This document shows, one piece after another, positions 1-64,000 of a DNA stretch of 64,000 bases (position 1 is its first letter; the number at the start of each line of letters is the position of its first letter). Source of the DNA: Promethearchaeota archaeon (GTDB lineage Archaea; Asgardarchaeota; Lokiarchaeia; Sigyniarchaeales; SOKP01); the NCBI GenBank assembly GCA_016839585.1, contig JAEOTZ010000056.1, forward strand, positions 1-64,000, in the 5' to 3' direction. Below the pieces are notes generated by a model. It did no database searches. It saw nothing but the letters and a program-made list of their open reading frames with translations, and had not been told where the DNA came from. The translations under genes and the position numbers were made by a program.

Positions 1-531
1 GTTTTTACACAAGTGAGAGCAACTATTCCTTATAGTCGAATTCAAAATATTAACATAGTAAATGGCGTTTTTGACAGAATGTTTAAAACATTTACAGTTA
101 AAATTGAAACTGCTGGATCAACTGCTGCTGCTGCTAGTGCTCAAAAGGGCATCTCGCGGCCAGAGGGATATATCCCAGGTCTCAAAGATCCATATGTCAT
201 CGAAAATAAAATAAAAGAAATGATGACAAAATATTCTGCTGTACCCTCTGGATTAGAAGATAAAATATTCAAACCAGAAGAGCTCGCATTTGATAACTTC
301 ATTAGCTATATTCTCTCAAAAATGAGAGAAGGGGAAAAACTAAAGACATCAATAAAAGAATTGAGAGAGAAGAATAATATGTCAACTGCTCAATTGGCTG
401 AAAAAGTAGGAGTTCCCATTCAAACCATAAATTATTTGGAAGAAGGTAGATATAATCCTAGCTTAACATTAGCATATAAAATTGCTGAAGTATTGAATTG
501 TAGAATCGAAGATCTTTTTAAAATGGTTTAA
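1..531 (+). CDS. bPH_2/DUF304-like domain fused to C-terminal XRE HTH (5'-truncated by window edge)
   Basis: Frame is open from base 1 (VFTQVRATIPYSRIQ). IPYSRIQNINI..G.FDR.F....VKIETAG is typical of bacterial PH (bPH_2) domains; C-terminal IKELRE..LAEKVGV..QTINYLEEGRYNPSL is an XRE HTH. Confidence 0.75.
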   Translation, partial: VFTQVRATIPYSRIQNINIVNGVFDRMFKTFTVKIETAGSTAAAASAQKGISRPEGYIPGLKDPYVIENKIKEMMTKYSAVPSGLEDKIFKPEELAFDNFISYILSKMREGEKLKTSIKELREKNNMSTAQLAEKVGVPIQTINYLEEGRYNPSLTLAYKIAEVLNCRIEDLFKMV

Positions 532-614
532 TTTTAAGTTTTTATTTTCTTATTTTATTTTTAATTTAAATATAATATTAAATAGGTTAGTAAACACTGA
601 AATTTAGGAAGAAA

Positions 615-1007
615 TTGATCACAAGGATAAAAGAACTGAGAGATGAGAGAAATCTTAAACAGCAAGAATTAGCTGGCTTAGTAGGTGTTTCTCGTCAAAC
701 TATTTATTTTTTAGAAAAAGGATCATATAATCCTTCCTTAACATTATCTCTAAAAATTGCAGAAATTTTTAATAAAACGATAGAAGAAATTTTCTATTTT
801 GAACCTATAATTAAAGATGTATTAGGATGTAAAACATTAGATGAATTAGATGAATTATCTGAAAAATCGGGAGTTAATACAGAGAGATTAATAAAGTTAA
901 AGGATTTAAATGACGAGCAATTGTCAAATAATTTCAACGAAAAAGAATTGTTCAAGATTGCTCAAGCTATTGGAGAAAGTTTTGATTCTATCTTTATAAG
1001 AGAATAA
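615..1007 (+). CDS. XRE-family HTH transcriptional regulator (second degenerate HTH at C-terminus)
   Basis: IKELRDERNLKQQELAGLVGVSRQTIYFLEKGSYNPSL; TTG start after AGGA. Confidence 0.85.
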   Translation: MITRIKELRDERNLKQQELAGLVGVSRQTIYFLEKGSYNPSLTLSLKIAEIFNKTIEEIFYFEPIIKDVLGCKTLDELDELSEKSGVNTERLIKLKDLNDEQLSNNFNEKELFKIAQAIGESFDSIFIRE

Positions 1008-1012
1008 ATTTC

Positions 1013-2092
1013 TCAATAAGTCTTAACACCATTGCTAGTTTTTATAATAAATGCCTCGCCTCCAGCATACTCGATAGCTTCTATCAATAAATTTTCATTT
1101 TTGGGAAAAAGAGAAAACATTGTTCCTCCAAAACCGGAACCATTAATTTTTGCTCCTAAAGCACCTTTTTCTAAGCAATTAGAGATCATTTCATCGATTT
1201 TTTTTGTAGATATCTTAATATTATTTTTAAGTTCTTCTTGATGTAAATTCAATAAAGTTCCTAATTCTTGGTAAAAATTTTTTGTTTGTTTTTTATTAAA
1301 AATTAAATTTTTAGCTTTTATTGTAAGATCTCGGTTTTTTAAATTTCCAATGATCTTTTCTTGATATTCTTTTTTAAGATTAGGTAAAAATTGGTCTAAT
1401 TCTTCTATAGACGTAGTGTATTGGTTAAAATTTGGCATAATCTCTTTTAAGGCTTCAAATGATTTAATAGCTAATTTTTTCACTTTAAATAAATCTTCTA
1501 CAGTATCTTTTTCTTCCAAGGAGTTTCCTAATACAAAACCTTCAAGCTGACATCTCTTATTTATAAATTTAGGGACAGGGGTTTCAGGTTTTAAATAAAC
1601 CAAATTCCCGTATATAGAAGTAAAATGATCCATCATACCGCCTGCTTCATTAAACTCTTTTACTTCTGTATTATAACCTTCCATTGCTAATTGAAATGGA
1701 TCTAGTTTAAATTTATCTTCACATATTAAATTCAAAAAATATAGCCATGCCATTATAAGAGCAGAAGAACTTGCAACCCCGGCATTAATTGGGATATCTC
1801 CTGTTATTTCTATCTTAAAACCTCTTTTAAATTTGATTCCCTTCCTTAAAAGTTGATTATAAGCACTTCTTAAATAATCTCTCTTTGAATAATATTCTAA
1901 TTCCTTATCATTCAATTCAATTTCTATTTTATCATTTATATCTGGGAGTTCTATAAGAAGTTTCTTAGATGAAATCCTTTCTGCTTTTAAGTAAATATAT
2001 TTTGTAATTGCCATCGAAATTACAGGGTAAAATAAGTAATCTTGATGTTCCCCAAATAAGCAAATTCTGCCAGGAGATTTGATTTGAATCAT
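1013..2092 (-). CDS. GHMP kinase, galactokinase-like
   Basis: SPGRICLFGEHQDY, IPINAGVASSSA and GAKINGSGFGG motifs. Confidence 0.85.
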   Translation of the reverse strand: MIQIKSPGRICLFGEHQDYLFYPVISMAITKYIYLKAERISSKKLLIELPDINDKIEIELNDKELEYYSKRDYLRSAYNQLLRKGIKFKRGFKIEITGDIPINAGVASSSALIMAWLYFLNLICEDKFKLDPFQLAMEGYNTEVKEFNEAGGMMDHFTSIYGNLVYLKPETPVPKFINKRCQLEGFVLGNSLEEKDTVEDLFKVKKLAIKSFEALKEIMPNFNQYTTSIEELDQFLPNLKKEYQEKIIGNLKNRDLTIKAKNLIFNKKQTKNFYQELGTLLNLHQEELKNNIKISTKKIDEMISNCLEKGALGAKINGSGFGGTMFSLFPKNENLLIEAIEYAGGEAFIIKTSNGVKTY

Positions 2093-2245
2093 TATATAAT
2101 AATATTACTTCATAACAAAATTATGTTACTCTGGTATTACAGAAGTATTATAACTCTTTTTTTTTCACTATTAGATAGATTTTAATGATTCGATGAGAAT
2201 ATTCTCCAAACTTTTTAAATTTTTACAATTAACTGCTTTCAGATT

Positions 2246-3010
2246 ATGATTTGCGATATTGTGATTATTCGGGATGGCTTACCGTTATTATCCAAGAGCT
2301 TTAATGATACTTCTAGTTCACAAACTCTTTTTACTCAAGGAGATAACCTCATTATGGCATCAGGCTTTTTTTCAGCATTAAATTCATTTTCAGATTCCTT
2401 TGAGGATTTAGGAAATATCAGTGAAATAAAATTAGCAAATAATAACCTAAAAGTATCTTTTCTGAGAGATTCAAGCATTCCAAATTTAATATTTTTAGCG
2501 ACATATGATGAAAATTCCAAGGAATTAACAGTTCAAAATGTTTTAAAAAAAATTTCTAAAACATTTTTACAAAAATATAATCATAATCAAATATTAGAGT
2601 GGAGTGGGAGAAAAGATACTTTTAAATCATTTGAGCAGGAAGTTACACGATACATAAATGAAGAGCAAGATAAAATTAAACCAAAGTCTAATCATAACGT
2701 TAATGATGTTCTTAATAGTTTAGGAATTAAGATCGAAGATACTGCAAATTCAATAATTGCTAGGGTTGATGAAATAGAAGAAAAGAATCTTTCGTTACCA
2801 GAATATTATAAACATATACCACGTTTCACAATATCCAAAAAAATTAACCCTAAATTTTACTTAACTGGTGAAACTTCTCATAAAGTTTTCTATCAGATTG
2901 ATGGGAAAAAATCAATTGAATTGATAGCAAAAGAGTTGAGTATCGAACCAGAAAAAGTCTATAATATTTCTAAAAATTTAATAAAATTAGGTTTTATATC
3001 AATATTTTAA
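2246..3010 (+). CDS. Asgard longin-like domain protein with C-terminal winged helix
   Basis: N-terminal IVIIRDGLPL..LIMASGFFSALNSF..ISEIKL..F.QKY..WSG pattern; C-terminal IDGKKSIELIAKELSI..VYNI.KNL.KLGFI wHTH. Confidence 0.6.
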   Translation: MICDIVIIRDGLPLLSKSFNDTSSSQTLFTQGDNLIMASGFFSALNSFSDSFEDLGNISEIKLANNNLKVSFLRDSSIPNLIFLATYDENSKELTVQNVLKKISKTFLQKYNHNQILEWSGRKDTFKSFEQEVTRYINEEQDKIKPKSNHNVNDVLNSLGIKIEDTANSIIARVDEIEEKNLSLPEYYKHIPRFTISKKINPKFYLTGETSHKVFYQIDGKKSIELIAKELSIEPEKVYNISKNLIKLGFISIF

Positions 3011-3039
3011 AGAGATTAATCCATTAATTTGTATTTTAA

Positions 3040-3348
3040 TTATTGCTTATGTTTTCTTCTCTCTTGTTGCTTTTTTCTTCTCTTTTCTGCTTCTTGTATA
3101 TCCTCTTCCAATTGTTCTAATCTTGCTGAATCTTTACCAGTAAATTTAAATTCACCATAAATCTTACTTTCTTCTTTTTGACCAGATTTAGAAATTTTTT
3201 CAAAAGATATTGTAATAGGTTTATCTTGTTTAAGAGCTAAATTAATAAAATTAATAAAACCAATATGTTTACTGGGTGCTATGTTAAATTTCAAGCAAAT
3301 TTCTTTATTTTTCTTAGTTCTTGTTTTTAGGGTTAAACGTAATTTCAA
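3040..3348 (-). CDS. hypothetical basic protein
   Basis: 102-aa ORF filling the intergenic space; charged C-terminal helix. Confidence 0.65.
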   Translation of the reverse strand: MKLRLTLKTRTKKNKEICLKFNIAPSKHIGFINFINLALKQDKPITISFEKISKSGQKEESKIYGEFKFTGKDSARLEQLEEDIQEAEKRRKKQQERRKHKQ

Positions 3349-3541
3349 GAATTCCCACTTTTTATTAAAAATTTAAATTAATTATATATTTTAAAAGTAC
3401 CAAAATAAAAAAATTATATTATAATCATAATTTCGAATATAATAATATTTTAAATCAAAAAATCAATATTAAGATATTTAAATGCGAATTTCAAATATTT
3501 AGTATATTAAAAACTTCAAAAAAACAAGAAAATTTGATAAA

Positions 3542-4165
3542 ATGCCTTCGAAATTTAGGATACGATATATTTTTCACCCTTTAGTTGAGATTCTCGCTAA
3601 ATGCTTCATTAAAATTGGTATCACACCAAATTTAGCAACAATTTTTATGTTCTTTTTTGCTATACTTAGTGCAATTTCTCTTATATTATTCTCTAGTCTT
3701 TTGTTTTTTGCAATTTTTATATTTATTACCGGGATTATGGATGGAATTGACGGTACTATTGCTAGATTAACAGGAAAAAGCTCATCATTTGGTGGTTTTT
3801 TCGATTCTATTATGGACAGATTTTCAGAATTTATAATTTTTTTGGGGCTTATGGTTTTTTGTTGGGATAAGACGCTTTGGAATCTTTTTGATATGAAATT
3901 AATAGTAACTATAGCTTTTTTAGGTTCAATTATGATTAGTTATATTAGAGCAAGAGCTTACGTATTTTTTAAGGGAGATTTTGATATTGGGTTAATGGCC
4001 AGATCAGAAAGACTATTTTATATTTTTATAACAATGCTAATCGCTTTTTTTTTTGGATTTATGAACGAGCTTCTTTTTGTTTTTATGTGGCTTGTAATTG
4101 GAACAGCAATATTTAGATTTGTAAAAATTAATAAACAAATAAAAAAAGAAGTAAATGAACAATAA
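3542..4165 (+). CDS. CDP-alcohol phosphatidyltransferase (archaetidylinositol phosphate synthase-like)
   Basis: TPN..T and DGIDGTIAR....SSFGGFFDSIMDR signature; SYIRARA and G.MARSER as in AIP/PIP synthases. Confidence 0.85.
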   Translation: MPSKFRIRYIFHPLVEILAKCFIKIGITPNLATIFMFFFAILSAISLILFSSLLFFAIFIFITGIMDGIDGTIARLTGKSSSFGGFFDSIMDRFSEFIIFLGLMVFCWDKTLWNLFDMKLIVTIAFLGSIMISYIRARAYVFFKGDFDIGLMARSERLFYIFITMLIAFFFGFMNELLFVFMWLVIGTAIFRFVKINKQIKKEVNEQ

Positions 4166-4174
4166 GTAATTATA

Positions 4175-4885
4175 TTATTCTTTTATTAATTCAATTCTTA
4201 CTCTATCACCATCATGTAAATTCAATATATCTCTTAAATAAGGTTCTGCCAAGATCTCAACAATATTTTTCTTATGGTGTGTTCTTTTAATTTTTAATAC
4301 TGCTGCATTTACCTTTTTTTCTTGATTATCTAAACGAGAGACAAAACAATAATGACAATCAACTGAACCGAAAGTTCGTCCCTCCTCGACATCTTTAAAT
4401 CCATCGATTTTAACAGGGATTCGATTTTTTAAATTTTCCATTAATAATTCATAGTTAAGATCGCTTAATTGGAGATTTAATGTTCCAAAAAAAGGAATAA
4501 ATCTTAGCTTTTCCTGAAACTGCTTAAGATAGTTTTTAATTTTGACATAATAATGACCCTCTCCTATCCCAGTAGTAACCTCCCCTACAATTAAAATACT
4601 TTCTAGAATTTGTTTCAAACTTTTATACATTGCAAGTATTGCATCAGCACCTTTTTTAGTTATTCTTATTATTTGCTCTTTTGCTTCAATCTTCCTCTCA
4701 ATCCATCCAATTTCTTCTAAGGTATTAATCCTTCTTGATGCTGTTTGTTGAGATAAGTTTAAAACCTTTCCAAACTCAACACTACTAATATGAATTGCTT
4801 TCTGGCTCCCAATGTTTTGAGATAGGTGATAAAGAGCAAACCAATTTGCATAGTTATCTGGTGTAATTTCCTTTTCTTTTGACAT
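4175..4885 (-). CDS. ribK: CTP-dependent riboflavin kinase with N-terminal wHTH (RbkR-type)
   Basis: SQQTASR HTH; G.V.TGIGEG.YY, PFFGTLN, RTHH..NIVEILA..YLR..L.L.DGD.V. Confidence 0.9.
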   Translation of the reverse strand: MSKEKEITPDNYANWFALYHLSQNIGSQKAIHISSVEFGKVLNLSQQTASRRINTLEEIGWIERKIEAKEQIIRITKKGADAILAMYKSLKQILESILIVGEVTTGIGEGHYYVKIKNYLKQFQEKLRFIPFFGTLNLQLSDLNYELLMENLKNRIPVKIDGFKDVEEGRTFGSVDCHYCFVSRLDNQEKKVNAAVLKIKRTHHKKNIVEILAEPYLRDILNLHDGDRVRIELIKE

Positions 4886-4894
4886 AATATCTTT

Positions 4895-5341
4895 TTACGA
4901 TTGGTTCTTCTTATATTTTTCAATTATTTTCTTTTTAATAAGACTAGAGCTATGTAATTTGAATTTATCATAATAATTTTCTAATCTTCTTACCTCTATA
5001 TGCTTCAATCCTTTCATATTAAGAGCATTTTGAAGTTTTTGAGCGCTAAATTTTTGATCAGGTCCTAAAAGTATAATATCTGGATTTATCTCTTCAACTG
5101 TTCTAAGCGTATCATTATCATGCCTTCCTAATTTTACATCTTTAACATTTTTTATACTTTTCATCACTTCATATCTTTGTTGTTCAGGCACAATTGGAGC
5201 TTCTCCAGAATACATTTCCCTATTTTTGTCAGTAGCTATTACAATATATACATCACCTAATTTTGCCGCTTCATTTATCAGAAAAATATGTCCCGGATGC
5301 AAAATATCGAACGTTCCAGCCACTAAGATTTTTTTTTCCAT
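4895..5341 (-). CDS. ribL: archaeal FAD synthase (cytidylyltransferase family)
   Basis: GTFDILHPGH, PDII.LGPDQ, SSS.IK; adjacent to ribK. Confidence 0.85.
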   Translation of the reverse strand: MEKKILVAGTFDILHPGHIFLINEAAKLGDVYIVIATDKNREMYSGEAPIVPEQQRYEVMKSIKNVKDVKLGRHDNDTLRTVEEINPDIILLGPDQKFSAQKLQNALNMKGLKHIEVRRLENYYDKFKLHSSSLIKKKIIEKYKKNQS

Positions 5342-5375
5342 CTAATTTCAATTAATTATTTATTTTATTAATCTA

Positions 5376-6935
5376 TTATTCTTTAACTTTAAATGAAAGA
5401 CCAATAAAAACCGGTCCTCTTACATCAATCTTTTTTTGTTTTGAATGAATGAACTCTAGAATAATTTCATCAATTTCAATATTGATTTCTGAAGCTCTAT
5501 AACACATCTTTACTCTATGTTCATAATTATATTTGTTTTGATCAAACAGGATTTCTATATTATAAGCCATTTCTGAAGCAATTCCTTCTAGATAAGTCAT
5601 TCCAGTATCAATACCTTCAGCGGGACTCTCTTCTTGAGATAACCCTAAAATGTTCCCCTCTTTTACCCAGATTTTATTTAAACATGCTGGACCAAGAAGT
5701 TTAACACCTTTATCTTTTTCCCAAATAATTACTTCAATAGTTCGATCCCTAATAATACCCTCCCATGCTTTAATTTCAACCGGCGCAGAATCATCTTTAT
5801 GATTAATTGCGGCCTTGATTATAGCATTTTTAATTTCAATTCCTTTTTCGGTAAATGGAATCTTTTTATATTTGATTCCTTTACTAATTTGATCATCGGA
5901 AAAGGAAATATCTTCAAAAAAATAGGGATAAACTATTTTTCTAATATCTTCAATTTCAGTTTTTATCATGCAAATTCTTTCTACTCCAAAACCAATATTA
6001 AAAACAGGATATTCAATCATATATTGAGAAAGGCTAACAGGGCTATAAAAACCTCCGTCTCCAATTTCTATCCATTCTTTTGTTTTTGGATGTTCAACAA
6101 AAATTTCAAATTCTGTTTGTGGAGCATAATATTTTGAAGTAGCTTTTTTAATTTCAGTCCTACTATTTTTAAAGCCAATTTCTTCACAAATTTCTGAAGC
6201 AATCCTTTGACAATCTTCTAGAGAAATCTCTTCAGCCATAATTACAATTGATAGAGTATTAGAACAATACAAATGAGTTGCATCAATTTTCTGTTCTCTT
6301 CTAAATTTTGGAGCTATTGTAAAATATTGTAAGGGTAATCTTTTTTTTCTAATTAAATTACCCAATACTTTAAACCATAATGCTGTTGTATGACTTCTTA
6401 AAGTTGTTTTTGTAGGTTTAGGTTTTAACTGTTTTAATTCAGGAAATATTTTATCAATTATTTCAGAAGCTTCATTTTCTTTAAAATTTAATTTATTGAT
6501 AAAAATTTCAATGAAATCATCAGCTTCTATCTTACCTTTTTTGTAATCTCTAAATATTTGTTTTAAAGAATCAATATCATTAAAATTAGGTACTACATCT
6601 CGAATTTTCTTGATTTTTTCTTTAGAAATACCTATATCAGGACGTGGAAGCCCAGCTAAATAAAATAACCTATCAAGAATTAAAGCTGCTTCTGGACCAT
6701 ACTGTTTATAGATTTCCTCTTCTTCAACAAACATAGGAAGGATTAATTCTTCAAATCCTAGAGATATCATCTTTACTCTAGCATCAGAGATAAAATCATT
6801 TACAATATGAGATTTCCCCTTCTTTTCTAAATTGAAATACTTTCCTTTCAGTTTTAAGAGGTTTTTTGAATCTAGCCATACTTTTTCATAATTAACCATA
6901 CTTTCTCGTTTGATCTTTTCAAAATTAAAAGGCAT
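5376..6935 (-). CDS. sepS: O-phosphoseryl-tRNA(Cys) synthetase
   Basis: KQYGPEAALILDRLFYLAGLPRPDIG, TLRSHTT, FRREQ..DATHL, SKYYAP.TEFE, G.GVER, LLGPA..N, IDVRGPVF. Confidence 0.93.
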   Translation of the reverse strand: MPFNFEKIKRESMVNYEKVWLDSKNLLKLKGKYFNLEKKGKSHIVNDFISDARVKMISLGFEELILPMFVEEEEIYKQYGPEAALILDRLFYLAGLPRPDIGISKEKIKKIRDVVPNFNDIDSLKQIFRDYKKGKIEADDFIEIFINKLNFKENEASEIIDKIFPELKQLKPKPTKTTLRSHTTALWFKVLGNLIRKKRLPLQYFTIAPKFRREQKIDATHLYCSNTLSIVIMAEEISLEDCQRIASEICEEIGFKNSRTEIKKATSKYYAPQTEFEIFVEHPKTKEWIEIGDGGFYSPVSLSQYMIEYPVFNIGFGVERICMIKTEIEDIRKIVYPYFFEDISFSDDQISKGIKYKKIPFTEKGIEIKNAIIKAAINHKDDSAPVEIKAWEGIIRDRTIEVIIWEKDKGVKLLGPACLNKIWVKEGNILGLSQEESPAEGIDTGMTYLEGIASEMAYNIEILFDQNKYNYEHRVKMCYRASEINIEIDEIILEFIHSKQKKIDVRGPVFIGLSFKVKE

Positions 6936-6967
6936 TTTTAATCTTCATTAAATTAATTATGAAAGGA

Positions 6968-7588
6968 TTAATCCTCCTTTACATTATCTTCGATACATCT
7001 TTTAAGATCATTCATCTGAAGAGATATTGATATATCTCCTCTAGTTTTTTCAATAATCAATCTTGCTCGATCAGTTTTTTGCCTTAGATCTTGTATTAAT
7101 CCTGAAGGGTAATCGAGTGAAAACAAATTAGAATAAATATCATCCATACTTTCTAATATTTCATTGAGATCTTTCACTTGGGAATCTCTTATGTTATCTA
7201 GTGCATATCTCCGTAGTTCTCCTATAACATCAGCTAACCCTAAAGCAAAATTTAATGGATCGATTTTCATTTCGTGAGGAATAGGGAGATTTTTTTTTAA
7301 GATAATTGAATAAAATGAAACTGCTTCTGCGTATTCTTGTTCAGGTGTTTTCAAGTATTTATAAAAAATACCAGGATTTTTATTAACCAGTGATACCAGT
7401 TTCTCATGATTATTTTTTACTGATTGCATTTTTATTTCATATTGATCAAATTCTTTCCTATGGATAGATTTTATCGCAATACTACAGTCTCGAATTATTA
7501 TTCGAGATATTTTTAAAATCTCTTCTCTATCGAGATCTAATTTGTCTAATGATTCAGTTAATTCTGAAAAAATATTTTTAAGAGTCAT
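6968..7588 (-). CDS. Translin/TRAX (C3PO-like) family protein
   Basis: RE..LK.SR.I.R.C..AI..IHR, QEYAEA and LGLADVIGELRRY with the acidic TRAX-type residues. Confidence 0.85.
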   Translation of the reverse strand: MTLKNIFSELTESLDKLDLDREEILKISRIIIRDCSIAIKSIHRKEFDQYEIKMQSVKNNHEKLVSLVNKNPGIFYKYLKTPEQEYAEAVSFYSIILKKNLPIPHEMKIDPLNFALGLADVIGELRRYALDNIRDSQVKDLNEILESMDDIYSNLFSLDYPSGLIQDLRQKTDRARLIIEKTRGDISISLQMNDLKRCIEDNVKED

Positions 7589-7703
7589 CCTTATAGATAA
7601 TTATTTTAGTAATAATTCATTTGAATTTTAAATGTAATTATATATCAAAAGTAAGTAAAATATTTAGGATTTTTCATTAAAGACTTAGTAGGAGGAAAAA
7701 TAA

Positions 7704-9764
7704 ATGAAAATTTTATTAATTCATTCTGAAGGCGTTGAAGTTATTAAAAATAAGGAAGCTACAAGCAATCCTCAAGATTTTTCTGAAAATTTCATAAAAA
7801 TGGATGGATTAGTTTTAGTAGCTTATGTTTCTGTAGAAGATCAAGATACTTATGATACTGATTTAATTGCTAGCCAAGGAGCAGAGGAAATTGAAGCTGC
7901 AATACTACAAATTACGGGATTTCCAGAAAAGCTTCGACAAAAAAATGAAGAGATAAGAGGATACAATAAAAAGATTGAGAAAGGCGAGATTAAAGGAAAA
8001 CCAAGAAAATTATTAGAACTTATTAAAGATCATGATATGTATCGTGTTGATAAAGTCTTAGTTTATCCATGGGCACATTTAAGCAAATTTCTTAGCAATG
8101 ACCAAAATGCTATGGAAGTTTGTCCTAAAATAGCTAAATTTTTAGAAGAAAGAGGTATTGAAGCAAAATTTTCTCCATTTGGATGGTACAAATCATTCAA
8201 AGTTAACTGTTTGGGTCATGAAATGGCAGAAATGTATAGAGATGTGAAATTGGCTATTAAACCTGAAGAACACGTTAAAAATTCAGTATTTAAAATTATC
8301 ACCACTTCAGGTAATGAAATAGAGTTAGAATTTGATGAAAATAATGAAGTGATACTACCTACAGAAATAAAAGATCAAGATTTTTATTCATTCCTAAAAT
8401 CAGAATTAGGTTCTAGGAAAATGGATAAATCATATGAACCAGCTCATATAAAAGTGATGAAAGATTTTGAATTGGTAGATTTTGATCCTAATACAGATGC
8501 AGGAAATTTCAGATGGTATACTAGAGGAGTTATTATGAAGAATTTAATCAAAAATTTCATAGAAGATAGATTAATAGATTATGGGGCAATACTTATTGAA
8601 ACTCCAATTATGTACACTGTGAAGAATAAAAAATTAACAGCTCAAACAGCTCGATTTCCGGCGAGAAGTTATTGGCTTGAATCTGGAAAAGATAGATACC
8701 TTTTAAGATATGCGAGTGATTTCCTTCTATTTGATTTATTCTCTCAAATGAATTTGAAACCTCATTATTTTCCATTACGAGCATATGAATTTGAACAATA
8801 TGATTTTCGAAGAGAACAAGAGGGTGAACTTTCTGGATTAAGACGATTACGTGGTTTTATCATGCCGGATCTTCATACATTGTGCAAAGATTTGGAATCT
8901 TCAATTGAAGAGTTTAGAAAGCAGTATGATTTAATTAAGAATCTGGAAAACGAATTAGGCATAAAAAGTTATGTTATATTTAGAGTGACACAAGATTTTT
9001 ATGAGGAAAATAAAGAGTGGATCATTAATTTAATTAAATCTGAAAATCACCCAACTTTATTAGAATTATGGGAAGATAGATACTATTATTATATATTAAA
9101 ATTTGAGAGAAATGTACTTTCAGCTCAAAATAAAAGTGCTACATTGGCCACAAACCAGATTGATGTAGAGAGTTCATTGGAGTATATGATTGATAATGAA
9201 GGCAAGAAAAGAGAAAAATATAATATTTCATTTACTGATACTGATGGTAGACTTAAACATCCAATCATATTACACAATTCTCCCACAGGTGGATTAGAAA
9301 GAGTTTTATGGGGTTTGATTGAAAGTGCTATTCGAAATAAAGATAAGATAGTACCTGGATTTAAAACATGGTTATCTCCAATTCAAGTACGAATTATTAC
9401 TGTTAGAGAAAATCAAAATATTTATGCTGAAAAAATTCTAGAAATGGTAAATAAGGAATCTTATAGAGCTGATTTTGATGAAAGAAGTGAAACCTTAAAT
9501 AAAAAGATCAGACAAGCAGAAGTTGAATGGATTCCATATATAGTTATAATTGGGAAGAATGAACAAGATAATCAGACAATCTCGGTAAGAAAAAGACTAA
9601 TTGGTCAGCCCTTTGGACCAAAAAAAAGTACGTCTAAACAATTCAATAATATCAAATTAGGAGAATTATATAAAATGCTTGAAGAAGATACAAGAGGTTT
9701 TCCTAAGTATAAACTTCCAATCCCATTTCGAAAATTCTCTAGTAAAGTGTACTTCAGACACTAG
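7704..9764 (+). CDS. thrS: archaeal-type threonyl-tRNA synthetase with N-terminal editing domain
   Basis: MKILLIHS, VYPWAHLS, PFGWYKSF...C.GH, FRREQ.GELSGLRRLRGF.MPDLHT, ILHNSPTG.LER, WLSPIQVR; SD GGAGG upstream. Confidence 0.95.
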   Translation: MKILLIHSEGVEVIKNKEATSNPQDFSENFIKMDGLVLVAYVSVEDQDTYDTDLIASQGAEEIEAAILQITGFPEKLRQKNEEIRGYNKKIEKGEIKGKPRKLLELIKDHDMYRVDKVLVYPWAHLSKFLSNDQNAMEVCPKIAKFLEERGIEAKFSPFGWYKSFKVNCLGHEMAEMYRDVKLAIKPEEHVKNSVFKIITTSGNEIELEFDENNEVILPTEIKDQDFYSFLKSELGSRKMDKSYEPAHIKVMKDFELVDFDPNTDAGNFRWYTRGVIMKNLIKNFIEDRLIDYGAILIETPIMYTVKNKKLTAQTARFPARSYWLESGKDRYLLRYASDFLLFDLFSQMNLKPHYFPLRAYEFEQYDFRREQEGELSGLRRLRGFIMPDLHTLCKDLESSIEEFRKQYDLIKNLENELGIKSYVIFRVTQDFYEENKEWIINLIKSENHPTLLELWEDRYYYYILKFERNVLSAQNKSATLATNQIDVESSLEYMIDNEGKKREKYNISFTDTDGRLKHPIILHNSPTGGLERVLWGLIESAIRNKDKIVPGFKTWLSPIQVRIITVRENQNIYAEKILEMVNKESYRADFDERSETLNKKIRQAEVEWIPYIVIIGKNEQDNQTISVRKRLIGQPFGPKKSTSKQFNNIKLGELYKMLEEDTRGFPKYKLPIPFRKFSSKVYFRH

Positions 9765-9817
9765 CTATCATTAATTTATGTTTTTATTAATAAAATCAAA
9801 TATAATGTTATAAAAAA

Positions 9818-10438
9818 ATGACAATAAAAGCTATTATTTTTGATCTGGGAGGAGTAGTAGTAGAACTCGACTTTAGTAGATTTTTCAAAGATGTAATCGA
9901 AATTTCTCCTCTAAATACAGCAAATTCTTCTTTACTTCTTGAATTTTGGCGACAATCAGATATATACCATCAAGGTAAAATAACTAATATAGAATTTTAT
10001 TCTCAAGCATGTGAATTATTACAAACTTGCGCTTTAAATCAAGAACAATTTTTTGATTCATTCAACTCAGTAATTTCTCATGTCAAGGAAGATTTTCTGG
10101 TATTAATAAAAAATCTAAAAGAACAAAATAAAATCAAGCTATTATGTTTATCTAATGTAAATTCAAGCCATTGGCATTATTTATTGGAACAAAATAAGGA
10201 AATTGTGGAATTATTTGATGAACTTATTTTGTCATTTGAAGTACACATGACAAAACCAGATCCAAGATTGTTTAAATTAGCAATTCAAAAAGCAGAATGT
10301 AAACCTGAAGAAATCGTTTTTATTGATGATGGTTTAAATAATATACGTTCAGCAAGGGATTTAAGAATAAATGGAATAAAGTTTACAAACCTTGAAAATC
10401 TTATTAATGAACTAAAGAGCTTAAAAATAAATTTATAA
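9818..10438 (+). CDS. HAD-superfamily phosphatase (YihX-like)
   Basis: IIFDLGGV, LSN, KPDP.LF, FIDD...N motifs. Confidence 0.88.
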   Translation: MTIKAIIFDLGGVVVELDFSRFFKDVIEISPLNTANSSLLLEFWRQSDIYHQGKITNIEFYSQACELLQTCALNQEQFFDSFNSVISHVKEDFLVLIKNLKEQNKIKLLCLSNVNSSHWHYLLEQNKEIVELFDELILSFEVHMTKPDPRLFKLAIQKAECKPEEIVFIDDGLNNIRSARDLRINGIKFTNLENLINELKSLKINL

Positions 10439-10463
10439 AGACTTCTCAAAAATTATATCTTTT

Positions 10464-10985
10464 TTATTCAGAAAGAGCATTGCCTAAGCATGCTTTAGCA
10501 ATTGATTCAAAAGCTAACTCAACATTTTCTCCTGTTTTCGCGGAAGATTCTAAATACTCACAACTGAGTCTTTTAGCTAAATCCTCAGCTTCTGCTTTAT
10601 CAACATCTCTCTCTAGATCAAGTTTATTTCCTAATAAAATCATCGGGATTCTCCTTTTAACTGATTTATTTATAGAGCTTATCCAACCAGGAATTTTTAA
10701 AAGAGATTGGTTTGATGATAAATCAAAAACACCTATTGCACCATTACTTCCTTTAAAATAAATTGTGCGAAGTTTATGAAATTGTGGCTGACCACCTATA
10801 TCCCATAGGAGAAGACGGACTTGTTTCCCTTCGAATTCAACATCTTTGATCAAAAAATTACTTCCAATGGTTTTTTTTAAATCATCGCTAAAGTAATCCT
10901 TAATATAGCGAAGAAGTAACGACGTTTTTCCTACTCCACCTGGTCCAAATAAAGTTATTTTAAATTTAAATTGCCCCGATTGCAA
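10464..10985 (-). CDS. Rab/Ras-like small GTPase
   Basis: G1 GPGGVGKTS, G2 TIG, G3 WDIGGQ, G4 NKLD, G5 SAK; no C-terminal CAAX/CC prenylation motif. Confidence 0.92.
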   Translation of the reverse strand: MQSGQFKFKITLFGPGGVGKTSLLLRYIKDYFSDDLKKTIGSNFLIKDVEFEGKQVRLLLWDIGGQPQFHKLRTIYFKGSNGAIGVFDLSSNQSLLKIPGWISSINKSVKRRIPMILLGNKLDLERDVDKAEAEDLAKRLSCEYLESSAKTGENVELAFESIAKACLGNALSE

Positions 10986-11258
10986 TTTCTATCAACCTCT
11001 TTTATGATTAAAAATATTTGGTTTTTATTTCTAAACTTTTATTTATTTAGACTTATAAATTTTTAGATTTCTATTGTAAAATATAAAGTATTACATGGGT
11101 TATTTTATATTGATTTTGAAATATCTCTTTAATTCTTATTTGATATAGTTTATTAAAGATATTTATATGTTATCTTAAAGATATTTATAATTATTTAAAA
11201 GTAAATAATAATTTTTAAATGAAAAATCATAACTTTTTAATTATTATAAGGAATAGTA

Positions 11259-12608
11259 TTATTCCTCTTTTTTTAATTTGTGAATAGTTTCTTTTGCCTT
11301 TTCTGCAATCACATGAGTTTCTTTCTTAACAAATTCTTCTGTTTTTTGTCCTACTCTTCCAAGTTGACCCATAATCCATTCAGGAGAACCCACTCCATTA
11401 AAATACTCCATCCATATATACATCATTAAACCAAGAAATCCACAATAAGCAACAAACACAATAGGGAAAAATATTATCGAAAATTGTCCAATATACAAGG
11501 GAAGAAATAGATATTGAATTAAAAATAATGATAAACTAACTTTCCCATAATAGATAATCATTTTTATGAATTGATTAGATTTTTTCTTTATATCAATGAA
11601 ATAAAAACTCACTGCAATGATGAGAAGTGCAGCACCAAGATTATAAAACATATTTGACGTTGTATTTCTTATCATGAAATCTGGCATTCCAATAAAATGA
11701 TAATAATCTTGTTGATTGGCAATTCTTAATAAATCAACATGTAAATACTCTGATTTAAAATCTAAAAATTCTTTGGATTCATAATCCGAAAACGTATGTA
11801 ACCAAAAGCCTAATGTAAGGCCTAGCACGACTAGGAAGACACCCCATCTTAAAAAAGTTTTAAATAGTTTTCTATATGATTCATCAGTTCCAATTATCAT
11901 AGCATCATAAAGATATTCTCCGAATATTGTGGAGATAAAACATATTGCAAGCCAAGGTAGTAAAGGTACCTGGGGGAGTGGAGATGTTATTAGGAAATGT
12001 AATATCAATATACCTACATTATCATCCTTATAAGTAAATAGGAAATCTCTGATATAAGGTGAAATGAAAATAATTATAGTGCCTATCACAGCTCTTACAA
12101 TTTTACCAAATTTTAACACATAATAAGAAAATATTTGTGAGAAACCTATGAATACAAGAAAATTCCAACCCCATAGATTCATAGGAAATGCAATATCTTC
12201 ACCAGAAGTATATAACGACATTGGGTTAAAAAGTATACCTATTACAATAATTATGATTCCTCGAGTTAAAATACGATTACGGATAATTTTAGATGATGTT
12301 TTGCCCTTCTTTCGCTTAATACTGAAGATAACACTAAGGGCTGAAAGAAAAACGAATAAGGAGGGACCCAATATATCTAAAAAAGCAAAAACAAGACCAT
12401 ATATATACCTCCAATCATCATCGACCCATGCAAGTGCGGAATGTGCTAAAATTATAAAACACATAGCAAAACCCTTAACAAAATCTATTGAAGCAATTCG
12501 CTTAGGTGATGACACATCCTTAATATCTTCGATAGGAATCTCTTCTTTTAAATATTCCACTAGTGGTGGCGTTTCTACGCGTTGAACTTTTTCATTTGTA
12601 GATGACAT
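11259..12608 (-). CDS. DUF1624/HGSNAT-like membrane acyltransferase (paralog 1)
   Basis: RIASIDFVKGFA..FIILAH, P.LFVFLSALS, P.LPW, YYGKVSLSLF; about 10 TM segments. Start placed at ATG 12608 by comparison with the paralog. Confidence 0.75.
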   Translation of the reverse strand: MSSTNEKVQRVETPPLVEYLKEEIPIEDIKDVSSPKRIASIDFVKGFAMCFIILAHSALAWVDDDWRYIYGLVFAFLDILGPSLFVFLSALSVIFSIKRKKGKTSSKIIRNRILTRGIIIIVIGILFNPMSLYTSGEDIAFPMNLWGWNFLVFIGFSQIFSYYVLKFGKIVRAVIGTIIIFISPYIRDFLFTYKDDNVGILILHFLITSPLPQVPLLPWLAICFISTIFGEYLYDAMIIGTDESYRKLFKTFLRWGVFLVVLGLTLGFWLHTFSDYESKEFLDFKSEYLHVDLLRIANQQDYYHFIGMPDFMIRNTTSNMFYNLGAALLIIAVSFYFIDIKKKSNQFIKMIIYYGKVSLSLFLIQYLFLPLYIGQFSIIFFPIVFVAYCGFLGLMMYIWMEYFNGVGSPEWIMGQLGRVGQKTEEFVKKETHVIAEKAKETIHKLKKEE

Positions 12609-12686
12609 TATGATTATCCTATTATAATTAAAACTCAATTAAATAAAGATTAAAAAGAATTAAGAAGATATTATTTTAATTCTTTA

Positions 12687-13952
12687 TTATTGTTGCTTAT
12701 AAAAAATAATTAGTGAAAAATAAAGTAGAAGTAATAAAATTAAACCACATAAATTGAATGGAAAGAATTCATAGGTAAGGTAAAAGATACCCCATGATAT
12801 TACAACTAATATAGCCAACAAATGATGAACAAATCTAATTATATTATAATATTTAAAATTCTTATTAATTAAGGTAAAAAGAATTATGAATGGGGTTAAT
12901 ATAACTAGATAATGTGGCCAAGAATCATAATAGGTGATTAATATGACACTAATTCCAATTAAATATCCATCAATTAATCCATTTGTCTTATTCGATGAAA
13001 GTATAAAATATGTTAATATTGGAATCATAAATAATAAAATTGTTATTAGGAAAAGAATAAAATTGCTAACATTGAATTCAATCAATTGAAAAAGAGTTAT
13101 AAGGTTTCGACTAAGACTAAAAGAAGCATTTATATCTAAGTTTCCAATAATTGTTGTGTAGTTTCCTGTAAAATTAACCTCAATAAAACCTTCTAGCAAT
13201 CCAGGGGAAACTATAAAATAAATACTAGAGATTAGCATTAAAATTAATATACCAGAAAGCCTAATAAATGTAGTTTTAAATTGAAAGTCAATTTTCTTGG
13301 TGGTTTTTGAGTAATATACGGGTAAAATAAACGGTATTAAAAGGATAAGTGTGGGTTTAATTAGGATAGCAAATCCTAACATTAAACCTCCAATAAAGTT
13401 GCTTTTATCATCTCCTTTTAAAAAATAAAAGACTGAAGTAAGAATAAAAATAGAAACTAAAGTATTGATTTGCCCTAAAAAATAATTCATAAATTGAGGG
13501 AGCATTATTATCAATATAGCGTATTGATAAAGAATACTGTTATTCTCGGGTTTATTAAAGAGATCTTTAAAATTTTCTAATTCATAATTGAGATTGTTTA
13601 AATTTGAATATAATTGGATAATCTTATAAATGAGATAAATGATAATAATATTCAAAAGAAAATTGAAAATTTGAAAAACAAAATATCCTAATTCAAATCC
13701 TAATATTGAGAAAGGAGTAAAAAAATAAGCGGATATAGGGAAATATCTGAATGGAAAAAGATATTTTGAAGGATTGTATAAATTGGGTAAATCTTTTATT
13801 ACTATTAAACCCGCGTTATAAAAAGTAAGGAAATCATTATTATCTTTATTCATTATAGGACTATTTAAAAAATAGAAGAAAAAAAAGGTTAAAATTAAGT
13901 AACCAAGATTTGTTACGCAAGCAGAAATAAAAAAAAATTGTGTAGGTTTCAT
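12687..13952 (-). CDS. GT-C fold glycosyltransferase, family 87-like
   Basis: DF..FYNAG..LY, FRYFP..A.FF.PF, GQIN, G...G.A..IKP and SWPHY motifs; multipass membrane protein. Confidence 0.8.
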   Translation of the reverse strand: MKPTQFFFISACVTNLGYLILTFFFFYFLNSPIMNKDNNDFLTFYNAGLIVIKDLPNLYNPSKYLFPFRYFPISAYFFTPFSILGFELGYFVFQIFNFLLNIIIIYLIYKIIQLYSNLNNLNYELENFKDLFNKPENNSILYQYAILIIMLPQFMNYFLGQINTLVSIFILTSVFYFLKGDDKSNFIGGLMLGFAILIKPTLILLIPFILPVYYSKTTKKIDFQFKTTFIRLSGILILMLISSIYFIVSPGLLEGFIEVNFTGNYTTIIGNLDINASFSLSRNLITLFQLIEFNVSNFILFLITILLFMIPILTYFILSSNKTNGLIDGYLIGISVILITYYDSWPHYLVILTPFIILFTLINKNFKYYNIIRFVHHLLAILVVISWGIFYLTYEFFPFNLCGLILLLLLYFSLIIFYKQQ

Positions 13953-13976
13953 TTAAGATATCATTTGAGTTAATTT

Positions 13977-15356
13977 TTAATTCTCTTTGTCTTTACTTAA
14001 CTTTTTCATAAAATCTTCCATCTTTTTGACTCTTTCGCGCTTTTTGATTCTAGCATATACTTTTTTAGTAGTTTTCTTAACTGCTTCTCCTGATTTCTGT
14101 CCAATTCTCCCAAGCTGCACCATAAGATATTCGGGTGAACCCACTCCATTGGCATATTCCATCCAAATATACATTAAAATTCCTAAAAATCCTACATATG
14201 AAAGACCAATAACAAGATATAGCGCTACTCCAAATCGATCAATAAAAAGGGGTATAAATAAAAAATGTAATAGAAATAGGCTTAAGGAGACTTTACCATA
14301 ATATATTAATACATTAGTGAAATCGTTTGATTTCTTCTTAATATCAAGAAAATAAAAAAATATAGCAATTATAGTCAATGCAGCACCTTGGTTATAAAAC
14401 ATATTAGCACTGGTTCCTCTTATCAGAAATAATGGCATTCCGAGAATTTCAAAAAAATCTTGGTTATTAGCGACTTCTAATAAATGTAAATGAGGATATT
14501 CAGCGATCCCTCCTATAATAGTATCAGCAGTCATTAATTCAAAACCAAAATTGGGAAGTGGTGCAAAAATTCCTATTATGATGAAGGCAATACCCCAAAC
14601 TAAAAATATTCGGAATAGTCCTATATAAGCATCATCTGTTCCTTTATTCATTGCTTCAAAAATATATTCGCCAAAAATGGTAGAAATAAAACATATTGAA
14701 ATCCATGGGACAAGTGTTAAATGAGGAGTGGGTGAAGTTATAATATAATGAAAGAAACTTATTAATAAATTTCCTGCTTCTTTACCTTCATAAAGAAATG
14801 CTCGAATATAAGGTGAACTAATAATAATTATTAAACCAATTACGATACGCCACTTCTTTTTAAGTTTTAATATATAGAAGGAAAATATTTGAGTGAATCC
14901 TATAAATGTAATAATATTCCAACCAAATATAATTACCACAACTTCTCCTGTTTCTGGATCAAGACCTACTAAATTAGTAATCATTCCAATAATTATCATT
15001 ACTATTCCTCGTGTAAAAATACGATTTCGGATTATCTTATTCGGTAAGACACCTTCTTTTCTTTTAATACTAAATATTACACTAAGTGCAGAGAGAAACA
15101 CAAACAATGAGGGTCCAAGAATATCTAATAAAGCAAATAAGAGTCCATAAATGTATCTAGATTCAGAATCAAGCCATCCTTGAGAAGTGTGTGCTAAAAT
15201 TACAAAAATTATCGCAAATCCTTTAAGAAAATCTATAGAAGTTATACGTCTTGGAGAGGCATAATCTCTTATATCCTCAAGGGGAATCGCTTGCTGTAAA
15301 TAATTAAAAAGAGGTGGAGATTCAGTTTTTACTTCTACTTCCATTTGTGATGACAT
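13977..15356 (-). CDS. DUF1624/HGSNAT-like membrane acyltransferase (paralog 2)
   Basis: Clear paralog of 11259-12608 (shared LDILGPSLFVFLSALSVIFSIKRK, ISTIFGEY, NGVGSPE). Confidence 0.75.
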   Translation of the reverse strand: MSSQMEVEVKTESPPLFNYLQQAIPLEDIRDYASPRRITSIDFLKGFAIIFVILAHTSQGWLDSESRYIYGLLFALLDILGPSLFVFLSALSVIFSIKRKEGVLPNKIIRNRIFTRGIVMIIIGMITNLVGLDPETGEVVVIIFGWNIITFIGFTQIFSFYILKLKKKWRIVIGLIIIISSPYIRAFLYEGKEAGNLLISFFHYIITSPTPHLTLVPWISICFISTIFGEYIFEAMNKGTDDAYIGLFRIFLVWGIAFIIIGIFAPLPNFGFELMTADTIIGGIAEYPHLHLLEVANNQDFFEILGMPLFLIRGTSANMFYNQGAALTIIAIFFYFLDIKKKSNDFTNVLIYYGKVSLSLFLLHFLFIPLFIDRFGVALYLVIGLSYVGFLGILMYIWMEYANGVGSPEYLMVQLGRIGQKSGEAVKKTTKKVYARIKKRERVKKMEDFMKKLSKDKEN

Positions 15357-15464
15357 TTTTACTCAAATTATTATTAGTCTTTTTTACTTAAAAATTTAAA
15401 AAAAAATAAATTTGTTAAATTTTATCTTTATAATATTCCTTTTGAATTTTTATAGTTTTTCAAT

Positions 15465-15902
15465 ATGGATAAAGTAAAATTTCAAATCAAGCTTAAAAAA
15501 AATCTGGATTTCATAATTTTCGGATTCACTGGCTCAATATTACTTATATTATCTGAATTTTTTTCTTGGTTTTCTAATTATACATTATTAGACAGGTATG
15601 TGATTGCTACAAGTGTTGCAATTGAAGATTCTTTTCTTTATTTGTTCCCGTTTTTAAGTGGCATCATTTGTTTTGCTGCAAGTATTATTGTTGTCTACGA
15701 TTTTAAACTTAGAATTAAATCAGTAATATTATCATCTGTTGGTATAGGTTTCCTATTAATTTTTTTCATCGATTTTCTCTCTCAAGAAAGTGATTACATC
15801 TTGAGTTTAGGAGTTGGTTTTTATTTGTTTTTAACCGGTTTTCTTTTAATTGTAATTAATGTAATAAATATATTATTAACAAAAGAGAAAGGATCAGGAT
15901 AA
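15465..15902 (+). CDS. small 4-TM membrane protein
   Basis: Four hydrophobic segments; L..F.SW and LGVGFYL patterns. Confidence 0.7.
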   Translation: MDKVKFQIKLKKNLDFIIFGFTGSILLILSEFFSWFSNYTLLDRYVIATSVAIEDSFLYLFPFLSGIICFAASIIVVYDFKLRIKSVILSSVGIGFLLIFFIDFLSQESDYILSLGVGFYLFLTGFLLIVINVINILLTKEKGSG

Positions 15903-15917
15903 AATTTAACGATTAAT

Positions 15918-16802
15918 ATGGATAGTAATGAAAAGTCAAATCAAAATGATAGTCAGGATGTAGAAGGAAGTTTTTACTACGCATTAGGTCATGAATTACG
16001 TAGAAAAATTATAAAGATAATTGGAGATAATGAGTTTTCTTCATTTACCCTGCTTAAAAAAGAACTAGGAGTAAGTACAGGCACAATTTATCATCATTTG
16101 GATACTTTATCTGAATTAATCGCACAAAAAGAGGATAAAAAATATTATCTAAAAGAATTAGGTGTTCATGCTTATAATTCTTTAAAAGATGATATTGAAT
16201 TAATTAGAGAGAAGGGTTTTGCAATTAGAGAGTTTAAATCGCCTTTTTTAAGAAGATTAATGGTGATAACATCTAAAAGATTTATTCAATTTAAAAAAGA
16301 AGATAGAATATATGCAATTTTAATCTCAATCGGAATATTAATAATTGGGACAATATTAAGCCGATTAAACCAATTTTACCCCCTATTACTATTTTTTATA
16401 GAGACTAATGAAAATAATTTAGAACTTAACTTTCAAATTTTATTAATTCTTAGTTTTCTGTTAAATTTTATAATATATTTTATCATTATTGAAGGAATTT
16501 CTCGTCTATTTTATAACAAAAATGAAAATACGTTAAATTTTTTTATATCTTTTGCGATTGTATTTTTCCCTATGATATTATACCTATTATCACACTATAT
16601 TTTTGTATATTTTGGAATTATTCATATTGCTTTTATTAATTTTTTAGATAAAGTCTTAATGATCGTGCTTCAAGTATGGTCGTTATGGCTATTATCCTAT
16701 AGTATGAGTATAAAGAAAGGGTTAAAAATCGAAACAACCTTGATTGTTTCTCTATTATTACACTATGGTGGTTTTACGATTATTTTACTAACCTTGATTT
16801 AA
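15918..16802 (+). CDS. ArsR-like wHTH fused to a ~5-TM membrane domain
   Basis: ALGHELRRKIIKII..SFT.LKKELGVSTGTIYHHL..L, followed by hydrophobic helices. Confidence 0.75.
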   Translation: MDSNEKSNQNDSQDVEGSFYYALGHELRRKIIKIIGDNEFSSFTLLKKELGVSTGTIYHHLDTLSELIAQKEDKKYYLKELGVHAYNSLKDDIELIREKGFAIREFKSPFLRRLMVITSKRFIQFKKEDRIYAILISIGILIIGTILSRLNQFYPLLLFFIETNENNLELNFQILLILSFLLNFIIYFIIIEGISRLFYNKNENTLNFFISFAIVFFPMILYLLSHYIFVYFGIIHIAFINFLDKVLMIVLQVWSLWLLSYSMSIKKGLKIETTLIVSLLLHYGGFTIILLTLI

Positions 16803-18099
16803 GAACTTTGAAATCAAATTGTTCTAAAGTACTTAATATAGCATTCAACCTATTTTTTGACGAACTTAAATCTTTTGTTTTTGTTGCGAGAAAACAAGAA
16901 AAGAATTTTGATTTATTAAATGAAATTGGAGGAGTAACAAGTTCAGAGATCATATTCAGTAATTTTGGAAATAAGGACTCTTTGATTTCATTAATTGATT
17001 TAGATCCAGTATAAATTAGCTCTATTCTAGAGAAATTTGAATGGCTATGGTATTTTAATTTTACAGGTTTCATTGAATTTAATTTTGAATTTATTATTAA
17101 CTCAACTGGATTAATATCAATTACATTTCTAAGTCCTATATATGATGTTGTTAATCTTGGATTGATTTCTAAAAAATGAACGGTTTTATTTTTTTTTTGT
17201 ATGAAATCAATACCATAATACCCGCTAAATTTTGATAGATTAATTTTATTTAATATTTTAGATAAATAATTTAGTATTTCCTTTTGATCTTCTACTGGTG
17301 TATATCCTCCAAAATATTCAGATTTAATTTTAAGGTTTGTTATTTCTACATCTTGTGAATTAATACTTAAAAAAATAGGTGTAGCGATTTGAGAATTTAA
17401 ATTGGATGAACTACCAATTAAAGAAATACTTAAATCTCTTCCGTCAATAAATTCTTGAAGTATATAGGTTCTATTATATTCAAAACTATTATCCAAACTA
17501 TGAAAGAACTCTCTTATTTGATTTTCACTTCCAAAATAATAAATTGATTCTGCACCAACCCCATCTTCAGGTTTAATAATAATAGGACGTTTTAATTCCT
17601 TAAATTTTTGGATAATGAATTCTAAATCAAATTTTTTATTCCTTAAAGGTATTAGATATGTTTTTGGAGTATTTATTTTATTTCTTTTGAAAAAACTATA
17701 AGTCATTATTTTTGAAGTACCTAATTTAATACCTTCTAAATCCACGCTTAATATTATCCTTTTATAATTTTTAGCAATTTCAGTTAACTCATATAAGATA
17801 TTCGAAGATTCTGGAGCAATTATAAAAATATATTTACAATTTCTAACTTGATTCTTAAAAATATTAATGTAGTTATCTTTAGCATCAACTTTATGAATTA
17901 TATCCGCTTCCAATAAATTTGATAAGAAGTAAATTCGGTAATCTAATATTGTACTAATAATAAAATCCATCGCCTTAAAATCTGCGATAATAGATCTTAA
18001 CATACCAAATCCTTCACAAAATAAGGAAGAGGGTATATCAACTTGATTAAAACCACCACCGGATACAAATTCGAAAATAAAAACATAATTTTCATTCAT
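16780..18099 (-). CDS. ATP-grasp ligase, MfnD (tyramine-glutamate ligase)-like
   Basis: FEFVSGGG, EG.GML, IIAPES, IKPEDGVGAE, QEFIDG, GYYGIDF, EINPRLTTSY.GL. Confidence 0.75.
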   Translation of the reverse strand: MNENYVFIFEFVSGGGFNQVDIPSSLFCEGFGMLRSIIADFKAMDFIISTILDYRIYFLSNLLEADIIHKVDAKDNYINIFKNQVRNCKYIFIIAPESSNILYELTEIAKNYKRIILSVDLEGIKLGTSKIMTYSFFKRNKINTPKTYLIPLRNKKFDLEFIIQKFKELKRPIIIKPEDGVGAESIYYFGSENQIREFFHSLDNSFEYNRTYILQEFIDGRDLSISLIGSSSNLNSQIATPIFLSINSQDVEITNLKIKSEYFGGYTPVEDQKEILNYLSKILNKINLSKFSGYYGIDFIQKKNKTVHFLEINPRLTTSYIGLRNVIDINPVELIINSKLNSMKPVKLKYHSHSNFSRIELIYTGSKSINEIKESLFPKLLNMISELVTPPISFNKSKFFSCFLATKTKDLSSSKNRLNAILSTLEQFDFKVLKSRLVK

Positions 18100-18257
18100 T
18101 TTTTATGTACATTAATAATTTTTAGAGTTCTCTACATCATGTTTTCAATTATTCTAAAATTTTTCTTATTTATACACTTTCTACTTAGTTTTTTCTTTTA
18201 AATATATTCACTATTATTTTTTTATTTAAATAGACTGAGAAGAAAAAAGTTATAATT

Positions 18258-18579
18258 ATGATAAATATAAAATTAAAGGTTAAAGATGCTTTTAAAGCCG
18301 ATTTAAAATGGCAAAAATATTTCAATCATATCGAAAAAAATATTTGAAAAAATCAAAACCATAACGCCCATTTTTTTTAATTTTGGGGAGGCTGGCTTTT
18401 ATTATAAAATATCAGTGGATTTAGAACTTATTTTTCATTTACGATTTGATGATAAAATATTTGAGTATGTTTTATTTTATCAAGGAGAACCAGAAGAATT
18501 TGGTGAGTCTTCCTATAATCAAACTGTTCAAGCAGATATCGAATATATTAAAGGAATTATAAATCTTTTTAGTCAATAA
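18258..18579 (+). pseudogene. frameshifted ~106-aa hypothetical gene (one extra A in an A7 run)
   Basis: ATG at 18258 reads MINIKLKVKDAFKADLKWQKYFNHIEK to a TGA. The +1 frame continues IFEKIKTITPIFFNFGEAGFYY...GIINLFSQ to TAA at 18577-18579. Removing one A from 18334-18340 joins the two. Confidence 0.6.
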
Positions 18580-18738
18580 TTTTTAAAAGATATTTTTAAT
18601 CAGTAATAAATTTAAAGAAATCTTAAATTTAATAAAATCGATAAAGCAAACTCATTCATCAAAAAATATTAAAGGAAATAATAAATATTGTTATTTAACA
18701 TAATTTTTAAAAAAAAAATTTTTCTTGGCGTTTTTTAT

Positions 18739-19968
18739 ATGATGTTTGATGAAGAAACCTTACGACGCATCAGATATCTTCACTTCTCAATTAAGAAAAT
18801 AGAAGGGGCATTAGAAAAAGAAGATGAACACTTTAACTTAGATGATCTAAATTTCATTCTAGAATATACTAAAATATTGAATATTAATTATGAAAGTGAA
18901 AGTCATAGAAGAATTTTAAAGGAGCTAGATATAACCCCTATTTTTTATGATCCGATTGAGAATCGGGAAATTCAAATCCAAGATATAATGTTTGAGTGTG
19001 GAAGGGTATTATGGGTTATGGCAAGAGCTTATTCCCAACTTTCCGAAATTTTTGAAGAAGATGAAGAATGGGAAAATTCTATTGTTGCTATGACCGAATG
19101 TAGCAAAATTTATAAAACTGCGGCATATTTTACCGCAGCAGCTATTTATCAAAATGATAAAAGCATAACCTTATCTTCTGATAATCTTGAATTAAATTCT
19201 GAGGAAGCTAGAATTTTAGCTCAAAGTATCTCAGCCTTACAGGAAGAAAATAATAATAATATATATTTTGCTTCGAAATTGTATTCAGGACTTTCTGCTT
19301 TATCAAAACGTTTATTCTATTTAAAGAAGCATGAAGAAGAAAAAAAACAACAAATAAGAGCACAATTTCATTATGATATGGGGAAATCATGCTCTCTTAA
19401 AGCTAAAGCATCATTAGAATCCTCACTCACAGATATAAATCAAGAAAAAGTCAGAAAACTACAGCAAAAAGCACTATGGTATTTTATAAAAGCAAGAGAT
19501 ATTTGGGAAAATATGCTTCAAAATCTTCCACCTTCAAGTGAAGAAAAAGAAAATATAGATTTAAATTTATCAATAGTAAAGGAGAATCTTAAAGAGAGTA
19601 ATGTGGAACAATTAGAGTATGAAGATATTAAAAAAATCCAAGATCCAGAACCTATAGTTATAATTCCAGAGAATTTAGCCCCGTTTGTGCCAAAATCAAC
19701 AATTTATTTAACAAAATTCGTGCCAAAAGATTTGAATATAAAGAGGTTCAAATCTTTTCAAAGGAAAAAATTAGAACAAAAAATTCCATACAGTAAACGT
19801 GAAAAATTAGCAGATAAGAGAGCAGCAATAGTTAGAACAATAAACGAGTTAAAATTATTAAAAGAAAATAAAGAAATTGATGTTGATAAGTTCGCTGAAC
19901 TTATGGAAAAATACTCAATTAAACTAAACATGATTGAATCTGCTATAGAAAAATTAACAAAAAAGTAG
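18739..19968 (+). CDS. alpha-helical protein, Bro1/ALIX-domain-like
   Basis: FYDP..DIMFECGRVLWVMARAYSQLS..YKTAAYF..LSSDNL..ILAQ..ASKL..AQFHY aligns by eye to the Bro1 consensus. Start probably ATG 18739 or 18742 rather than TTG 18688. Confidence 0.55.
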   Translation: MMFDEETLRRIRYLHFSIKKIEGALEKEDEHFNLDDLNFILEYTKILNINYESESHRRILKELDITPIFYDPIENREIQIQDIMFECGRVLWVMARAYSQLSEIFEEDEEWENSIVAMTECSKIYKTAAYFTAAAIYQNDKSITLSSDNLELNSEEARILAQSISALQEENNNNIYFASKLYSGLSALSKRLFYLKKHEEEKKQQIRAQFHYDMGKSCSLKAKASLESSLTDINQEKVRKLQQKALWYFIKARDIWENMLQNLPPSSEEKENIDLNLSIVKENLKESNVEQLEYEDIKKIQDPEPIVIIPENLAPFVPKSTIYLTKFVPKDLNIKRFKSFQRKKLEQKIPYSKREKLADKRAAIVRTINELKLLKENKEIDVDKFAELMEKYSIKLNMIESAIEKLTKK

Positions 19969-19988
19969 AACAATCTTATTATAAGTAA

Positions 19989-20468
19989 TTAAAAATTATC
20001 TATTTCTCCGAGTATTGGTTTTTTTTCTTTTTCTATATATTTTTTCCGATTTTCTTCTATTTTAAAATCTCTCTGTGATTCTTCTAAGAATACAAGATCG
20101 AAAACTTCCTTTAACGCTACACAGATTAGCATTGCTTCTATAAGAGAAATCAGAAATGCCATCATTATTTCTAAATTATGTAAGTTTTTAAAGAAAATTG
20201 AAATAAAGAAAAAGAAATGAGGAGTATAAAGAATGGTAACTATTCCTAATCTTTTTCCAAATCTAATAATATTTTTATTCTCTAATTTAAAGACTTTTTC
20301 TAATCGAATAACTTCCATTAAGTAATATATACAAAACACTATATTTATAAAACATAGAATTACAATAAAATCTCTATCATGAGGATCCAATGCAATATAG
20401 GGTTTTAGAATAATTGATCCTATCATAAAAGTTAGTGAAAATAAAATTAAAACCAATCCTAAGGACAA
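19989..20468 (-). CDS. 4-TM membrane protein
   Basis: Four hydrophobic helices plus a charged C-tail; the true start may lie about 30 nt upstream (see findings). Confidence 0.7.
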   Translation of the reverse strand: MSLGLVLILFSLTFMIGSIILKPYIALDPHDRDFIVILCFINIVFCIYYLMEVIRLEKVFKLENKNIIRFGKRLGIVTILYTPHFFFFISIFFKNLHNLEIMMAFLISLIEAMLICVALKEVFDLVFLEESQRDFKIEENRKKYIEKEKKPILGEIDNF

Positions 20469-20564
20469 TAACCCATCATGAAAATCTTTATAATCTAAAG
20501 TATTATCACCTTAAATTAGAATGTAATCTTTCTCCAAATTGCTTAATACAATTAAAACTTTAAT

Positions 20565-20598
20565 TTTGATTTATATTTAGATCAAACCTTAAATCAAA
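20565..20598. promoter_or_regulatory. inverted repeat TTTGATTTA...TAAATCAAA in a divergent promoter region
   Basis: TTTGATTTA 20565-20573, TAGATCAAA 20578-20586, TAAATCAAA 20590-20598. AT-rich, so partly expected by chance. Confidence 0.3.
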
Positions 20599-20672
20599 TA
20601 AAACTGCTTCTAATTAATATCATTTAATGATTAATTATGGTAATTTTTATTTTAGGGAAACTTTATCTAATT

Positions 20673-20954
20673 ATGTCTATCACAAAGGAGCAAATTGCAC
20701 TATTGCTTTATATTAAAAATATGCTTGCAGATTTAATCTATATTAATGGTGTAATTGCAACAGAATTAATTAAAGTAACAGAAAATACAGCTGTAATTCG
20801 TCGTGGAGAAGAATTTTTAAGTACAACTAATTGTCTTGCAGAGCATAAAGAACTAAACGAAAAAATAATTGAGATAGTTAAGAAATATAAGAATCCTGAG
20901 GATTTCATAAGCCTAGAAAAACATGTATTAACGCATTTAGACAATTCTGAATAA
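20673..20954 (+). CDS. hypothetical protein
   Basis: ORF 20637-20954; likely start ATG 20673 (MSITKEQ). Confidence 0.7.
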   Translation: MSITKEQIALLLYIKNMLADLIYINGVIATELIKVTENTAVIRRGEEFLSTTNCLAEHKELNEKIIEIVKKYKNPEDFISLEKHVLTHLDNSE

Positions 20955-21012
20955 ATTAAAATAGATTTTTATCCAAAAATTCAAATATTAACAATAGAGG
21001 TATAATTAATTT

Positions 21013-21453
21013 ATGTCTAAGGATGATTTTGATGAATTTGTTAATAAACTTCAAAAAGAGATTATTGACAAAGAGCTTAAGGAATTTAATGAGAGAATTA
21101 TAGAATTGTTCCATAATCCGAGAAATTGGGGTAAACCACCCAATGATGAAATAACTGAAAGCCATATTTATGAGGGTTCTTGTGGAGATACTATGCAATT
21201 TTTTTTAAAAATCAAAAATAATAAAATTGAAAAAGCTAATTTTATTACTGATGGATGTGGTGCTACTGTTGCATGTGGAAGTCAAATAACTATGCTAATC
21301 GAGGGGAGATCGTTGGAATTTGCTGAAAATCTAAAATCAAAAGATATAGAAATGGCTCTAAATGGTCTTCCAGAAGATCATAAACATTGTGCTGAACTAG
21401 CTATAAGAACTTTAAGAAGGTTAATTGAAAAATATAAATATAAAAAAAATTAA
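21013..21453 (+). CDS. IscU/NifU-N-type Fe-S scaffold protein
   Basis: F.NPRN.G, GSCGD, F...GCGA..ACGS, L.GLP..H.HCA.LA. Confidence 0.9.
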   Translation: MSKDDFDEFVNKLQKEIIDKELKEFNERIIELFHNPRNWGKPPNDEITESHIYEGSCGDTMQFFLKIKNNKIEKANFITDGCGATVACGSQITMLIEGRSLEFAENLKSKDIEMALNGLPEDHKHCAELAIRTLRRLIEKYKYKKN

Positions 21454-21462
21454 TCTTGTTTC

Positions 21463-22185
21463 ATGATGGAAGATATTATAATTGAAAATATTGATATTCC
21501 TGTAAATTCAGGTAATATCAATCTTAAAGGTTCAATATATTATACCTTAGATACTCCATCAAAAGCTCCTTTTATTGTGATTTTAGGGGGTCTAAGGGAT
21601 CATAGAGAAACTCCTTTTGTAAAATCTTATACTGAAAAATTTGCTAAAGCAGGATGTTATGTTCTATCCTATGATTATCGGGCTCATGGAGAAACTAAAA
21701 AACAGACAGGTTCAATATGGTATAAAATGGTTTTACAAATATTTTCAGATATTCACTTAGTAATTGACTGGATTATAGAGAAGCAATTCAATAGGCTTTT
21801 GGAAGAAAAAATATTTTTATTTGGCAGAAGCATGGGAGGCGCAATAATATTAACCCATGGGTATACTGATCATAGAGTGAAGAGGAACATAGCCCTCTGC
21901 ACAAGATATGATTATAGCACGACTACAATAAAGTTTCAAGAAGATATTATCAAAAAAATAAGTCCTAAATATTTTTTAAAAAAAGATCCTTTAAATAAAA
22001 GAATATTGATCGCGCATTGCAAGGATGATCAAAGAATCCCATTTGAAAATTTTTTTCAAATAAAAAAACAACTTGGATTAAATGATGAAAATGCAATTGA
22101 GTTTGATACTGGAGGACATTCTTTTAAAGGTCATCGAGAAGAAATTTTTAAATATTCTATTGAATTTCTAAAAGAGTTAGAATAA
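21463..22185 (+). CDS. alpha/beta hydrolase
   Basis: YDYRAHGE, GRSMGG nucleophile elbow, H..DD..IP, GGH. Confidence 0.85.
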   Translation: MMEDIIIENIDIPVNSGNINLKGSIYYTLDTPSKAPFIVILGGLRDHRETPFVKSYTEKFAKAGCYVLSYDYRAHGETKKQTGSIWYKMVLQIFSDIHLVIDWIIEKQFNRLLEEKIFLFGRSMGGAIILTHGYTDHRVKRNIALCTRYDYSTTTIKFQEDIIKKISPKYFLKKDPLNKRILIAHCKDDQRIPFENFFQIKKQLGLNDENAIEFDTGGHSFKGHREEIFKYSIEFLKELE

Positions 22186-22236
22186 AGAAAATTATAAATT
22201 AAAAAATGATAATATAATATTAAAAGGTGAAATTAG

Positions 22237-23139
22237 ATGGAAAAGATCTTAATCGTAGGACCCGCATCTCAAATCCTTGGAGTAAAAATCGCAAAAGAGT
22301 TAGGAATTGAAGCAATAAATACTGAAGTTAAGAAATTTCCAGATGGGGAAAACTACCTAAGAATTAATATTGAGGATGAAACTATAATAGCTGGAAAAGA
22401 AGTTATTATTATTCAATCAACAGGACCTAGTTCGAATAATAATCAAAATGCCAGATTAATGGAACTTTTTATGATGATTAATTCTGTTAAGCGTATGGGC
22501 GCATCAAAAATCATTGTTGTTGTACCCTATCTTGCATATGCTCGCCAAGATAAAATATTTAGGCCAGGAGAAACTCAATTTGGTCATGTTATTATACATA
22601 TTATTAATTCCTTAGGTATAGATGAATTTTATACTGTAGATGTTCACGCTCCAGTGATTTTAGAGAAATGTTCATGTAAAGCAATTAATATTGACTCAAT
22701 GAAACTTCTAGCAGATAATATAAAAACTCTTGGAGCAGAAGATATCGTTGTAGTATCACCTGATAAGGGAGGAATTGAGAGATCAAAAGCTTTTGCAAAA
22801 TATTTTGGAGAAAGTGTTCCTGTTGACGTGTTCGAGAAAAGTAGAGATGTAAAAACAGGTGAAATTAAGATGTCAGGAAAGTTGAGCCTTAAAGGTAAAG
22901 ATGTTGTTATTGCAGATGATATTATTGCAACAGGAGGTACTATGGCGACAGCAATTAAATTAGCTAGAGAAAGCGGAGCAAAAAGAATTTATGCTGTAGC
23001 TACGCACGCATTATTGTTAGATCAAGCTAAATATCGAATATTGAAAGCAGGCGCAGATAAAATAATTGGTACTGACTCAATTGATAATGAAGTAAGTACA
23101 GTTTCTTTAGCAAAAATAATTGTTGATTATTTAAAATAG
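22237..23139 (+). CDS. prs: ribose-phosphate pyrophosphokinase
   Basis: FPDGE, PYLAYARQD, SPDKGG, DDIIATGGT, ATHA. Confidence 0.95.
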   Translation: MEKILIVGPASQILGVKIAKELGIEAINTEVKKFPDGENYLRINIEDETIIAGKEVIIIQSTGPSSNNNQNARLMELFMMINSVKRMGASKIIVVVPYLAYARQDKIFRPGETQFGHVIIHIINSLGIDEFYTVDVHAPVILEKCSCKAINIDSMKLLADNIKTLGAEDIVVVSPDKGGIERSKAFAKYFGESVPVDVFEKSRDVKTGEIKMSGKLSLKGKDVVIADDIIATGGTMATAIKLARESGAKRIYAVATHALLLDQAKYRILKAGADKIIGTDSIDNEVSTVSLAKIIVDYLK

Positions 23140-23151
23140 AGTATTTTTACC

Positions 23152-23694
23152 TTAATAGTTATGAATTAAATCTAAAACTAATTTTCTAATTCTTTCTTTA
23201 AGATCTTCCTTAGTTGAATCATTTTTAATTGTGTAATCTGCATTATTTAAAACCTCTTCAAGACCAAATTCGATTTCTCTCTTATCTCTATCTTTTAAAT
23301 CATCAATACTTTTTGGATCATCACTTCGAGCTCTTTCAAAAAGTCTTTTAAACCTTCTTTTCTCTTCTAGAACTATAGCAATTATAGGAAATTTCCAGTG
23401 TTTTCGAAAAACCTTTACTTCAGCCATAGATCTCAATCCGTCAATAAAAATAATGTTATTATATTGCTTATTTATTAAGTCTACACATTTTTCAGCAATT
23501 ATATTAGGACCGTTATTTAACCTCAATTCCTTAGCAATTTTGCCTAAATTTTCACTAGTAGGTTCAAGCTTTCTTTTCTTTGCCTCATTTCTAATAATAT
23601 CACCCATTATAATGACAGATCCTAAATTTCTTATTGCATCTATCGCTGTACTTTTACCAGCACCGGGAAGACCGCAAATAGCTAGTACTTTCAT
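23152..23694 (-). CDS. P-loop kinase, UPF0200/dephospho-CoA kinase-like
   Basis: GLPGAGKST, MGDIIR, IDGLRS..EV, R.RSDD, RD.RE..FG. Confidence 0.8.
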   Translation of the reverse strand: MKVLAICGLPGAGKSTAIDAIRNLGSVIIMGDIIRNEAKKRKLEPTSENLGKIAKELRLNNGPNIIAEKCVDLINKQYNNIIFIDGLRSMAEVKVFRKHWKFPIIAIVLEEKRRFKRLFERARSDDPKSIDDLKDRDKREIEFGLEEVLNNADYTIKNDSTKEDLKERIRKLVLDLIHNY

Positions 23695-23792
23695 TTTTAA
23701 AGAAATTGGACATTAAAACAATTTATATATTAAATCTTTATTTAAATTCTATATAGAATAAGAAATAAAGTTTTAAAAAAAAAAAGGAAATA

Positions 23793-24914
23793 ATGAAAAA
23801 GAAAAAGATAGATCCTTATTATTCACCTGCTCATTTGACATATAAAGCATATAGAAAAATTTGTGGTTATGCTATAAGATATGCAAATGATCATTTAGAT
23901 GAGAGTAAATGGCGTGAAGTATATGGTATCTTAATAGGATCAGTAGAAAATGAAGCTGAAGTTAAAATAAAAGATGCAATTCCAATGGTAGTTGGAGATA
24001 GAGCAGGTGTAAAATATGAAAATAAACAATACGTTGATATGGCACAAATTGATGCCTCAGTCTTTGAAAGATCTATCCAAGATAAAAGAAATGATTTTAT
24101 AATTGGTTGGTGGCATACACATCCAGGTTTTGGTTTTTTTTATTCTCCAATTGATTGTATGACTCAATTAGGTTACCAAATCCCTAATCCTTACGCTCTT
24201 GGATTAGTCTTTGATCATTGTGAAAGAAAATCAGATTCACATTTTTTAGGAGTAGCTGGGTTAAGATTAAAAGATCCAAATAGAGGCATTTCTTCTACTT
24301 ATAATCTTATCGAATTGAAATACGAGTTAAAGAAGGAAATAATGCTTAAAAATTCTGAAAAAGAAATAGATAAAATCAATAAAAATATGAAGAAAGTAAT
24401 AGAAGAAGTTAATTATATTGATCAGACACTCCGTAAGAAAGCACTGGCTCAATTACAAAGAAATTTTGGATTAATTTTAGTACCTAAGGAAGATATTGTA
24501 GTGACTGATAATGAACAAGAAGCTGGGGAGGATGAACGATATCTATATGAGTGGGATCCTGCGTTTTTCAAAAAATCATATCGAATTCCTAAATTTAGGG
24601 AAAAGATAGAGAAGGTAATATCAGATATTTACGACGAGTTGGATGAATTAATCGAAAAGAATGAGCATGAAAAATATAAGTTAAGAAAAGAAAAACTGCA
24701 AAAAAAAGTCCAAAATATGTTAAAAAAACCTAATGAATGGTATGAACGATTAATGGAGGATTTTTCTAAAAGAATAGAAGTGATATTTCCCTATTACGAT
24801 TACTTAGATACTAATGAGAGAAAAGTAATTGAATATTTTGAAGAAAGAAGTTCTGAGTATAATAAAATATTGGAAGAGCTAAATTCTCGAGTAGAACTAA
24901 ATTTTCTCGCCTAA
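23793..24914 (+). CDS. JAMM/MPN+ metalloprotease (Rpn11/CSN5-like) with helical C-terminal extension
   Basis: EVYGILIG and GWWHTHPGFGFFYSPID give an intact E..HxH-x7-S-x2-D motif; ALGLVFD. Confidence 0.85.
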   Translation: MKKKKIDPYYSPAHLTYKAYRKICGYAIRYANDHLDESKWREVYGILIGSVENEAEVKIKDAIPMVVGDRAGVKYENKQYVDMAQIDASVFERSIQDKRNDFIIGWWHTHPGFGFFYSPIDCMTQLGYQIPNPYALGLVFDHCERKSDSHFLGVAGLRLKDPNRGISSTYNLIELKYELKKEIMLKNSEKEIDKINKNMKKVIEEVNYIDQTLRKKALAQLQRNFGLILVPKEDIVVTDNEQEAGEDERYLYEWDPAFFKKSYRIPKFREKIEKVISDIYDELDELIEKNEHEKYKLRKEKLQKKVQNMLKKPNEWYERLMEDFSKRIEVIFPYYDYLDTNERKVIEYFEERSSEYNKILEELNSRVELNFLA

Positions 24915-25129
24915 TTTATTTAAATTAATTTCTTAAAATATCTTAATTAGATATTAAGAACATTCGACAGATTTAGAAATTTTTCAAATCTTATTTTAAA
25001 ACTTAAATATTTCGAGATCATATATCAGTTTAAGAATTTAACAAAATTTTATATTAATTGGAGTATTAATTGATATATCATACTTCTTTTAAATTAATTA
25101 GAAAATATTTTTACCAATGATATTCTATC

Positions 25130-25456
25130 ATGGCAAATGAGACAACACTCATCATAAAGAATAGAGCTGAAAAAGAAAAAACAATAAAAAATGCGATTTT
25201 TGCATTATCGGGTGGGAAAAAAGCCCTTTTGATAAAAGGAGAAGGAGAAGAAATCAGTACAGCTGTAGAAATTGCAGAAATTCTTAAGCATAGAATGTAT
25301 CCTAGTGTAGAAATCGCCAATGTGTCTTTAGGGAGCCGTCCATTTTTTAACAAAGGACAAGGAGGAAACTACAATAGAAAAAATAGAAATAATAAAAACA
25401 AAAAAGATCTTATTTCTAAAATTGAAATTACGCTTAAAATGAAATCATATATTTAA
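25130..25456 (+). CDS. divergent Alba-family nucleic acid-binding protein
   Basis: LLIKGEG.EISTAVEIAEILK, I..V.LGS, ISKIEITL match the Alba pattern; N/K/G-rich insertion in the beta-hairpin. Confidence 0.7.
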   Translation: MANETTLIIKNRAEKEKTIKNAIFALSGGKKALLIKGEGEEISTAVEIAEILKHRMYPSVEIANVSLGSRPFFNKGQGGNYNRKNRNNKNKKDLISKIEITLKMKSYI

Positions 25457-25460
25457 TTCC

Positions 25461-25631
25461 ATGACTTCTAATTTTAAACACTTAGGTCCATTATTAGAAG
25501 AAACACGTACTCAAGCAGTTTGTGAGATATGTAAGAATTTTATTTATAAACGTGTTTATTTCGATGAAAATTCTAAGGAAAAAAGAAAAATTGTCTTTGT
25601 TTGCAAAAATTGCTTAAATAATAATGAGTAA
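25461..25631 (+). CDS. 56-aa C4 zinc-finger protein (missed by ORF track)
   Basis: MTSNFKHLGPLLEETRTQAVCEICKNFIYKRVYFDENSKEKRKIVFVCKNCLNNNE*; two CxxC; starts 4 nt after the Alba stop. Confidence 0.75.
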   Translation: MTSNFKHLGPLLEETRTQAVCEICKNFIYKRVYFDENSKEKRKIVFVCKNCLNNNE

Positions 25632-25650
25632 TAACTTAAAATCTTCTGTT

Positions 25651-26436
25651 TTAACGTTCTTTAGCTTTTATTTTACTTCTTTTATCAATAAACTTATTCC
25701 AATCAAATGCCAGAATGAAAAACATGATGGTAAGTGTAGCTATAAGCATTAAAGCTTCAGTTATCACGCTTGAAACATCATTAAGTTCGACTTCAGAAGC
25801 AGAAATTCCTAAATTAATCAAAATAGGAAGAAAAACATAAAATAAGGTTGTAAAATTTTTACCAATCCATCCAAAAAGAAGACACTTAAAAAAATTTATT
25901 TTTTCCTTTGACATTCCTAAAGCTATCCATAGCGGATCATCTGGAATTGGAAGAGCTGCTGCTATGAATATATATAGATACATACTTTTTGGATGTTCTA
26001 AAACTAATCTACCAAACCCTTGAACATTTTCTAAAGTTTTTGATTCTGATATTGAAGCCATTTTCTGAGCTCCTCTTCCCAATAAAAAACTTGTAAGTTC
26101 ACCTAAAGCAGCACCTAGCCCACCAGCGATCCCAAGACCAAAGATTAGTATTAAACCACTATGCCCAAATTCTGTGATGATTGAATTTGAAAAGAAAAAG
26201 AGTATAAAGGGAAATGGCACAGGAAATCCGATACTAGCACTTCCAAGAAGACAAATAATAAGGGAGATAAATAGTGCCCAAAAATAATTTGTACCTTCTG
26301 TTATATACGCTAATTTTTGTCTTGAATTATTAATAGCATCTTGAAAATCAGGGACAAATAAATATAATAATAAGTAAATTATAACGCAAACATAAAATAG
26401 TAGAAATACAATTGAAAGTCTTCTCGAAACAGCCAT
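25651..26436 (-). CDS. DedA/VTT (SNARE-associated-like) membrane protein
   Basis: PVPF, AGGLGAALGELTSFLLGRG, AALPIPDD and GK motifs. Confidence 0.8.
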   Translation of the reverse strand: MAVSRRLSIVFLLFYVCVIIYLLLYLFVPDFQDAINNSRQKLAYITEGTNYFWALFISLIICLLGSASIGFPVPFPFILFFFSNSIITEFGHSGLILIFGLGIAGGLGAALGELTSFLLGRGAQKMASISESKTLENVQGFGRLVLEHPKSMYLYIFIAAALPIPDDPLWIALGMSKEKINFFKCLLFGWIGKNFTTLFYVFLPILINLGISASEVELNDVSSVITEALMLIATLTIMFFILAFDWNKFIDKRSKIKAKER

Positions 26437-26462
26437 GTTTAAAACTAAATTTTTTGTTTAAT

Positions 26463-26849
26463 CTATACTCTAAGAATTTTAGTATTTAATCCATTCCTTG
26501 CTTTTAATAATAATTCGAGATTACTCATAACTTTTCCTACTATATTTACCTTATTTGACATTTCAAGAGCTTCTATAATTATTATTAATTCATCGGTTTT
26601 AGGATTATATACAATATCCCCCTCTTTCACTTCTGAAACTGATTTATTATTTAGTCCTTTATAAATTTTTATACCTGGTAGTGTCCAGTATTTTTTAGAA
26701 CCAAAGCTAAATCGTCCACGAAGAATAATTGGCATTTTATTAATTATAGCGTCTGCAGAAAAAGGCGATAGGTGTCTTTTAATTTGTCCTTTTAGCGTTC
26801 CAATGCCGTATAATTCAATTTTAATAGGTATTTGTCCTTGATCTGTCAT
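26463..26849 (-). CDS. cyclophilin-like fold protein (DUF369-like)
   Basis: RHLSP....I...MP, V.EGDIVY.P...L.I, VNIVGKV. Confidence 0.7.
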   Translation of the reverse strand: MTDQGQIPIKIELYGIGTLKGQIKRHLSPFSADAIINKMPIILRGRFSFGSKKYWTLPGIKIYKGLNNKSVSEVKEGDIVYNPKTDELIIIIEALEMSNKVNIVGKVMSNLELLLKARNGLNTKILRV

Positions 26850-26954
26850 ATTTTATAAATAAAGTAAATACAGATTTATATATTGTTTCAAAATGAAAAT
26901 TATTTTAAACTTCAAAAATTGTGCTTTAAAGGTATGAATATGCTTTAAATTTTA

Positions 26955-26971
26955 ATAAAAACATTTAAATA
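26955..26971 (+). promoter_or_regulatory. candidate BRE/TATA promoter of the ncRNA
   Basis: Purine-rich ATAAAAACA followed by TTTAAATA (26964-26971), about 25 nt before G26995/26996, matching archaeal promoter geometry. Confidence 0.55.
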
Positions 26972-26995
26972 GTCAAATTGTTATATATTTAATTG

Positions 26996-27461
26996 GATGG
27001 ATAATAGGTCTAATAATGCATTGGAGTAGTTACATAAAATCAAATCAAATAACAACAAATTTGTAACAATATTTCTAATGTAATCGTTATTTCCGACAAT
27101 ATTTTTTTATTTGATATCTCAAGGAGTAAATAAATACTCTGTATCTTTTCTAAAGTTATTTCATGATGTTCCTGTAGTATCTTATACAGTAGAACTAAAT
27201 ATAAACATCTAAGCGAGCAGTTTTAATGGATTTACGCTTATATTACTGATGAAAATAGAGATTCACACACTTTGTTACTCAAATTCTTGTCGAGCGTGTA
27301 TTTTTTTTTTGAAACACGAGACATTAAAACAGAGTCTAACATTAAAAAATGTGTGCTAAAGAATAGGAGCTTTGATTACAGATTTGTTTCATATGGGTAT
27401 AATATCGTTAATTCCTTACTTACTACAAATCTGAGTAATATCTGAGTTCCTATTGTCCATC
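26996..27461 (+). ncRNA. candidate large (~466 nt) structured non-coding RNA of unknown family
   Basis: No + strand ORF. Ends pair (GATGGATAATAGG 26996-27008 / CCTATTGTCCATC 27449-27461, one G-U). At least 8 internal helices with G-U-type deviations on the + strand, a canonical k-turn, upstream TATA and downstream T11. Confidence 0.7.
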
Positions 27462-28342
27462 TTTTTTTTTTTAATATTATAATTAGACAAATCCAATTTA
27501 GAATCAATATCATAAAATTCAAATCTATTATCAATTTCAACGGCAATTATTTTTTCTCCATTATTAATCATATAATTAATAATTTCCCATATTGTGTTTA
27601 CTGAGACTTTTCCTTTTAATTTTAAAAACTCACTCACTATTTTGAAATTAAATAAGAATACTGGTATTGCTTGCCTTATAAACTCTATATCTTGAAAAAC
27701 TCTCAAATCTTCTTGTTGAATTGCTCTTAAAAAGGTTTTCGAATTTTTTCTTTCAATTTGGATAATTGATATGAACTTGGGGGATTTTTGAATAATCTTG
27801 TTATGTTTTTCTTTTAAAATATTAACTTTTATTTTTCTGTAAAAAATTATTGGATATTCTTGAATGAGATTAGAATTATTCATTAGTGTAATAATAAGTT
27901 CATTTAGAAGACTAAACTCAAATATTGTGTCTCCAGGAATTACGAGAAATAGATTACTTTTCTTAAAAATCATATTATTCTTAGTTATAGATAAGAATGA
28001 ATATAAAGGACCTAACTTATAATCAATACCTGAATCAATAATTAATAATCTAGCTGTTAGGTATTTTTTTGTTTTTTTAAGTGAAGAAATAAATTCATCA
28101 ATTTGATATCCTAAATGTCCTTTAATTACTGCTATTTGGTTTATTCCTAGCTTTATAAAATTATTTATGGTATGATGTAAAATCGTACTATTATTTAAAG
28201 ATTTAATTTTCAATAATGGTTTTGGTATATTTTGAGTGATTTCCTTGAAGCGTGTTCCCTCTCCTGCGCATAAAATAATAATTGAGATTTTACTTCGAAT
28301 TTCATTCTTCAGTGGTAACAATTGTATTCCCTTCCTTATCAA
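27416..28342 (-). CDS. nucleotidyltransferase (NTP_transferase family)
   Basis: IILCAGEGTRF..IT..IPKPLL, PGD, YDIDS..DL. The start is uncertain (overlaps map); the C-terminal tail overlaps the ncRNA 3' end in antisense. Confidence 0.8.
   Translation of the reverse strand: MIRKGIQLLPLKNEIRSKISIIILCAGEGTRFKEITQNIPKPLLKIKSLNNSTILHHTINNFIKLGINQIAVIKGHLGYQIDEFISSLKKTKKYLTARLLIIDSGIDYKLGPLYSFLSITKNNMIFKKSNLFLVIPGDTIFEFSLLNELIITLMNNSNLIQEYPIIFYRKIKVNILKEKHNKIIQKSPKFISIIQIERKNSKTFLRAIQQEDLRVFQDIEFIRQAIPVFLFNFKIVSEFLKLKGKVSVNTIWEIINYMINNGEKIIAVEIDNRFEFYDIDSKLDLSNYNIKKKKMDNRNSDITQICSK
27462..27472 (+). terminator. oligo-T terminator immediately after the closing helix
   Basis: T11 run directly follows ...GTCCATC. 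Confidence 0.6.
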
Positions 28343-29219
28343 TTACTATTGTGTGCTCTTGTTGAGCTACGGGTTCACGAGTTCTTTCTATTAAAATAGG
28401 ATATTTATCAAGGATTTGTTTTCTTAGAAAATCATTAACAATTCTCATTATTCTATTCTTAGGTATTAAATTGTTATTTTCAATCCATCTTGGTGAAAAT
28501 GGAAGTCGTCTAAAGTTTTTTTCAATTTTATTCATATAGTTTTGTAGCTCATAGGGCATATTTTTCTTTACTTTTTTAACAAATCGATATATATAGGCAT
28601 GATCTCCATTTTCAACTAATCCTTCTCCTGAAGTTGCAAATGGTTCACATGCAAATGCATCTCCAGATTTTAATATATTGTTATGCCTTTTTTCCAAATA
28701 ATTTGGTATAAATGGGCCTGCATGGAGATTATATTGCTTCAATTCATGACCGCCAAGATTTCTAATTGGTTTTAAGCCATAGCTTTTAATTTTATCTTCA
28801 ATTGCACCTCCTAACTCATATAATTTAGTACCAGGCTTAAATAGAGCAATTGCAGCTTCAAGACCTTCTTCTGCCGCATCTATATAATTTTGTAGCTTTG
28901 GATCTCCATCAATATTTATTGTAAAAGCAGAATCTGCTATATAACCGTTAAAGTGAGACCCCAAATCAATTTTTAACAAACCTCTTTCTGGAACAATAGT
29001 ATCATCATCAATTGGCGGACTATAGTGGGCAGCTATCTCATTTAAAGACATATTAATAGGAAAAGACAAATTTGCACCGTTTTTTATAATTTCAGCTTCA
29101 CATTTATTAGCAATTTCTAAAAACAATGCACCAGGATGAATAATTTTTCTTGCTAACTTCTTGGCAGCTATTACTGCTTTTCCAGCCTTAATATAATCTT
29201 GAATATAATCTTCACTCAT
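28302..29219 (-). CDS. map: methionine aminopeptidase type II
   Basis: FPIN.S.NEIAAHYSP, KIDLGSH.NGYIADSAFT, NLGGH, LHAG, ACEPFAT.G.G, AQQEHT. Confidence 0.95.
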   Translation of the reverse strand: MSEDYIQDYIKAGKAVIAAKKLARKIIHPGALFLEIANKCEAEIIKNGANLSFPINMSLNEIAAHYSPPIDDDTIVPERGLLKIDLGSHFNGYIADSAFTINIDGDPKLQNYIDAAEEGLEAAIALFKPGTKLYELGGAIEDKIKSYGLKPIRNLGGHELKQYNLHAGPFIPNYLEKRHNNILKSGDAFACEPFATSGEGLVENGDHAYIYRFVKKVKKNMPYELQNYMNKIEKNFRRLPFSPRWIENNNLIPKNRIMRIVNDFLRKQILDKYPILIERTREPVAQQEHTIVIDKEGNTIVTTEE

Positions 29220-29259
29220 AATTTAAATATTAATAAGGTTATTTTTAGATTTTAAAAAA

Positions 29260-30579
29260 CTAAGGAGTTAAGCGATCTGGAGTACGTGGATAAAATATTG
29301 ATTCCCGAATATCATCTAATCCACATAAAAAAGTGATCCAACGGTCTATCCCTAAGCCAAATCCAGCATGAGGTGGCATTCCAAAATCAAATACTTTAAG
29401 GTGGGACTTAAAAGATATAGGATTTAAGCCTTTAGATTCAAGCGCAGCAATTAGGTGATCTTTATTATGGACTCGCGATCCACCTGAAGTTAATTCAAGC
29501 CATCCCATTTGTAAGTCGAAAGATTCACTATATTTTGGATTTTTGGAATGCATAATATAAAATGGTTTTATTATCATTGGCCAGTGAGTAATATAATAAT
29601 ATTCTGTTAATTCATTCCCTAATTTACGATAAGCTTCTGTTGATATATCTTCACCCCATTCTATATTTAGACTAAATTTGTTTTCTATTAGTTCAAGGAT
29701 CTCATCATATTTATATCTGGGAAAAGGAATTTCAGGAATAATGGTTTTATTCTCCATATTTAGAAATCTTAAAGCAGTAATTTGATTTTCTCTGATATCC
29801 TTAATAACTTTATGAACTAGTTCTTCTAATACCGTAAGAACATCATACATATTTGAAAACGCCATCTCAACATCTAAAGTAAAAATTTCACATACATGTC
29901 GCCTGGTACGACTTTTCTCTGCCCTGAAAGCTGGGCTAATTTCATAAACCCGTTCGTAAACACCACTAAGTTGTTCTTTGTAAAGTTGAGCAGATTGTGT
30001 TAAAAAAGCTTCTTTATCAAAATACATTATCGGAAATAATTCTGTACCTCCTTCTGTGGCTGAACCAATTATTTTTGGAGTTGTTATTTCTGTGAAGTCT
30101 CTCTCAGTTAGAAATTTTCTAATAGAATTTAACACCTGACCTCTAATATCAAAAATTGCTTGATTTCTCTGTGATCTTAAATCTAAAGGTCGATTATTTA
30201 ATCTCAAATCTAATTCAGATATAGTTTCCCCCGTCATATCAATAGGAAGTTTTTCAGGGGTTTTATTTAGGATTTTAATATCTGAGGGGATTATTTCGAT
30301 TCCTCCTGGAGCTTTTTTGAACGTTTTGACTTTACCCTTAACCATAATGCAATATTGATATCCAAGCTTAGCTTTTTCAAACAGCTCATCGGAAATATCA
30401 CCTTTTTTTAAAGTAATTTGACGTTCTCCGTACTTGTCCTGAAGATTTATAAACTTTAAACCACCCAAATCTCTATAATTTCTAACCCATCCACCTAATA
30501 TAACTTCTTGGCCAACTAATTCAGGAGAGACATCTTTAGTATAATGTGTTTTTCTCCAATCACCCAACTCATCTAGCAT
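29260..30579 (-). CDS. aspS: archaeal aspartyl-tRNA synthetase (probably non-discriminating)
   Basis: GWV...[53 protein letters not shown]. The KAPGG proline is typical of ND-AspRS. Confidence 0.93.
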
Positions 30580-30667
30580 TATTCTGTAGCCATTTGTATT
30601 TTTTTATAATTAATTTTGCAAAAAGTTGAATAAAAATTAAATTTTTGCCATCTTATTAAGTGGTAAT

Positions 30668-32233
30668 ATGATAAAATTTAATTGGGAAGGTAAAAGAAAA
30701 GCTATTGAATTTCTGAATTCACTGGAACATGAAAAAAAATACGAGTTTAAAGTAATTGAATCAATATTGGCTCCTAAAAATGAAAATATTGAGCGTGACT
30801 CTAATTTAATTTATCAAAATGGTAAAAAAGAATTAAGAAATCTTAAAAAAGAGCAAAGTTGGGAAAACCAGCTTTATTGGGGAGATAATTATGTAGTAAT
30901 GAAATTTTTAATACAAAAATTTAGAGAAAAAATTAACCTAATTTATTTTGATCCACCTTTTGCTACTGGTGGAGATTTCAATTACATAATACAAATAGGT
31001 GAAAGTGAAGCTTCTAAAAGTTCGAGTAAATGGTTAAGAAAAACTGCTTATAGTGATACTTGGAAAGAAGGTTTTGAATCATATCTTAATTTTATGTATG
31101 AAAGGTTATTGCTAATGAAAGAACTCCTAAGCCAAGAAGGAAGCATCTACGTACATCTTGATTGGCATATGGGGCATTATATAAAGATACTTATGGATGA
31201 AATTTTTGGAGTTGATAATTTTGGAAATGAAATAATATGGGCATATCCAGCCGCTTCTGTCCAGACTAGACGATTCTTTATACGTTCCTTTGATATTCTA
31301 TTATTTTATACTAAATCAAATAATTACACTTTTAATGACGATCCTAATATTTATATGGAATATTCAGATCGAGTCAAGAAAGCATTAAAGAAAGATGATA
31401 AAGGGACTTACTATTATCGGGGTGGAAGCCATAATGGTAAGAAATTATCACAGAAAGTGTATATCAAAGAAAAAGGAATATTTCCACGAGATGTATGGAA
31501 TGATATTCCCTATGTAAGAGCAAATACTATAGAATACCAAGGATTTTCTACTCAAAAGCCAGAACGCCTATTAAAAAGGATTATATTAGCATCTACAAAT
31601 AAGAATGACCTTATTGCAGATTTTTTTTGCGGTTCAGGTACGACTTTAACAGTTGCAGAAAAACTTGATAGACGTTGGATTGGGTGCGATATTGCCAAGC
31701 ACGCCATTCATATATCAAAGAAAAGACTGCTCGATATTTATAATAGTAATGATATGTTCAATTGGAAAAATATTTATGGAAAAGATATTGGTCCATTTAA
31801 GATTCTACAAATTAATGAACCCAAAAAAGTACAATTAATCCCTACAGAATTCTTGGCGAAAGGGATTAACCATGAAATTAAGTTAAATACTTTCGAAAAG
31901 CCTAGTTTTAATGTAAAAATTGAAAAAAAAGATAATAAAGCATTTTGTGAATTGACTGATTATTCTTTTCCATATGAAAATTTAATTTCTGATAATCTTA
32001 AAAAAAATATCAAAAAATGGACGGATTGGATCGATTATTGGGCAATAGATTTTGATAATAAGAGTGATATTTTCATTGTCATGTGGGTTTCTTATAGAAC
32101 TCGTAAAAATCGAGGTTTAAAATTAATCTCAACACCTTATAATTTTTCTAAAAAAAAATCCTATAAGGTTTTAATAAAAGTTATTGATATTTTTGGTATA
32201 GAAACTGTCCAAAAATACAATATCGCACTTTAA
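30668..32233 (+). CDS. beta-class N6A/N4C DNA methyltransferase (Mod-like, orphan)
   Basis: WGDN, IYFDPPF, GSIYVHLDW, NEIIW, TQKPE.LL.RII..S, DFFCGSGTT, IDYWAIDF. Confidence 0.88.
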   Translation: MIKFNWEGKRKAIEFLNSLEHEKKYEFKVIESILAPKNENIERDSNLIYQNGKKELRNLKKEQSWENQLYWGDNYVVMKFLIQKFREKINLIYFDPPFATGGDFNYIIQIGESEASKSSSKWLRKTAYSDTWKEGFESYLNFMYERLLLMKELLSQEGSIYVHLDWHMGHYIKILMDEIFGVDNFGNEIIWAYPAASVQTRRFFIRSFDILLFYTKSNNYTFNDDPNIYMEYSDRVKKALKKDDKGTYYYRGGSHNGKKLSQKVYIKEKGIFPRDVWNDIPYVRANTIEYQGFSTQKPERLLKRIILASTNKNDLIADFFCGSGTTLTVAEKLDRRWIGCDIAKHAIHISKKRLLDIYNSNDMFNWKNIYGKDIGPFKILQINEPKKVQLIPTEFLAKGINHEIKLNTFEKPSFNVKIEKKDNKAFCELTDYSFPYENLISDNLKKNIKKWTDWIDYWAIDFDNKSDIFIVMWVSYRTRKNRGLKLISTPYNFSKKKSYKVLIKVIDIFGIETVQKYNIAL

Positions 32234-32253
32234 TTTTCTCTTAATCGATGGAA

Positions 32254-33639
32254 TTATTTAATAATTTCCCTAAGAAGCATAGTAGCATAAGATCCTTTTT
32301 GAATAGAAAATTCAATTTTTACTTTTCTCTTGTTCTGATAGAAATCATCCTCTGTAAATTCTATTAACTTTAGATCAATTGGTTTTATCATCATCGCTCT
32401 AGTAGATCCTTTAAATTCGAATGTATCTAAGAGTTTTTGTTTAAAAATTTTTTGATTTATGTTTTCTTGTTCTATAATTACATCATAAATGGTTTTCATT
32501 AGTGGGAATTTGTTCATATCAGTATCATAACCAATAATTGGAGCTATTATAGACGCTCGATTGAGATTCAGTGCCTGTTTTAGATATTCATCATAATCTC
32601 CACCATATATATAATTAACTTGAGTTATGTTACCATTATCATCATCAAGTATGCTAATAACATCACCTTTTAAAGGTTCAAATAAAGAGAAACCTTTATG
32701 ATATCTTAAAGAAATCATCTTATTAAATAGATAAGATTGGAAAGAACTTATTAACAATCTCTTTAAACTAAAAGATAAAGATGATATACACCCTTCATAA
32801 TCTCCAGGGTTCTCTATTAAATACTTTATCATTTTTCTTTCATAGAATAGACTATGTGGAAAATTCACATATGCATTTTGATAATTTTTGTTTTTCTCCA
32901 GGTCTTTTCTTACTTTTATTGATTCCTGAGATTCTGTAGAATAAGTTGATGTTACAAATTCATTAAAAGCGTTTTTATAATCATTTTCTAATAGATATCG
33001 ACCAATTAAGTGAGAATTCGGTCTAAAGGTACCAAATCTCTGGAGACCAAAATAATTAGGAAATCCATATTTAATTAAGAAATTTAATATTTCTTTAATC
33101 TTGTTTTCTAAATTTTCCTTGCTTTCTATATTTCTAATTATTATAGTAAAATAATTACCCCAATGACTTCCTAATTTAACAGATTTTTTAGAAGAAGTTA
33201 TATCTCTGAAATATAAATCATTAAATTTTAAATTTCTTAGTTTTTCTATATAATCTCCTTTTATGGAAACTTTTTGAGCACTAATAGAACATTTATCTTT
33301 TAATCCAGAATATTGGATTAATTCTGAAGGGATTTTTAAGGTATTACTAATTTCTCTTATGGCTTCAAATGTATCCTTATTAAATTTAATTAAATTGAAT
33401 GTAGTATATTTATTATTCGATTCTTCTGAAAAAGAGAAATTCTTCTTACCCTTATTTATTTTAAGAATTTTTCCCTTATTGGTTATTTCTTGTACAATAA
33501 AATCCTTGTAAGTTTTTTTATATTCTCCACCAATACCATCTATTCTAGATGTAGCATAAGCTTCAATTCCTACAAATTTTTCTAATTCTTTATTATCATT
33601 TTCAGCAAATAAGTAAGTTACATCCTCTTTTTCTAACAA
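32254..33639 (-). CDS. truD: tRNA pseudouridine(13) synthase
   Basis: DFIVQEI, SGLKDK..IS.Q, LG.H.GN.F.I, PNYFGLQRFG, QSYLFN, KGSYAT.LLREI. Confidence 0.93.
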   Translation of the reverse strand: MLEKEDVTYLFAENDNKELEKFVGIEAYATSRIDGIGGEYKKTYKDFIVQEITNKGKILKINKGKKNFSFSEESNNKYTTFNLIKFNKDTFEAIREISNTLKIPSELIQYSGLKDKCSISAQKVSIKGDYIEKLRNLKFNDLYFRDITSSKKSVKLGSHWGNYFTIIIRNIESKENLENKIKEILNFLIKYGFPNYFGLQRFGTFRPNSHLIGRYLLENDYKNAFNEFVTSTYSTESQESIKVRKDLEKNKNYQNAYVNFPHSLFYERKMIKYLIENPGDYEGCISSLSFSLKRLLISSFQSYLFNKMISLRYHKGFSLFEPLKGDVISILDDDNGNITQVNYIYGGDYDEYLKQALNLNRASIIAPIIGYDTDMNKFPLMKTIYDVIIEQENINQKIFKQKLLDTFEFKGSTRAMMIKPIDLKLIEFTEDDFYQNKRKVKIEFSIQKGSYATMLLREIIK

Positions 33640-33660
33640 TTTTATAGCCTATTAATCTGA

Positions 33661-34017
33661 TTATAATAATTTTAAATCTCCTGTAATCTTATCAATTTCT
33701 GTAGATAATACAGGTCCAATACCTACTGCTGTTGTTGTTCCTGGAGGTAATTGAGTAAGACCAGCATCTTTTACGATAAAATATGGTAATTTATGTTTCT
33801 CAAGTTTAATAATCATATTATTCAATTCTTCCTTACTCTTTATTTTGAGAACTATCTTTTTCTGTCCAGAATTTTTCCAATTTTTCCAAACACTTTTATT
33901 TTGAAATCGAACTAAATCTGAAGCTGAAACACTAGCATGGCACGACTGGGCACACTTTTTACCAGTTCCCATTTCAAGATCTGTTCTTATTAAAATAACT
34001 TGCTTATATTCTTCCAC
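33661..34017 (-). CDS. pth2: peptidyl-tRNA hydrolase 2
   Basis: [50 protein letters not shown]. Confidence 0.95.
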
Positions 34018-34066
34018 GATATCTTAAACCTATTATATTTTAAGAAATTAGTAAATTAAATTCTAA

Positions 34067-34576
34067 CTATTGAAACTCAATCCTAGTAATATTTCCTGTT
34101 AGTTCTAAAATCAATTCTTCTAGTTCTTCTTTAGTAAATAGAATTTTATCTTTATCTTCCTCTCGAAGAACTGCCCTAAATTGAACATCACCAGTAGCTA
34201 AGAAGATTTCATTTAACGAGACCAATTTGCTAGGTGCAATTAATGCTTCTACTACTGGTCTAGGATTACTTGTTTTTTCAATTAATATAGTTTCATCTAT
34301 TTGATATGTTTCTTTTACCCAAGCTATTAATTCTGATGATATTTTAAGTTTATCTTTATTTCCAATCACCAATATTACAACATCTTCGTAATCAATTGCT
34401 TTATGAAAAGAAACATTTTTTAGAAATTCAAATTTCTCAGAATCTTCCAATTCATTCAAATTTTTGGCTAAATCTAGCTCAAATTCCGTAATTTCTCCAG
34501 TATCTAATTTTTCCTGACAACTAGTGCATAAAAATCCCGAGTTTACACATGTCTTACAAGCTGGAAGAACTTTCAT
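34067..34576 (-). CDS. archaeal NusA-like (Cys-rich) protein
   Basis: PACKTC..SG.LC..C..KL..GEI N-terminus followed by a KH-like region. Confidence 0.65.
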   Translation of the reverse strand: MKVLPACKTCVNSGFLCTSCQEKLDTGEITEFELDLAKNLNELEDSEKFEFLKNVSFHKAIDYEDVVILVIGNKDKLKISSELIAWVKETYQIDETILIEKTSNPRPVVEALIAPSKLVSLNEIFLATGDVQFRAVLREEDKDKILFTKEELEELILELTGNITRIEFQ

Positions 34577-34593
34577 TCAATTTTGACCTAAAA

Positions 34594-34788
34594 TTAAATT
34601 TCTATAATCTCACAACCAATATTCCTTAATATACGTTCTGCTGATGTTGGATCTGTTTTATATGTATAAAGATGTCTCTTGGTCCTAAGTTTGAGCTTAA
34701 CTATATCTTTAATCCTCTTTACCCTACAATGAAATGCATACTCAGATAATTCTAAAAACTTATTCTCATCAAATATTTCTTTTGGCAA
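34594..34788 (-). CDS. rpl38e: 50S ribosomal protein eL38
   Basis: MPKEI.D..KFLE....A...RVKR....VKLKLRT.R.LYTY. Confidence 0.85.
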   Translation of the reverse strand: MPKEIFDENKFLELSEYAFHCRVKRIKDIVKLKLRTKRHLYTYKTDPTSAERILRNIGCEIIEI

Positions 34789-34978
34789 ATTTCCTCAGCT
34801 AAGTTTCAGTATTGTAATGATGTGTAGATCTATAATCTATAGAATTTTAATTTTATCATATTATTCAATAATTTTAAACAAAAATTTTATTTTGAATCAT
34901 ATTTTTTAAAAATTATTCCTATCTTAGTAATTTCTAAGTTAAATTTAAAATCAAAATAAAAAAGAAGAACTGAGTAAA

Positions 34979-35140
34979 TTGCCAATTGATGACCCAGTTA
35001 AGAGGAAAATTGCCAGGTATCATTTACTGGAAAAATCAGTATGTAGACGTTGCGGTGCTTTGAATCCTATCAGAGCCAAAAAATGTCGAAGATGTCACGG
35101 TAAAGACTTACGTTTAAAAAAAAGAGACCTTACAAAGTAG
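34979..35140 (+). CDS. rpl40e: 50S ribosomal protein eL40 (missed by ORF track)
   Basis: TTG start; MPIDDPVKRKIARYHLLEKSVCRRCGALNPIRAKKCRRCHGKDLRLKKRDLTK*. Confidence 0.93.
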   Translation: MPIDDPVKRKIARYHLLEKSVCRRCGALNPIRAKKCRRCHGKDLRLKKRDLTK

Positions 35141-35273
35141 TTTTGTTTGATTTTTTCTACTTATTTTAAGAATTTTAATCTTGACCTAAGATTATTGAAT
35201 AACTTTTCAAAAATTTTTTAATGAAAACCTTAATACTCTTTTTCTTTAAATAGGTAGAAAATGAAAAGGTAAT

Positions 35274-35555
35274 ATGACAGAGAATCGTAAATTGTTATGT
35301 GAGGTTGTTTTTTCTGATCATAATTTAGGGTTATTAACAAGCTTAATAGGACATATAGATGAGAGTCAGTTAGATCAATTTTCAAACGGAGGAGGCAAGT
35401 TTATTACTTTAAAAGAAAAGCATCACCCACCCATTTATAAACCTGACATAAAAGAGATAATTATTTATCGGGTAGATAAACATTCCACTATTGGTAAGGA
35501 AAAAATAGACTTGAATAATTATATCAAAAGCAACTTTAAAGTAAAAATTAGTTAA
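35274..35555 (+). CDS. hypothetical protein
   Basis: 93-aa ORF with AAGGT upstream of the ATG. Confidence 0.6.
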   Translation: MTENRKLLCEVVFSDHNLGLLTSLIGHIDESQLDQFSNGGGKFITLKEKHHPPIYKPDIKEIIIYRVDKHSTIGKEKIDLNNYIKSNFKVKIS

Positions 35556-35768
35556 AGATTTTTTTATACTCCCTCAACTATTTATATTCTTCTTAGATTG
35601 TACCTTCTAATATTGAACTAATTTCAATATTTTATACTCTCAGCTTTATATTTAAAAAAAACAAAAAATTCGTAAACTTTTTTAATTTTATGACTTAGAG
35701 ATCATTATATATATAATCATTAAAAATCAAAATTAAATCAAAATAAAATTTACAGAACGTGAAAAATA

Positions 35769-37457
35769 ATGGCACAATTAGGTGGAACTCCTGTATTAAT
35801 AATGAGGGAAGGCACAGAGAGAACACGCGGTAGGGATGCATTGGAAAACAATATTGCTGCCGCCATAGTAATTGCAGAAGCAGTTAGAACATCATTAGGA
35901 CCACGGGGAATGGACAAAATGCTTGTAGATCAATTCGGAGATGTAGTCATTACGAATGATGGTGCAACAATTCTTAAAGAAATAGATGTTCAACATCCAG
36001 CAGCTAAAATGATGGTCGAGGTTGCAAAAACTCAGGATTCTGAAGTTGGAGATGGGACAACAACATCTGTAATTCTTGCTGGAGAGCTTCTAAAGCGCGC
36101 TAAGAAACTTTTAGAACAAAAAATACATCCTACAGTGATTACAGAAGGTTTTAGGAAGGCATCAGAAAAAGCTATAGAAATTTTAGATAAGATGTCAATC
36201 AAAAGTGGCATTGACGATAAAATAGGGCTAAAAAACGCGGCTATGACATGTATGTCATCAAAACTTGTTTCAGAAAGTAAAGAACAATTAGCCCAAATCT
36301 GTATGAATGCTATTGAGGCTATTGCTGAAAAAGATGATAATGGTAATTGGGTTGCTGATATTGAAAAGGTTCAAATTCAAAAGAAAGCAGGAGAAAGCAT
36401 AGATGATACTAGTTTAATTAAGGGTATCATTCTTGATAAAGAAGTCGTAAGTCCAGGCATGCCAAAAATCATTAAAGATGCAAAAATCTTACTCTTACAA
36501 AGTGCAATAGAAATTGAAAAGACAGAATTTGACACTAAACTCCAAATTACCAGCCCTGAACAAATTCAACAATTCCTTGATGAAGAAGAGAAAATGTTAA
36601 GGACTATGGTTGAGAAGGTCGTTAATTCCGGAGCTAATGTAGTTATCTGTCAGAAAGGAATAGATGATATGGCTCAACATTTCTTATCTAAAGCTGGAAT
36701 TATGGCTGTTAGAAGAGTAAAAAAATCAGACCTTGAAAAACTATCAAAAGCTACTGGTGGTATGATCTTCACCAATCTTGATGATATAACTGAAAATACA
36801 CTAGGTTGGGCAGGACTAGTAGAAGAACGTAAGATTATGAACGATAGCTGGATTTTTATTGAAGAATGTAAAGATCCTAAATCTGTTGTAATTTTGATCA
36901 GAGGTGGTACTGAACTTGTTGTCGATGAGGCTGAAAGAGCCATTCATGATGCCCTTTGCGTAGTGAGAGATGTCGTAGAAGATCAAAAACTCGTTGGTGG
37001 TGGAGGCGCTCCAGAATTAGAAACTGCTATTCAATTGAGACAATATGCCTCTACCTTAGGAGGTCGTGAGCAATTAGCAGTAGAAATTTTTGCTGATAGC
37101 CTTGATATAATCCCAAAAACCTTAGCTGAAAATGCTGGCCTAGATCAAATTGATTCCTTAATGAAATTGAGAGCATCACATCAAAAAGGCAATAAATTTG
37201 CGGGTCTTGATCTAGATACTGGCAATGTAATTGATGACATGGCTAAAGTGGGTGTCGTTGAACCAACCGTAGTTAAAGTTCAAGCTATTAAAAGCTCGAC
37301 CGAAGCAACTTCCATGATCCTTCGCATTGACGATGTAATTGCTGGTGCAAAAAGCGCGATGCCACCTGGAATGCCTCCTGGAGGTCCTGGCGGTATGCCG
37401 CCTGGGATGGGGGGTATGGGAGGTATGGGTGGAGGATATCCTCCAGATATGTATTAG
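35769..37457 (+). CDS. ths: thermosome (group II chaperonin) subunit
   Basis: [40 protein letters not shown]; Pro/Gly/Met-rich tail. Confidence 0.97.
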
Positions 37458-37466
37458 ATCTAATCA

Positions 37467-37500
37467 TTTTTTTTAATTTATTTTTTCTTTCTATTTTTCT
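37467..37500 (+). terminator. T-rich terminator of ths
   Basis: Consecutive T-runs starting about 10 nt after the stop. Confidence 0.55.
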
Positions 37501-37560
37501 TATAGCTTTTAAACTATTTTTTGAGCAACTTTATATTCGATTAGATCTATTCCATCAATT
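37481..37560. repeat. repeat A copy 1 (other copy 43271-43350); decayed gene 3' end on - strand
   Basis: Ungapped 80-nt alignment, 63/80 identical by manual count. Minus strand reads IDGIDLIEYKVAQKIV*KL*EK* versus INGIEIVGCELAQNIAKKLQEK* in copy 2. Confidence 0.75.
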
Positions 37561-37624
37561 TAATGAATAATCTCGATAAGTAATAACCAGAAGTATATAA
37601 TAATTTCCCAGAGACCTCTCGTTT

Positions 37625-38065
37625 TTATTCACTTTTTTTAAGGTTAAAACTATGTCTAAACTGTGCCATCATTTCCTCGAAAGTCTCCATCCATTTCTTA
37701 ATGGCGCTTATTGTATTATCATATTCTATAATTTCAATACCATCAGGTAAATTAAATACGTCAATCGAGTCAGAATCGACTACCGCTTGGTTATACAGTA
37801 TAGGAGATATATCCCTATATATTACTCGATTATTATAGCTCTCTGCCTTCTTGATTATATCCTGTGCCAAGTCATGAAGAGGTTCCCACATGTAATCTTC
37901 ACAGGGGACTACCACCTGTCTAAAAAGAGTAGCTGCCTGTACCCAGTTTGGATCTTGATATTCATTCATCTCTTCTTCCAAAAGCTTTCTTATTTCATGC
38001 TCAATATACCCTTGGATATCAACACGAGTATCATACATCCTGTCTAATCCTGCCAATTTCCTCAC
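37625..38065 (-). CDS. hypothetical protein
   Basis: 146-aa ORF; the real start is probably TTG 38056 after SD GGTGA. Confidence 0.65.
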   Translation of the reverse strand: MRKLAGLDRMYDTRVDIQGYIEHEIRKLLEEEMNEYQDPNWVQAATLFRQVVVPCEDYMWEPLHDLAQDIIKKAESYNNRVIYRDISPILYNQAVVDSDSIDVFNLPDGIEIIEYDNTISAIKKWMETFEEMMAQFRHSFNLKKSE

Positions 38066-38180
38066 CTTTTAGATTTATAGTTTCTACTTCTCTGAATATT
38101 AATTAAATTTATAATTAGAATCATTTTCTTTTCATTATATTTAAAGAAAAATCTAATCACTCTTGACGAAAATCAAAACA

Positions 38181-38507
38181 AATTCAAAGCTTAATCTAAT
38201 AGTGGAGAAAGGTATATTTTTATAATACTTAGTGATTATTTATTCTAACAATCCATAAAATTATAAATTAAGGTGATTAAAAATTACATTAAAATTTCCA
38301 AGTTCTATAATTTGTCCTAGTTGCAAAAAGGAAATTAGGATCGAACGCGATGAAAAGGGTATGCTAATTACTGATGAACTTCTCACAATGCGAATAAGGA
38401 CTCCACTTTATACAGTTCCCGGAAAAATAACAGATGCCCGTGTAGATATAAGTATATGCTCTCAATGTCGCACGATAGTTGGAATCGGTAGAAAAATGTA
38501 AGTTCTT
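38181..38507 (+). repeat. repeat B copy 1 (direct repeat of 46423-46749), promoter plus small gene
   Basis: Co-linear at a constant 8242-nt offset over about 325 nt with scattered substitutions. Confidence 0.9.
38283..38501 (+). CDS. 72-aa C4 zinc-finger protein, copy 1 (probable ATT start)
   Basis: (M)TLKFPSSIICPSCKKEIRIERDEKGMLITDELLTMRIRTPLYTVPGKITDARVDISICSQCRTIVGIGRKM*. SD GGTGA 6 nt upstream; frame and Cys residues conserved in copy 2 with synonymous changes. Confidence 0.75.
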   Translation: MTLKFPSSIICPSCKKEIRIERDEKGMLITDELLTMRIRTPLYTVPGKITDARVDISICSQCRTIVGIGRKM

Positions 38508-38527
38508 TTATTCATCCATAATCTAAT

Positions 38528-38638
38528 TTATTCTTTTTGTAGTTCTCTCATAATGGCTATAATGCTTGTAGGTAAAGTGATTCCAGCAATGACTAAAGCA
38601 ATAATAAGTCCATATTTTTGTAAATTTTCGCGACTCAT
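38528..38638 (-). CDS. 36-aa single-TM peptide or gene fragment
   Basis: MSRENLQKYGLIIALVIAGITLPTSIIAIMRELQKE*. Confidence 0.4.
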   Translation of the reverse strand: MSRENLQKYGLIIALVIAGITLPTSIIAIMRELQKE

Positions 38639-38693
38639 AAGTAGTATTGTGTATGGTTTGTTTATAAATTCATTTTTATTTTTATTCAATCCA

Positions 38694-38840
38694 TTATAAA
38701 AAAACAGCTGTTATTATTGCGACAGCAATCCCCGCAAGTGTTACTATTATTGTTGGAACTTTTACCTTTTTCTCCCATTTTTTCTTAAATGCAACAATAG
38801 TAAGAACACATGCTATTGCTGATATTGAGATTGAAGTCCT
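38694..38840 (-). pseudogene. startless 3' fragment of a membrane protein gene
   Basis: TSISISAIACVLTIVAFKKKWEKKVKVPTIIVTLAGIAVAIITAVFL* with no recognisable start. Confidence 0.35.
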
Positions 38841-38946
38841 ATATCAAAATTAAATTTTTTATTTAATAAAAAAAAAGTTGTTTTATTATTTTTTTGCTGA
38901 TAATTTAGGTTAGGTATCACAAATTACAAGGAAAGATTTAAATAAA

Positions 38947-40437
38947 TCAGCTACTGCTAATTCCCTTCAAATAATTACGCTTCTGGAGTAAAATTTGAAT
39001 TTGCTCATCTACACGAGCTAAATCCATTCGTTCAGATATTTTTCCTCCAGATGTTCTTAATTTTTCCCATTTGAGAAAATTTTTTGATAATTCAGTTTGC
39101 TCCTCTTCGATTCGTTTAGTTAATAAATTTAAACCATGTAAATGAGCAATATCTAAAGCTTGTGTTAATAACTCTTGAGCTTCCTTAAATTCAAAAGTCA
39201 CTAACCTTAATTTAGCTTGGATTAAGTGCATTTCGGCAAGGAGCGAAAAAAGTTCTTCATTTTCGGCGATAAACCGAATTTTTTCAATGTAAGGTTGGAC
39301 ATTATCTAATTCTTTTAAATTGCTAGATTTCTTTAGGCGTATTAAATAAAGATCGCATAAATTTATTAAAGCATATAATTGAAACTCTAGAAATTTAGTA
39401 TCCTTATTAGCAACTTCCTTAAAGATTTTTTCTGCTTTTGATTGAGAAATCTCGCGAGAATCTTTTTTTAACAATGCAGCTTCTTGAAGTCGATAAATTA
39501 ACTCATTAAATTTGAAAGTCCCTTGTTTAACAAGTTCTCCCATTCGATCGTGACATTGTTGAGCTTTTTCAAGAGAATTTGATTTTAAATAAGTATCAAA
39601 AAGAGAGGAAATTAAAAGAAAAGTTTTCCAACTATTAATTTTGTAACACAACGATAGTCCTCTTTCTAAATGTTCTATTGCTTGCTTAATTTCTCCCTTT
39701 TCAGTAAGTTCCATTCCTAAAGAGTTATAAGCCCCAATAATTTCTTGTTTATCGTTAAGTTCGATGGCTAGTGCTAAGTATCGTCTTTTATATTCTAAAG
39801 CACGATCACTTTCACCCTTAATACTATATATGATAGATAACCATTTAGTTGTTTGCAGAATTAGCTTTTTATCATTTATCTCTTTAGCAAGTTGAGAAGC
39901 TTCACAAAAAAACATTAAACAATGGGAAATATCACCCCAACTAAAATAACAACAGCCCTTACGTAATAAAACATATCCCTTCATCATTTTGAATTCATGC
40001 GAGGATTTTTGATTGTTCCTTGCAAGCAATTCTTCTGCTTCATTAATCACTTCTAAAGAGTTACTTGGTTCAAGCATACTTCCAAAAATTCGACTCTTCA
40101 ACATAAGAGAACTAATGATTTCGTAATCTGATTTCAATTCTTTACTTTCTTTGTAGGCGAGTTCAGCGTAATTCAAAGCTTCTTTAGTAGATAAAAGATC
40201 AAAAAGAATAGAACTCTTCAAAAAAGAATAATGAAATCTTTCATGAGTAGTTAGATTTCTATTAACATCAAAATTATTTAAAATTTTGAGAGCTTCTTTG
40301 AGTTTCCAATTATTTTTCAGATTTTCTGCCTGTTCTAATTCTTGATTATTAATAATCGGCATCATGGTCAACTCTAACCTCAATTTTGGAGTAAAATTCT
40401 TATTAAGCTTCTCTAAATAAAGACACCTCTTAATCAT
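38947..40437 (-). CDS. tetratricopeptide-repeat protein (Loki-expanded type)
   Basis: TPR-like helices (AYNSLG..L..KGE...AIEHLERGL); C-terminal L..L..AK..L..F.F.EA..LL.QA..IA...GL and ISERMDLA. Start possibly ATG ~40365. Confidence 0.8.
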   Translation of the reverse strand: MIKRCLYLEKLNKNFTPKLRLELTMMPIINNQELEQAENLKNNWKLKEALKILNNFDVNRNLTTHERFHYSFLKSSILFDLLSTKEALNYAELAYKESKELKSDYEIISSLMLKSRIFGSMLEPSNSLEVINEAEELLARNNQKSSHEFKMMKGYVLLRKGCCYFSWGDISHCLMFFCEASQLAKEINDKKLILQTTKWLSIIYSIKGESDRALEYKRRYLALAIELNDKQEIIGAYNSLGMELTEKGEIKQAIEHLERGLSLCYKINSWKTFLLISSLFDTYLKSNSLEKAQQCHDRMGELVKQGTFKFNELIYRLQEAALLKKDSREISQSKAEKIFKEVANKDTKFLEFQLYALINLCDLYLIRLKKSSNLKELDNVQPYIEKIRFIAENEELFSLLAEMHLIQAKLRLVTFEFKEAQELLTQALDIAHLHGLNLLTKRIEEEQTELSKNFLKWEKLRTSGGKISERMDLARVDEQIQILLQKRNYLKGISSS

Positions 40438-41090
40438 TTCTTCATTATTATCTTTTTTTTTAGTTCAAAGAGAGCAGCGAGAGGTAAAGAGATGTCAAAA
40501 TAAACAAAAGCCTCCTCTGTATTTAAATCTTCTTCCATTGCCAACTTTTGCAACTTCAAAATGTATTCGGCATGGATATCCATTAGAGCTTCAGCGCGCT
40601 TTTTATCAAAATAGAACACAACAGGTGCAGGGATAAAGGATAAATATTCATCGTAGATATCTTTAACTTTTTCAGGATCATCCAACTTGCTTTCAAGAAG
40701 ATTCAGCAGTGGATCTAAATAACTCAACAATTTACTGATGTTATAACCTGTTTTTCGATAATGATTAATTACTTTTTTGTAAAAATTCTCCTCTTCTTCC
40801 TCTGCTTTTTTAAATTTTGGGTTAATTCTATAAATTTTTGGAGGAATTCTTCCTTTTATGACATTTTCAGGTGTTCTGCAGAGAAGAAGCCCCTCATTCT
40901 TCATTAGTTTTAGGTGCCTAGCGACCGTTGTTTTCCCTTGTTCTACATAATGAGTAATTTGAGTGACATTCAATTCATTATGTAGTTCAAGGAGAGCCCA
41001 TATATCAGATCTTATTCTGTGTTTAGCTATTAATTGGTCCCATTCTTCTTCAATTACATAAGTATTTTCTACATCTGACGAAATTTTCAT
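40434..41090 (-). CDS. winged-helix (ArsR-like) transcriptional regulator
   Basis: IRSDIWALL..H.ELNVTQI...V.QGKTTVARHLKLM...GL; divergent from the LVIVD gene. Confidence 0.75.
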   Translation of the reverse strand: MKISSDVENTYVIEEEWDQLIAKHRIRSDIWALLELHNELNVTQITHYVEQGKTTVARHLKLMKNEGLLLCRTPENVIKGRIPPKIYRINPKFKKAEEEEENFYKKVINHYRKTGYNISKLLSYLDPLLNLLESKLDDPEKVKDIYDEYLSFIPAPVVFYFDKKRAEALMDIHAEYILKLQKLAMEEDLNTEEAFVYFDISLPLAALFELKKKIIMKK

Positions 41091-41450
41091 ACCCTCTTTA
41101 TAAATTTATTTTGGATATTAATATTACTCTTATTTTATTTTAATGTATAGAATTTTTCACATTTTTCATGATAATTTTACAATATATATACTATGGAATG
41201 TTATTAATTTTTACTTTTATATAATATATATTGATCTTAAATATAAAAATCTGATCGAAATATTTATATGCAATACGTTCTGTTTAATATAATAATGGCA
41301 CGATATTAGGATCAAGTCACAAAAATTTGTATAATCGAACGAAATTAATATAAATTAGTTTCTAAAAAAAAGGCAATTATAATGATTTTAGGAAAAGGAT
41401 TCAAAAAAAAATAAAGAGTTAAATACAGAAAATAAGTAAATGGTGTTTTA

Positions 41451-43241
41451 ATGAATAAAAAAAAAATACTGATTACTACTATAGTAATCCTGACTTTAAG
41501 CACTTTTGTGGATGTTATATTTTGTTCCTCGAATAGTAAAATTGATTTTCACAACAGACAATTGAAAATAGACAAAGATGATATCACAAATCTAAAATCC
41601 TCAACTGTTACTGTTAATACGACCGAAACTGACTTCTGGTATGATGGAGGAACAGCTTTTGGTGTTGATGTATCAGGGGGAAAAGCATATATAGCAGATG
41701 GGTTTGATGGATTAGAGATTATTGCTGTCTCAGATCCATCAGATATTTATGAAGTGAACCAATATCATGATGGGGAGGGAGAAGCTAGGAAGGTCTTAGT
41801 TAGCGGGGATATGGCATACGTCGTAGAAAGATATTATGGAGTTCCGTTTGTTTGGCAAGCTATAGAGTATGTTGATCTTACATATGGAATTTTAGACTAC
41901 CACCTCCAGGCTACTGAAACACGAAATATAGCACTCTCTGGTGACCTCTATGTGGCGAGTTGGCTTTATGGTGTAGAGGTATTTAGGCCCCCTCATCCAA
42001 TATCTTTACCATACCCCCCGTACACGGAGTACCCAAGTATAATTGGTGCTTACTATAACGGTAATAATGCGTCGAGAGATGTAACAATTTCAGATCAATA
42101 CGTCTATGTTGCAGATGGTTTTTATGGTTTAGAAATCTATAATAGAACTGATCAGTCTCTAGTTGGATATTATAATGATGGTGGTGATGCACTTGATATT
42201 TTTATTGTAGGAGATTATGCGTATGTTGGAGAAGGTTCTGATGGATTTGAGATAATTGATATTTCAGATCCTGCCCATCCAGAGGAACTAGGAAATTACA
42301 GTGATGGTGGTTATACATATGATATTTTTGTTGTAGGAGATTATGCGTATGTAGCTGATGGATCTGATGGTTTGGAGATTATTGATATCTCAGTTCCTGC
42401 CCATCCAGTGGAAGTGGGAGGATATTATGACGGCAGTGGAACTGCCTATGAAGTTTTTGTTGTAGGAAATTATGCTTATGTAGCTGATGGGGATGATGGA
42501 TTAGAGGTCATATATATTGATATTGTTGAACATTTTTTAGATGTCACTTCACCTACTGATTCATCATATTGGCAGACAGGTGATAAATATCATATAAATT
42601 GGTATTGGGAAGGTGAAATCAATAATGTAAGGATTACATTACTTAAGGATGGTGCCTATGACCAAACTATCAATGCAAACACTTCTAACGATGGAGATTA
42701 CGAGTGGTCTGTACCTGGGGGGTTAGCTTATTCAAAACAGTATCAAATAAAAATAGAAGACGTTTTAGATCCGAGTGTGTTTGATTTAAGTAGTACCTTT
42801 GAAATATATACCAATACCATTACTGTATTAACACCAGATAGTACCACGTCCTGGGAAGCAGGAAAATCCCAATACATTTACTGGGATTATACCGGCCGTA
42901 TATCTACTGTTGATATCGTTCTGTATGAAGAAGGTAATTATGTGGATACAATTGAAACTTATATTCCGAATGAGGGTTCTTATTATTGGACAATCGATTC
43001 AAGTTTGGATGGTTCTACACGATACCAAATCAAAATCATGGAATCTGGAGATCCTAATATTTATAGCCTAAGCGATTATTTTACTATTGTAGAACCTCCC
43101 ATTCAGAAGACGCCAATCTGGAAAGAAGGGTGGTTTTGGGCTATGATAGGGGCACTAGGCGGGTTAGTTCCCATTACTGCGATTATAGGGTATATAAGAA
43201 AGCGATTAAGGAGAAAAAAAAAGATTAAAAAAGAAATGTGA
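41451..43241 (+). CDS. cell-surface LVIVD-repeat beta-propeller protein with two Kre9/KNH-like Ig domains and a C-terminal TM anchor
   Basis: Signal peptide; repeats V.GDYAYVADG.DGLEIIDISDP..P; two V.SP.....W..G..Y.I.W..G.I..V.I.L..NDG.Y.W.V..YQIKI units; TM plus basic tail. Confidence 0.85.
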   Translation: MNKKKILITTIVILTLSTFVDVIFCSSNSKIDFHNRQLKIDKDDITNLKSSTVTVNTTETDFWYDGGTAFGVDVSGGKAYIADGFDGLEIIAVSDPSDIYEVNQYHDGEGEARKVLVSGDMAYVVERYYGVPFVWQAIEYVDLTYGILDYHLQATETRNIALSGDLYVASWLYGVEVFRPPHPISLPYPPYTEYPSIIGAYYNGNNASRDVTISDQYVYVADGFYGLEIYNRTDQSLVGYYNDGGDALDIFIVGDYAYVGEGSDGFEIIDISDPAHPEELGNYSDGGYTYDIFVVGDYAYVADGSDGLEIIDISVPAHPVEVGGYYDGSGTAYEVFVVGNYAYVADGDDGLEVIYIDIVEHFLDVTSPTDSSYWQTGDKYHINWYWEGEINNVRITLLKDGAYDQTINANTSNDGDYEWSVPGGLAYSKQYQIKIEDVLDPSVFDLSSTFEIYTNTITVLTPDSTTSWEAGKSQYIYWDYTGRISTVDIVLYEEGNYVDTIETYIPNEGSYYWTIDSSLDGSTRYQIKIMESGDPNIYSLSDYFTIVEPPIQKTPIWKEGWFWAMIGALGGLVPITAIIGYIRKRLRRKKKIKKEM

Positions 43242-43270
43242 ATTATTTTTTTTACTTTTATTTTATTTAT

Positions 43271-43350
43271 TTTTTTCTTTCTATTTTTCTTGCAGTTTTT
43301 TAGCTATGTTTTGGGCAAGTTCACATCCAACTATCTCTATTCCGTTAATT
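43271..43350. repeat. repeat A copy 2
   Basis: See 37481-37560. Confidence 0.75.
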
Positions 43351-43375
43351 TCCCACTTAAGCTGTTTTAATTATG

Positions 43376-43440
43376 AATACTATGAATATTGTTCTGCTAA
43401 TTTAGAAGAAGAAGAAAGTTTTGAGAGGTTACGAGCCTAC
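43376..43440 (+). repeat. repeat C copy 1 (other copy 46324-46388); decayed zinc-ribbon gene end
   Basis: Ungapped 65-nt alignment, 52/65 identical by manual count; reads YYEYCSANLEE versus YCESCSANLVE*. Confidence 0.75.
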
Positions 43441-43578
43441 AATAAAAGACTATATGAAGAAGAACAAAAACAGAAAAGTTAAATAATGAACTTATTTTTA
43501 ATTTCATTTTTGTTATTATTTCTGCTAAAGATCCTTTAAGAGATTGGAATTTATTCCCATTAAGGATCCAAAAACGTT

Positions 43579-44115
43579 TCACATTTTAGAGTCGCTCGTA
43601 GGAGGATCTATTTCTACCTTGTTCCGGTTGTATATCTCTGATATGATTTTAAAGAATGATGCTTTTCTTTCTCTAAAATGATCTTTTGTCTCACCCTTAT
43701 GTTTATTTATAGTGAATTTACACTTTTTTGTCTTGTAGTTACCTTTTTTATCCAAAACGAGAGCACGCTTTTTTCTTGCTTTTAGTACTACTTGTACTTG
43801 ACCCGGTTTTTTCGGGATAATATTAGCTACGTCGTGCCATCTTACCCATTTATCTTTTATGCCACTAGCTTCACGAATTTTATCTAAAGCAATGGTGTGA
43901 AGAACCCCAGGAGCTACCGTGAACATACTCCAGGCAAAACCGTTTTCACTTACTATTAAGAAGCCAGTAACTGGGCTGCGGGCAGCACCGCTTTTAGCAC
44001 GCTGGCATGCTGAGGTGATGATTGGATCGCCTATGGGGACATTATTCATTAAGCCTTCATACCTTTTAACTTTATTAGGAGGAACTTCCCAACCTTTTAT
44101 TATTGGAGGAGTCAT
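43579..44115 (-). CDS. hypothetical protein, possibly PH-like fold
   Basis: GFLIVSENGFAW...W.DV..I pattern; basic protein. Confidence 0.6.
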   Translation of the reverse strand: MTPPIIKGWEVPPNKVKRYEGLMNNVPIGDPIITSACQRAKSGAARSPVTGFLIVSENGFAWSMFTVAPGVLHTIALDKIREASGIKDKWVRWHDVANIIPKKPGQVQVVLKARKKRALVLDKKGNYKTKKCKFTINKHKGETKDHFRERKASFFKIISEIYNRNKVEIDPPTSDSKM

Positions 44116-44296
44116 CTTTTTTATGTTCTTTTCGCCAAGAAAGTATATATTATAATATAAAAAGATTTTTACTAATTATTTAAGATTTTATGTTTTCTGT
44201 TCTTCTCTTTTAAACAAAGAAGTAAAATATATTATACTCTTTATTTTTTTCAATATAAATTCAAAATTAAATTAAAAAAAAAAAGAGAAAATTTTA

Positions 44297-46126
44297 TTAT
44301 TTTTTTATTTTCCTGTAAAAGATTATTGATGCAAAACCGATAACCAGGAACGCTGTACTTATTAATACATATAAATCATATCCTGGTATAACTTCATCCT
44401 TATCTGCTTTAGCAGATATTAGATTATATTCAAAGATTACGGTATTTTCATCATTAAGTAGCTGAACGGTCTTATAAATACCGAGAATTTCATCATATGT
44501 GCATTTTATTTGAAAATCTTCAATAGCTGTGCCATTTTGAGTAACAGTTAACCCAGATAATTCAGTTCCGGCGGGATATGAACGTCCTACTAAATAATAA
44601 TAAGCGGGAACTGGTACAAACCACATCCAACTTCCCCAACTTCCATCTTCAGGATCGCAATATAATCCCGTGCCTGTGGTATAACTTGGTTCTGCACTAA
44701 AACTAATAGTAGTCCAATCCCATACATCATAATACACATACCATAAGTTACCATCTAAGGTGATGTCATTGATTTTTCTTTTCATTTTAGCATCAAGCTG
44801 ATTACAATCTGTTCCAAAAAGGGATTGTATATCAATTTCCCAAGAACCTCCAAATACATTTTCCAATTCACCAGTATTCAATTTTGTCACTTTCCATTCG
44901 AATTCACTTCCAACAGGAATTTTAAACTCGAGGAGAATCACTTCAAAGATAGTGTCACCTGCTGAATTTTTAATTTGGAAGAGGTCTGTAACACCAAGAT
45001 TTTCATCATAAGTCCATATAGCTTCATAAGCTTCAACATCAGCATTGGTTTCGGTTACTATATTTCCTGAAGCACTAGTTCCAGCAGAATATGAAAGTTC
45101 CTCTAAAAATGTTACCACAGGGGTAGCAATTAGCCAAACAGATGGATTCCAAAAAAGTCCAGTTGGATCCATAGGCAAACCATAAGTTACATCATCTCTA
45201 TCTGGTAATAGTCCGTGCAATAATTCTTTATCCTTCCAATTCCATCCATCCACAATAATTTGATACCAATCATCGAGACTAGGATAATTTAAAACAGAAA
45301 CTATTTCAAATTTTGATTTATTACCCACTTCAGACGGAGCATTTAACGCCCACCAGCAATAATAGTCTAAAGCTAAATCCCAATCCGATCCAAAAACATC
45401 TTCTAATTCTGCTGTATTTAATTCAGTAACAATCCAGTTATAAGTTTCAATGGGTTGAATTTTTAGCTCAAATCCCCATAATTCGAAAATAACAGTATCA
45501 ACATCGTTTTTAATCACAAAATTCTTGACTATACCAGTATTTTCATCATAAATCCAATTCACTTCGAAATTTCCTATATCAGTTCCAGTGTAATAAACAA
45601 TATTATCATAAATGGAGTATCCCGTGTCATATGATACATTTGCAAGATATATACTTACTGGTCTTCCTATTATCCACACACTGGGATTCCAGAGCTCTCC
45701 CGAGGGATTCATAGGCAGGCTATAACCTTGATCATCTCTTACTGGAGTAGCTCCGAAAGTATTAATTTTGTCTATCCATCCCCATCCATCATAAGTAATT
45801 CGCCACCAATCAGGATAAGAAGGATGATCCGTAATATTAACAATTGCAAATTTGGATTTCTGACCAAGAGCACTCGGTGCTACATCCCCACACCACCACA
45901 TATAATCTCCTACATCAGTTGCCCAATCTCCACCAAACACACTATTTAATTCAGTAGTATCTAATTCTGTACACACGAATTCAAAATAATCATCAATTTC
46001 AAATCCAAGACTGTAATCACCTACAGCATTGGTTTTAGGTGTAGGTGATGCTACTCCTTGGAAGATCACACTAGAAACAAGAAGGTTTAAGAGTACTACA
46101 TAAATTATCCATTTTTTTGATTTCAT
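44297..46126 (-). CDS. secreted protein with three ~175-aa tandem domains and a Loki-CTERM-like anchor
   Basis: Signal peptide; three units TEL.T.EL..VFG..W...G.K.K..I..YDE..G....I.N....IFE; C-terminal IPGY + TM + RKIKK. Confidence 0.8.
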   Translation of the reverse strand: MKSKKWIIYVVLLNLLVSSVIFQGVASPTPKTNAVGDYSLGFEIDDYFEFVCTELDTTELNSVFGGDWATDVGDYMWWCGDVAPSALGQKSKFAIVNITDHPSYPDWWRITYDGWGWIDKINTFGATPVRDDQGYSLPMNPSGELWNPSVWIIGRPVSIYLANVSYDTGYSIYDNIVYYTGTDIGNFEVNWIYDENTGIVKNFVIKNDVDTVIFELWGFELKIQPIETYNWIVTELNTAELEDVFGSDWDLALDYYCWWALNAPSEVGNKSKFEIVSVLNYPSLDDWYQIIVDGWNWKDKELLHGLLPDRDDVTYGLPMDPTGLFWNPSVWLIATPVVTFLEELSYSAGTSASGNIVTETNADVEAYEAIWTYDENLGVTDLFQIKNSAGDTIFEVILLEFKIPVGSEFEWKVTKLNTGELENVFGGSWEIDIQSLFGTDCNQLDAKMKRKINDITLDGNLWYVYYDVWDWTTISFSAEPSYTTGTGLYCDPEDGSWGSWMWFVPVPAYYYLVGRSYPAGTELSGLTVTQNGTAIEDFQIKCTYDEILGIYKTVQLLNDENTVIFEYNLISAKADKDEVIPGYDLYVLISTAFLVIGFASIIFYRKIKK

Positions 46127-46323
46127 AAAAATCGCTTTTTTATTTTATATTATTTAATTTCTTTCAAAAAGTAATTAAATATATATTAGATCTTCAAACG
46201 TATATATTAATATTAATGTTTTTTTTTTTTCTTGAAATAGGTTATTTTTAACTAATGATCGATAACTACACTACTTCAATTTATAAGCTTCGAGTAACTC
46301 CCCGATGATAAGGAGTAATTTGA

Positions 46324-46388
46324 AATATTGTGAATCTTGTTCTGCTAACTTGGTAGAATAAAATGGTTTTGAGAGCTTGCGAGCCTAT
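46324..46388 (+). repeat. repeat C copy 2
   Basis: See 43376-43440; contains (K)YCESCSANLVE*. Confidence 0.75.
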
Positions 46389-46422
46389 ATTAATAAAACT
46401 CTTGATATTTTGAAATTAGGCT

Positions 46423-46749
46423 AATTCAATGCTTAATTTATTAGTGGAGAATTGTATATTTTTATAATATTTAGTGATTATTTATTCTAGCAATCCATAA
46501 AATTATAAATGAAGGTGATTAAAAATTACATTAAAATTTCCAAGTTCTATAATTTGTCCTAGCTGCAACAAGGAAATTAGGTTCGAAAGCGATGAAAAGG
46601 GTTTGCTAAAGACTGCTGATCTTCTTACAATGAGAATAAGGACTCCACTTTATACAGTTCCTGGAAAAATAACAGATGCCCGTGTAGATATAACTATATG
46701 CACTCAATGTAGCACGATAGTTGGACTTGGTAGAAAAATATAAGTTCTG
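46423..46749 (+). repeat. repeat B copy 2
   Basis: See 38181-38507. Confidence 0.9.
46525..46743 (+). CDS. 72-aa C4 zinc-finger protein, copy 2 (probable ATT start)
   Basis: (M)TLKFPSSIICPSCNKEIRFESDEKGLLKTADLLTMRIRTPLYTVPGKITDARVDITICTQCSTIVGLGRKI*. Confidence 0.75.
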   Translation: MTLKFPSSIICPSCNKEIRFESDEKGLLKTADLLTMRIRTPLYTVPGKITDARVDITICTQCSTIVGLGRKI

Positions 46750-47002
46750 CTTAAATTTTATTCAGCTATAATCTAATTTTTTCTTTTTTAATTTCTATTT
46801 CTTCTCCTTCCATTATGGAAAATGGAAATACGCAACTGTAAAATAAAAATTATAAATATAATGTTATTTAGGAGGGTTTAAAAAGCTTTTATTATTTAAT
46901 AGGTATATCTATTATATGAAAAAGAAAAGAATGGTTTTTTTCTAGTTTTATAGGGTTTCTAGAGAAAAAAGAATAACACTAAGATTTCTAGAGAAGGTTG
47001 AG

Positions 47003-47722
47003 ATGAAGAATTTACTTGAATTAAAAAAAATTTATCATTATTATGGGAGTGCAAGGGTGCTTGAAGAACTCAATTTAAAAATTGAAGAGAAATCTCTAAA
47101 TGCTGTTATTGGCCCAAACGGTGTTGGAAAATCAACACTCCTTAAATTAATAATTGGTTTAGAAAAACCTAACAGAGGAAAAATAGAATTTATAGGTAAA
47201 AGAATAGATGGCTTAAAAGCTCATGAAATCACTAAAAAAGGAATCTCACTTTGTCCAGAACGTCGCAGATTATTCTATGATATGACTGTTTTTGAAAATC
47301 TTAAAGTAGGAGGGAAACTAGTAAAAAAAGAAAGCAGGAAAATCTTTAAAGATCAATTAAACTTTGTTTATGAGATATTCCCTCGTCTTAAAGAAAGAAA
47401 AAAACAACGAGCAGGAACCTTAAGCGGGGGTGAACAACAAATGCTTGCGATAAGCCGTACATTAATGTCAAATCCAAAACTACTCTTGTTGGATGAACCT
47501 TCAGTAGGGTTAGCTCCAATTGTAAAAAAAAAGATATATGGTGCAGTTAAAAAAATAAAACAAGAAGGAACAACCACTTTATTGGTTACACAGGATATAA
47601 TTTTTGCAATGCATGTTGCAGATATGATTCATGTACTAGAAGACGGCAAAATTGGAATAAGAGGAACAAAAGAACAATTGGAAAAAGAACCTCGAATAAG
47701 AAAAGTATATCTAGGAATTTAA
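47003..47722 (+). CDS. livF: branched-chain amino acid ABC transporter ATPase, LivF-like (orphan)
   Basis: GPNGVGKST, PERRRLF..MTV.ENL, FPRLKER..Q.AGTLSGGEQQMLAI.R.LM..PKLLLLDEPS.GLAP, YLG. Confidence 0.88.
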   Translation: MKNLLELKKIYHYYGSARVLEELNLKIEEKSLNAVIGPNGVGKSTLLKLIIGLEKPNRGKIEFIGKRIDGLKAHEITKKGISLCPERRRLFYDMTVFENLKVGGKLVKKESRKIFKDQLNFVYEIFPRLKERKKQRAGTLSGGEQQMLAISRTLMSNPKLLLLDEPSVGLAPIVKKKIYGAVKKIKQEGTTTLLVTQDIIFAMHVADMIHVLEDGKIGIRGTKEQLEKEPRIRKVYLGI

Positions 47723-47859
47723 GTGATTTAAAATTTTAAAAATTCTACTATGAAGCTATTAAGCTTCAAAAACAGCGTTATATCTAGGAAGACAATTCCC
47801 TTTAAGAAAATATTTAGGGTAAAAATGTCAAACTCAAAATCATTTGATGTTTTAAGCTA

Positions 47860-48381
47860 TCAATAAGGGAAACGGAATATACTCCATGGACCAAAAAGAG
47901 ACAAGAAGAGTCCTATAAAATTTATAATAATCCCAAGAACTCCAAGAATGCTTCCAGTTTTCTCAACGTCATTATAAGGTTCGAAAAGCTCTGCTTTTGA
48001 ACTATTAACTTTAGCAAAAATGCCCATGATTAGACCCCCCACACGAAATAACAAGATCACGATTGCAATCACTACCATTCTTAAAGTATTATAAGAAGAC
48101 CAATATAAGACCCTATAATAATTATAGCCAATAATCAAGGTTATTATTCCGATGAGGAGTGAGAATATACCCAATCCAAGGCACCATTTTGAATAAGTCC
48201 CTGGGATTCCTATTTGTCTTTGTTGTTTAACTGGTACATAAACTATTTTAGGTACAGTTACATTTGGAATTCTTTCAGTTTTGTAATCAGTTGCTTTAGA
48301 AGTGGTTCGAACTTCAGTTCCACAATTATGACAAAACTTTTGATCTGCTGCTATTTTTTCACCACAATAAGAACAAAACAT
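47860..48381 (-). CDS. zinc-ribbon plus 3-TM (DUF4190-like) membrane protein
   Basis: MFCSYCG......KFCHNCG followed by TM helices; start set at ATG 48381. Confidence 0.75.
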   Translation of the reverse strand: MFCSYCGEKIAADQKFCHNCGTEVRTTSKATDYKTERIPNVTVPKIVYVPVKQQRQIGIPGTYSKWCLGLGIFSLLIGIITLIIGYNYYRVLYWSSYNTLRMVVIAIVILLFRVGGLIMGIFAKVNSSKAELFEPYNDVEKTGSILGVLGIIINFIGLFLSLFGPWSIFRFPY

Positions 48382-48546
48382 ATTTTTTTTTCTATTTGAG
48401 ATTTCTAATGTATAACGCACTTAGTATTAGTTAATAATATTGAACAGCTAGCCTTTTAAACTTTCTCTATCTGTTCATTATATATTTAGAAAACCAATTC
48501 TTTCTACTTGACATCAATAAAAAAATAAAGAAAAAAGAAACTCATT

Positions 48547-48756
48547 CTAAGAATCTTTATTTAAAGTAAAAGTATAGCCTTCGTCTCTTAATATAATCAA
48601 AATTCCCTCTTTTCTAAATTTATGCATTAGCGGTTTAACTTCTTTTAGAGGGATGCCATAATTTTCAGCCATGACTTCAATCATGAATTTAGGAAATTTT
48701 TTATAAGTAAGTTGAAGAAACTGGAGCATTTCTAAAAAGGATTCTGAATAATCCAT
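48547..48756 (-). CDS. small winged-helix-like protein
   Basis: 69 aa; SD GGTGAAGG upstream; MAENYGIPLKEVK..M.KFRKEG.L. Confidence 0.6.
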   Translation of the reverse strand: MDYSESFLEMLQFLQLTYKKFPKFMIEVMAENYGIPLKEVKPLMHKFRKEGILIILRDEGYTFTLNKDS

Positions 48757-48908
48757 TCGAGTACCTTCACCTCATAGATTCTTGAGTTATCATTGAAATT
48801 TATGTACTATTAAAAGTATATAAAGAAAAAACATTGAATCTGGATATAGGTCATATGTCAAATAAAGATGTTAAAATGATTACCCAAGAATAATAAGTAA
48901 ATAATTAA

Positions 48909-49400
48909 CTAAGGCATTTCTAGAACAGATTTCCAAGCAGATATTTCCTTTTCCTTATCAATGTGAAAGGTTTTATCAATTTTTTCCCAGTTGATTTGGT
49001 TTAAAACCCCGCCCACAAAATTATCATTTATGGCATGAGCGATTCCTTTAATATATTCATCATTATCACTATAAATGTTAATTCTAAGGACATGATTAGT
49101 TCCTTTCCTTGCATTAAATGCTGACACTCTAGCATCGACTTCTACAAATACCCATATTTCAGGTGCTAAATAATATATTTGCTTTTTGCGGGATGGTTTT
49201 GATTTGCCCATTTTTGTGGAATCATCTACGGAACTAAGATAGTCCCATATTTCATCAACAGTATCGGGAATAAAAGTATCGGTCATAAGATCCATTGAAT
49301 GCCGAGCTTTATTAGCACCGGCATATAACACAGTTTTAGGAAAATTAAGAAGATTATTTTTTTCTGCAATTTTACGTAGTTTTTTTCCTATGTTCAACAC
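48909..49400 (-). CDS. hypothetical protein
   Basis: 163-aa ORF with a GAGGTG SD/start context. Confidence 0.65.
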   Translation of the reverse strand: MLNIGKKLRKIAEKNNLLNFPKTVLYAGANKARHSMDLMTDTFIPDTVDEIWDYLSSVDDSTKMGKSKPSRKKQIYYLAPEIWVFVEVDARVSAFNARKGTNHVLRINIYSDNDEYIKGIAHAINDNFVGGVLNQINWEKIDKTFHIDKEKEISAWKSVLEMP

Positions 49401-49560
49401 CTCTAATATTTATTTATTTTAAGTTGATATAATTTTAATTTCTCATATATTTAAGCATTTTATCTATTCATATTTCATATCCATAATTTTTAATAGATTA
49501 ACATTTAATAATAATCTCAACTTAATTTAGCATATACCTAGAAAGCTAGAGGGTTTTAAA

Positions 49561-50358
49561 ATGAAATTTATTGATTTGTCTATACCCATCTACAATGAAA
49601 CTTTAGGCGAAATGCCTATAATGGCACCTCACATAGAATATAGCGATCATGATACTGGCGCTGAACAGATGTCTTTTATATATCCAAAAATAAAACCAGA
49701 TCAGCATTTACCTCTCGGGAAAGGTTGGGCAACAGAAACAGTTACATTAGGTACACATAGTGGAACGCATATGGATGCGCCGTGGCATTATGCCCCAATT
49801 CAAGATAGAGAAATTGGAGAAAAAAAAGTAATGACAATTGATGAGATTCCCCTAGAATGGTGCATTGGTCCGCTCATTGTGTTAGATTTAAAAGACAAAG
49901 AAGACGGATATGTTATGACACCTGAAGATATAGACCAAAAGTTAGATGATATAGGGCATAAATTACAGGAGGGAGATATTTTGTGCCTTAATACTAATGC
50001 CGCTAAATATTTTGGAACTCCAAAATACATGTATTATGGAGCGGGAGTAGGAAAAGAGGGAACTTTGCATATAGTAAGGCATGGAGTTCATGTCGTAGGA
50101 ACAGACGCGTGGTCGTGGGATCCACCACTACCATTAACAGCAAAAAAATGGAAGACAACAGTAAAAGCTAAAAATCCTGATCCTTCTATAATTTGGGAAG
50201 GTCACTTTGCCGGGATTGAATTAGGATATTTTCAAATGGAAAAATTGACCAATTTAGATAAAGTGCCTCCCGTTGGGGCAATAATTTATTGTTTTCCCAT
50301 TAAAATTGCGAAAGCTAGTGCTGGTTGGGTTAGGGCTGTTGCTACAATTCCCGAATAA
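49561..50358 (+). CDS. cyclase-family (kynurenine formamidase-like) metallohydrolase
   Basis: IDLS.PI, THSGTHMDAPWH, VGTDAWSWD, H.......MEKLTNL, FPIKI..ASAGWVRAVA. Confidence 0.9.
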   Translation: MKFIDLSIPIYNETLGEMPIMAPHIEYSDHDTGAEQMSFIYPKIKPDQHLPLGKGWATETVTLGTHSGTHMDAPWHYAPIQDREIGEKKVMTIDEIPLEWCIGPLIVLDLKDKEDGYVMTPEDIDQKLDDIGHKLQEGDILCLNTNAAKYFGTPKYMYYGAGVGKEGTLHIVRHGVHVVGTDAWSWDPPLPLTAKKWKTTVKAKNPDPSIIWEGHFAGIELGYFQMEKLTNLDKVPPVGAIIYCFPIKIAKASAGWVRAVATIPE

Positions 50359-50387
50359 ATATTGAATTAAATTAGAAAAAAAAAATT

Positions 50388-52610
50388 TTATTCTTCTTCT
50401 TTAAATATATCTTCTACTAATTTGGCATCATCTTTAAAGTAAATGAGGGCACCACTCCATTCTTTCAGCACTTCTGAGTATTTTTCTTCAAAGGTTTTGA
50501 CAAATTCTTTTAAGTGTCCTCTTACTTCCGCACTTTCATTTCCTTTTATAAAGAGAGCGCCAAAAATACGTTGACCATACTCTAAAAGAATTGTAATGTC
50601 GCCATGGTCAATTTTTTTCAATACTTCGGTAGATTTAGTCATTTCTTTAATAAACGAAGTAATTGCTGAAAACATTCCTGATACTAGTCCCGGATCTTGG
50701 GTAGATTCTCTAACAAAAGGATAATTAAATATTCCCCGACCATCATCATAAATTATATATAATCCTTGTTTTTCTACTCTTTCATAAGTGAAAGAAAATT
50801 CAGGTTTCCAGATACTTATTAGATTATTAAAAAAGAGATATTTAAGAGTAAAGAACAGTCTCTTTTTTTCATTTTCATCTATTGGTTTAAGCTGCTCTAA
50901 TAATGTATCCTTTTCCAAAATACTCAATAAAACCTTAATTTCTTCTCGTTCTTGTTCAATATCCTTTAAATCTATATCTGGTTTTTTCGCAATTAGGTAT
51001 TGAATTTCTCCTTCAGAATAATCTTTGTATGTGATATAATCGCCAACTGAGGCAAATATTGTACTTTCTATTCGGCTTTCATCAATTGGGAATTTAATAC
51101 TTCTAAAATCCTTTTTAAGATAAAAAATTATCAAACCCCAAATGATTATATTGAACACATACCTTGTAAATAGATAAGGAACTGCCAAAAAACCTAATAA
51201 GCCAGAGAGATTAGCATCTAAGGCAGCGGTTCTAAAGGTATAAAAGTTGAATCCAAATATAGTAAAAAAACTTGTTTGACCTGTTATCCAGTATTCTTCT
51301 GGAGCAAAGTTAATCAGAGCTGGTGCTTGTAGAAACCCAAATAATATGGAAACTAGGATTATTACTGGCAAAAATGATGTAAAGCTTAAGAATAGACTTT
51401 TTAAATATTTTAAGGTATAAACCAAAAATATAATTATTATAATTAAAGGCACAACTTGTAAAGCAAAAAAATTGAAAATTACCATCGAATCAAATAGAAT
51501 TGAGTAGTTAAGAGTTGGATCCACAATATCAGGAATGAATTTTCCTGAATCAATAATAGAATCAGGATCTTCGAATGAAATAAGGTACATGGGATTAAAT
51601 GCGATCATATTTAAAAGTAGAAATATGAATACTGCCAAAAAACTAAATACTATTCCATAATAAAAGTTTGTAAAATTTGTTTTTCTAATTTTTTCTTTTT
51701 TATGTTTCCACCAATCTAATATTTTAATAAAGATGAGAAGAGCTATTGGTTCAAAGATATTAAGGAACAAAACGAAAATTATTGAAGCCATTATAAAATA
51801 TGCGAAGAAATAAAGCATTATTGGAATTGAATCTGTATATTGGACAATAAATAATAAGATAGATAAAATCGATATCGGTGCTCCTACTGAATAAAGACTT
51901 TTGTATGTATCTCTTCTCATATCCTCTCCAATATATCGACCCTTTAATGTAATTTGTGAGATATAAATTAACTCTATGCTTAAGATGAAGATTGCAAGAT
52001 ATACAAACAGAATTTCAAGAAACCACCCTAATGGTGTTTCACTGGTAAGCACTGGATCACTTTCTTTTCCTGTCACAGTTAAAATCACTTGTAAGAGATA
52101 AAGTGATATAGGCAAAAGTACAATCATTAGCTTTAGTATCTCTTTTTCCCTAGCCCAATTATTTTTTATTAATTCTTCTCGAATAAGTTTATAAGGACTG
52201 TCACTTAACTGGTAAGTTAATAGTGTTAAATTGAATTTAATAGGTCCTTCTTCTTTTCTTAACCGATTCCAAACATAAAAAATTGATAAAAAAGGGGCAA
52301 CAAAAAAAATGAACGGTAATGTAACTAAGGGGTAATAGGCAAATAAAGAAACTAACGACCCTAAATGAGAAAACATATATCCTAATCCAACTACATCATT
52401 TTGGCTTTCTAATTCTTCAGGATCTAGTTTTACTTGATAAATTATTGGAAGAACCCAGTATATCAAATAAAAAACTAAAATTCCAACATAAATTCTAAGA
52501 TATAGGTTTCTTATAGCTTTTTTTCGAATAAAGAAGTAGGGTATTAATAAAATTAAAATTGGAATTGCATTTACATATGTAGTAAATAAAATTTCAGGAG
52601 CATTCATCAT
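50388..52610 (-). CDS. multipass membrane protein with C-terminal longin-like domain
   Basis: About 11 hydrophobic helices, then GLYIIYDDGR..F..DPGLVSGMFSAITSFIKEM....LKKIDHGD..ILLEYG..GALF..LKEFV..FE.KY..L.EWSG. Confidence 0.7.
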   Translation of the reverse strand: MMNAPEILFTTYVNAIPILILLIPYFFIRKKAIRNLYLRIYVGILVFYLIYWVLPIIYQVKLDPEELESQNDVVGLGYMFSHLGSLVSLFAYYPLVTLPFIFFVAPFLSIFYVWNRLRKEEGPIKFNLTLLTYQLSDSPYKLIREELIKNNWAREKEILKLMIVLLPISLYLLQVILTVTGKESDPVLTSETPLGWFLEILFVYLAIFILSIELIYISQITLKGRYIGEDMRRDTYKSLYSVGAPISILSILLFIVQYTDSIPIMLYFFAYFIMASIIFVLFLNIFEPIALLIFIKILDWWKHKKEKIRKTNFTNFYYGIVFSFLAVFIFLLLNMIAFNPMYLISFEDPDSIIDSGKFIPDIVDPTLNYSILFDSMVIFNFFALQVVPLIIIIIFLVYTLKYLKSLFLSFTSFLPVIILVSILFGFLQAPALINFAPEEYWITGQTSFFTIFGFNFYTFRTAALDANLSGLLGFLAVPYLFTRYVFNIIIWGLIIFYLKKDFRSIKFPIDESRIESTIFASVGDYITYKDYSEGEIQYLIAKKPDIDLKDIEQEREEIKVLLSILEKDTLLEQLKPIDENEKKRLFFTLKYLFFNNLISIWKPEFSFTYERVEKQGLYIIYDDGRGIFNYPFVRESTQDPGLVSGMFSAITSFIKEMTKSTEVLKKIDHGDITILLEYGQRIFGALFIKGNESAEVRGHLKEFVKTFEEKYSEVLKEWSGALIYFKDDAKLVEDIFKEEE

Positions 52611-52689
52611 TATTCACATGTATTTTTTTATTAAATAAAATGTATTTAAAATAAAGTATGCAAATTTTAATATAATAATTTAGTTATTT

Positions 52690-53808
52690 TTGAATATTTT
52701 TAATTTTAATATGCCAAAGAATAATAAAATTGGAATTGTTGTTGATGATGACTTTGCTTCGAAGAATATTCCCCCATATCCACATCCAATCTTTCTTTCT
52801 TACGAAACTCCTCTTAGGATTAAATCTATTTTGACTCACTTTGAAAATAGAAAAATTTTCGATAATGAAAATATAATTAAACTAAAACCTAAACTAATAG
52901 ATGAATCAATAATTAACTTGGCTCATACAAAATATCATATTGATTCTATTAAAAATCTCTCAAATTTAGGTAGTGGCTTTCTTGGCGAAGAAATCTACAT
53001 CACAAAAGACACCTTTTTACTAGCAAAAAAAGCAATTGGAGGTACTATACAAGCAATTGAGAGTGTAATAAATCAAGATGTAAATCAATCGTTTGCTCTT
53101 ATAAGACCACCAGGACACCATGCTTTGAGAGAAAAGGCTTCTGGATTTTGTATATTTAATAATATAGCAAATTCAATTATATTTTTACGGGAAAAACTCA
53201 ATTATAAAAAAAAAATTGCAATTATTGATATTGATAGTCATTTTGGTGATGGATTAGTACAATATTTTTATGATGATCCAAATGTGCTTTATTTTTCTAT
53301 TCATGAATTTGATTTTGTAGAGGGAGAAATAGGTTTTATAAATGAATTAGGTGAGGGTGATGGTCTAGGCAAAAGTATTAACTTTCCAATACCAATGCAC
53401 TGTACAGATGATATATTTTTAGAATTTATGGACATACTTGAACCATTATTAAATGAATTTTGCCCTGATCTAATAATTATTGCTGCTGGATTTGATATGC
53501 ATTTCTCAGATCCAATAGGAAACTGTAGTTTAACATCTAATTCTTATTTCAAATTCACTAAGAGAATTTTAAAAATATCAAATGATATATGCATGGGCAA
53601 ATTAGTATTTGTTTTAGAAGGTGGCTATAATTTAATAGCATTACCATTCTGTGTCCATGCTGTCATAAATGCACTTTTAAATGAAGAATATGAACCACCC
53701 ACTTTTGAGAATATTGAATTCTTAGAAAAGTGTAAAATTGAAGATATAACTAAAATAAAAAATTCTTTAAAAAACTTATTAGCTAATTACTGGATTTCAA
53801 TACAATAA
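52690..53808 (+). CDS. histone deacetylase-family (class II-like) deacetylase
   Basis: ETPLR, RPPGHHA, GFCIFNN, DIDSHFGDG, SIH, AGFD.H..DP.G, LEGGY. Start possibly ATG 52711. Confidence 0.92.
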   Translation: MNIFNFNMPKNNKIGIVVDDDFASKNIPPYPHPIFLSYETPLRIKSILTHFENRKIFDNENIIKLKPKLIDESIINLAHTKYHIDSIKNLSNLGSGFLGEEIYITKDTFLLAKKAIGGTIQAIESVINQDVNQSFALIRPPGHHALREKASGFCIFNNIANSIIFLREKLNYKKKIAIIDIDSHFGDGLVQYFYDDPNVLYFSIHEFDFVEGEIGFINELGEGDGLGKSINFPIPMHCTDDIFLEFMDILEPLLNEFCPDLIIIAAGFDMHFSDPIGNCSLTSNSYFKFTKRILKISNDICMGKLVFVLEGGYNLIALPFCVHAVINALLNEEYEPPTFENIEFLEKCKIEDITKIKNSLKNLLANYWISIQ

Positions 53809-53823
53809 GAAAAAATTAAGAAA

Positions 53824-54225
53824 TTAAACAAATCTAGTTAGTTTTTGGGCGTACTCTTGCGAAATAAAAAGTGTATCCCTAGGTCCCACTTTTGGATTTA
53901 TATAGCAAATTAATGCTCCTGTTCCCCCGATAGGGATGGGACAAATAATAATATGCCCTTTTCCTGTTATATTCGTTCCTATTTTTCTTTCTTCTGTGTT
54001 TTCTACGATCATATATTTTATAGCCTGAATAGTAATATTTGTCATTCCTTTTTGACCAAGCTCTAGTTTAGTATTAAGCAACTCGTTAATCTGATCTAGA
54101 TCGTTAGAAACATCCCAGTTTTCAGTTTGAGTGAGTAGAATACCATCTTTATTTAAAATTGCTATCCCAAAAATATTTTGCTCTTCATTTAATAACTCAT
54201 CAATAATTACTTCTATTTCAGACAT
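53824..54225 (-). CDS. Lokiarchaeal profilin
   Basis: IIDELLN.E.N..GIAI..KDG...TQTENW..SNDL...IKYMIVENTEERKIGTNITGKGH..ICPIPIGG.GALI.Y.NP..GPRD matches the Loki profilin pattern from memory; start ATG 54225. Confidence 0.88.
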   Translation of the reverse strand: MSEIEVIIDELLNEEQNIFGIAILNKDGILLTQTENWDVSNDLDQINELLNTKLELGQKGMTNITIQAIKYMIVENTEERKIGTNITGKGHIIICPIPIGGTGALICYINPKVGPRDTLFISQEYAQKLTRFV

Positions 54226-54329
54226 TATAATTACCAAAATATTATATTATCAAATTATTATTTAATAAATAAATTATAAATTTAAATATACGTTTAAAAA
54301 TAATTTCAAATTTATGACGGTGAAATTGA

Positions 54330-54872
54330 TTGGCATTCAGAATGTGGAAAAAGGCAATACTTCTCTCTTTACGTGAAAAAAAGATATTCACAGTTTTTGC
54401 ATTGATATATACTATTTTAATATTTTTATCAAGTTTATTCATAGAATTGGGAATTGGGGGTCAATTAGGAGAATCTGCTCTATTTTTTATCTTGATCTTT
54501 TTTACTACTAGTTTAATTCTTTCTCTACTCTATGCTTGGATTTTGGTGTCTAGAAGAAGACGAGTTTGGGCTACATTCAAATGTATTGGTTATACAAATA
54601 AAAATATAATTATATTGGTATCAGGAATTATATTATTTACTACATTGATGGGATTTTTTATTGTAATTGAAGTTCTATTTCATTATGCTGCTATTGTCGC
54701 TTATCTAAATTCAGCAGAAATTAATTTAGATATTAAAATTTTAATAGGATTAGTCCCAGTTATTGTAACTAGTGGAATGTTCATATTTGTTCAACTAATT
54801 GCCCTTATTGTTGTTTATAGAAAAGTGTTAAAAGTAAGACCAATAATTGCATTAAAAAGAGTAGGAGGGTAA
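54330..54872 (+). CDS. minimal FtsX/MacB-like permease (4 TM, no extracytoplasmic domain)
   Basis: VSRRRRVWATFKCIGYT...I and KVLKVRPIIALK FtsX-family motifs. Confidence 0.75.
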   Translation: MAFRMWKKAILLSLREKKIFTVFALIYTILIFLSSLFIELGIGGQLGESALFFILIFFTTSLILSLLYAWILVSRRRRVWATFKCIGYTNKNIIILVSGIILFTTLMGFFIVIEVLFHYAAIVAYLNSAEINLDIKILIGLVPVIVTSGMFIFVQLIALIVVYRKVLKVRPIIALKRVGG

Positions 54873-54885
54873 GGAGGAAAAAGAA

Positions 54886-55578
54886 ATGGTATTTGCAAAA
54901 GATATTATGATTGAGGCAATTGATATAAATAAGGAATATAGACGGGCAGGAGCCATTATCAGAGCATTAGTAGATATAAATTTAAGAGTAAAGTCTGGGG
55001 AGTTTGTAATAGTACAAGGACCAACCGGGTGTGGAAAAAGTACTCTCCTTAATGTATTATCAGGTTTAGATTTGCCAGATTCGGGTAGAGTTATTTTTGA
55101 TGGGGAAAATATAGCACGAGCAACAGAAGATAGATTAAGTAAAATTCGGCGTCAAAAAATTGGTTTTGTATTCCAAGATTATAACCTTGTTAATTCATTA
55201 ACAGCAATCGAAAATATAGAAGCATTATTATGGCCGACAGTCTTAAGTAATAAAGAAATAGAAAATAGATCAATTGCAGCATTAAGAGATGTTAATCTTC
55301 TTGAACGTAAAGACCACCATCCTGTTCAACTAAGTGGTGGTGAAAAACAAAGGGTTGGATTAGCGAGGGCAATTATTCATAGACCTAGGGTTATCTTAGC
55401 AGATGAACCAACTGGAAATTTAGATCCTGAATCAGAAACACATGTAATGGAGTTATTAAAGAAAATTAATAAGGACACAGAAACAACAGTTATAGTAGTT
55501 ACTCATCGTACGCACTTGAATAAATATGCTGATAAAATTATTAAAATGGATAAGGGAAGAATTATTAAAATTGAATAA
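54886..55578 (+). CDS. LolD/MacB-type ABC ATPase
   Basis: GPTGCGKST, IGFVFQ.YNL, LSGGEKQRV..ARA, ILADEPTGNLD, VVTH; SD GGAGG. Confidence 0.92.
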   Translation: MVFAKDIMIEAIDINKEYRRAGAIIRALVDINLRVKSGEFVIVQGPTGCGKSTLLNVLSGLDLPDSGRVIFDGENIARATEDRLSKIRRQKIGFVFQDYNLVNSLTAIENIEALLWPTVLSNKEIENRSIAALRDVNLLERKDHHPVQLSGGEKQRVGLARAIIHRPRVILADEPTGNLDPESETHVMELLKKINKDTETTVIVVTHRTHLNKYADKIIKMDKGRIIKIE

Positions 55579-55802
55579 TATCTAATTCTGTTTTATTATC
55601 ATTTTTTTTGCTTGAATTTCTCAATCTATATATTTATCTATCAAATTTTTATAATCTGAAAATAGATAAAGATTTTTTTCTTAAATTATTGTATGTTCAA
55701 TAAGATAGATGGATTTTCAAAACAAAAATATAAATATATTAAGAGTTTTTGAAATACTATTAACTAAACTAAAATCAAAGTTTAAATTAAAAATTAGGTA
55801 GG

Positions 55803-56570
55803 GTGTTAAAAATCGGAAAAAAGCGTGTGATTCTATCAGGTTGTGCTGGAATGTGTTGTCTATTACCAATGGCATATATAAGTTTTCGGTTTCTAAATTT
55901 GACAGAAGGAGTTACTGGTGGATTATTGGAGAATTTTGAGGATGCTTTGGGTACATTGACGGGACTTATAGGTTTTGGTGGACCTTTTTTAGAAATTGTA
56001 GCTGGAGGTTTTATTGGAATGGCTATGATTTTTTTATTTCCTATTCATTGGTGTATATATTACCGCCCTGAAGATGTAGGGTTAATTATTGCGGTTACTG
56101 TTCCTTGGATTTTATCTTGTGCCATCACGAGTGGCTTATTTGCCCATTCTCCTCGAGGTGGTATTAACACTAGTCTTGCTATTGGTTTTGGATATATGAT
56201 TCCACTATCGATTATTTATCTAGTATTAGCTGTTGCATTTCCAATAGGTTCAGCAGTTTTAGATGGGTTATTATTGGGATTGGCAGACTTACCATTTTTA
56301 CTTGCTATACTTACGTCAATCTTTGAGGGCTGTTTGGTGGGGGCTGTTTTTGGAGCATTTATTGGTAGTTTGAAATATAAACCCGGGAAAGCAAAACCAA
56401 AGGTTAAAAAAGTTAGAGACAAAGAAGCCGAAATTTCAGAACCTACTTTTGAAAAATTAGGAAAAGTAGAAGAGGCAGAAACTATTTCACCTTTTTGTAC
56501 GAACTGCGGAGCTAAACTTGCTCCAGACGATGATTTTTGCACTAATTGTGGAAAAAAATCTAAAAAATAA
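55803..56570 (+). CDS. multipass membrane protein with C-terminal double zinc ribbon
   Basis: 5-6 Gly-rich TM helices; FCTNCGAKL..DDDFCTNCG. Confidence 0.75.
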   Translation: MLKIGKKRVILSGCAGMCCLLPMAYISFRFLNLTEGVTGGLLENFEDALGTLTGLIGFGGPFLEIVAGGFIGMAMIFLFPIHWCIYYRPEDVGLIIAVTVPWILSCAITSGLFAHSPRGGINTSLAIGFGYMIPLSIIYLVLAVAFPIGSAVLDGLLLGLADLPFLLAILTSIFEGCLVGAVFGAFIGSLKYKPGKAKPKVKKVRDKEAEISEPTFEKLGKVEEAETISPFCTNCGAKLAPDDDFCTNCGKKSKK

Positions 56571-56729
56571 TTTTTTTTAAATTACTTAATCTATTTTTAT
56601 CCACCTATTTTATTTATTATTAGATTTGATTTCCATAAATTAGATACTTATATTTTAATTCCAAGAAAAATATTATATTAAGTTATACCATTATATTAAT
56701 AATGAAAATTCAAACAATAAGATGATATT

Positions 56730-57761
56730 ATGCCGAAAGAGGTAAAAGGGGTATTATTTAGCCGTTTGGTTGTTTTAATTTCTATTGTTCTTATCCCTAT
56801 AATCACATTTTTAATCTATAATTTTGCTGGTTTTGAATTATGGTTTTCAAATGATCCAGATTTGGAGTTTTTGATTATTAACCTTTTATGTCCCTTAGTT
56901 TTTAGTATTTCATGGTTATTTTTCATAATTTTATTTGCTAACCGTTTTGCTGAAACTATCGATTCTACAGATAGAGTGGTGGGGGTAATTCCCTTAAGAT
57001 TGAAATTGTTTTATGGTATAAATGCCGTTTATATACTTCTTATTTTTGTATTTCCGTTAATCACACCTGTTGTTTCAGTTTTAACCTTTGCTTCCTTTGG
57101 GTGGCAATTAACAACCTTTAGAAAAGAACGATGGGAGGAGGACACGAAAGTTTCTTTATTAACTAAAATTATTATGATTATAGCTTCAATCATCCCTGTC
57201 TTCTGTGGAATCGTTATTATTCCAGAATATATTAAGTTATCAATATTTTTATTATGGGATATTTGGATTCCATTACTTGATCCGATTTACATAATCTCAT
57301 ATTGTTTATGTACAGCTCTAGCAATTGGATCATTATTTATCTTATTTGCTAATTCAGGCATAAGTGAATATGAGCAAATATTTGTAGATACTTCAAAAAC
57401 AAAAAAAATGATACAGATTAAAATTTTGGAAGTAGCTTTATTCGTTTTCTTCTTATTTTTGGCTTTTTATGAATTTGCTGTGATAGATCTATTCTATAAT
57501 GCTGGATTTATAATTGTTCTTATAGTCTCAATAGTCAACTATTTTAGTGGGAAACAGAAAACAAGTAAATTTCGAGGTCATGTGATGGGATATATTCTAG
57601 CTGCAATTTTTATGGGCTCCAATTTAATATTCATTTCGGATACAGCATTCTCAGATTTTATGAAAGTCTCGAGTCTTATCATCTCTGGAATATTGTTTAT
57701 TTTAGTATTTTTATATACATTCATTCACCTAGAGGAACCTGAACTAAAATATAATCACTAA
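56730..57761 (+). CDS. ~10-TM hypothetical membrane protein
   Basis: Continuous hydrophobic helices. Confidence 0.75.
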   Translation: MPKEVKGVLFSRLVVLISIVLIPIITFLIYNFAGFELWFSNDPDLEFLIINLLCPLVFSISWLFFIILFANRFAETIDSTDRVVGVIPLRLKLFYGINAVYILLIFVFPLITPVVSVLTFASFGWQLTTFRKERWEEDTKVSLLTKIIMIIASIIPVFCGIVIIPEYIKLSIFLLWDIWIPLLDPIYIISYCLCTALAIGSLFILFANSGISEYEQIFVDTSKTKKMIQIKILEVALFVFFLFLAFYEFAVIDLFYNAGFIIVLIVSIVNYFSGKQKTSKFRGHVMGYILAAIFMGSNLIFISDTAFSDFMKVSSLIISGILFILVFLYTFIHLEEPELKYNH

Positions 57762-58073
57762 TTTTTTTTTATTTTTAATTTTAAGTTAATCCTGATATAT
57801 TCATGTTAAAAATTAAGCTGATTTCCTGAATATATTAAATTAGATTAAAAAAATATCATTTTAAAATAAGCGAGATTAATAAAAATATTTATTCTATTAA
57901 ATTTCGCCTCAATCGATAAGAATTTGTTGATTAAATATTTTACTTTAATATGAGTTAAATTATCCTAAAATTTTCTACTATATTAGAATATAAATTATTA
58001 AAAAGCTAAATTTTATTTATAATTTTAAGATTAAAATTAAAATTTATTTAAAAAAAATAAGGGTTAGAAAAAA

Positions 58074-60131
58074 ATGAAAATAATAAATGCTAAATCCTTA
58101 ATGGTTCTTTCTTTGTTTCTTACCTCGATGATAGCAATGCCAGTTATGGTATCTGCTGACGATGATAACAAGTTTGATTTTGATCAGTGGGGAGGTAATG
58201 AGGATTTTTTTAATAGTTTTCAGGGAGGTTTTGGAAGTATGTTAGGAGGATTAGGTTATGCTGGAAATCTATTAGGACATGTGTTCCTGATGTTGTTTCA
58301 TCAAGCATATGAGAATTTTTCTGCCAGTGAGATGATGTCAGGGGTCTATGTATTAAGTGCATTTAATGAAACTTCAACCCCAGTAAGAATTAATGATTTT
58401 GGACCTGTTGGCGAAACGGAGATCCATCTTTTACCAGAACATTATGCTAATCATTCAGGCATTTCTGGAACAGCTTACTGCGTAGTAAATAAGAGTGGTT
58501 CATATGAATATAGTATGACTGTGGGAGCAGGAGTCACACTAATAATTTGGGATAACGACCATTCATTCATAAATGCTGTCAAAAAATTATTTAATTTCTT
58601 TAAAACATTAGAAGAGAGCGATTTAGATGGAGAAGAAATTCCTGAGGATCTTATTAGAGAAGGAGTAGAACTAATTGTTTGGTTTTTAATCCATATAAAT
58701 GACATTTTCACTGGTGATGAACTTTTTATATTGAATCCCATTACCTGGCAGAAATTAGAAATTACTCCAATAAATTTTCAAATAACAAAAACATGGTACC
58801 ATTCAGGTAATACAATAATTGGAGACGGTGATGATGTTGAGCTTGAAGTAGCCTATCCATCAATACTAAGTCCTTTGAATATGGAAGCCGATGCCAGAAA
58901 AGATATTTATATGCAATGGTTATTGAGAGATACAGAAATTATAAATTCCGGTAAAAAATTATACTGGACAGCATTTACCTTCGATTTAATTGAATTTTGG
59001 ATGAAAAATTTTGAAATTCATATTGATATAGCAGAACTTATTGACATTGGAAGTGGAGAGGGGGGAGATCCTGCGAAAGCGTTTCAGGGATGTGATATTG
59101 AATTTTACCTATTTTCCCATCATTTAGCTGGTGCTTTCCTCTATAATGATTTAAATTTTGATCGTGAACTTACTGTGAACTATACAGATACAACAGTAAC
59201 AATTGACGGTGAGGATAAAGATATATCATATCCAGTGAGTTCTGAACTTACTCATAGAATAGTTTTAAGAAGTGTAGACAAGTACAATTTTACACTTCCA
59301 ACTAAGAATGATGATAATACTATTTCATGGGGATTACGATTACAAGATGTTAATATCTCTGCTGTTCCTGTTGGGATTGATTTAGATTCCTATCTAGCCG
59401 CACCTCAAGAAAATCTAGATTATATGCAATTTGGATTTACTTTTGATCCAGAAAAGAATGTAGAAGGGGCAGATGCCGTAGGGAAAATAAAACTAGACCA
59501 AAACTTTACTCCATGGAATAATAATACTGATCCCTACGCAAATGCTGATATTATAGATTTGGATATGGCAATAATTTATGTGTCAACTATATTACATTTC
59601 CACTTAAATGTAGCAACTTCTGGCGACGTTACGCCTCCTGATGCAAACTTAGATGATTTTTATGATGATGATCCTAATGATGACGATTATGTTAAAGAGA
59701 CTCATGAATTAAAGGTTGGAAATTACCTTGGCGGCTCAGAGCCACTAGATTTCGTTGATATTGCAGGACCCTATTATGATTATGGTAATGTAACCCTCCC
59801 TAGACGTGATAATGCAAGTACTTCTATCATCCCTCTTGCTGTATGGACTGGTGAAATGGAAAGACATGATACATTTGTACCACCAAGTGAAACAGATGTA
59901 AAACCTTTTGCCACTGATATTAGGGTTAATATAAGTTTCACTGTAGTAGCTTACGCCGTTTGTTATCCTGAATTTGAGGATGGTACTGGCATCTGGCATG
60001 ATCCAACCTTCAGTGTTTTTATGACTTTTCAAACCCCAGAGTTCTGGGCATTAATAGTATTGATTGCTGGCATTGGATTAGTCGGTGTTGCTACTATCCT
60101 AATAAAAAGAAGAAAGGACATGAGAGTCTAA
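58074..60131 (+). CDS. large acidic cell-surface protein with C-terminal TM anchor
   Basis: Signal peptide, Asp-rich beta-rich body, many N-x-S/T sequons, IWHDPTFSV + TM + KRRK. Confidence 0.8.
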   Translation: MKIINAKSLMVLSLFLTSMIAMPVMVSADDDNKFDFDQWGGNEDFFNSFQGGFGSMLGGLGYAGNLLGHVFLMLFHQAYENFSASEMMSGVYVLSAFNETSTPVRINDFGPVGETEIHLLPEHYANHSGISGTAYCVVNKSGSYEYSMTVGAGVTLIIWDNDHSFINAVKKLFNFFKTLEESDLDGEEIPEDLIREGVELIVWFLIHINDIFTGDELFILNPITWQKLEITPINFQITKTWYHSGNTIIGDGDDVELEVAYPSILSPLNMEADARKDIYMQWLLRDTEIINSGKKLYWTAFTFDLIEFWMKNFEIHIDIAELIDIGSGEGGDPAKAFQGCDIEFYLFSHHLAGAFLYNDLNFDRELTVNYTDTTVTIDGEDKDISYPVSSELTHRIVLRSVDKYNFTLPTKNDDNTISWGLRLQDVNISAVPVGIDLDSYLAAPQENLDYMQFGFTFDPEKNVEGADAVGKIKLDQNFTPWNNNTDPYANADIIDLDMAIIYVSTILHFHLNVATSGDVTPPDANLDDFYDDDPNDDDYVKETHELKVGNYLGGSEPLDFVDIAGPYYDYGNVTLPRRDNASTSIIPLAVWTGEMERHDTFVPPSETDVKPFATDIRVNISFTVVAYAVCYPEFEDGTGIWHDPTFSVFMTFQTPEFWALIVLIAGIGLVGVATILIKRRKDMRV

Positions 60132-60267
60132 AAAATATTTTTTTAATATATTTTATTTTTTTTTTATTTTTATTTTCTTGAAACTTTATCCTACAAAGTT
60201 TTAAATTTTGATATATCTAAATGATATAAAGAGAAAAAAATTTTACAAGTATCAGTGAGAAGAAGAA

Positions 60268-62058
60268 ATGCCAATTAAGTTAGATGATACTTATCAAGTA
60301 GATGAAAATAAACAATGGTTTAAGAAATGGTGGCCTGAGGGAGTCCCTTTTAATACTACATTTGAAGAAAAAACTACAAATGAATTTTTAGACAAACAAG
60401 TGGTGAAGCATTCTAATGAAAATTTAATTTGGTTTTTAGATACATGGATTTCTTATAAACAATTTCAAGAGTATGTAAAATCATTCGCTACCGCATTAGC
60501 TAATTTGGGTATTAAAAAAGGGGATGTTGTAGCAATACACTTACCTAACTGTCCTCAATACATAGTAGGGTATTATGCTATTACTAGAATAGGAGCTATT
60601 GCTAGTGGAATTAATCCCACTTACCAACCTATGGAAATATTACATCAGCTTGACATTATTAAGCCTAAACTTTTAATTGTATTAGATGCTTTATATAAAA
60701 CTTACATAAAACCTATAGTTGAGGAATCAAGTTTGGAAATAATTGTTTATACTAATCTAGCAGATCTTACGGATATAATTAGTGTAAAAAAGATAGTTGG
60801 CAAATTTGTAAAGAAGATTCCTACAGGGAAAGTTGATTATCCTAATGCATATAGATTTAAAGATCTTTTAAAAACTAAGTCAAATGTTCCAGAAATTAAG
60901 ATTAATGTTAAGACCCATCCTGCAACTTATATAATGACCGGTGGAACCACAGGTTTGCCAAAAGCAGCAGTTTTAACGCATTTTAATGTAGTATCAAATG
61001 CTAATCAATGTAAATTATGGTTAGGTGGAGAAAGACCATGTATAGGAAATATTGGAATACTTCCATTATTTCACAGTTTTGCTCATACAGTAGTTATGAA
61101 TACAACTATAGCAGTTGGAGGTTGGATCATGCTCTTTCCAAGTCCTCCTTCACAAACAGAATTATGTGAAGAAATCGAAAAATTACCATGTACAGAAGGT
61201 TTAATTTATGCGGGTACTGAAATGTTATTTAAAAGGCTAGCCGAACTTAAAAGGTTAAAAAAAAGATACCCGGGAGTTATGGGAAAATTAATATTATGTG
61301 TTTCAAGTGCCGGTCCATTGCATAAAGCGGTACATGATGCTTTTATTGAAAACACAGGTGGTAGAATTGTTGAAGGTTATGGACTATCAGAGGCTAGTCC
61401 TGCAGTAAGCGCTGGTAATTTATTTGGTGAAAGTCCAATTGGCAGCATAGGTATGCCATTCCCAGGAACAGAATGGGGTATCTGGCCTACGGAAGATTTC
61501 AATTCAGGTCCTATATGTGTAGGAAATACAGATGAAAAAAATTTTGGTATTGAACATTCAGGAGAAATTTGTGTCGCAGGTCCTCAAGTTATGTTAGAGT
61601 ATTTAAACGAACCAGATGAGACTGCTGAAGCAATTTTAGAATACAAAGGTAAATTATGGTTATTAACAGGAGATATTGGTTTTATGAATGAAGATGGTAC
61701 AATAGTAATTAGAGATCGAAAGAAACAGCTTATTAAACATAAGGGTTATTCTGTATTTCCTAAAGAAGTAGAAGAACTCCTAATGAAACATCCAGATATT
61801 ACAGAAGCTGCTGTAGCAGGACTGCCCCATGAAGAATATGGAGAAGTTATAAAAGCATGGGTTTCAATAAAAGAAGATTGTCATTTATCACCTCAGATAA
61901 TAAAAGAATGGGCTACTGAAAATATGACACTTTATAAAGTCCCTTATTCTATTGCTATTGTTGGAGAATTACCAAAAAACGTCATAGGAAAGGTTCAGCG
62001 TAGAGCACTACAAATTAAAGATCCGTTATACATTGAAAAATATGGAAATTCTCAATGA
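60268..62058 (+). CDS. long-chain fatty acyl-CoA ligase (AMP-binding)
   Basis: MTGGTTGLPKA, LPLFHSF, EGYGLSEASP, GPQVM..Y, TGDIG, DRKKQLI, GKVQRR. Confidence 0.92.
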   Translation: MPIKLDDTYQVDENKQWFKKWWPEGVPFNTTFEEKTTNEFLDKQVVKHSNENLIWFLDTWISYKQFQEYVKSFATALANLGIKKGDVVAIHLPNCPQYIVGYYAITRIGAIASGINPTYQPMEILHQLDIIKPKLLIVLDALYKTYIKPIVEESSLEIIVYTNLADLTDIISVKKIVGKFVKKIPTGKVDYPNAYRFKDLLKTKSNVPEIKINVKTHPATYIMTGGTTGLPKAAVLTHFNVVSNANQCKLWLGGERPCIGNIGILPLFHSFAHTVVMNTTIAVGGWIMLFPSPPSQTELCEEIEKLPCTEGLIYAGTEMLFKRLAELKRLKKRYPGVMGKLILCVSSAGPLHKAVHDAFIENTGGRIVEGYGLSEASPAVSAGNLFGESPIGSIGMPFPGTEWGIWPTEDFNSGPICVGNTDEKNFGIEHSGEICVAGPQVMLEYLNEPDETAEAILEYKGKLWLLTGDIGFMNEDGTIVIRDRKKQLIKHKGYSVFPKEVEELLMKHPDITEAAVAGLPHEEYGEVIKAWVSIKEDCHLSPQIIKEWATENMTLYKVPYSIAIVGELPKNVIGKVQRRALQIKDPLYIEKYGNSQ

Positions 62059-62192
62059 GGTTTTATTAAAAACAAGCATTATAATGAACAACCCCAAAAA
62101 CATTATTTTTTTTTTTATTTTTCAAGATATCTTAAAATATCAAAAAATAATAAATAATTTTAAAAATAATATAAAGATAAAGAAGTGCATAG

Positions 62193-62224
62193 ATTCTAGT
62201 GTATAATTTCTAGTACACTAGAAT
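62193..62224. promoter_or_regulatory. perfect 11-bp inverted repeat, candidate operator
   Basis: ATTCTAGTGTA-N10-TACACTAGAAT, about 70 nt upstream of a wHTH gene. Confidence 0.5.
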
Positions 62225-62293
62225 AGTAATTAATAAAAATATAAGTTTTTTTTAATAAAATAAGAAATAAATAAAACTTAGAGAGACAATATT

Positions 62294-63220
62294 TTGTCAG
62301 AAAAACCAGAAATAGAAAAACTTGAAATAGAGGCTGCGAAACTAGAAGGAGTAAAAGTAAAAGATAACGAGCTTTTATTAGTTGATGAATTTGTTCAAGA
62401 TTATGCTCCAGAAATTGCTCACATTTATGATTTTAGAGAGGATGAATCAGAAGAACAACAAATTAAAACAGGACGACTTCATGAAAACCGTATCTTAGGT
62501 ATTATCTTAAAATTTTACCTAGCAGGTAAAAAGAAAATTACTACAACTGAAGTTGAGCAAGAGTATAAAAGATATTATAAAGAAATTGCTCGTTCTACAA
62601 TTTCGACTTACTTAAATATGCTAAAAAAAGAATCCACATTATATAAAGAAAGAGATGGTAGAGTAGTTTATTACATTTTTTATGAAGATCCTCCAAAAAA
62701 TATTAAGCCATTTTGGTTTACTAGAATTTTTTGTATTGTTCCAGCTTACTTTGATAGAGCAATATATTTTTCGAAATTTTATCTAGAGTCTGAATTATAT
62801 ACTCAAGAATACATTAAACGAACCAGCAATGGAAATAAACAACTATTAAACAAGAATTTCAAATTTCTGACTGGTTTAATTGTTTTAAATATTTTAAAAA
62901 ATAGAAGTTCAAAATGTGTACTTTGTCAATTTAGTAAACGAGAAATTTATAATACTTTACAGGAGGTAATATCGGTTGCAATTAAAGACCGATCTGATGT
63001 TTTACCTGAAGAATTGTTAGATATTCTAATCCATGAGTATTCAGAAATCCCTATATTTAATGGGATCAATATTGAATGTCAAGAAACAGAAAAACTAATA
63101 CTTGAAAAGATCTTTAAATTTGCTGACAATTATAAAAAAGATTTAGAATTTCAGATAATGGTTTCAAGTAGAAGACAAGATATAAGATTACAACAAAAAG
63201 AAATTATGGAACAAGAATAA
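62294..63220 (+). CDS. winged-helix DNA-binding protein
   Basis: ITTTEVEQEY....KEIARSTISTYLNML.KE..L..ERDGRVVYY; one CxxC. Confidence 0.7.
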   Translation: MSEKPEIEKLEIEAAKLEGVKVKDNELLLVDEFVQDYAPEIAHIYDFREDESEEQQIKTGRLHENRILGIILKFYLAGKKKITTTEVEQEYKRYYKEIARSTISTYLNMLKKESTLYKERDGRVVYYIFYEDPPKNIKPFWFTRIFCIVPAYFDRAIYFSKFYLESELYTQEYIKRTSNGNKQLLNKNFKFLTGLIVLNILKNRSSKCVLCQFSKREIYNTLQEVISVAIKDRSDVLPEELLDILIHEYSEIPIFNGINIECQETEKLILEKIFKFADNYKKDLEFQIMVSSRRQDIRLQQKEIMEQE

Positions 63221-63294
63221 ATACAATCCATAAGATAAATTATAATTTATTTCCTTACTTATAAAATAAGATTTTAAGTGTTCTTTGATAAACA

Positions 63295-63825
63295 CTAAAG
63301 CAGATTAGATTTTTGCATCATTAAACTTGTTAGTGCTTGAAATGTTTCTTCAACATTTTCTCCTGTTTTAGAACTACACTCTATAAAACCGTCTACTCCT
63401 CTTGATTTTGAAATATTAATTCCTTCCTCTCCAGAGATTTCACGATCATCAATTAAATCTGCCTTCCCGCCAACTACAATAACAGGAAATTGATCTTCTG
63501 ATCTAATTTCTTTTTTAACAACTAATAACCAATCATCTATGTGAGCCAAACTCGAGTAATTTGTGACATCGTACATGAAGAGCGCCCCATTTGCACCCCT
63601 AACATATGTTGGCAACAGGAATCTAAACCTTTCTTCTCCTCCAAAATCCCAGATCTGAAGTTTCACTTTCTTTTCATTAATTTCCAAACTTTTTACTTCA
63701 AAATCCACTCCTATTGTCATCTTAGAATCTGATTTAAACAAATTAGTAAGGAACCTTTGGGTTAAAGTAGTTTTTCCGGTTCCAGCATCACCGAATATGA
63801 CAACTTTATATGTTGCGTCGTACAT
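63295..63825 (-). CDS. Rab-like small GTPase
   Basis: GDAGTGKTT, TIGVDF, KLQIWDFGGEERFR, YVRGA, GKAD, SSKTGENV. Confidence 0.92.
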   Translation of the reverse strand: MYDATYKVVIFGDAGTGKTTLTQRFLTNLFKSDSKMTIGVDFEVKSLEINEKKVKLQIWDFGGEERFRFLLPTYVRGANGALFMYDVTNYSSLAHIDDWLLVVKKEIRSEDQFPVIVVGGKADLIDDREISGEEGINISKSRGVDGFIECSSKTGENVEETFQALTSLMMQKSNLL

Positions 63826-64000
63826 TAACTTTCTCTTCCGAATCTTTATTTTGGTTAAATTTTTATAATTGAGGGAGGTATTTTTTATCTTTTTTAATTA
63901 TATAGATATTTTACATTTAAATTTTATTTTTAAGGATTAATGTTTTAATAGATGGTTATTCTTTTAAGATTTCTATGTTTAATATGTAATTCATATATAT

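Follow-up and report, generated by a model that had tools for sequence, protein, structure and literature searches.

Large conserved noncoding RNAs (ncRNAs) of unknown function are, to our knowledge, rare in archaea, and none from Asgard archaea is described in Rfam 15 or in the searchable literature. RNase P RNA and signal recognition particle (SRP) RNA have paired termini, and the RNA described here is like both in being a single-copy molecule of several hundred nucleotides. It also resembles the bacterial OLE, ROOL, GOLLD, HEARO, and raiA RNAs, which are several hundred nucleotides long, come from stand-alone genes, are conserved within lineages, were found by comparative analysis, and have a presumed ribonucleoprotein (RNP) role with a function that was initially unknown. 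In the 64-kb stretch of Promethearchaeota DNA that we analyzed (the window), the original prediction, made from the letters alone, had placed a structured ncRNA of about 466 nt with its own promoter and terminator. Comparison with orthologous loci makes it very probable that this is a real ncRNA gene on the plus strand. At the level of sequence, we could demonstrate a gene-like layout, conservation, a single copy, covariation in an end helix (P1) and a 3' hairpin, a strand preference, and nil coding potential. On these comparisons it belongs to a previously undescribed RNA family, confined as far as detectable to f1, our label for a single large uncultured family within the Lokiarchaeia (Promethearchaeota).

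The proposal that the RNA belongs to no known family agreed with our searches. At gathering thresholds, Rfam 15 gave no matches in the 64-kb window, and the best match to the window in E-value mode was SNORD127 at 27364 to 27452 (23.4 bits, E of 0.41, against a threshold of 45). Searches of 18 orthologues from nine genera returned one unrelated weak match, on the opposite strand at one locus, and no family recurred. RNase P RNA and SRP RNA had also been discounted in the original prediction, rightly, as both were located elsewhere in the genome: archaeal RNase P RNA (RF00373) at C47:88164-88486 with 135.8 bits and archaeal SRP RNA (RF01857) as a full-length match at C48:20143-20463 with 76.3 bits, neither having a match at this locus. 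As for rRNAs, to which a U3-like guide would pair, 16S is absent from this assembly and 23S is partial, and two single-contig relatives carry rRNA fragments only. The RNase P and SRP RNAs of this genome are 45 to 46% GC, and their T runs never exceed 4, whereas the RNA at this locus is 27% GC with internal runs of T7 and T10. It had been called AT-rich, and it is in fact as AU-rich as its genome (29% GC). This composition also sets it apart from the bacterial RNAs, as do the lack of any sequence or structure match in Rfam, its archaeal origin with a BRE/TATA promoter, and its marginal stability, with only the end helix and the 3' hairpin demonstrably structured so far. Two motifs, GAUACAyGAGA and GUGCU/AGCAC, resemble U6 snRNA motifs, a resemblance that we dismissed as chance because no U6 model matched.

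The gene lies between two minus-strand genes whose actual spacer is 26850 to 27415. On the upstream side is a divergent gene for a 128-amino-acid cyclophilin-like protein (26463 to 26849; weak Pfam Cyclophil_like match, E of 3.8e-4), and on the other side is a convergent sugar-1-phosphate nucleotidylyltransferase-like gene (27416 to 28342; Pfam NTP_transferase match, 1.9e-9), hereafter the nucleotidyltransferase. Since the nucleotidyltransferase open reading frame (ORF) as called runs to 27416, its last 19 codons (ending in KKKKMDNRNSDITQICSK and the stop) fall within the 3' part of the RNA, where they overlap the terminal T11 run, the 3' arm of P1, and part of the 3' hairpin. The stretch originally described as ORF free is thus not wholly so. 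The same two genes bound a spacer of 507 to 645 bp in 18 species of the window's genus, and the spacer is syntenic across f1. Synteny with the cyclophilin-like gene was seen in genera g1, g14, g16, g23, g15, g13, and g12, and synteny with the nucleotidyltransferase was seen in every f1 genus examined except g12, where the cyclophilin-like gene and the RNA are present and no nucleotidyltransferase match lies within the fetched locus. The g17 loci have only the nucleotidyltransferase of the two flanking genes. The 3' ends of the RNA and the nucleotidyltransferase overlap by about 35 to 57 nt in the window and in many g1 species; in g14, the ORF stops near the end of the RNA, and the overlap is small.

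Upstream of the RNA, a BRE-like A-rich stretch and TATA box occupy 26952 to 26971 of the plus strand, with the TATA sequence TTTAAATA present at 26964 to 26971 as predicted, and they are conserved as TTAATAAnAAnATTTAWATA in all genera examined. The distance from the TATA box to the 5' end of the GGAYAAUAG sequence is fixed at about 20 to 25 nt across these genera. A promoter of the same type lies upstream of the RNase P RNA gene of this genome, and the other blastn matches of the promoter-like segment within the genome are ordinary protein-gene promoters and not tRNA genes. From the TATA spacing, transcription would start at G26995 or G26996, about 22 to 25 nt downstream of the canonical BRE/TATA, and from the oligo-T run it would stop within the terminal oligo-U (T11, 27462 to 27472), yielding a predicted primary transcript of about 475 nt (26995 to 27472, plus strand). 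The T11 run lies where the original prediction had it and is the presumed terminator, and a T-rich run follows within 0 to 7 nt of CUAUURUCC in the great majority of orthologues; in a few copies (e.g., G018, G002, and G020), it is short or interrupted. The orthologous RNAs span 368 to 641 nt, and their ends are conserved, with GGAYAAUAG about 22 nt downstream of the promoter at the 5' end and CUAUURUCC followed by oligo-U at the 3' end. The predicted gene therefore has the features of a stand-alone archaeal ncRNA gene, namely, a BRE/TATA near -35 to -24, the lack of a conserved ORF, a closing oligo-T run, and covariation.

The two ends of the RNA pair with each other to form P1. The 5' arm (GGAUGGAUAAUAGG, 26995 to 27008) and the 3' arm (CCUAUUGUCCAUCU, 27449 to 27462) form 13 bp plus a terminal G.U pair. 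Offsets 0 to 9 are paired in 93 to 100% of 72 orthologues, with compensatory changes; position 3 is C-G in 57, U.G in 12, and U-A in 3, and position 9 is U-A in 34, G-C in 23, and A-U in 10. In the window's clade, an extra U-A pair is inserted through both arms, and the outer extensions of P1 covary clade by clade. Adjoining the 3' arm is a long hairpin, the 3' domain (27360 to 27448), in which a basal helix pairs AAUAGG-A-GCUUUGAUU with AAUCKGAGC-N-CCUAUU and an inner helix pairs 27379 to 27387 with 27425 to 27433. In a covariance-model alignment of 57 orthologues, 86.9% of the 3' domain cells were paired, compared with 33 to 54% in slid controls, and five of the seven pairs in the inner helix showed compensatory changes. 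Column-wise helix scoring on the MAFFT alignment is unreliable where the alignment shifts, and it underscored the inner helix relative to the covariance-model alignment. Covariation had been named as a test of the prediction, and the orthologous spacers show it: P1 had 51 double-change cells versus 27.0 ± 3.5 in shuffles (0 of 1,000 shuffles reached this) and the 3' domain had 44 versus 24.2 (0 of 500; 57 orthologues), with the significance of both tests overstated because the sequences are related and not independent. The wobble pairs of the P1 core also favor a plus-strand RNA, with 14 G.U against 3 A.C, in line with the suggestion that the symmetry is at the RNA level.

Downstream of P1 lies a near-invariant GCAUUGG motif (27018 to 27024), which starts 2 to 25 nt after the helix; CAUUGG is found in almost every orthologue and in every genus. 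The motif is probably single stranded, because we found no generally conserved partner for it: a closing helix between CAUUGG and the sequence before the first internal U-tract is strong in g12, g17, and some of g1, and we rejected it as a family feature (mean z of -0.45 over 65 sequences). Next is a hairpin that in the window pairs GUUACA with UGUAAC (27029 to 27067) and that appears in other clades as a long irregular hairpin of other sequence, for example, AUACA..CGGU/ACCG..UGUAU in g1 and CAAUU..AACAAC/GUUGUU..AAUUG in g14. RNAalifold gave no usable consensus from all-genus alignments of this 5' domain. In the variable middle, the motif GUUCCUGUAGU(G/A) at 27168 to 27179 is conserved in g1 and g14, and it can pair with a downstream AGCACUUUGGAGC in most species, a weak signal of 11 double changes versus 6.0 (33 of 1,000 shuffles); in the window's clade, the partner is largely lost. 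A second island, ACACGAGACA at 27314 to 27323, reads GAUACnyGAGACA in most species, and its GAGACA is near invariant in g1, g14, and g16. Two further pairings, UCUUG/CGAGA around the second U-tract and GUUCCU with the AGGAG of the 3' domain (suggested by RNAalifold), were set aside because their compensatory changes were not consistent by inspection. All ten arm pairs listed in the original prediction are complementary at the stated coordinates without a mismatch, with G-U pairs only where they had been reported. Of the multihelix architecture drawn from them, comparison supports P1, the helices of the 3' domain, and the 5' hairpin, and the other inner helices look clade specific; the CACACA/UGUGUG helix, for instance, is paired in 11% of the other species of the genus (MAFFT columns). 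For most of the middle of the RNA, conserved structure is not demonstrable by helix scoring or pairing tests, and only a few islands are conserved.

The middle also contains oligo-U tracts. U-tract 1 (U7, 27102 to 27108) corresponds to a run of T≥5 that starts 60 to 125 nt from the 5' end in 67 of 73 orthologues, compared with 18 expected from composition, and runs of T≥7 are found there in 47 of 73, compared with 2.6 expected. U-tract 2 (U10, 27301 to 27310) belongs to an AU-rich element bounded by CUCUUG and GAUACnyGAGACA. At about 300 to 350 nt, a T run is present in many g1 and g14 orthologues, and others have a UUUAAAUU-like sequence there. The single-stranded A-U(5-12)-R tracts between stem-loops, together with the conserved-sequence terminal stem made from both ends and the 3' oligo-U, are reminiscent of Y RNAs and Sm-class snRNAs. 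An Sm site, which an Sm/Lsm ring binds, has the form R-A-U4-6-G-R. The RNA differs from these in that, although A precedes U-tract 1 in 51 of 67 cases, G follows it in only 17 of 67, and Rfam gave no match to Y RNAs, U1 to U6, or similar RNAs. Identity as a Y RNA was rejected, as a Ro/TROVE protein is not encoded in the genome.

The RNA is a single-copy element of f1. We found one plus-strand match per genome in 91 of the 151 genomes of the order, all of them in f1, and the RNA is present in at least 10 f1 genera. A search pattern built on the 5' end matched exactly once in 85 of 134 f1 genomes and was absent from all 27 genomes examined in the class's six other families; a control pattern gave no match. 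Across 185,579 species genomes, a scan gave at least 119 matches, at least 71 of them with the 3' partner and a U run 368 to 585 nt downstream. Among the matches listed, those with titles are Promethearchaeota or uncultured-archaeon metagenome-assembled genomes, with a few labeled as other Asgard phyla; matches on viral contigs were put down to chance. Synteny revealed no homologue in a second family, f2, where the cyclophilin-like gene has a prs-like neighbor and the nucleotidyltransferase is at the edge of detection. Within the window's own genome, the other blastn matches are 17 to 81 nt with E values of 8e-5 or worse, several of them to the shared promoter-like segment. A dispersed repeat or miniature transposable element, which had been raised as a way for the prediction to fail, is thus at odds with one copy in this genome and one per genome, at a fixed locus, in relatives. 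The predicted folding energy is less informative. The element had a folding z-score of -2.21 on the plus strand and -2.07 on the minus strand, and two orthologues gave -1.86 and -0.90 on the plus strand against +0.07 and -1.11 on the minus strand. The fold is therefore barely better than shuffles, a borderline outcome for that test of the prediction, and is not strand specific; it is the conserved promoter and ends, the P1 and 3' hairpin covariation, and the single-copy synteny that place the element beyond chance.

Several other explanations can be set against a full-length RNA, and the most serious arises from the U-tracts. Oligo-T is the archaeal intrinsic termination signal, so that the conserved internal runs of T7 to T12 might end much of the transcription after about 105 nt. 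The main product would then be a small RNA ending at U-tract 1, with the full-length form a minor read-through product or with the downstream domains acting as separate molecules that pair with the 5' end of the small RNA in trans. The excess of T≥7 runs at this position fits such termination, as do the lengths of the internal runs (5 to 12), which nearly match those of the terminal ones (5 to 14), and the rarity of T10 even in ORFs of this genome (8 runs of at least T10 in 2.4 Mb). Hundreds of ORFs nevertheless tolerate T7 to T8 runs, and neither the central nor the 3' domain has a conserved promoter ahead of it, save for a TATA-like sequence at U-tract 2 in some clades. The covariation of P1 ties the very first to the very last nucleotides, the geometry expected of one molecule. 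In addition, the g13 and G018 orthologues have no internal T run of 5 or more and keep the remainder; G018 lacks the whole 5' domain and all such runs and retains the promoter, P1, the central motifs, and the 3' domain, which argues that a single transcript spans P1 to P1. We therefore regard the short product as unlikely to be the main one. A local role is very unlikely. In that case, the transcript would target the 3' end of the convergent nucleotidyltransferase mRNA, by interference or by pairing, or would insulate or drive the divergent cyclophilin-like gene, and would not act in trans. Such a role is suggested by the strict synteny with both genes across the family, by the overlapping 3' ends, and by the nucleotidyltransferase subfamily, which had no match at E≤1e-10 in four of the five genomes searched in other families, so that this gene and the RNA may share their distribution. 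Antisense pairing, however, does not call for intramolecular helices to be conserved, for an invariant 5' motif, or for a compensated 3' hairpin; the conservation reaches well past the overlap, and in g14 there is little overlap at all.

The other alternatives concern what kind of element the locus encodes. One is that the RNA is of a known type in strongly diverged form, the best candidates being a long C/D-box (U3-like) RNA or another kink-turn RNA bound by L7Ae. Several features of the window point this way: CUGA (27442 to 27445) lies just 5' of the terminal stem, UGAUUA (27373 to 27378) follows AAUAGGAGC, the subthreshold match is to SNORD127, and the ends are paired as in archaeal C/D sRNAs and U3 snoRNA, the latter also having a long 5' part followed by a compact 3' hairpin domain. 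The alignment led us to reject it. CUGA is limited to the window's clade and a few others, with CGGA in most species; box C (RUGAUGA) is absent near the 5' arm, where P1 is followed by UCUAAUAAUGCAUUGG in the window and by the equivalent sequence in orthologues; and the strands that might form a kink-turn, with a 3-nt bulge and tandem sheared G.A pairs, instead form a continuous regular helix, GCUUUGAUU/AAUCGGAGC, in which U.G becomes C-G in three species and U-A in two, so that pairing is preserved. The RNA is also four to eight times longer than archaeal C/D sRNAs, and no snoRNA model match recurs across the 18 orthologues. An H/ACA RNA fares no better, as there is no ACA box, the 3' end reads ..CCUAUUGUCC(A/U)n-oligoU in all orthologues, and Rfam gave no H/ACA match. 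Membership of a C/D or kink-turn class is accordingly highly improbable. It is even less credible that the locus works at the DNA level without making a functional RNA, its inverted repeats being recognized by a protein either as ORB-type origin boxes that flank an AT-rich unwinding region or as mobile-element ends. The two halves of a conserved inverted repeat do enclose about 470 bp of AT-rich DNA, within which lies a third, partial copy (AATAGG). Against this, the element is single copy with fixed synteny and hence not mobile, three different Watson-Crick pairs maintain complementarity at positions outside any fixed box, and the mismatches are plus-strand G.U. The fixed distance of the BRE/TATA and the oligo-T that immediately follows the repeat fit a transcription unit, and the flanking genes converge on the region at about 25.6 kb and do not diverge from it. 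The chance that the locus encodes one or more small proteins is close to negligible: the window has plus-strand ORFs of 33, 36, and 57 codons, but no ORF is conserved in 73 orthologues, where the longest ORFs differ in strand and place (median, 41 amino acids versus 36 in shuffled sequence), indel lengths are not multiples of three, and it is in the helices and at the ends that conservation is concentrated.

The explanation that we favor is an independently transcribed plus-strand gene for an ncRNA of about 475 nt in the spacer, and the full-length, end-paired molecule is likely to be its functional form. The first and last 10 to 15 nt or so (the latter just before the U-tail) would form P1 as a clamp helix of conserved sequence, GGAYAAUAG/CUAUURUCC, with a conserved hairpin domain of about 90 nt adjoining its 3' arm. 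Its 5' arm would lead into the near-invariant, probably single-stranded GCAUUGG and the long hairpin, followed by the variable middle with its few islands, punctuated by conserved U-tracts. Taken together, this identity and anatomy with the end-paired full-length form seem to us reasonably likely to be right. What the RNA does is more tentative. It could act in trans as the scaffold of an RNP, a role that we hold as a plausible working idea with somewhat less than even confidence; P1 and the invariant single-stranded motifs would then be recognition sites for a protein or target, and the U-tracts may bind Sm-like proteins, set the ratio of the short (about 105-nt) to the full-length isoform, or do both. 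A more specific form of this idea, which we consider doubtful, is a lineage-specific large Asgard RNP RNA in which the A-U(n)-R tracts are Sm/Lsm-ring sites and GCAUUGG pairs with another RNA, making it a snRNA- or snoRNA-like guide or scaffold, possibly with programmed short and long isoforms.

The single copy, the presence in most of the 134 species-level f1 genomes, and the strictly conserved end helix and motifs imply a specific partner and a housekeeping-type role. Were the RNA only a local regulatory transcript, it would still be a useful annotation for the more than 100 genomes in which this 0.5-kb stretch is now left blank. Conserved oligo-U tracts within a noncoding transcript also raise the specific question of how termination and read-through work in archaea. 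If the reading with Sm/Lsm sites and a pairing GCAUUGG were true, the closest prokaryotic relatives of eukaryotes would have a snRNA- or snoRNA-like RNA. The RNA at this locus provides a defined target in a lineage that is studied for the origin of the eukaryotic RNP machinery.

The element on the plus strand at ~26995-27472 (~475 nt) is very likely a stand-alone ncRNA gene of a new family. The original prediction of an undescribed RNA family with its own promoter and terminator is supported by a conserved promoter, conserved ends, a terminal oligo-T and covariation in both the end-to-end helix P1 (26995-27008/27449-27462) and the 3' domain (hairpin 27360-27448). In the window, TTTAAATA at 26964-71 and T11 at 27462-72 lie where they were placed, and all the listed arm pairs are complementary. 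A full-text literature search turned up no account of an RNA of this kind from Asgard archaea.

The spacer (26850-27415, 566 bp) lies between two minus-strand genes, encoding a cyclophilin-like protein (128 aa; 26463-26849) and a sugar-1-phosphate nucleotidylyltransferase-like protein (308 aa; 27416-28342), with M24 peptidase and class II aminoacyl-tRNA synthetase genes farther along. Other neighbors encode a 373-aa JAB/MPN-domain protein (23793-24914, plus strand) and a membrane protein (25651-26436, minus strand) whose match to a VTT/DedA-type domain is sub-threshold. The stretch had been called ORF free, but the final 57 nt of the putative RNA lie within the 3' tail of the called nucleotidyltransferase ORF, in which the T11 run is translated as KKKK. 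This tail (27416-27472, minus strand) crosses the RNA terminator and the P1 3' arm, reading poly-A as KKKK and then MDNRNSDITQICSK and a stop. In many species of genus g1, the ORF stops at a UAA within the palindromic GAUUAAUC of the RNA 3' hairpin, and in genus g14 it ends close to the RNA end. This overlap seems to be a side effect of conservation of the RNA. At an E value of ≤1e-10, this nucleotidyltransferase subfamily was not found in four of five genomes of other Lokiarchaeia families, with one weak partial match, and it may share the family-restricted distribution of the RNA.

Across the genus, blastn matched both spacer ends in most genomes and little of the middle, and the spacer measures 507 to 645 bp between the same two genes in 18 species. 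The orthologue alignment showed a conserved TTAATAAnAAnATTTAAATA followed ~22 nt downstream by (U)GGACAAUAGG, a near-invariant GCAUUGG, several conserved islands and a very conserved last 110 nt ending in CCUAUUGUCC and then oligo-T. A covariance model built on these 110 nt and searched in 151 genomes of the order found one plus-strand copy per genome in 91, all within f1, the family holding the window's genome (g1, 47/52; g14, 35/42; g16, 5/8; g23, 1/1), and gene order around the RNA is the same in these four genera. Synteny located versions in g12, g13 and g15 that are longer (reaching 641 nt) or diverged but share the promoter, GCAUUGG and both ends. The orthologue in a relative's genome, G018 (L015:1628-2015), is missing the whole 5' domain (GCAUUGG, hairpin and U-tract 1); its P1 joins the central domain directly, and there is no T run of ≥5 anywhere in the RNA, its end included. 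A promoter-plus-5'-end pattern matched exactly once in 85 of 134 f1 genomes and never in 27 genomes of the class's other six families; the control pattern never matched. Scanning 185,579 species genomes gave at least 119 matches, and among those listed at least 71 are followed 368 to 585 nt downstream by the 3' partner and U run; where record titles were given, these were MAGs of Promethearchaeota or uncultured archaea, a few of them labelled as other Asgard phyla. The remaining listed matches were scattered AT-rich bacteria or truncated loci, and three on viral contigs lacked the 3' partner.

With 72 orthologues anchored on GGAYAAU and AUURUCC, P1 offsets 0 to 9 were paired in 93 to 100%. Position 3 is C-G in 57, U.G in 12 and U-A in 3, the last state occurring in three genera, and position 9 is U-A (34), G-C (23) or A-U (10). 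Outer extensions vary by clade with complementarity kept (GAAGAGGA/UCCUUUUC, GAAAAGGA/UCCUUUUC and GGAGGA/UCCUCU), and the window's clade has an extra U-A pair inserted in both arms. There were 51 double-change cells versus 27.0 ± 3.5 in 1000 column shuffles, none of which reached 51. It had been argued that G-U deviations on the plus strand indicate RNA-level pairing; in the P1 core, G.U outnumbers A.C by 14 cells to 3, an excess that favors a plus-strand RNA. The 3' strand CCUAUU could pair with the 5' end, forming P1, or with the AAUAGG that lies inside the RNA where the 3' hairpin has its base. Only one position distinguishes the two, and there the 3' nucleotide tracks the 5' end, with 97% paired compared with about 63% for the internal copy. 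Full P1 therefore appears to be the constrained state; the functional molecule probably has both ends clamped by it. Pieces of the 5' end motif (26995-27008) recur in direct orientation at 27094-27099 (GACAAU, directly before U-tract 1 in g1, g16 and g23) and 27362-27367 (AAUAGG), so CCUAUUGUCC has three possible partners, which may constitute a conformational switch.

The 3' domain also covaries (44 double-change cells versus 24.2 in shuffles, 0/500). When 57 orthologues were aligned with guidance from the model, 86.9% of the domain's cells were paired versus 33 to 54% in slid controls, and the inner helix (27379-87/27425-33) had compensatory changes in five of seven pairs. The 5' hairpin keeps its shape between g1 and g14 though the sequences differ, and the helix GUUCC..AGUGCU/AGCACU..GGAGC is weakly supported (11 double changes versus 6.0, 33/1000 shuffles). 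The other inner helices proposed originally held in the three closest relatives, with no demonstrable conservation farther out; CACACA/UGUGUG was 11% paired in the genus's other species, though the alignment used for these helices is unreliable where the sequence varies. Folding z-scores were -2.21 (plus) and -2.07 (minus) for the window and -1.86/+0.07 and -0.90/-1.11 for two orthologues, so energy alone does not decide between chance and real structure. The RNA is AT rich as described, at 27% GC, similar to the genome's 29%; the same genome's RNase P and SRP RNAs have 45 to 46%. Because energy is indecisive and composition resembles the genome's, the case rests on cross-genome comparison.

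Oligo-T is an archaeal terminator, so a short isoform of ~105 nt ending at U-tract 1 (27102-27108) is plausible: a T run of ≥7 lies 60 to 125 nt from the 5' end in 47 of 73 orthologues versus 2.6 expected (≥5, 67/73 versus 18), and a second AU-rich or T-rich element follows at ~300 to 350 nt. End-to-end covariation of P1 argues against this isoform as the sole product, as do the absence of a conserved internal promoter, the G018 and g13 orthologues that keep the remaining RNA without an internal T run of ≥5, and the hundreds of ORFs in this genome that tolerate T7-T8 runs. Returning to the full-length RNA, it matched no Rfam family and is neither RNase P nor SRP RNA, as had been noted. A K-turn or box C/D identity was rejected: most species have CGGA in place of CUGA, box C is lacking, and the strands pair as a regular helix in which sequence changes keep the pairing. 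No ORF is conserved, which rules out a coding role. Dispersed MITE-type copies were not seen, the element being single copy in its own genome and in the relatives where it was detected; this, the fixed locus and the partnerless viral-contig matches rule out a mobile element. An origin-type inverted repeat fits neither the G.U bias nor the promoter/terminator geometry, nor is it consistent with the pairing kept at unconstrained positions.

The same genome's SRP RNA (contig C48, 20143-20463, minus strand) is a full-length match to the archaeal Rfam model, but its score of 76.3 bits falls short of the gathering threshold (96.5 bits), and standard annotation would therefore miss it. In the assembly, which is 99% complete, 16S rRNA is missing and 23S is represented only by ~1.3 kb at one end of contig C76; two single-contig relatives (G022 and G006) have rRNA fragments only. 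A search of the genome found no Ro protein, which counts against a Y RNA.

P1 is conserved in sequence as well as in pairing, other motifs are invariant and apparently single stranded, intrinsic stability is marginal, and there are A-U(n)-R tracts. Because of these features we tentatively suggest that the RNA might act in trans, as an RNP scaffold or guide.
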